From a virus (taxonomy: Duplodnaviria; Heunggongvirae; Uroviricota; Caudoviricetes): DNA of 10,220 nt. The stretch lies in IMG/VR virus record IMGVR_UViG_2706794662_000011, one strand, 5' to 3'. Within the stretch, counting starts at the first letter, position 1. Each line of letters begins with the position of its first letter. The position numbers and the translations under genes were made by a program. The notes beneath the pieces are model-generated. The model was not told where the DNA came from, ran no database searches, and saw only the letters and a list, made by a program, of their open reading frames with translations. This document shows, piece after piece, positions 1 to 10,220 of this stretch.

Positions 1-72
1 GGGAAAAATATCATCAGATGGCTGCTTAAAAAAAGAACAAATGGTAGTGTCCGCTATTGCCAGTACACCTCA
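1..72. repeat. Left copy of a 72-bp perfect terminal inverted repeat; its partner is 10149..10220
   Basis: The reverse complement of 10149..10220 is identical to 1..72 by direct comparison. The sequences diverge immediately inside (tccatcacc versus gttagtcag). Confidence 0.9.
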
Positions 73-271
73 TCCATCACCGAAAAAAATTGGCTTTTAC
101 ACCATTGGCGATAAAAGCATTTACCTGTATGACCTACGCCGCATGGATGAAATCATGGAGGCTCTTGATAATCGTTCGTCGATGGATTGGTGTGTTGCTG
201 TTCATGATATGAATGCAGGGTTTGATGAAAAGATTTTGTTCCCCTCATCAGTTGAAAGCACTGCGGGTTAA
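41..271 (+). CDS. Hypothetical protein, 76 aa from the first ATG; the reading frame stays open to the window edge, so the true start may lie upstream
   Basis: ORF from the track; no in-frame stop between position 2 and 41. Stop TAA at 269..271 is followed by AGGAG and the ATG at 282, which suggests translational coupling. The N-terminus is encoded inside the terminal inverted repeat. Confidence 0.4.
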   Translation: MVVSAIASTPHPSPKKIGFYTIGDKSIYLYDLRRMDEIMEALDNRSSMDWCVAVHDMNAGFDEKILFPSSVESTAG

Positions 272-281
272 GGAGTAACAC

Positions 282-449
282 ATGACCACTATTACCAAAG
301 AACGTATTGAATTGTTCATTAAAAACCCGCTTGAAAACGGGCTTACCCGTGGTGAACAAATGGAACTGGCACGGATTGCGCTGGCATCGCTGGAAGCAGA
401 GCCGGTTGTGTTCTGGTTTGAAAAATATCAAGAAGGGGCTACGGCATGA
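282..449 (+). CDS. Small hypothetical protein, 55 aa ([55 protein letters not shown])
   Basis: Below the ORF-track size cutoff, translated by hand. AGGAG lies 6 nt upstream. Its stop overlaps the next start (ATGA at 446..449). Shares the motif IAL-SL-AEP with the next ORF. Confidence 0.45.
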
Positions 450-790
450 CGACTTTTACCAGAGAGCAGTTAATAGCTCACGCAGAGGAGACTATTGAAG
501 CACAGAGACTGTGCATACCGGGCACAATCGACCATGACATCATCCGCACATATAAGATGGATATTGCTGTTCTGGAAATCGCACTGGTATCGCTGGCAGC
601 AGAGCCAGCCGGTAAATTGCATGAATACAAACCAGTGGGATATCAGCGTCTGGTCGATGAGTTAACCATGCTGGTAAAGCAGTTAACCTGGCAACTGAGA
701 AAAGCGAAGCCAGACTGCAAATTACCGGATAAGGCGATGAGTTATCTGGAGCGGAACGGACTGATAAGCGTGGAGGATATTTTACGATGA
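446..790 (+). CDS. Hypothetical prophage protein, 114 aa, paralogous to the preceding small ORF
   Basis: ORF from the track. ATGA overlap with the upstream ORF and with the downstream 27-aa ORF. Shared motifs are MTT-T-E and EIAL-SLAAEP. Confidence 0.5.
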
Positions 791-870
791 CCTGGCCTGA
801 AGCATTAACAACGGTAGGAATTGCGATGGCGGTGGCGCTGGTGGTGTATTCGATTTGCCGCTGGGGATAA
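787..870 (+). CDS. Candidate 27-aa hydrophobic membrane peptide ([27 protein letters not shown])
   Basis: ATG at 787 overlaps the stop of the upstream ORF (ATGA). One predicted transmembrane-like hydrophobic stretch. Hand translation, too short for the ORF track. Confidence 0.25.
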
Positions 871-911
871 AAACGGTTTGCGGGAAAAGGAGAGTTAAGT
901 AGAATTGCAGC

Positions 912-1081
912 GGGTGCTTGAGGCTATCTGTCTCAGGCATGAACACCAAAAGGCAGATAGAGAAAAGCCCCAGTTAACATTACGCGTCCGGCAAGACGCT
1001 TAACATTAATCTGAGGCTCAATCTATGAACGGCAAATCTAGGTTAGCCTCTTACGTGCCGAAAGGCAAGGAGAAGCAGGCT
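912..1081 (+). promoter_or_regulatory. hok mRNA 5' leader: a 5' element complementary to the 3' fold-back element, plus the mok-like start region that Sok would target
   Basis: gggtgcttgagg at 912..923 is complementary to cctcaatgcaccc at 1287..1299, which is the long-range 5'-3' pairing typical of hok-family mRNAs. The leader resembles the plasmid R1 hok leader (gcttgaggct and the aggagaag-N-ATGAA start region). Confidence 0.5.
955..1045 (-). ncRNA. Putative Sok-like antisense RNA; coordinates are approximate
   Basis: Inferred from the hok/sok family layout, where the antisense RNA covers the mok-like start region (in-frame ATG at 1025). Neither the promoter nor the 3' end was located. Confidence 0.3.
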
Positions 1082-1237
1082 ATGAAGCAGCAAAAGGCGA
1101 TGTTAATCGCCCTGATCGTCATCTGTTTAACCGTCATAGTGACGGCACTGGTAACGAGGAAAGACCTCTGCGAGGTACGAATTCGAACCGGCCAGACGGA
1201 GGTCGCTGTCTTCACAGCTTACGAACCTGAGGAGTAA
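1082..1237 (+). CDS. hokD: Hok/Gef family type I toxin, 51 aa (MKQQKAMLIALIVICLTVIVTALVTRKDLCEVRIRTGQTEVAVFTAYEPEE). An in-frame upstream ATG at 1025 would give a 70-aa mok-like extension.
   Basis: The sequence matches my recollection of HokD/RelF: a transmembrane helix followed by the conserved C-E-hydrophobic-R motif. The flanking mRNA has hok-type leader and 3' elements. Confidence 0.85.
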   Translation: MKQQKAMLIALIVICLTVIVTALVTRKDLCEVRIRTGQTEVAVFTAYEPEE

Positions 1238-1305
1238 GAGACCAGGCGGGGGAGAAATCCCTCGCCACCTCTGATGGGTCAGGCATCCTCAATGCACCCA
1301 CACTT

Positions 1306-1333
1306 AACCCGCTTCGGCGGGTTTTTGTTTTTA
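1306..1333 (+). terminator. Intrinsic terminator at the 3' end of the hok mRNA
   Basis: Stem aacccgc, loop ttcg, stem gcgggtt, followed by tttttgttttt. Confidence 0.65.
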
Positions 1334-1457
1334 TTTTCAACGCGTTTGAAGTTTTAGATGGTGCCGGAATAGAATCAAAAATACTTAAGTAGCGCGCAGG
1401 GAGAAGAGGGATGGACCCCGAACAGGGGAGTGCTATTTATCTGGAAGGATTCTGTTG

Positions 1458-1718
1458 ATGAAAATCGAAGAATTACGTGAAATTTTTAGTGAAGATGGCC
1501 TCTATACTGTGCGCGTTGAGAATGGCGCTATTGTCAGCCACTGCCGTATTAAATGTTTACAGTCTCAACAAAGGAAGAGTGGAGCTGCGTTAATTCATTT
1601 TGTGGATGGGCTTGTGACGGATGGTTTTATTTCGCGTGCAAATGAATTTGTCACATCGTTGCCGTCTCTGAAAGAAGCTGGGATTAAGGCTGGTTTTTCT
1701 GCTTTTGAAGATGAGTGA
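1458..1718 (+). CDS. Small hypothetical protein, 86 aa, likely Rem-like by position (hokD, rem, ydfU, Q order as in the Qin prophage)
   Basis: ORF from the track with the ATG at 1458 preferred over TTG at 1455. GGAAGGA lies 8 nt upstream. Assignment is by synteny only. Confidence 0.5.
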   Translation: MKIEELREIFSEDGLYTVRVENGAIVSHCRIKCLQSQQRKSGAALIHFVDGLVTDGFISRANEFVTSLPSLKEAGIKAGFSAFEDE

Positions 1719-1784
1719 ATTCATCTACAATTCAGCGCAGGGCTGAACCCCTGTTGAGTAACACTGTGCCACCGGAGAAAGCCG

Positions 1785-2063
1785 ATGGCGCAAAATTCCA
1801 GACTACACAATTCTGATAATTCAGCCGTCTTTGCCAGCAGGCACGGGCGGCGCTCTCACGCATTTAAATCTGATTGGTACCAGCATCCCCCATGCACTGA
1901 AGAACAGGCCGAATGGCTCATTCAGTGTTACCGCAGGCGCGGATGCGAGGTTAAAAAAGCCCTTAGCCTCGACTACCGTCACTGGATAATCTCCGTCAGG
2001 CTCCCTTACTCCGAACGGCCAACGCGTCCGTCCCGCACATTCCAGCAACGGATCTGGAGGTAA
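1785..2063 (+). CDS. Hypothetical Arg-rich protein, 92 aa
   Basis: GGAG lies 6 nt upstream of the ATG. The stop sits next to the RBS and GTG start of the following gene. The overlapping minus-strand ORF 1821..2246 is taken as spurious. Confidence 0.45.
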   Translation: MAQNSRLHNSDNSAVFASRHGRRSHAFKSDWYQHPPCTEEQAEWLIQCYRRRGCEVKKALSLDYRHWIISVRLPYSERPTRPSRTFQQRIWR

Positions 2064-2064
2064 T

Positions 2065-3123
2065 GTGCGGGTATTACTTCGACCTGTTCTGGTACCGGAA
2101 CTCGGTCTGGTTATCGTTAAGCCAGGCCGTGAATCAATGTCAGCATTCCATAACGGCAGAATACTGGTGGAGCCGGAACCAAAAAGCATGCGTAATCTGC
2201 CGTCCGGGGTCGTTCCTGCCGCTCGCCAGCCGCTGGTGGAAGACAAAACATTGCTGCCGTTTTTCAGTAACGCACGGGTGATTCGTGCTGCTGGTGGTGC
2301 TGGTGCATTGTCTGACTGGCTGTTGCGCCATATTAAATCCTGCCAGTGGCCACACGGCGATTATCATCACAGCGAAACCGTCATTCACCGTTATGGTACC
2401 GGCGCAATGGTGTTGTGCTGGCACTGCGACAACCAGCTGCGTGACCAGACATCCGAATCACTCGAGCAACTTGCTCATCAAAACCTGTCAGCATGGATGA
2501 TTGACGTCATCGGTCACGCAATAAGCGGTACGCAGGAGCGTGAATTATCTCTGGCTGAATTATCCTGGTGGGCGGTCCGCAATCAGGTGGCGGACGCGCT
2601 ACCGGAAGCGGTATTACGTCGTTCGCTGGGGTTGCGTGCGGAAAAAATTCGCTCTGTGTACAGTGAAAGCGACATCATACCGGGAGAGCAGACAGCCACC
2701 AGCATACTGAAGCAGCGCACAAAAAATATTGCGTTACTGCCTCACGTCCACCAGCAACAGAACCCACCACAGGAAAAGACGGTGGTCAGCATTGCCGTTG
2801 ATCCGGAGTCACCGGCTCAGTATCTCCAGCGCCAGAAATCACAACGGGAAGAGATGCCTGTATACACGCGCTGGGTAAAAACGCAGAAATGCATGACGTG
2901 TGGCAATCAGGCAGATGATCCGCATCACATCATTGGTCATGGACTGGGAGGGATGGGAACAAAGGCTGATGATTTGTTTGTTATTCCGTTATGCCGTAAA
3001 TGCCGTAACGAACTACATGCCGGAGTAAAAGATTTTGAAGAGAAACACGGCAGTCAGCTGTTGTTGCTGATTCGTTTTTTAATGCACGCGAGAAATTCGG
3101 GTGTTCTGAAGTGGAAAGCATAA
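2065..3123 (+). CDS. ydfU: DUF968 family prophage protein (YdfU-like), 352 aa, with a C-terminal HNH/zinc-ribbon-like motif (CMTCGNQADDPHHIIGHGLGG...LCRKCRNELH)
   Basis: GTG start preceded by GGAGG. Its position just upstream of rusA and Q matches the lambdoid nin region. The Cys/His motif was read directly from the translation. Confidence 0.7.
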   Translation: MRVLLRPVLVPELGLVIVKPGRESMSAFHNGRILVEPEPKSMRNLPSGVVPAARQPLVEDKTLLPFFSNARVIRAAGGAGALSDWLLRHIKSCQWPHGDYHHSETVIHRYGTGAMVLCWHCDNQLRDQTSESLEQLAHQNLSAWMIDVIGHAISGTQERELSLAELSWWAVRNQVADALPEAVLRRSLGLRAEKIRSVYSESDIIPGEQTATSILKQRTKNIALLPHVHQQQNPPQEKTVVSIAVDPESPAQYLQRQKSQREEMPVYTRWVKTQKCMTCGNQADDPHHIIGHGLGGMGTKADDLFVIPLCRKCRNELHAGVKDFEEKHGSQLLLLIRFLMHARNSGVLKWKA

Positions 3124-3504
3124 ATGACCGAGCGCATAGAATTTGTTTTACCTTACCCGCCGACGGTGAACACTTACTGGCGTCGTCGTGGCAGCACATA
3201 TTTTGTATCAAAAGCCGGGGAGCGTTATCGCCGGGCAGTGGCGCTTATTGTTCGCCAGCAGCGGCTGAAATTAAGCCTGTCCGGAAGGTTGGCAATAAAA
3301 ATTATTGCAGAACCACCGGATAAGCGCCGCCGTGACCTGGACAATATTCTGAAAGCGCCGCTGGATGCGCTGACGCATGCGGGGTTGCTAATGGACGATG
3401 AGCAGTTTGATGAAATCAATATCGTTCGTGCTCAGCCAGTATCTGGTGGACGTCTGGGGGTGAAGATTTATCCCATAATGCTTGAAGGGCAGGTCAAAAA
3501 ATGA
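3124..3504 (+). CDS. rusA: RusA-family Holliday junction resolvase, 126 aa
   Basis: Motifs LPYPPTVNTYWRRRG and DKRRRDLDNILKAPLDALTHAGLLMDDEQ match the RusA family (catalytic acidic cluster). The ATG abuts the ydfU stop, and the position just before Q is canonical. Confidence 0.85.
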   Translation: MTERIEFVLPYPPTVNTYWRRRGSTYFVSKAGERYRRAVALIVRQQRLKLSLSGRLAIKIIAEPPDKRRRDLDNILKAPLDALTHAGLLMDDEQFDEINIVRAQPVSGGRLGVKIYPIMLEGQVKK

Positions 3505-4322
3505 AACTGGAAGATTTACCGAAATACTACTCCCCAAAATCCCCCGGCCTGACTGATGCATCGGCCTCAACGTCGAAAGATGCGCTGAGTATCACTGATG
3601 TGATGGCCGCGCAGGGCATGACACAGAATCGGGCTGAGATGGGGGTTTCTGCGTTCCTTGGGAAAATGGGCATTAGTATGAATGACAGAGAGCGGGCAAC
3701 AGAATTGCTGACAGAATATGCACTCAGTCGGTGTGATCGCGTGGCGGCGTTAAGAAAACTCCCGGCAGAAATAAAACCGGCAGTGATGCGTATTATGGCT
3801 TCGTATGCGTTTGAAGATTATGCCCGTAGCGCGGCGAGCAAAAAACAGTGCCCCTGCTGTCACGGAAAAAAATTTATTGAAAGCGAGGTTTTTACAAACA
3901 AGATCCAGTATCCGGATGGTAAGCCGCCGGTATGGGCAAAGTGTACGAAAGGTGTGTATCCGTCTTACTGGGAAGAATGGAAAAAAGTCAGGGAGGTGGT
4001 AAAAGTTGCCTGTCCGGAGTGTGGCGGAAAGGGTGAGGTTTCCACCGCCTGTAAGGATTGCCGTGGGCGTGGTGTCGCCATTCATCGTGAAGAGTCGGTA
4101 AAACGTGGTATGCCTGTTATCAGAGACTGCCAGCGTTGTGGTGGTCGTGGCTATGAAAGACTACCATCAACGGAGGCATTTAATGCTATATGCGAGGTGA
4201 CAAACCAGATAACACGCGCGTCATGGGAAAAAACAGTTAAGAAATTTTATGATGCGCTGGTGACCCGGTTTGATATTGAAGAAGCATGGGCTGAGCGGCA
4301 GTTAAAAAAGGTAACTAGGTAA
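3501..4322 (+). CDS. Late-gene antiterminator Q-like protein (phage 82/QuuQ type), 273 aa, with four CxxCxGxG zinc-finger repeats
   Basis: ATGA overlap with rusA. Lies directly upstream of a candidate promoter plus terminator. Repeats are CPCCHG, CPECGGKG, CKDCRGRG and CQRCGGRG. Confidence 0.6.
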   Translation: MKLEDLPKYYSPKSPGLTDASASTSKDALSITDVMAAQGMTQNRAEMGVSAFLGKMGISMNDRERATELLTEYALSRCDRVAALRKLPAEIKPAVMRIMASYAFEDYARSAASKKQCPCCHGKKFIESEVFTNKIQYPDGKPPVWAKCTKGVYPSYWEEWKKVREVVKVACPECGGKGEVSTACKDCRGRGVAIHREESVKRGMPVIRDCQRCGGRGYERLPSTEAFNAICEVTNQITRASWEKTVKKFYDALVTRFDIEEAWAERQLKKVTR

Positions 4323-4327
4323 CAAGG

Positions 4328-4355
4328 TTGATTTTTCCGGAATCTGTGGTAAATT
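4328..4355 (+). promoter_or_regulatory. Candidate late promoter (pR'-like), where a Q-utilisation site would be expected
   Basis: -35 TTGATT at 4328..4333, a 16-bp spacer ending in TGG (extended -10 TGn), and -10 TAAATT at 4350..4355. It lies between Q and the first downstream terminator. Confidence 0.4.
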
Positions 4356-4402
4356 CGTCATAACGATGGGCGTTTTATGCCTGACGTTAGAAGAGTTTCT
4401 AC

Positions 4403-4428
4403 AACCCGCCGCCGAGCGGGTTTTTTAT
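4403..4428 (+). terminator. Intrinsic terminator (tR'-like) about 50 nt downstream of the candidate late promoter
   Basis: Stem aacccgc, loop cgccga, stem gcgggtt, followed by ttttttat. Confidence 0.55.
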
Positions 4429-4546
4429 GACTGAAATCGCGTCAGTACAGTAAACGCGCTGGTGGCGGTGAATACCTGTCTTTCAGCTTGCTGGCTTTTT
4501 CGACAAGAGTTATTGGTGTGTCACGTTAACCGGAAAAGGAAAAGAC

Positions 4547-4744
4547 ATGCTAAAACAGCAGGATATGACAGAAACCGCCAGAGTGGTGTTTAATGAATTA
4601 AGCGTTACCGAACCGGCGACAGTCGGGGAGATAGCGCAGAATACTTACCTTTCACGCGAACGCTGCCAGTTAATACTGACCCAGCTGGTTATGGCGGGTC
4701 TGGCAGACTATCAGTTCGGTTGTTACAGACGCCTTCCGCAGTGA
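4547..4744 (+). CDS. Small putative winged-helix/HTH DNA-binding protein, 65 aa
   Basis: RBS aaggaaaag upstream of the ATG. The segment ATVGEIAQNTYLSRERCQLILTQLVMAGL looks like an HTH recognition region. It is the first ORF after the tR'-like terminator. Confidence 0.45.
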   Translation: MLKQQDMTETARVVFNELSVTEPATVGEIAQNTYLSRERCQLILTQLVMAGLADYQFGCYRRLPQ

Positions 4745-4771
4745 AGGCTTTTTTATTTGTGGTAAATGGGC

Positions 4772-4802
4772 GGCTGGTGGGTGTTAGGGGCACCCACCAG
4801 CC
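4772..4802. promoter_or_regulatory. Perfect 12-bp inverted repeat with a 7-nt spacer (GGCTGGTGGGTG ttagggg CACCCACCAGCC); candidate operator or RNA stem-loop
   Basis: Read directly. No T-tract follows on either strand. It sits between the HTH ORF and the methyltransferase. Confidence 0.5.
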
Positions 4803-4876
4803 ATCTGCTCATGCGTTGGGTTCACAAGCAAACCTCAGGCCCACTGCTTTGCGCAAAAGCAGAATGAGCCTATCAG

Positions 4877-5136
4877 NNNNNNNNNNNNNNNNNNNNNNNN
4901 NNNNNNNNNNNNNNNNNNNNNNNNNNNNNNNNNNNNNNNNNNNNNNNNNNNNNNNNNNNNNNNNNNNNNNNNNNNNNNNNNNNNNNNNNNNNNNNNNNNN
5001 NNNNNNNNNNNNNNNNNNNNNNNNNNNNNNNNNNNNNNNNNNNNNNNNNNNNNNNNNNNNNNNNNNNNNNNNNNNNNNNNNNNNNNNNNNNNNNNNNNNN
5101 NNNNNNNNNNNNNNNNNNNNNNNNNNNNNNNNNNNN
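4877..5136. other. N-masked gap (260 N); hides the 5' part of the methyltransferase gene
   Basis: Run of n characters. Confidence 1.
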
Positions 5137-5921
5137 TGATGCGTGAACGCTTCAGTGTGCTGAACCATATTATCTGGGCGAAGCCGTCCGGACGCTGGAA
5201 CGGATGCAACAAGGAAAGCCTGCGGGCGTATTTCCCCGCCACAGAGCGCATTCTGTTCGCGGAACATTATCAGGGGCCGTATCGTCCGAAAGATGCCGGG
5301 TATGCGGCGAAGGGCAGTGCACTGAAACAGCATGTGATGGCCCCGCTGATTTCTTACTTTCGTGATGCGCGAGCTGCCCTGGGGATAACGGCAAAACAGA
5401 TTGCAGATGCCACAGGAAAGAAAAACATGGTGTCGCACTGGTTCAGTGCCGGTCAGTGGCAGTTGCCGAATGAAAGCGATTATCTGAAATTACAGGCGCT
5501 GTTTGCCCGGGTGGCAGAAGAGAAGCATCGGCGTGGTGAACTGGAAAAGCTCCACCACCAGCTGGTGGATACGTATACCTCACTGAACCGGCAGTATGCG
5601 GAGCTGCTGAGTGAATATAAACATCTGCGGCGGTATTTTGGCGTGACGGTGCAGGTGCCGTATACCGATGTGTGGACGCATAAACCGGTGCAGTTCTATC
5701 CCGGGAAACATCCGTGCGAAAAACCGGCAGAAATGCTGCAGCAGATAATCAGCGCTAGCAGTCGTCCGGGTGACCTGATTGCAGATTTTTTCATGGGGTT
5801 GGGTTCGACAGTGAAAGCGGCACTGGCGCTCGGGCGTCGTGCAATTGGCGTTGAGCTGGAGACTGAACGTTTTGAGCAGACGGTTCGGGAAGTACAGGAT
5901 TTAGTCAGCCAGAACGGATGA
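5137..5921 (+). CDS. DNA methyltransferase, N6-adenine/N4-cytosine type (beta-class order), C-terminal 261 codons; 5' end is inside the N-gap
   Basis: Motif I-like FFMGLGST near the C-terminus, and HPCEKP. In the beta class the DPPY motif is N-terminal and would fall in the masked region. The frame is open right up to the gap edge. Confidence 0.7.
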
Positions 5922-5961
5922 TATTGAAGAATTAATTACGCGTCGTTATTATGCGGCTCCC

Positions 5962-6037
5962 GGCCCTTTAGCTCAGTGGTGAGAGCGAGCGACTCATAAT
6001 CGCCAGGTCGCTGGTTCAAATCCAGCAAGGGCCACCA
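5962..6037 (+). tRNA. tRNA with anticodon CAU, 76 nt, with encoded CCA; likely a prophage Ile2 (lysidine) tRNA, Met not excluded
   Basis: Acceptor stem ggccctt pairs with aagggcc. D-arm gctcagtggtgagagc. Anticodon loop ctcataa. T-arm gctgg-ttcaaat-ccagc. Discriminator A, then CCA. One A-C mismatch at the top of the anticodon stem. Confidence 0.85.
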
Positions 6038-6044
6038 TCACATA

Positions 6045-6078
6045 CCGCCATTAGCTCATCAGGAAAGAGCGCCAGCCT
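6045..6078 (+). tRNA. Possible 5' portion of a second tRNA, cut off by the N-gap
   Basis: D-arm-like tagctcatcaggaaagagc begins 8 nt after the first tRNA. The rest is masked, so neither fold nor anticodon can be checked. Confidence 0.25.
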
Positions 6079-6356
6079 NNNNNNNNNNNNNNNNNNNNNN
6101 NNNNNNNNNNNNNNNNNNNNNNNNNNNNNNNNNNNNNNNNNNNNNNNNNNNNNNNNNNNNNNNNNNNNNNNNNNNNNNNNNNNNNNNNNNNNNNNNNNNN
6201 NNNNNNNNNNNNNNNNNNNNNNNNNNNNNNNNNNNNNNNNNNNNNNNNNNNNNNNNNNNNNNNNNNNNNNNNNNNNNNNNNNNNNNNNNNNNNNNNNNNN
6301 NNNNNNNNNNNNNNNNNNNNNNNNNNNNNNNNNNNNNNNNNNNNNNNNNNNNNNNN
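6079..6356. other. N-masked gap (278 N)
   Basis: Run of n characters. Confidence 1.
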
Positions 6357-6504
6357 GAATCCCCCTGTGCGGAGGGGCAATCAGCGAGTAGGTATATGGG
6401 ATAATCGCGGATTCAGGTGCTGGTACTGAATTCACCGGGAGGCACCCGGCATCATGCAATGGCACATAGCGCCACTCTCCAGCCCTCTCCGGAGGGGCTT
6501 TTCT
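6357..6504 (+). ncRNA. Copy A of a structured ~150-nt repeat element ending in an intrinsic terminator; candidate small RNA
   Basis: Begins gaatccccctgtgcggaggggc at the gap edge. Middle hairpin ccggg-aggca-cccgg at 6435..6449. Terminator ccctc-tccg-gaggg plus ttttc at 6483..6504. No ORF of 60 aa or more. Confidence 0.35.
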
Positions 6505-6693
6505 GTGCCGGATACATCACAGTTTCTGGAACCTTAGGTACTACAGTATCAGTCAGGGTGCTATATTTTCAGATGTGATGAAAGCCTGTCAGCAGGCAGG
6601 GCGTATCGGAAATGACCCAGTAGAGAAAACGTTGACTCAGATACCGGTGCTGAGTTACCGGGAAACCGGCATCACATGACCGCTATCCTTCCA

Positions 6694-6721
6694 GGCCCAT
6701 CCGCTCCGGTGGGCCTTTTTA
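6694..6721 (+). terminator. Intrinsic terminator between the two repeat copies
   Basis: Stem ggcccatccg, loop ctc, stem cggtgggcc, followed by ttttta. Confidence 0.55.
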
Positions 6722-6823
6722 CTGCAGAAAACAGGTTCCCCGTTAAATGCTATGTTGCTCACAATTCAGTAAGTTGACAGTTGCCTGTCAGACTGGGCAT
6801 TTGTTAAAAAAATTTCGCATGGT

Positions 6824-6990
6824 GAATCCCCCTGAGCGGAGGGGCGACTGGTGACGGTATAATCTCTGATTATCAAAACGAGAATGACGCGGGTTTAGTG
6901 GCACCGGGCTGAACTCACCGGGAGGCACCCGGCACCATGTGCATGATGATACAGATACGCGGCTTTAGCCCCTCTCCGGAGGGGTTTTCT
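6824..6990 (+). ncRNA. Copy B of the structured repeat element; candidate small RNA
   Basis: Begins gaatccccctgagcggaggggc. Perfect TATAAT at 6858..6863. Shares with copy A the block tcaccgggaggcacccggca-catg and a terminator (cccctc-tccg-gagggg plus tttt at 6969..6988). Confidence 0.35.
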
Positions 6991-6997
6991 TGTGGGC

Positions 6998-7026
6998 AAA
7001 AAAAGCCCGCGCTGGGAGACGCGGGC
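6998..7026 (-). terminator. Minus-strand intrinsic terminator, back to back with the copy B terminator
   Basis: Stem gcccgcg (7005..7011) pairs with cgcgggc (7020..7026). The A7 run at 6998..7004 is a T-tract on the minus strand. Confidence 0.45.
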
Positions 7027-7094
7027 GGCAAGGAATAAACAATAAAACGTGAAGTAATATTTCAGCTGGCGAATAATACCCCATAGTAATCACT

Positions 7095-7117
7095 CTGCGC
7101 AACTGCGCGGTCTTTTT
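7095..7117 (+). terminator. Intrinsic terminator upstream of the esterase gene
   Basis: Stem ctgcgc, loop aact, stem gcgcgg (one G-U pair), followed by tcttttt. Confidence 0.5.

Positions 7118-10220: not shown

Follow-up and report, generated by a model that had tools for sequence, protein, structure and literature searches.

The window analysed here is a 10,220-nucleotide stretch of DNA from IMG/VR virus record IMGVR_UViG_2706794662_000011. Context and synteny, including a Pfam match to DUF968/YdfU, place it in the nin region, within the rightward delayed-early operon, of a Qin/PPompW-like lambdoid E. coli prophage. Small ea-type ORFs are followed in order by hok/sok, rem, ydfU, rusA and Q, the last two represented by ORFs that coincide in position with annotated RusA and Q genes. 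As a prophage segment it is ordinary, and the hok/sok module is itself already well known; the new item is a gene of 27 codons directly upstream of hok. The features are listed in Table 1, beginning with the preceding gene of the same rightward operon, an ORF of 76 aa.

Table 1. Features assigned in the window, in order of position, with the basis for each
Feature	Position	Strand	Basis
76-aa phage ORF, function unassigned	41..271	+	phrog_1714, E = 5e-37; ORF list
55-aa ORF, almost wholly Ea22/EaA/DUF551-type N-terminal module	282..449	+	phrog_3323 1e-19, phrog_60 4e-18
114-aa ORF, N-terminal module and phrog_660-type C-terminus	446..790	+	phrog_660 8e-43; PGAP WP_000206826.1
Shine-Dalgarno GGAGGA, 9 nt 5' of 27-aa ORF start	772..777	+	read from sequence
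27-aa single-pass membrane micropeptide (predicted helix)	787..870	+	family pattern, pN/pS, Kyte-Doolittle
Putative hok promoter: -35 TTTGCG/TTGCGG 877-883, -10 TAGAAT 900-905	877..905	+	homology
Full-length hok (mok-hok) mRNA	912..1333	+	Rfam RF01794; fold; 5' end by homology with R1/hokC mRNAs
tac (translational activator), mRNA 5' end	912..923	+	MFE pairing with 1287-1299
Sok antisense RNA, ~71 nt (predicted)	963..1033	-	coordinates transferred from annotated sokW of 933W
ucb / anti-SD AGCCCC	966..971	+	MFE pairs 966-971 with 1011-1018; centroid also pairs it with SD region
mok Shine-Dalgarno GAGG	1013..1016	+	read from sequence; aligns with R1 GAGG mok SD
mok frame, 70 codons, in frame with hok, common stop	1025..1237	+	as annotated mokW, mokC
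Hypervariable patch, mok codons 2-5, opposite Sok 5' tail	1028..1039	+	comparison with 933W
Putative Sok promoter: -35 TTGCCT 1068-1063, 17-nt spacer, -10 TAACCT 1045-1040	1040..1068	-	alignment
hok toxin gene, 51 aa, HokD type	1082..1237	+	HOK_GEF; PGAP name hokD
fbi (fold-back inhibitory) element	1287..1299	+	tac pairing in MFE and centroid structures
Intrinsic terminator: 7-bp GC-rich stem, GNRA-like loop, T-run	1306..1333	+	identical in K-12 hokD

A first-pass annotation of this DNA had described a chain of small ORFs leading into hok. Its coordinates for the ORFs of 55, 114 and 27 aa proved exact, the ATGA start/stop overlaps were found at 446-449 and 787-790, and the string does reach a complete hok/sok locus, with no terminator intervening. 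The first two ORFs had been called paralogous, and BLASTP bears this out (E = 1e-5 across the N-terminal 54 residues). The N-termini of both, from residue 1 to about 55, match phrog_60, 660, 3323 and 5117; neither ORF reached any Pfam model. The same N-terminal module (MT.IT.ER…, ending …IAL.SLEAEP) was seen in two DUF551 proteins and is common to the ead/Ea22-like, EaA and DUF551 accessory proteins, which likewise sit in strings of overlapping small lambdoid-phage genes; the 55-aa ORF differs from these in being essentially the module alone. A protein identical to this ORF, which has an AAGGAG Shine-Dalgarno (SD) sequence at 270-275, is WP_000207997.1, termed hypothetical by PGAP and 'EaA protein' by RAST. 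The four genes from 41 to 870 are each preceded by an SD and joined by an ATGA or near overlap, an arrangement that suggests tight translational coupling; the same ATGA/SD arrangement was found in 17 other phage loci.

From 912 to 1333 the sequence is that of a complete hok/mok/sok type I toxin-antitoxin locus, with recognizable tac, ucb, mok SD, mok, hok, fbi and terminator elements and a predicted antisense Sok. The Rfam 'sok' model RF01794, which describes the conserved 5' leader with its tac-ucb stem and Sok-target hairpins, covers 912-1087 with 112.4 bits (gathering score 59; model positions 1-157 of 157). Long-range complementarity between the ends of the mRNA had been noticed earlier, and the MFE fold of 912-1333 does join 912-923 (GGGUGCUUGAGG) to 1287-1299 (CCUCAAUGCACCC); the fold has a z-score of -6.3, and none of 100 shuffles folded as well. 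The terminal terminator is likewise present, as an intrinsic hairpin at 1306-1323 with a T-run after it. In the Rfam consensus structure tac pairs with ucb, and by analogy to R1 (PMC9841398) ucb would sequester the mok SD in the full-length fold. The Hok protein matches Pfam PF01848 HOK_GEF (E = 3e-23, 81.6 bits against a cutoff of 22) and phrog_251 (8e-33), and has the size (about 50 aa), N-terminal membrane helix and TRK.LCE core of Hok toxins; its gene has its own SD, AAGGAG, at 1067-1072. Sok is predicted to fold (-33.2 kcal/mol, z = -5.3) into a long hairpin that is followed by a U-run and preceded by an unpaired 5' tail covering the mok start. The putative hok promoter starts 7 nt past the stop codon of the 27-aa ORF, at a position homologous in alignment to the TATAAT 5' of the K-12 hokC mRNA start. 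The putative Sok promoter aligns with the R100 sequence TTGCGC-17-TATCCT. Both sites resemble the consensus weakly, neither scored high enough in the consensus scan to pass its threshold, and homology was the sole guide to their position.

The closest known locus is hokW/mokW/sokW of phage 933W and Sakai prophage Sp5, which is about 92% identical to 787-1309 of the window. The similarity starts at the same 27-aa ORF and takes in the 57-nt in-frame spacing between mok and hok, a near-identical Hok of 51 aa and the position of the predicted Sok. The two differ in location (early-left/b region in 933W, nin region here), in the Hok C-terminus (…VDYESEK in 933W, …TAYEPEE in the window) and in the 3' terminator. 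Within the otherwise ~92% identical Sok-mok leader, the sole concentrated block of differences from 933W is the patch at 1028-1039, which reads CTGAACACATGT in 933W against AACGGCAAATCT in the window. This patch, opposite the Sok 5' tail, has at least 11 alleles among 47 phage hok loci and probably determines the specificity of Sok/hok pairing.

A comparison with relBE-hokD, which the first-pass annotation had proposed, was informative. From the hok SD (~1067) through hok, fbi, the terminator and about 120 nt beyond, K-12 Qin hokD (relF) has ~98% nucleotide identity to the window, the downstream synteny rem-ydfU-Q is shared, and PGAP names the window toxin HokD. K-12 hokD lacks everything upstream of the hok SD, namely the promoter, tac, ucb, mok start, and the Sok promoter and RNA; the 3' end of relE occupies that place (relB-relE-hokD), and relBE is absent from the window. 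Thus the window holds the intact form of a locus that in K-12 is cut at the hok SD by relBE. Beyond showing this intact ancestor of the truncated K-12 hokD, the hok/sok part adds little. In K-12 mokC/hokC/sokC (gef), mokC is annotated in frame with hokC, with a common stop and the 57-nt spacing seen here, and the tac sequence GGGTGCTTGAGG is that of the window; this locus differs in being chromosomal, non-prophage and adjoined by IS186, and in a shorter leader without the 18-nt insert of the Sok hairpin. The hok/mok/sok (parB) locus of R1/R100 is built from the same parts in unchanged order, from tac through ucb, mok SD, mok, hok SD, hok and fbi to the terminator, and has an antisense Sok like the one predicted here; the full-length Rfam match and the tac-fbi fold of the window bear out this likeness. 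It is carried on a plasmid, serves post-segregational killing, and encodes a Hok that is about 44% identical (the figure is for HokW against R1 Hok).

The mechanism described for R1 (PMC9841398), and likewise for hokW/sokW, would apply here as follows. Pairing of tac with fbi would lock the full-length mRNA, with ucb holding the mok SD; 3' trimming would free tac to pair with ucb, exposing the mok SD. Sok, antisense across the mok start, would block translation of mok and hence the coupled translation of hok. Upon loss of Sok, the 51-aa Hok would depolarise the membrane. It is improbable that the locus is instead a relic that no longer kills or regulates, as are several chromosomal hok loci of K-12. 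K-12 hokD is itself a truncated copy, and in published tests of chromosomal hok loci none was able to bring about post-segregational killing (preprint 10.1101/2025.08.07.668861). Against a relic, all of the regulatory elements in the window are intact and are predicted to fold as expected, and Hok is full length with its SD. The ~92% identical hokW/sokW has been shown experimentally to be a working type I system that prophage induction activates and that helps in the release of phage (PMC8621323), and diversification of alleles at the Sok target patch is typical of an active pairing system.

The first-pass annotation had also remarked that the upstream start differs from the canonical mok layout. 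The ATG at 1025 is indeed in frame with the hok ATG at 1082, 57 nt upstream with no stop between, giving 70 codons, and the contrast drawn with R1 was right. In R100, whose hok locus we take to match the R1 parB sequence, the mok ATG is 58 nt upstream, with a frame offset of 1, and encodes an unrelated Mok of 70 aa; this R1-type layout, with a +1 mok frame ending near the hok stop, was not found in the window. The nucleotide numbering of R1 in PMC9841398 agrees with an out-of-frame mok, an indirect confirmation; beyond such numbering, no explicit statement on the mok frame was found in the literature. The in-frame mok is no departure, since it is the usual layout of chromosomal and prophage loci and has already been annotated as such (mokC/hokC, mokW/hokW). 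It was found in 43 of the 45 phage-borne hok loci examined, where it is therefore the rule, and also in some IncF plasmids. One IncFII plasmid encodes a Hok identical to that of R1 and has mok in frame; R1/R100, which departs from it at 1 nt, has mok out of frame.

Because mok is in frame, any ribosome starting at mok must read through hok and make a 70-aa N-extended Hok; in phage-borne loci of this layout mok translation necessarily has this outcome. With five Lys/Arg and a single Glu, the extension of 19 residues is basic, as would suit a cytoplasmic N-terminus. We nevertheless consider it very improbable that this Mok-Hok fusion, rather than the 51-aa Hok, is the relevant toxin. The hok gene retains its own conserved SD and ATG, HokW is toxic as 51 aa alone, and K-12 hokD keeps just the SD and the 51-aa ORF. 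Codons 2-5 of mok vary freely at the protein level, and that part of the extension is therefore not under peptide-level constraint. In R1 it is mok translation that counts, not its product (PMC9841398).

The 27-aa ORF upstream of hok is a genuine gene whose peptide sequence is under purifying selection. A family pattern built on it matched 120 sequences in IMG/VR, all of them ORFs of 19-30 aa, and the family occurs in 91 phage records and, among 5426 complete E. coli genomes, in 1634 (~30%), including Stx phages; copies from E. coli number roughly 3,100 in all. Its motif is MxWP[ED]A[FLI]xx[VLM]G, followed by a membrane helix and then (R)WG; the Kyte-Doolittle mean over residues 6-24 of the window peptide is 2.16. 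An SD is present at the equivalent position in 118 of the 120 IMG/VR members, and 90 of the 120 overlap an ORF of 50 codons or more on their upstream side. The gene is nearly always coupled to an ea/DUF551 gene upstream and may be translated by termination-reinitiation at the stop of that gene. The first-pass annotation allowed for its being a chance frame, which is contradicted by its conserved length, by its pN/pS and by a motif kept in relatives. The length of 27 codons is maintained among phage-record copies with nucleotide identities of 75-80% and differing genomic contexts. The 51 unique nucleotide sequences encode 30 micropeptides, and entropy summed by codon position is 9.1, 6.5 and 19.5. 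The median pN/pS is 0.38 in the micropeptide frame, compared with 1.12 and 1.39 in shifted control frames, and a significant synonymous excess was seen in 360 of 694 divergent pairs. More distant relatives of 23-30 aa retain M-x-W-P-[ED]-A…G and then the helix, and M1, W3, P4, A6 and G11 are invariant even among relatives of 22-30 aa.

These data also bear on the suggestion that the frame matters solely as an act of translation, for instance by keeping the mRNA occupied by ribosomes where the string of ea genes ends and so preventing Rho-dependent polarity. The ORF is very short, invariably comes last in a string of genes to which it is coupled, has no match to a protein family and is sometimes disrupted while the surrounding module stays, all of which would suit such a role. 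Yet the amino acids themselves are constrained, the five residues just named are invariant in relatives whose DNA has diverged, and length and hydrophobic character are maintained throughout the family; we give this suggestion very little credence. The disrupted copies have a TAG at codon 3 in two cases and a 1-nt deletion in a third, and because a few copies are broken the gene is dispensable.

The micropeptide has rarely been annotated. No family match was found in Pfam, PHROG or NCBIfam; the sole Pfam match was a sub-threshold one to DUF883_C (14.5 bits, cutoff 27). The gene is left uncalled by RefSeq/PGAP and in almost all phage records, and exact peptides in GenBank are labelled only as 'hypothetical', 'prophage' or 'bacteriophage' protein. 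Literature searches with the micropeptide strings, and the supplements of the Sakai RIBO-seq small-gene paper, yielded no mention of it. A protein search with a 45-aa version extended upstream gave three tiny matches only and revealed no long fusions. A split or frameshifted DUF551 gene, with the peptide as its C-terminal anchor, was considered and dropped. Clusters at 90% that hold the micropeptide also hold DUF551 proteins of 121-185 aa, but these end in …PEPPQEVNQ, without the peptide, and the co-clustering is treated as an artefact; no slippery heptamer was seen at either type of junction.

It had been suggested that the 27-aa peptide, lying next to a membrane toxin, could be a second toxin or a modulator of Hok, so that peptide, hok and sok would form a three-part module. 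The peptide is hydrophobic, as type I toxins are, and in the subclade ending …YSICRWG an identical hok promoter sequence follows directly after the peptide stop. The window, 933W/Sp5 and 36 of the 120 IMG/VR copies all show this adjacency, even with a different gene upstream, and the unit corresponding to 787-1309 is shared at ~92% identity between nin-region (window) and early-left (933W) contexts. Such a partnership is nonetheless highly doubtful. Those 36 are the only IMG/VR copies with hok less than 900 nt downstream (in 22 of the copies the sequence available downstream was shorter than 900 nt), and because most copies are without an adjacent hok, the micropeptide is not a hok-specific partner. 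Its neighbours elsewhere, in lambdoid, P1-like and rV5-like phages, are xis/int, type II toxin-antitoxin or unrelated genes: xis/int adjoins it in BP-4795, JLK-2012 and VT1-Sakai, a type II system in ArgO145, and hok-less copies also occur in the P1-like phage 813R1 and the virulent Avunavirus Av-05. Conversely, hok loci without the peptide are common. In PPompW phages homology to the window starts at 870, in mEp460 and Rac it starts at about 893, and the peptide is absent at K-12 hokC and on plasmids.

Small hydrophobic type I toxins include Ibs, ShoB, TisB, DinQ and ZorO, and small regulatory membrane proteins include AcrZ and MgtS. The 27-aa peptide, with its single predicted membrane helix, is near these in size but has no sequence similarity to them in the libraries searched, and to our knowledge the MxWPEAF N-terminal motif is not a feature of any of these families. 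Type I toxins have a dedicated promoter and a cis or nearby antisense RNA, and structure in their mRNA keeps translation off; the 27-aa ORF has instead a strong SD and operon coupling. No promoter-like site was found on either strand between 450 and 900, and Rfam gave nothing over 787-870.

Taken together, the window is best explained as a segment of the nin operon in which an independent, selected micropeptide gene precedes a self-contained hok/mok/sok locus, the intact version of K-12 hokD (probability about 0.85). The micropeptide gene would be an independent mobile gene outside the toxin-antitoxin system, and its product is predicted to lie in the inner membrane. Our best guess, made with low confidence, is that it encodes an accessory membrane factor of early lytic growth, acting on a host membrane protein or on membrane integrity. 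Being conserved, selected and rarely annotated, it is a cheap and well-defined target for work on small proteins. Its fixed place directly upstream of hokW in Sp5 bears on the interpretation of hokW-sokW deletion phenotypes and on the way in which Hok is switched on when the prophage is induced. Production of HokW depends on RecA and on prophage induction, a dependence left unexplained (PMC8621323). A more speculative and, in our estimation, unlikely proposal combines an MxWPEAF family of early-lytic inner-membrane effectors (with a host target, or a part in lysis timing or exclusion) with a composite module of the …YSICRWG peptide and hok/sok. Early transcription induced at pR here, and at pL in 933W/Sp5, might then continue across the hok promoter and run into the convergent Sok promoter, lowering Sok and turning Hok on; if true, this would explain the dependence of HokW on RecA and induction.

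The micropeptide gene was also sought species-wide in a 596-Gb set using a degenerate DNA pattern, which proved too loose, giving 93 matches that were mostly due to chance. The matches that survived translation came from E. coli and Shigella, from two tiny contigs that are probably contaminants, and from one Photorhabdus look-alike.

Nucleotide comparison matched positions 1-2000 of the window to lambdoid E. coli prophages and phages. The gene order annotated in these relatives is replication genes, small Ea22/EaA-type ORFs, hok, rem, ydfU (DUF968), rusA, Q, tRNAs and lysis genes. The ORFs of the window fit this order, which places the hok segment in the rightward delayed-early (nin) region of a Qin/PPompW-like prophage.

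Features of the hok segment and its surroundings (window numbering)
Feature	Position	Strand	Remarks
ORF, 55 aa	282-449	+	own Shine-Dalgarno
ORF, 114 aa	446-790	+	own Shine-Dalgarno
ORF, 27 aa	787-870	+	own Shine-Dalgarno
Sok	1033 to 963	-	predicted RNA; counterpart of the sokW annotated in phage 933W
mok Shine-Dalgarno, GAGG	1013-1016	+	held in MFE fold by ucb (anti-SD) AGCCCC, 966-971
hok	1082-1237	+	Hok/Gef toxin, Pfam E = 3e-23; PGAP name HokD
DUF968 (ydfU) ORF	2065-3123		Pfam
ORF at RusA position of related records	3124-3504		position in annotation
ORF at Q position of related records	3501-4322		position in annotation

The first-pass annotation had described a chain of small ORFs upstream of hok, and its coordinates were all correct; the three ORFs are joined by ATGA overlaps at 446-449 and 787-790. 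The first two had been called paralogs, and their N-terminal ~54 residues do align (BLASTP E = 1e-5). The N-terminal region of both matches phrog_60, 660, 3323 and 5117, and the motif common to them also occurs at the N-termini of DUF551/Ea22-like proteins. Thus the 55-aa and 114-aa ORFs, labelled hypothetical proteins by PGAP, are modular members of the ea accessory-gene superfamily, the 55-aa ORF being hardly more than the N-terminal module. Strings of overlapping small genes are usual for this region in related phages, and the ea-type ORFs are ordinary.

The third ORF is a genuine micropeptide gene that is widespread and essentially absent from catalogues. The possibility that the small ORFs are chance frames had been raised; the 27-aa ORF is conserved and under selection. 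It was found by tblastn in 91 phage records; blastn detected it in 1634 of 5426 complete E. coli genomes, with 3107 occurrences, 163 of these on plasmids. Its DNA is 75-100% identical in phages with unrelated flanks. Its length in the phage records is 27 codons without exception, and it always begins where a different upstream gene (Ea22-like, EaA, DUF551 or L0139) stops, with GGAGGTG a few bases 5' at all but window-type junctions. A degenerate N-terminus pattern gave at least 120 IMG/VR loci. Each of the 120 listed encodes a hydrophobic ORF, 19-30 aa long, that opens with M-x-W-P-[E/D]-A. Those of 19 and 20 aa are truncated versions of 27-aa members (one is cut off by the contig end). A Shine-Dalgarno sequence is present in 118, and in 90 there is an ATGA overlap with an upstream ORF of 50 codons or more. 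Distant members (23-30 aa) keep M1, W3, P4, A6, G11 and the helix.

Selection was analyzed in 51 unique nucleotide versions, representing 30 peptides. Entropy by codon position was 9.1, 6.5 and 19.5, mostly in third positions; median pN/pS was 0.38, as against 1.12 and 1.39 in the shifted frames, and 360 of 694 divergent pairs had a significant synonymous excess. Selection acts on the peptide sequence, not merely on the act of translation. The mean hydropathy for residues 6-24 is 2.16, and the acidic N-terminus and C-terminal Arg suggest an N-out, C-in single-pass topology.

The micropeptide matched no Pfam, PHROG or NCBIfam model, was left uncalled by PGAP and is carried by a few GenBank records, as a hypothetical or prophage protein; we found no mention of it in the searchable literature. 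The 27-aa peptides fall in 90%-identity clusters represented by DUF551 proteins of 121-185 aa that do not contain the peptide, and PGAP labels contig-edge fragments of the peptide frame (25-31 aa) 'DUF551 domain-containing protein, partial'. This seems to be an artefact of annotation and clustering, one that keeps the micropeptide hidden. In the one-genome-per-species set the hosts are E. coli and Shigella only, bar two tiny contigs, which are probably contaminants, and a Photorhabdus look-alike. The latter, a 22-aa ORF MIWPDAVVTMGW(I/L)(S/L)IIFRLR(R/L)H on contigs of Photorhabdus temperata and P. viridis (L024:2750, L027 and L043), has a GGGGGA Shine-Dalgarno, an ATGA overlap and a resemblance to the micropeptide N-terminus (MSWPDAIVTLG…); it may be a distant relative outside Escherichia.

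The first-pass annotation had suggested that the 27-aa peptide might be a second small membrane toxin or a modulator. In the subclade ending in …YSICRWG, to which the window copy belongs, the hok promoter directly follows the peptide stop in the window and in 933W/Sp5, even where the upstream gene differs, and this arrangement was seen in 36 of the 120 listed IMG/VR copies. The peptide-plus-hok unit thus does move between operons (nin in the window, early-left in 933W). The majority of micropeptide copies have no hok; these lie upstream of DUF4222/xis/int, next to a type II TA, in a P1-like phage-plasmid and in the virulent Avunavirus Av-05. Hok loci without the micropeptide are common (PPompW phages, Rac, mEp460, K-12 hokC and plasmids), and a few of the micropeptide copies are disrupted, either by a TAG in codon 3 or by a 1-nt deletion. 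The hallmarks of a type I toxin at the micropeptide itself (own promoter, antisense RNA, masked Shine-Dalgarno) were not found by promoter/terminator scan, in Rfam or among the IMG/VR loci. On these grounds modulation of hok was rejected as the main explanation. The micropeptide may be membrane-active in its own right.

The hok/sok locus appears complete and canonical, and is of an already known kind, with in-frame mok. Rfam's 'sok' model, whose basis is the leader of the hok mRNA, has a full-length match at 912-1087 (112 bits). The long-range complementarity noticed earlier is present in the MFE fold of 912-1333 (z-score -6.3), where the 5' element tac, GGGUGCUUGAGG (912-923), pairs with the 3' fold-back inhibitory element fbi, CCUCAAUGCACCC (1287-1299); the terminal terminator also noticed is a clean intrinsic one at 1306-1323. 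The predicted fold of the Sok strand is a long hairpin with a U-run after it (z = -5.3). The Sok promoter hexamers (TTGCCT, 17 nt, TAACCT) and the hok promoter TAGAAT (900-905) align with the R100/hokC promoter positions; both are too weak for a consensus scan, so we infer their placement. The motif UACG near the Hok C-terminus is kept (TACG at 1220-1223, codon Tyr47), and the window hok may be edited too, if this is the known edited site.

Among characterised relatives the closest is hokW/sokW of Sp5/933W, with ~92% identity to window 787-1309. It has been shown to function as a type I TA; its toxin appears when the prophage is induced in a RecA-dependent way, and it doubles phage release (PMC8621323). 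In the Sok-mok leader, the sole concentrated block of differences from 933W is a 12-nt patch at 1028-1039 (mok codons 2-5, opposite the Sok 5' tail), for which 47 phage-borne hok loci have at least 11 alleles (MNGKS, MLNTC, MLYTR, MSHKC, MTCTL and others). The pattern suggests that Sok/hok pairing specificity has diversified, which would stop cross-talk between co-resident prophage copies. Comparison with relBE-hokD, as had been proposed, showed K-12 hokD to be ~98% identical from the hok Shine-Dalgarno (~1067) through the terminator and past it, with rem-ydfU-Q synteny 3' of hok in both. Upstream of the Shine-Dalgarno, K-12 instead has the 3' end of relE, and thus the window represents the locus in its intact state, before truncation gave K-12 hokD.

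The in-frame upstream ATG had been taken as a departure from plasmid R1. The contrast is real: in R1/R100 the mok ATG is 58 nt 5' of the hok ATG, one extra base putting it in the +1 frame, and the product is an unrelated 70-aa Mok; the R1 numbering (mok ATG 116-118, hok ATG 174-176) is consistent with this (PMC9841398). However, the arrangement is not new. K-12 mokC and hokC are annotated with a common stop codon, as are mokW and hokW of 933W, and 43 of 45 mok starts in the collected phage-borne hok loci have the 57-nt in-frame spacing. An IncFII plasmid coding an identical Hok also has the ATG 57 nt upstream, in frame; between this plasmid (pMTY1886_IncFII, L012, 544-759) and R100 (L020, 355-571) the mok leader differs by 1 nt, in frame versus out of frame, and evidently mok can change frame in the plasmid lineage as well. 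Since mok is in frame and ends at the same stop, a ribosome starting there must make a 70-aa N-extended Hok. Despite this, hok keeps a Shine-Dalgarno and ATG of its own, K-12 hokD retains just the Shine-Dalgarno and the 51-aa ORF, mok codons 2-5 vary freely, and HokW of 51 aa is toxic by itself (PMC8621323). We therefore regard the extension as a probable by-product of coupling, not a functional domain.

By analogy, the window locus would work as in R1, where the full-length mRNA is closed at first and is slowly trimmed at its 3' end, tac then pairs with ucb instead and the mok Shine-Dalgarno is exposed; Sok blocks mok and hence coupled hok translation, with duplex decay by RNase III (PMC9841398). 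Sequence and comparison indicate coupled translation of the ea-type genes and the micropeptide, as one string carried by the early rightward transcript; a scan found no terminator between this string and hok. In the lysogen, the hok and Sok promoters alone would be active, with Sok holding Hok off. On induction, antiterminated early transcription may run through the hok locus against the Sok promoter. Such read-through would fit the so far unexplained loss of sokW and the appearance of HokW on induction of Sp5 (PMC8621323).

Directly after the hok terminator there is a promoter-like sequence, TTGAAG-18-TAGAAT (1346-1375, +), identical in K-12 Qin 3' of hokD, which could drive an 87-aa ORF and rem without read-through. 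This ORF (1455-1718, +; phrog_340, unknown function) lies between hok and rem; the hokD-rem gap in K-12 Qin (~216 nt) is too small for it, and the MLI109 prophage has no gene annotated at its position. A tRNA gene at 5962-6034 (+), with anticodon loop CUCAUAA (CAU anticodon, Met/Ile2-type), occupies the place where related phages have tRNA-Met, tRNA-Thr and tRNA-Gly. It lies between Q and two copies of the Rfam sRNA family STnc100 (6328-6510 and 6788-6997, both +; 70 and 161 bits), which precede a large ORF at 7220-9073. Finally, 13011-13649 of PP818812.1, 'Actinobacillus phage vB_Apl-pPE4', corresponds to window 692-1329 at 96.6% identity (98% over 760-1010). The record is attributed to Actinobacillus pleuropneumoniae, yet the matching stretch is lambdoid sequence from E. 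coli, with hok in it. Either the assigned host seems doubtful or the record is contaminated.

Follow-up and report, generated by a model that had tools for sequence, protein, structure and literature searches.

A covarying RNA leader precedes an M.EcoGII-family methyltransferase gene in temperate phages and may gate its translation

A perfect palindrome (GGCTGGTGGGTG-N7-CACCCACCAGCC; 4772..4802, + strand) in the late region of a lambdoid prophage is stem P1 of a conserved, folded RNA leader, and not a binding site for the 65-amino-acid (65-aa) protein encoded upstream of it. The leader sits before the gene for an N6-adenine DNA methyltransferase (methylase) in many temperate phages of Enterobacterales and Vibrio, and its conserved structured domain is backed by covariation. 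Judging from the aligned leaders, there are three short motifs whose possible pairings exclude one another, and one of these pairings would cover the nucleotides just 5′ of the methylase AUG. We propose, with a probability of roughly 0.6, that the leader, placed where the Q-dependent late operon begins, acts in cis as a gate with two states on translation of a toxic hypermethylase, with the 65-aa gene forming a separate cassette.

The window, that is, the whole 10,220-nt stretch analysed (IMG/VR record IMGVR_UViG_2706794662_000011), represents the late region of a lambdoid prophage resembling Stx phages. Neighbouring genes in it are those for Q (PF03589), RusA, a DUF968 protein, a tRNA, an esterase and a holin, in an order shared with Stx2 phages, phiP27 and SfV. 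A terminator scan located a tR′-like intrinsic terminator (4403..4428, +) 3′ of the Q antiterminator gene (3501-4322, PF03589 in Pfam), which marks the start of the late operon. Relatives have a terminator at the equivalent position, though the Q type upstream of it differs. The studied region is the head of a Q-antiterminated late operon of a lambdoid prophage, and the methylase does lie within this Q-dependent operon, as its reading as a late gene in the initial annotation implied. A 555-nt stretch that begins 3′ of Q, spans the 65-aa gene and ends in the leader matches 3136 of 5426 complete E. coli genomes, which is more than half of them; phage 933W, an expected carrier, is without the module.

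The visible part of the methylase gene (5139..5921, +) comprises the C-terminal 260 codons and matches PF01555 (N6_N4_Mtase, E = 1.3e-25). Its earlier placement in the beta class, based on FFMGLGST and HPCEKP, agrees with this match, the FxGxG motif being seen as FFMGLGS. The enzyme is also an orphan, as had been supposed: no endonuclease lies nearby, all Pfam-scanned window ORFs of at least 97 aa having phage functions, and none was found in annotated relatives. Of the 260 visible residues, 242 are identical to the methylase of phage 1720a-02, which passages of PMC5778455 name as very similar to M.EcoGII. Through this transitive link the window enzyme can be assigned to the M.EcoGII family, and it is probably sequence-non-specific. 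According to passages of the same source, M.EcoGII and M.EcoGI are prophage-encoded, non-specific N6-adenine DNA methyltransferases of E. coli O104:H4 (Murray et al. 2018, PMC5778455), and M.EcoGII also methylates rA in RNA; the family is described in parts of that paper and of PMC6602927 as silent in lysogens and toxic if constitutively expressed.

The 5′ part of the gene falls in a masked stretch (a run of N; 4877..5136, +). By homology to the relatives L001, L002, L003 and L005, this stretch should cover the leader's final ~18 nt as well as the AUG of the methylase and its codons 1-92, among which is the DPPY motif. DPPY, hidden by the mask in the window, is read as IVTDPPYF in L003 and L005 (E. 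albertii), which have near-identical leaders, and in L001, and it stands at the expected place in L001, L003 and L115; L003 is 99.6% identical over 4323-4877. The N run measures 260 nt; the corresponding interval has 292 nt in all but one of 116 relatives (115 of 116) and 294 nt in the remaining one, and methylases of relatives are 349-352 aa long. The resulting deficit of 32 nt is not a multiple of 3 and, provided that the mask preserves length, would shift the frame, so the methylase copy in the window may be frameshifted; however, a second N run disagrees with relatives as well (278 nt vs 243-246 nt), and mask lengths may therefore not be faithful.

The leader is found with the methylase irrespective of the 65-aa gene. 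In an unbiased set, a methylase lies 3′ of the leader in 56 of 56 loci, 8 of which are missing the 65-aa gene, and leaders without that gene occur in N15, phiKO2, PY54, VHML and Serratia OS31. The palindrome and the leader thus go with the methyltransferase and not with the small gene. Moreover, a covariance model recovered the leader upstream of all M.EcoGII-family methylase loci tested, whether of lambdoid, N15-like or VHML-like phages, among them the N15-type leaders that nhmmer alone missed, and in 0 of roughly 110 random pattern-matched contigs.

The leader spans ~130-150 nt and consists of three hairpins and three short switch motifs. Hairpin P1 is the palindrome, with arms at 4772-4783 and 4791-4802 and a 7-nt loop; P2 (4804..4832, +) pairs 4804-4813 with 4823-4832 and has internal mismatches, and P3 (4844..4862, +) pairs 4844-4850 with 4856-4862. 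In an alignment that was fitted to a model containing P1-P3, which biases the counts towards these helices, 95.5% of P1 cells are paired and 11 of its 12 pairs have changed on both sides (54 distinct leaders). The corresponding values are 91% and six of eight pairs for P2, in which one position occurs as C-G, A-U and U-A, and 89.5% and five of six pairs for P3, giving double changes in 22 of the 26 pairs of the three hairpins. Overall, 91-93% of cells are paired, a share that falls to 28-44% once partners are slid, and none of 500 shuffles attains the observed values. When 27 divergent leaders were folded as single sequences, P1 and P2 were recovered in nearly every one. Additionally, G-U pairs are frequent (e.g. 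U-G in 16 and G-U in 8 cases), and such pairs are possible only as + strand RNA. A first RNAalifold consensus of 24 sequences contained only the pairings of state B (described below) and missed P2, which was later recovered through its covarying position and the divergent phages.

Rfam 15 at gathering thresholds gave no match to the leader in the window, L001, L007 or L022. Permissive scans returned sub-threshold matches only, the best being RF03063 (Streptomyces-metK) with 24.7 bits against a gathering score of 44.2; this match was treated as chance because it lies on the opposite strand and rests mostly on the G+C-rich P1 hairpin. Matches to IsrK, STnc370 and Trp_leader (E ~0.5 or worse) are located on the tR′ region. 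Two further candidates were rejected on inspection. A hairpin AUCAG/CUGAU immediately 5′ of the AUG was discarded since its U-to-C changes lack compensation, and a leader peptide that would start from (A/G)UG in the 5′ motif is conserved in neither length nor sequence, the mini-ORF reading MGGWWVL* in most leaders, extending to 35 aa in the window and reading MGAAA* in phiKO2. No earlier account of the leader was found in open-access text; a prior description could exist.

The three switch motifs flank and separate the hairpins. The 5′ motif AUGGGC (4766..4771, +; family (A/G)UGGGC) is nearly invariant in the 54 distinct leaders and can pair either with the mid motif, forming helix LRa, or with GCUCAU in P2. 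The mid motif GGCCCAC (4838..4844, +) has as alternative partners the 5′ motif and the 3′ motif AUGAGCCUA (4864..4872, +; family (G/A)UGAGCCUA), the latter helix being termed LRb. A further alternative joins the 3′ arm of P2 to the segment preceding the AUG. All four helices are 85-96% paired in the alignment, whose model did not contain them, with near-invariant cores limiting statistical power. Changes in the LRb pairs support that helix, the outer pair going from G-C to A-U in six sequences and the innermost from C-G to U-A in six, and pairing of the P2 3′ arm with the pre-AUG segment shows double changes in four of six pairs. For LRa there is one double change (G to A with C to U, in L026), and its sixth pair is A-U in eight and G-C in three leaders and an A.C mismatch in 42 of 54 (the main family); the helix of the 5′ motif with GCUCAU is paired in 95.5% of cells. 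As the cores of these last two helices are nearly invariant, their support is mostly compatibility and not covariation.

These pairings combine into two predicted folds. State A would consist of P1, P2 and LRa. In state B, P1 would be extended by pairing of the 5′ motif with GCUCAU of P2, the mid motif would pair with the 3′ motif, and the freed 3′ arm of P2 would pair with the 10 nt ending one base 5′ of the methylase AUG. The two states lie ~1-5 kcal/mol apart in six of eight representatives, and 6-11 kcal/mol apart in Serratia and VHML. The main family has no visible Shine-Dalgarno ahead of the methylase AUG; in the minimum-energy fold of Hafnia and PY54, GAGCCU is paired with an AGGC Shine-Dalgarno. 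The translation-permissive state reads differently from clade to clade.

From the conservation and covariation of the leader, its linkage to the methylase and the folds of the proteins concerned (an AF2 model for the 65-aa product), we infer that the leader RNA would gate translation of the toxic methylase. Under such a gate, late transcripts of the lytic phase would be the sole source of the enzyme, or a source for a short time only, and the enzyme might methylate progeny DNA against host restriction. A ligand, a protein or folding kinetics could flip the fold, and the identity of the ON state is conjectural in this scheme. A bolder version, in which the leader represents a new class of switching regulatory RNA that gates a toxic, non-specific methylase as a riboswitch, a folding-kinetics device or a protein sensor, is put forward tentatively, at odds well short of even. 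For a methyltransferase riboswitch, SAM or SAH would be natural candidate ligands.

Clearly less probable than the two-state gate is that the leader is a static RNA element, for instance one that protects the 5′ end, is processed by RNase III/E or serves as a ribosome standby platform, and that it would set mRNA stability or a constitutively low level of translation without switching. Stable and strongly covarying hairpins P1-P3 would suit such a role, which agrees with the ‘stabilising stem-loop’ option of the initial annotation, and a weak or absent Shine-Dalgarno could by itself hold expression low. However, a static element leaves unexplained the near-invariance of three short single-stranded motifs from Enterobacterales phages to Vibrio phages, the compensatory or compatible changes in each of their mutually exclusive pairings, and the near-equal energies of the alternative states.

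Autogenous translational repression is established for phage nucleic-acid enzymes (T4 gp32, gp43, RegA), and with this precedent the leader might be a translational operator bound by the methyltransferase, by the 65-aa protein or by a host factor for feedback or timing control. Conserved unpaired nucleotides in loops and junctions would fit a bound protein, as would the activity of M.EcoGII on rA in RNA described in part of PMC5778455. On the other hand, many phages that carry the leader lack the 65-aa protein, which excludes it as the general partner, and we consider an operator of this kind unlikely.

The 65-aa gene itself (4547..4744, +; phrog_331) is a real ORF, with an ATG start and an AAGGA-type ribosome-binding site 8 nt upstream. 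Its product had been called a helix-turn-helix protein in the initial annotation; the prediction of a DNA-binding-type fold stands, as a winged helix-turn-helix (AF2 model, pLDDT 92) with best matches to MarR/OhrR/IclR, but the fold is not of the Xre type found in C proteins. Pfam returned weak winged-helix matches only (TrmB, E = 0.0026; MarR_2; DprA_WH) and no match to HTH_3. The gene is intact in 22 of 25 loci examined, and its protein identity of 53-98% compares with 82% column identity for the spacer, which is thus the better conserved of the two. Upstream lies an inferred promoter-like block (4488..4516, +) composed of a -35-like TTGCTG (4488-4493), a 17-nt spacer and a -10-like TATTGG (4511-4516). 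The block CTTGCTG-N17-TAT(C/T)(T/G)G..TGTCAC is kept across genera, whereas the sequence 5′ of it is not; a sigma-70 scan gave no call here, and the -10 is poor. Downstream, the terminator scan identified an intrinsic-terminator hairpin, P0 (GCCTTC-CGCAGT-GAAGGC followed by TTTTTT; 4731..4754, +, hairpin 4731-4748), that had been overlooked. Its loop contains the stop codon of the 65-aa ORF and it separates this ORF from the palindrome; in other genera the hairpin is kept via compensatory changes, with a weaker T-run. The 65-aa gene looks like an accessory part of the module, a separate insert of promoter, gene and terminator. One lineage would have acquired this cassette in the interval from tR′ to the leader, and the leader does not depend on it.

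These observations bear directly on the model originally advanced for this locus, in which the small protein binds the palindrome as operator DNA and governs methyltransferase transcription in the manner of the C proteins of restriction-modification systems. The inverted repeat is as described, with 12-bp arms that are 100% complementary, 27 nt past the stop of the 65-aa ORF; it is the only perfect 12-bp repeat (loop 3-20 nt) in the window, and any such repeat arose in only 18 of 2000 first-order Markov simulations. The expected co-occurrence is likewise found, a methylase lying ~150 nt downstream in 23 of 24 species-level small-gene loci. A perfect repeat, a near-constant neighbour and a confidently predicted DNA-binding-type fold are what a controller would call for. 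Nevertheless, the arms elsewhere (CTGCAGCATG/CATGCCACAG in phiKO2, CGCGGGACGAG/CTCATCCCGCG in N15, ACCTGCCCC/GGGGCAGG in VHML) are wholly different in sequence and still pair. Most relatives have imperfect arms containing a bulge as well as G-U wobbles, which in duplex DNA would be mismatches. As only pairing is conserved and not the stem sequence, and as the wobbles fit the + strand and 11 of 12 P1 pairs are doubly changed, the palindrome is an RNA structure and not a protein-recognised DNA operator. Given that 8 of 56 leader loci and five leader-bearing phage groups are without the small gene, that the protein is not Xre-type, that the palindrome is placed 3′ of the gene beyond its terminator and that the window has no endonuclease, this controller model has to be regarded as very improbable.

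The claim that the palindrome is not a terminator was upheld, there being no T-run after 4802; it was rejected as an intrinsic terminator for lack of a U-run behind the stem, and the neighbouring hairpin at 4731-4748 does qualify. Both arms also contain the Chi octamer GCTGGTGG, which had escaped the initial annotation. That the palindrome serves primarily as a DNA-level signal, such as an inverted Chi pair modulating RecBCD, is the slimmest of the alternatives: the window holds 10 Chi octamers against 0.39 expected by chance and lambdoid relatives have 0.8-1.7 per kb, but Chi is present in the 5′ arm of only 33 and the 3′ arm of only 5 of 54 distinct leaders, and a double Chi site was rejected as the primary function because many leaders, among them those of Providencia, Hafnia, Serratia, N15, phiKO2 and VHML, keep the stem without it. 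Chi may be an addition within the lambdoid lineage, and not what the hairpin exists for.

Since M.EcoGII-type enzymes methylate every accessible adenine and their free expression harms the cell, phages must restrain them tightly, and no description of how they do so was found in the open-access literature searched. A covarying, apparently two-state leader before the methylase is a concrete candidate for this control. If the two-state gate is correct, it would add a widespread RNA family to the prophages of E. coli and Vibrio, including Stx phages, in which the leader shares the late transcript with the toxin genes. The analysis also corrects an inviting mis-annotation, as a small helix-turn-helix gene, a palindrome and a methylase do not amount to a C-protein module here.

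Among known systems, the window enzyme shares with M.EcoGII and M.EcoGI the PF01555 domain, the beta-class motif order, with DPPY taken from relatives, and the status of a prophage-borne orphan, and it is the silence of those enzymes in lysogens and their harm if constitutive, as reported in parts of PMC5778455 and PMC6602927, that the proposed gate would address; the passages of PMC5778455 seen mention neither the leader nor the 65-aa gene. The locus resembles C-protein/C-box systems (C.PvuII, C.AhdI, C.EcoRV) in having a small helix-turn-helix gene, a methyltransferase gene and a nearby inverted repeat. C proteins are Xre-type helix-turn-helix dimers that bind C-boxes 5′ of their own gene and chiefly time the endonuclease. 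In contrast, the window has a winged helix and no endonuclease, and its repeat lies downstream of the gene behind a terminator and is an RNA stem conserved even where the protein is missing. A possible parallel for the small gene is offered by prophage ‘morons’, promoter-gene-terminator inserts in the late operons of lambdoid phages: it is likewise bracketed by a promoter-like block and an intrinsic terminator, and likewise polymorphic, being missing from otherwise homologous loci. The leader, for its part, differs from described translational riboswitches and attenuators (1:2 / 2:3 / 3:4) in matching no Rfam family and in the unconserved peptide of its mini-ORF. It shares with them a multi-helix 5′ domain and probably also mutually exclusive pairings, with some covariation in both alternatives and states that are nearly isoenergetic in most representatives, and in the leader too one pairing is predicted to occlude the ribosome-binding region.

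The window belongs to a lambdoid prophage and is its late region, with genes for a DUF968/HNH protein, RusA and a 273-aa Q antiterminator (PF03589), a tR'-like terminator (4403-4422), an ileZ-type tRNA, a SASA-family esterase and a P21-type holin. The order Q, small ORF, methylase, tRNAs, (stx), esterase, holin is also found in Stx2a, Stx2c and Stx2d phages, phiP27 and SfV, and the 555-nt stretch 4323-4877 was matched in 3136 of 5426 complete E. coli genomes, the top match (99.6%) lying in a prophage adjoining ompW. The module is absent from phage 933W. The Q-to-tR' stretch (4340-4428) would yield a short promoter-proximal late transcript, the equivalent of which in Stx phages has been described as the regulatory sRNA StxS. 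Two Rfam STnc100 sRNA matches (6328-6510, partly masked, 70 bits; 6788-6997, 161 bits) lie in the interval from the tRNA cluster to the esterase gene; the Stx2a phage L001 carries one copy at the equivalent position, downstream of stx2B. In the early-right region, an Rfam sok antitoxin RNA match (912-1087; 112 bits) overlaps a 70-aa ORF (1025-1237) with a Hok-like C-terminal part, suggesting a hok/sok-type toxin-antitoxin locus.

The three elements described in the initial annotation are present on the + strand: a 65-codon ORF with a plausible ribosome-binding site (4547-4744), a perfect inverted repeat with 12-bp arms, GGCTGGTGGGTG-N7-CACCCACCAGCC (4772-4802), and a methylase ORF visible from 5139 to 5921 (PF01555 N6_N4_Mtase, E = 1.3e-25), the 5' end of which is covered by a run of N (4877-5136). 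The single perfect 12-bp-arm, short-loop repeat of the window is unlikely to have arisen by chance, because only 18 of 2000 Markov simulations contained any such repeat. Two features had been overlooked, namely a canonical intrinsic-terminator hairpin (P0; 4731-4748, followed by TTTTTT), which overlaps the stop codon of the small ORF and separates it from the palindrome, and a Chi octamer inside each palindrome arm. Chi octamers (GCTGGTGG) lie at 837, 2232, 2290, 4458, 4773 and 5561 on the + strand and at 2696, 2748, 4794 and 5555 on the - strand, that is 10 in 10.2 kb versus 0.39 expected from shuffles. The E. coli genome averages about one Chi per 4.5 kb, several-fold below the density of the window. 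In lambdoid relatives the density is 0.8-1.7 per kb, with most of the sites on the strand of the late transcript; the N15 and phiKO2 loci contain no Chi. Within the methylase gene, a perfect 14-nt palindrome, CCACCAGCTGGTGG (5555-5568), includes overlapping Chi sites of both orientations and also occurs in relatives L003 and L005.

The small HTH protein and the palindrome had been interpreted as a possible C-protein-like controller and its operator. This reading is not supported, since the leader in which the palindrome lies is kept without the small ORF and its arms vary in sequence but pair. The leader precedes the methylase without any small ORF in Serratia OS31, phiKO2, N15, PY54, YDC107_1, an Enterobacter Ravinvirus and Vibrio VHML, and in these phages the arms are unrelated sequences (CTGCAGCATG/CATGCCACAG, CGCGGGACGAG/CTCATCCCGCG, ACCTGCCCC/GGGGCAGG), yet paired. 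Outside the window and its closest relatives the repeat is imperfect: in most relatives the 12/13-nt stem includes a bulge and G-U pairs; in Providencia and one Buttiauxella the stem is kept by compensatory changes and Chi is destroyed. IMG/VR was scanned with a loose three-motif pattern and then with a covariance model built on the leader hairpins P1 (the palindrome), P2 and P3 only, which detected a leader at all methylase loci and at no random pattern match. In the unbiased IMG/VR set, a methylase followed the leader in 56 of 56 loci and the small ORF preceded it in just 48, three of the eight loci lacking it having main-family leaders. Vibrio phage Valp1 (L119, 904-1180) has a different small gene between leader and enzyme, a 41-codon CxxC...CxxC ORF (annotated 1040-1165). 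Three copies are decayed: unrelated sequence and no methylase follow the leader in L021 (4158-4285), an insertion cuts it after P1 in L038 (4201-4269), and in L159 (2126-2259) it runs straight into the 3' portion of the methylase gene.

For the 65-aa product, a three-helix winged helix is predicted with high confidence (pLDDT 92), the best structural matches of the model being MarR/OhrR/IclR DNA-binding domains and O-methyltransferase winged-helix domains (TM-score 0.7-0.8). Its Pfam matches are weak (TrmB, E = 0.0026), NCBIfam gave no match, and in PHROGs it belongs to phrog_331, for which no function is given. The family is small (334 clusters, named members Enterobacterales throughout), and the methylase lies about 150 nt downstream in 23 of 24 species-level genomes encoding the protein, a tight linkage that may be physical rather than functional. 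The arrangement of the sequence suggests a moron-like insert: a block upstream of the ORF, CTTGCTG-N17-TAT(C/T)(T/G)G..TGTCAC (4488-4546), is conserved across genera whereas its 5' flank is not, a terminator follows the ORF, and the tR'/leader junction is consistent with insertion. In N15-type phages, TTTTTTTGTGCCTGAAAAAGTGGGCG runs continuously from tR' into the leader, and by inspection a similar TTTTTTATGACTGAAATCGCG follows tR' in the window, in keeping with a small-ORF cassette inserted at that point. The conserved block, situated downstream of variable tR' terminators, might serve the small gene as promoter or operator.

The object of interest is a structured leader RNA that probably switches. 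The spacer between small gene and methylase, with 82% column identity, is better conserved than the small protein, at 53-98%. Over 54 distinct leaders, 95.5%, 91% and 89.5% of cells are paired in P1, P2 and P3, with changes on both sides in 11/12, 6/8 and 5/6 pairs, respectively, although these counts lean towards P1-P3 because the alignment was fitted to a model holding them. One P2 position is seen as C-G, A-U and U-A. None of 500 shuffles attained the observed pairing, and slid controls were just 31-44% paired. Against the fitting bias, unconstrained single-sequence folds between the conserved motifs likewise gave P1 and P2 for almost all members of a set of 27 divergent leaders. Abundant G-U pairs place the structure on the + strand transcript.

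The hairpins are flanked by three short motifs that hardly vary: (A/G)UGGGC before P1, GGCCCA(C/U) after P2 and (G/A)UGAGCCUA after P3. Two alternative pairings are open to the mid motif, one with the 5' motif (LRa) and one with the 3' motif (LRb). LRa shows a double change in relative L026 (G to A with C to U), and its sixth pair is A-U in 8 sequences and G-C in 3, with more G-C in new N15-like and Hafnia-like leaders. In LRb, the outer pair is A-U in place of G-C in 6 sequences, and CGU/ACG replaces CAC/GUG in Serratia. A further possible partner of the 5' motif is the conserved GC(U/C)CA(U/C) of P2, a pairing that extends P1 and breaks P2 (95.5% of cells paired; G-C in VHML versus A-U in the main family). 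This frees the 3' arm of P2, which can form a helix with the 10 nt ending one base before the methylase AUG; double changes are seen in 4 of 6 pairs of that helix. Forced LRa and forced LRb folds lie about 1-5 kcal/mol apart in 6 of 8 representatives and 6-11 kcal/mol apart in Serratia and VHML. In Hafnia and PY54, GAGCCU is paired with an AGGC Shine-Dalgarno in the minimum-energy fold; main-family leaders have no recognizable Shine-Dalgarno. The (A/G)UG of the 5' motif is a potential start codon in all leaders (window ORF 4766-4873), opening 35 codons in the window, MGGWWVL-stop in most genera and MGAAA-stop in phiKO2; as the peptide is unconserved, it is probably non-coding. Ribosome loading at this codon could influence the leader fold.

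A static role of the leader in stability or processing is possible. Under the switching reading, which we consider probable, Q-modified RNA polymerase would pass tR' and, in the window lineage, P0, and the methylase mRNA leader would toggle between two folds, one occluding the initiation region. Synthesis of the toxic enzyme would thereby be confined to lytic growth, or to a brief part of it, during which the methylase would hypermethylate progeny DNA. The trigger might be a metabolite, a protein or co-transcriptional kinetics. No Rfam 15 family matches the leader, nor was this RNA found in open-access literature text. A sub-threshold match to the Streptomyces-metK family RF03063 (L009, 4184-4301, minus strand; 24.7 bits versus a gathering score of 44.2; E = 0.004 in a small search) was judged to be chance, because its strand is wrong and its score stems from the G+C-rich hairpin. 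metK makes SAM.

The methylase is of the beta class, with FxGxG near the C terminus; the DPPY motif anticipated by the initial annotation is found near the N terminus of relatives as IVTDPPYF, and a copy in the window would lie under the N run. This first run spans 260 nt versus 292 nt for the equivalent interval in 115 of 116 relatives, and a second (6079-6356) spans 278 nt versus 243-246 nt in 13 loci. Either the mask lengths are unfaithful or the window prophage has indels there; a real indel at 4877-5136 would be a methylase frameshift. A weak HTH_3 match (5361-5447, visible-ORF residues 75-103, ALGITAKQIADATGKKNMVSHWF; E = 0.022) falls in the central target-recognition region. Homologues with 50-80% identity adjoin the lysis cassette or lie at the head of the late operon in mEp460, SfV, Hafnia, Serratia, Klebsiella phiKO2, Yersinia PY54, N15, Aeromonas and Vibrio phages. 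Of the 260 visible residues, 242 are identical to the phage 1720a-02 enzyme, which a published study names as very similar to M.EcoGII (PMC5778455). The assignment of the window methylase to M.EcoGII is transitive, via the 1720a-02 enzyme. M.EcoGII itself methylates adenine non-specifically, is silent in lysogens and does harm if constitutively expressed (PMC5778455; see also PMC6602927). The earlier proposal of an orphan, late, anti-restriction methylase agrees with published work.
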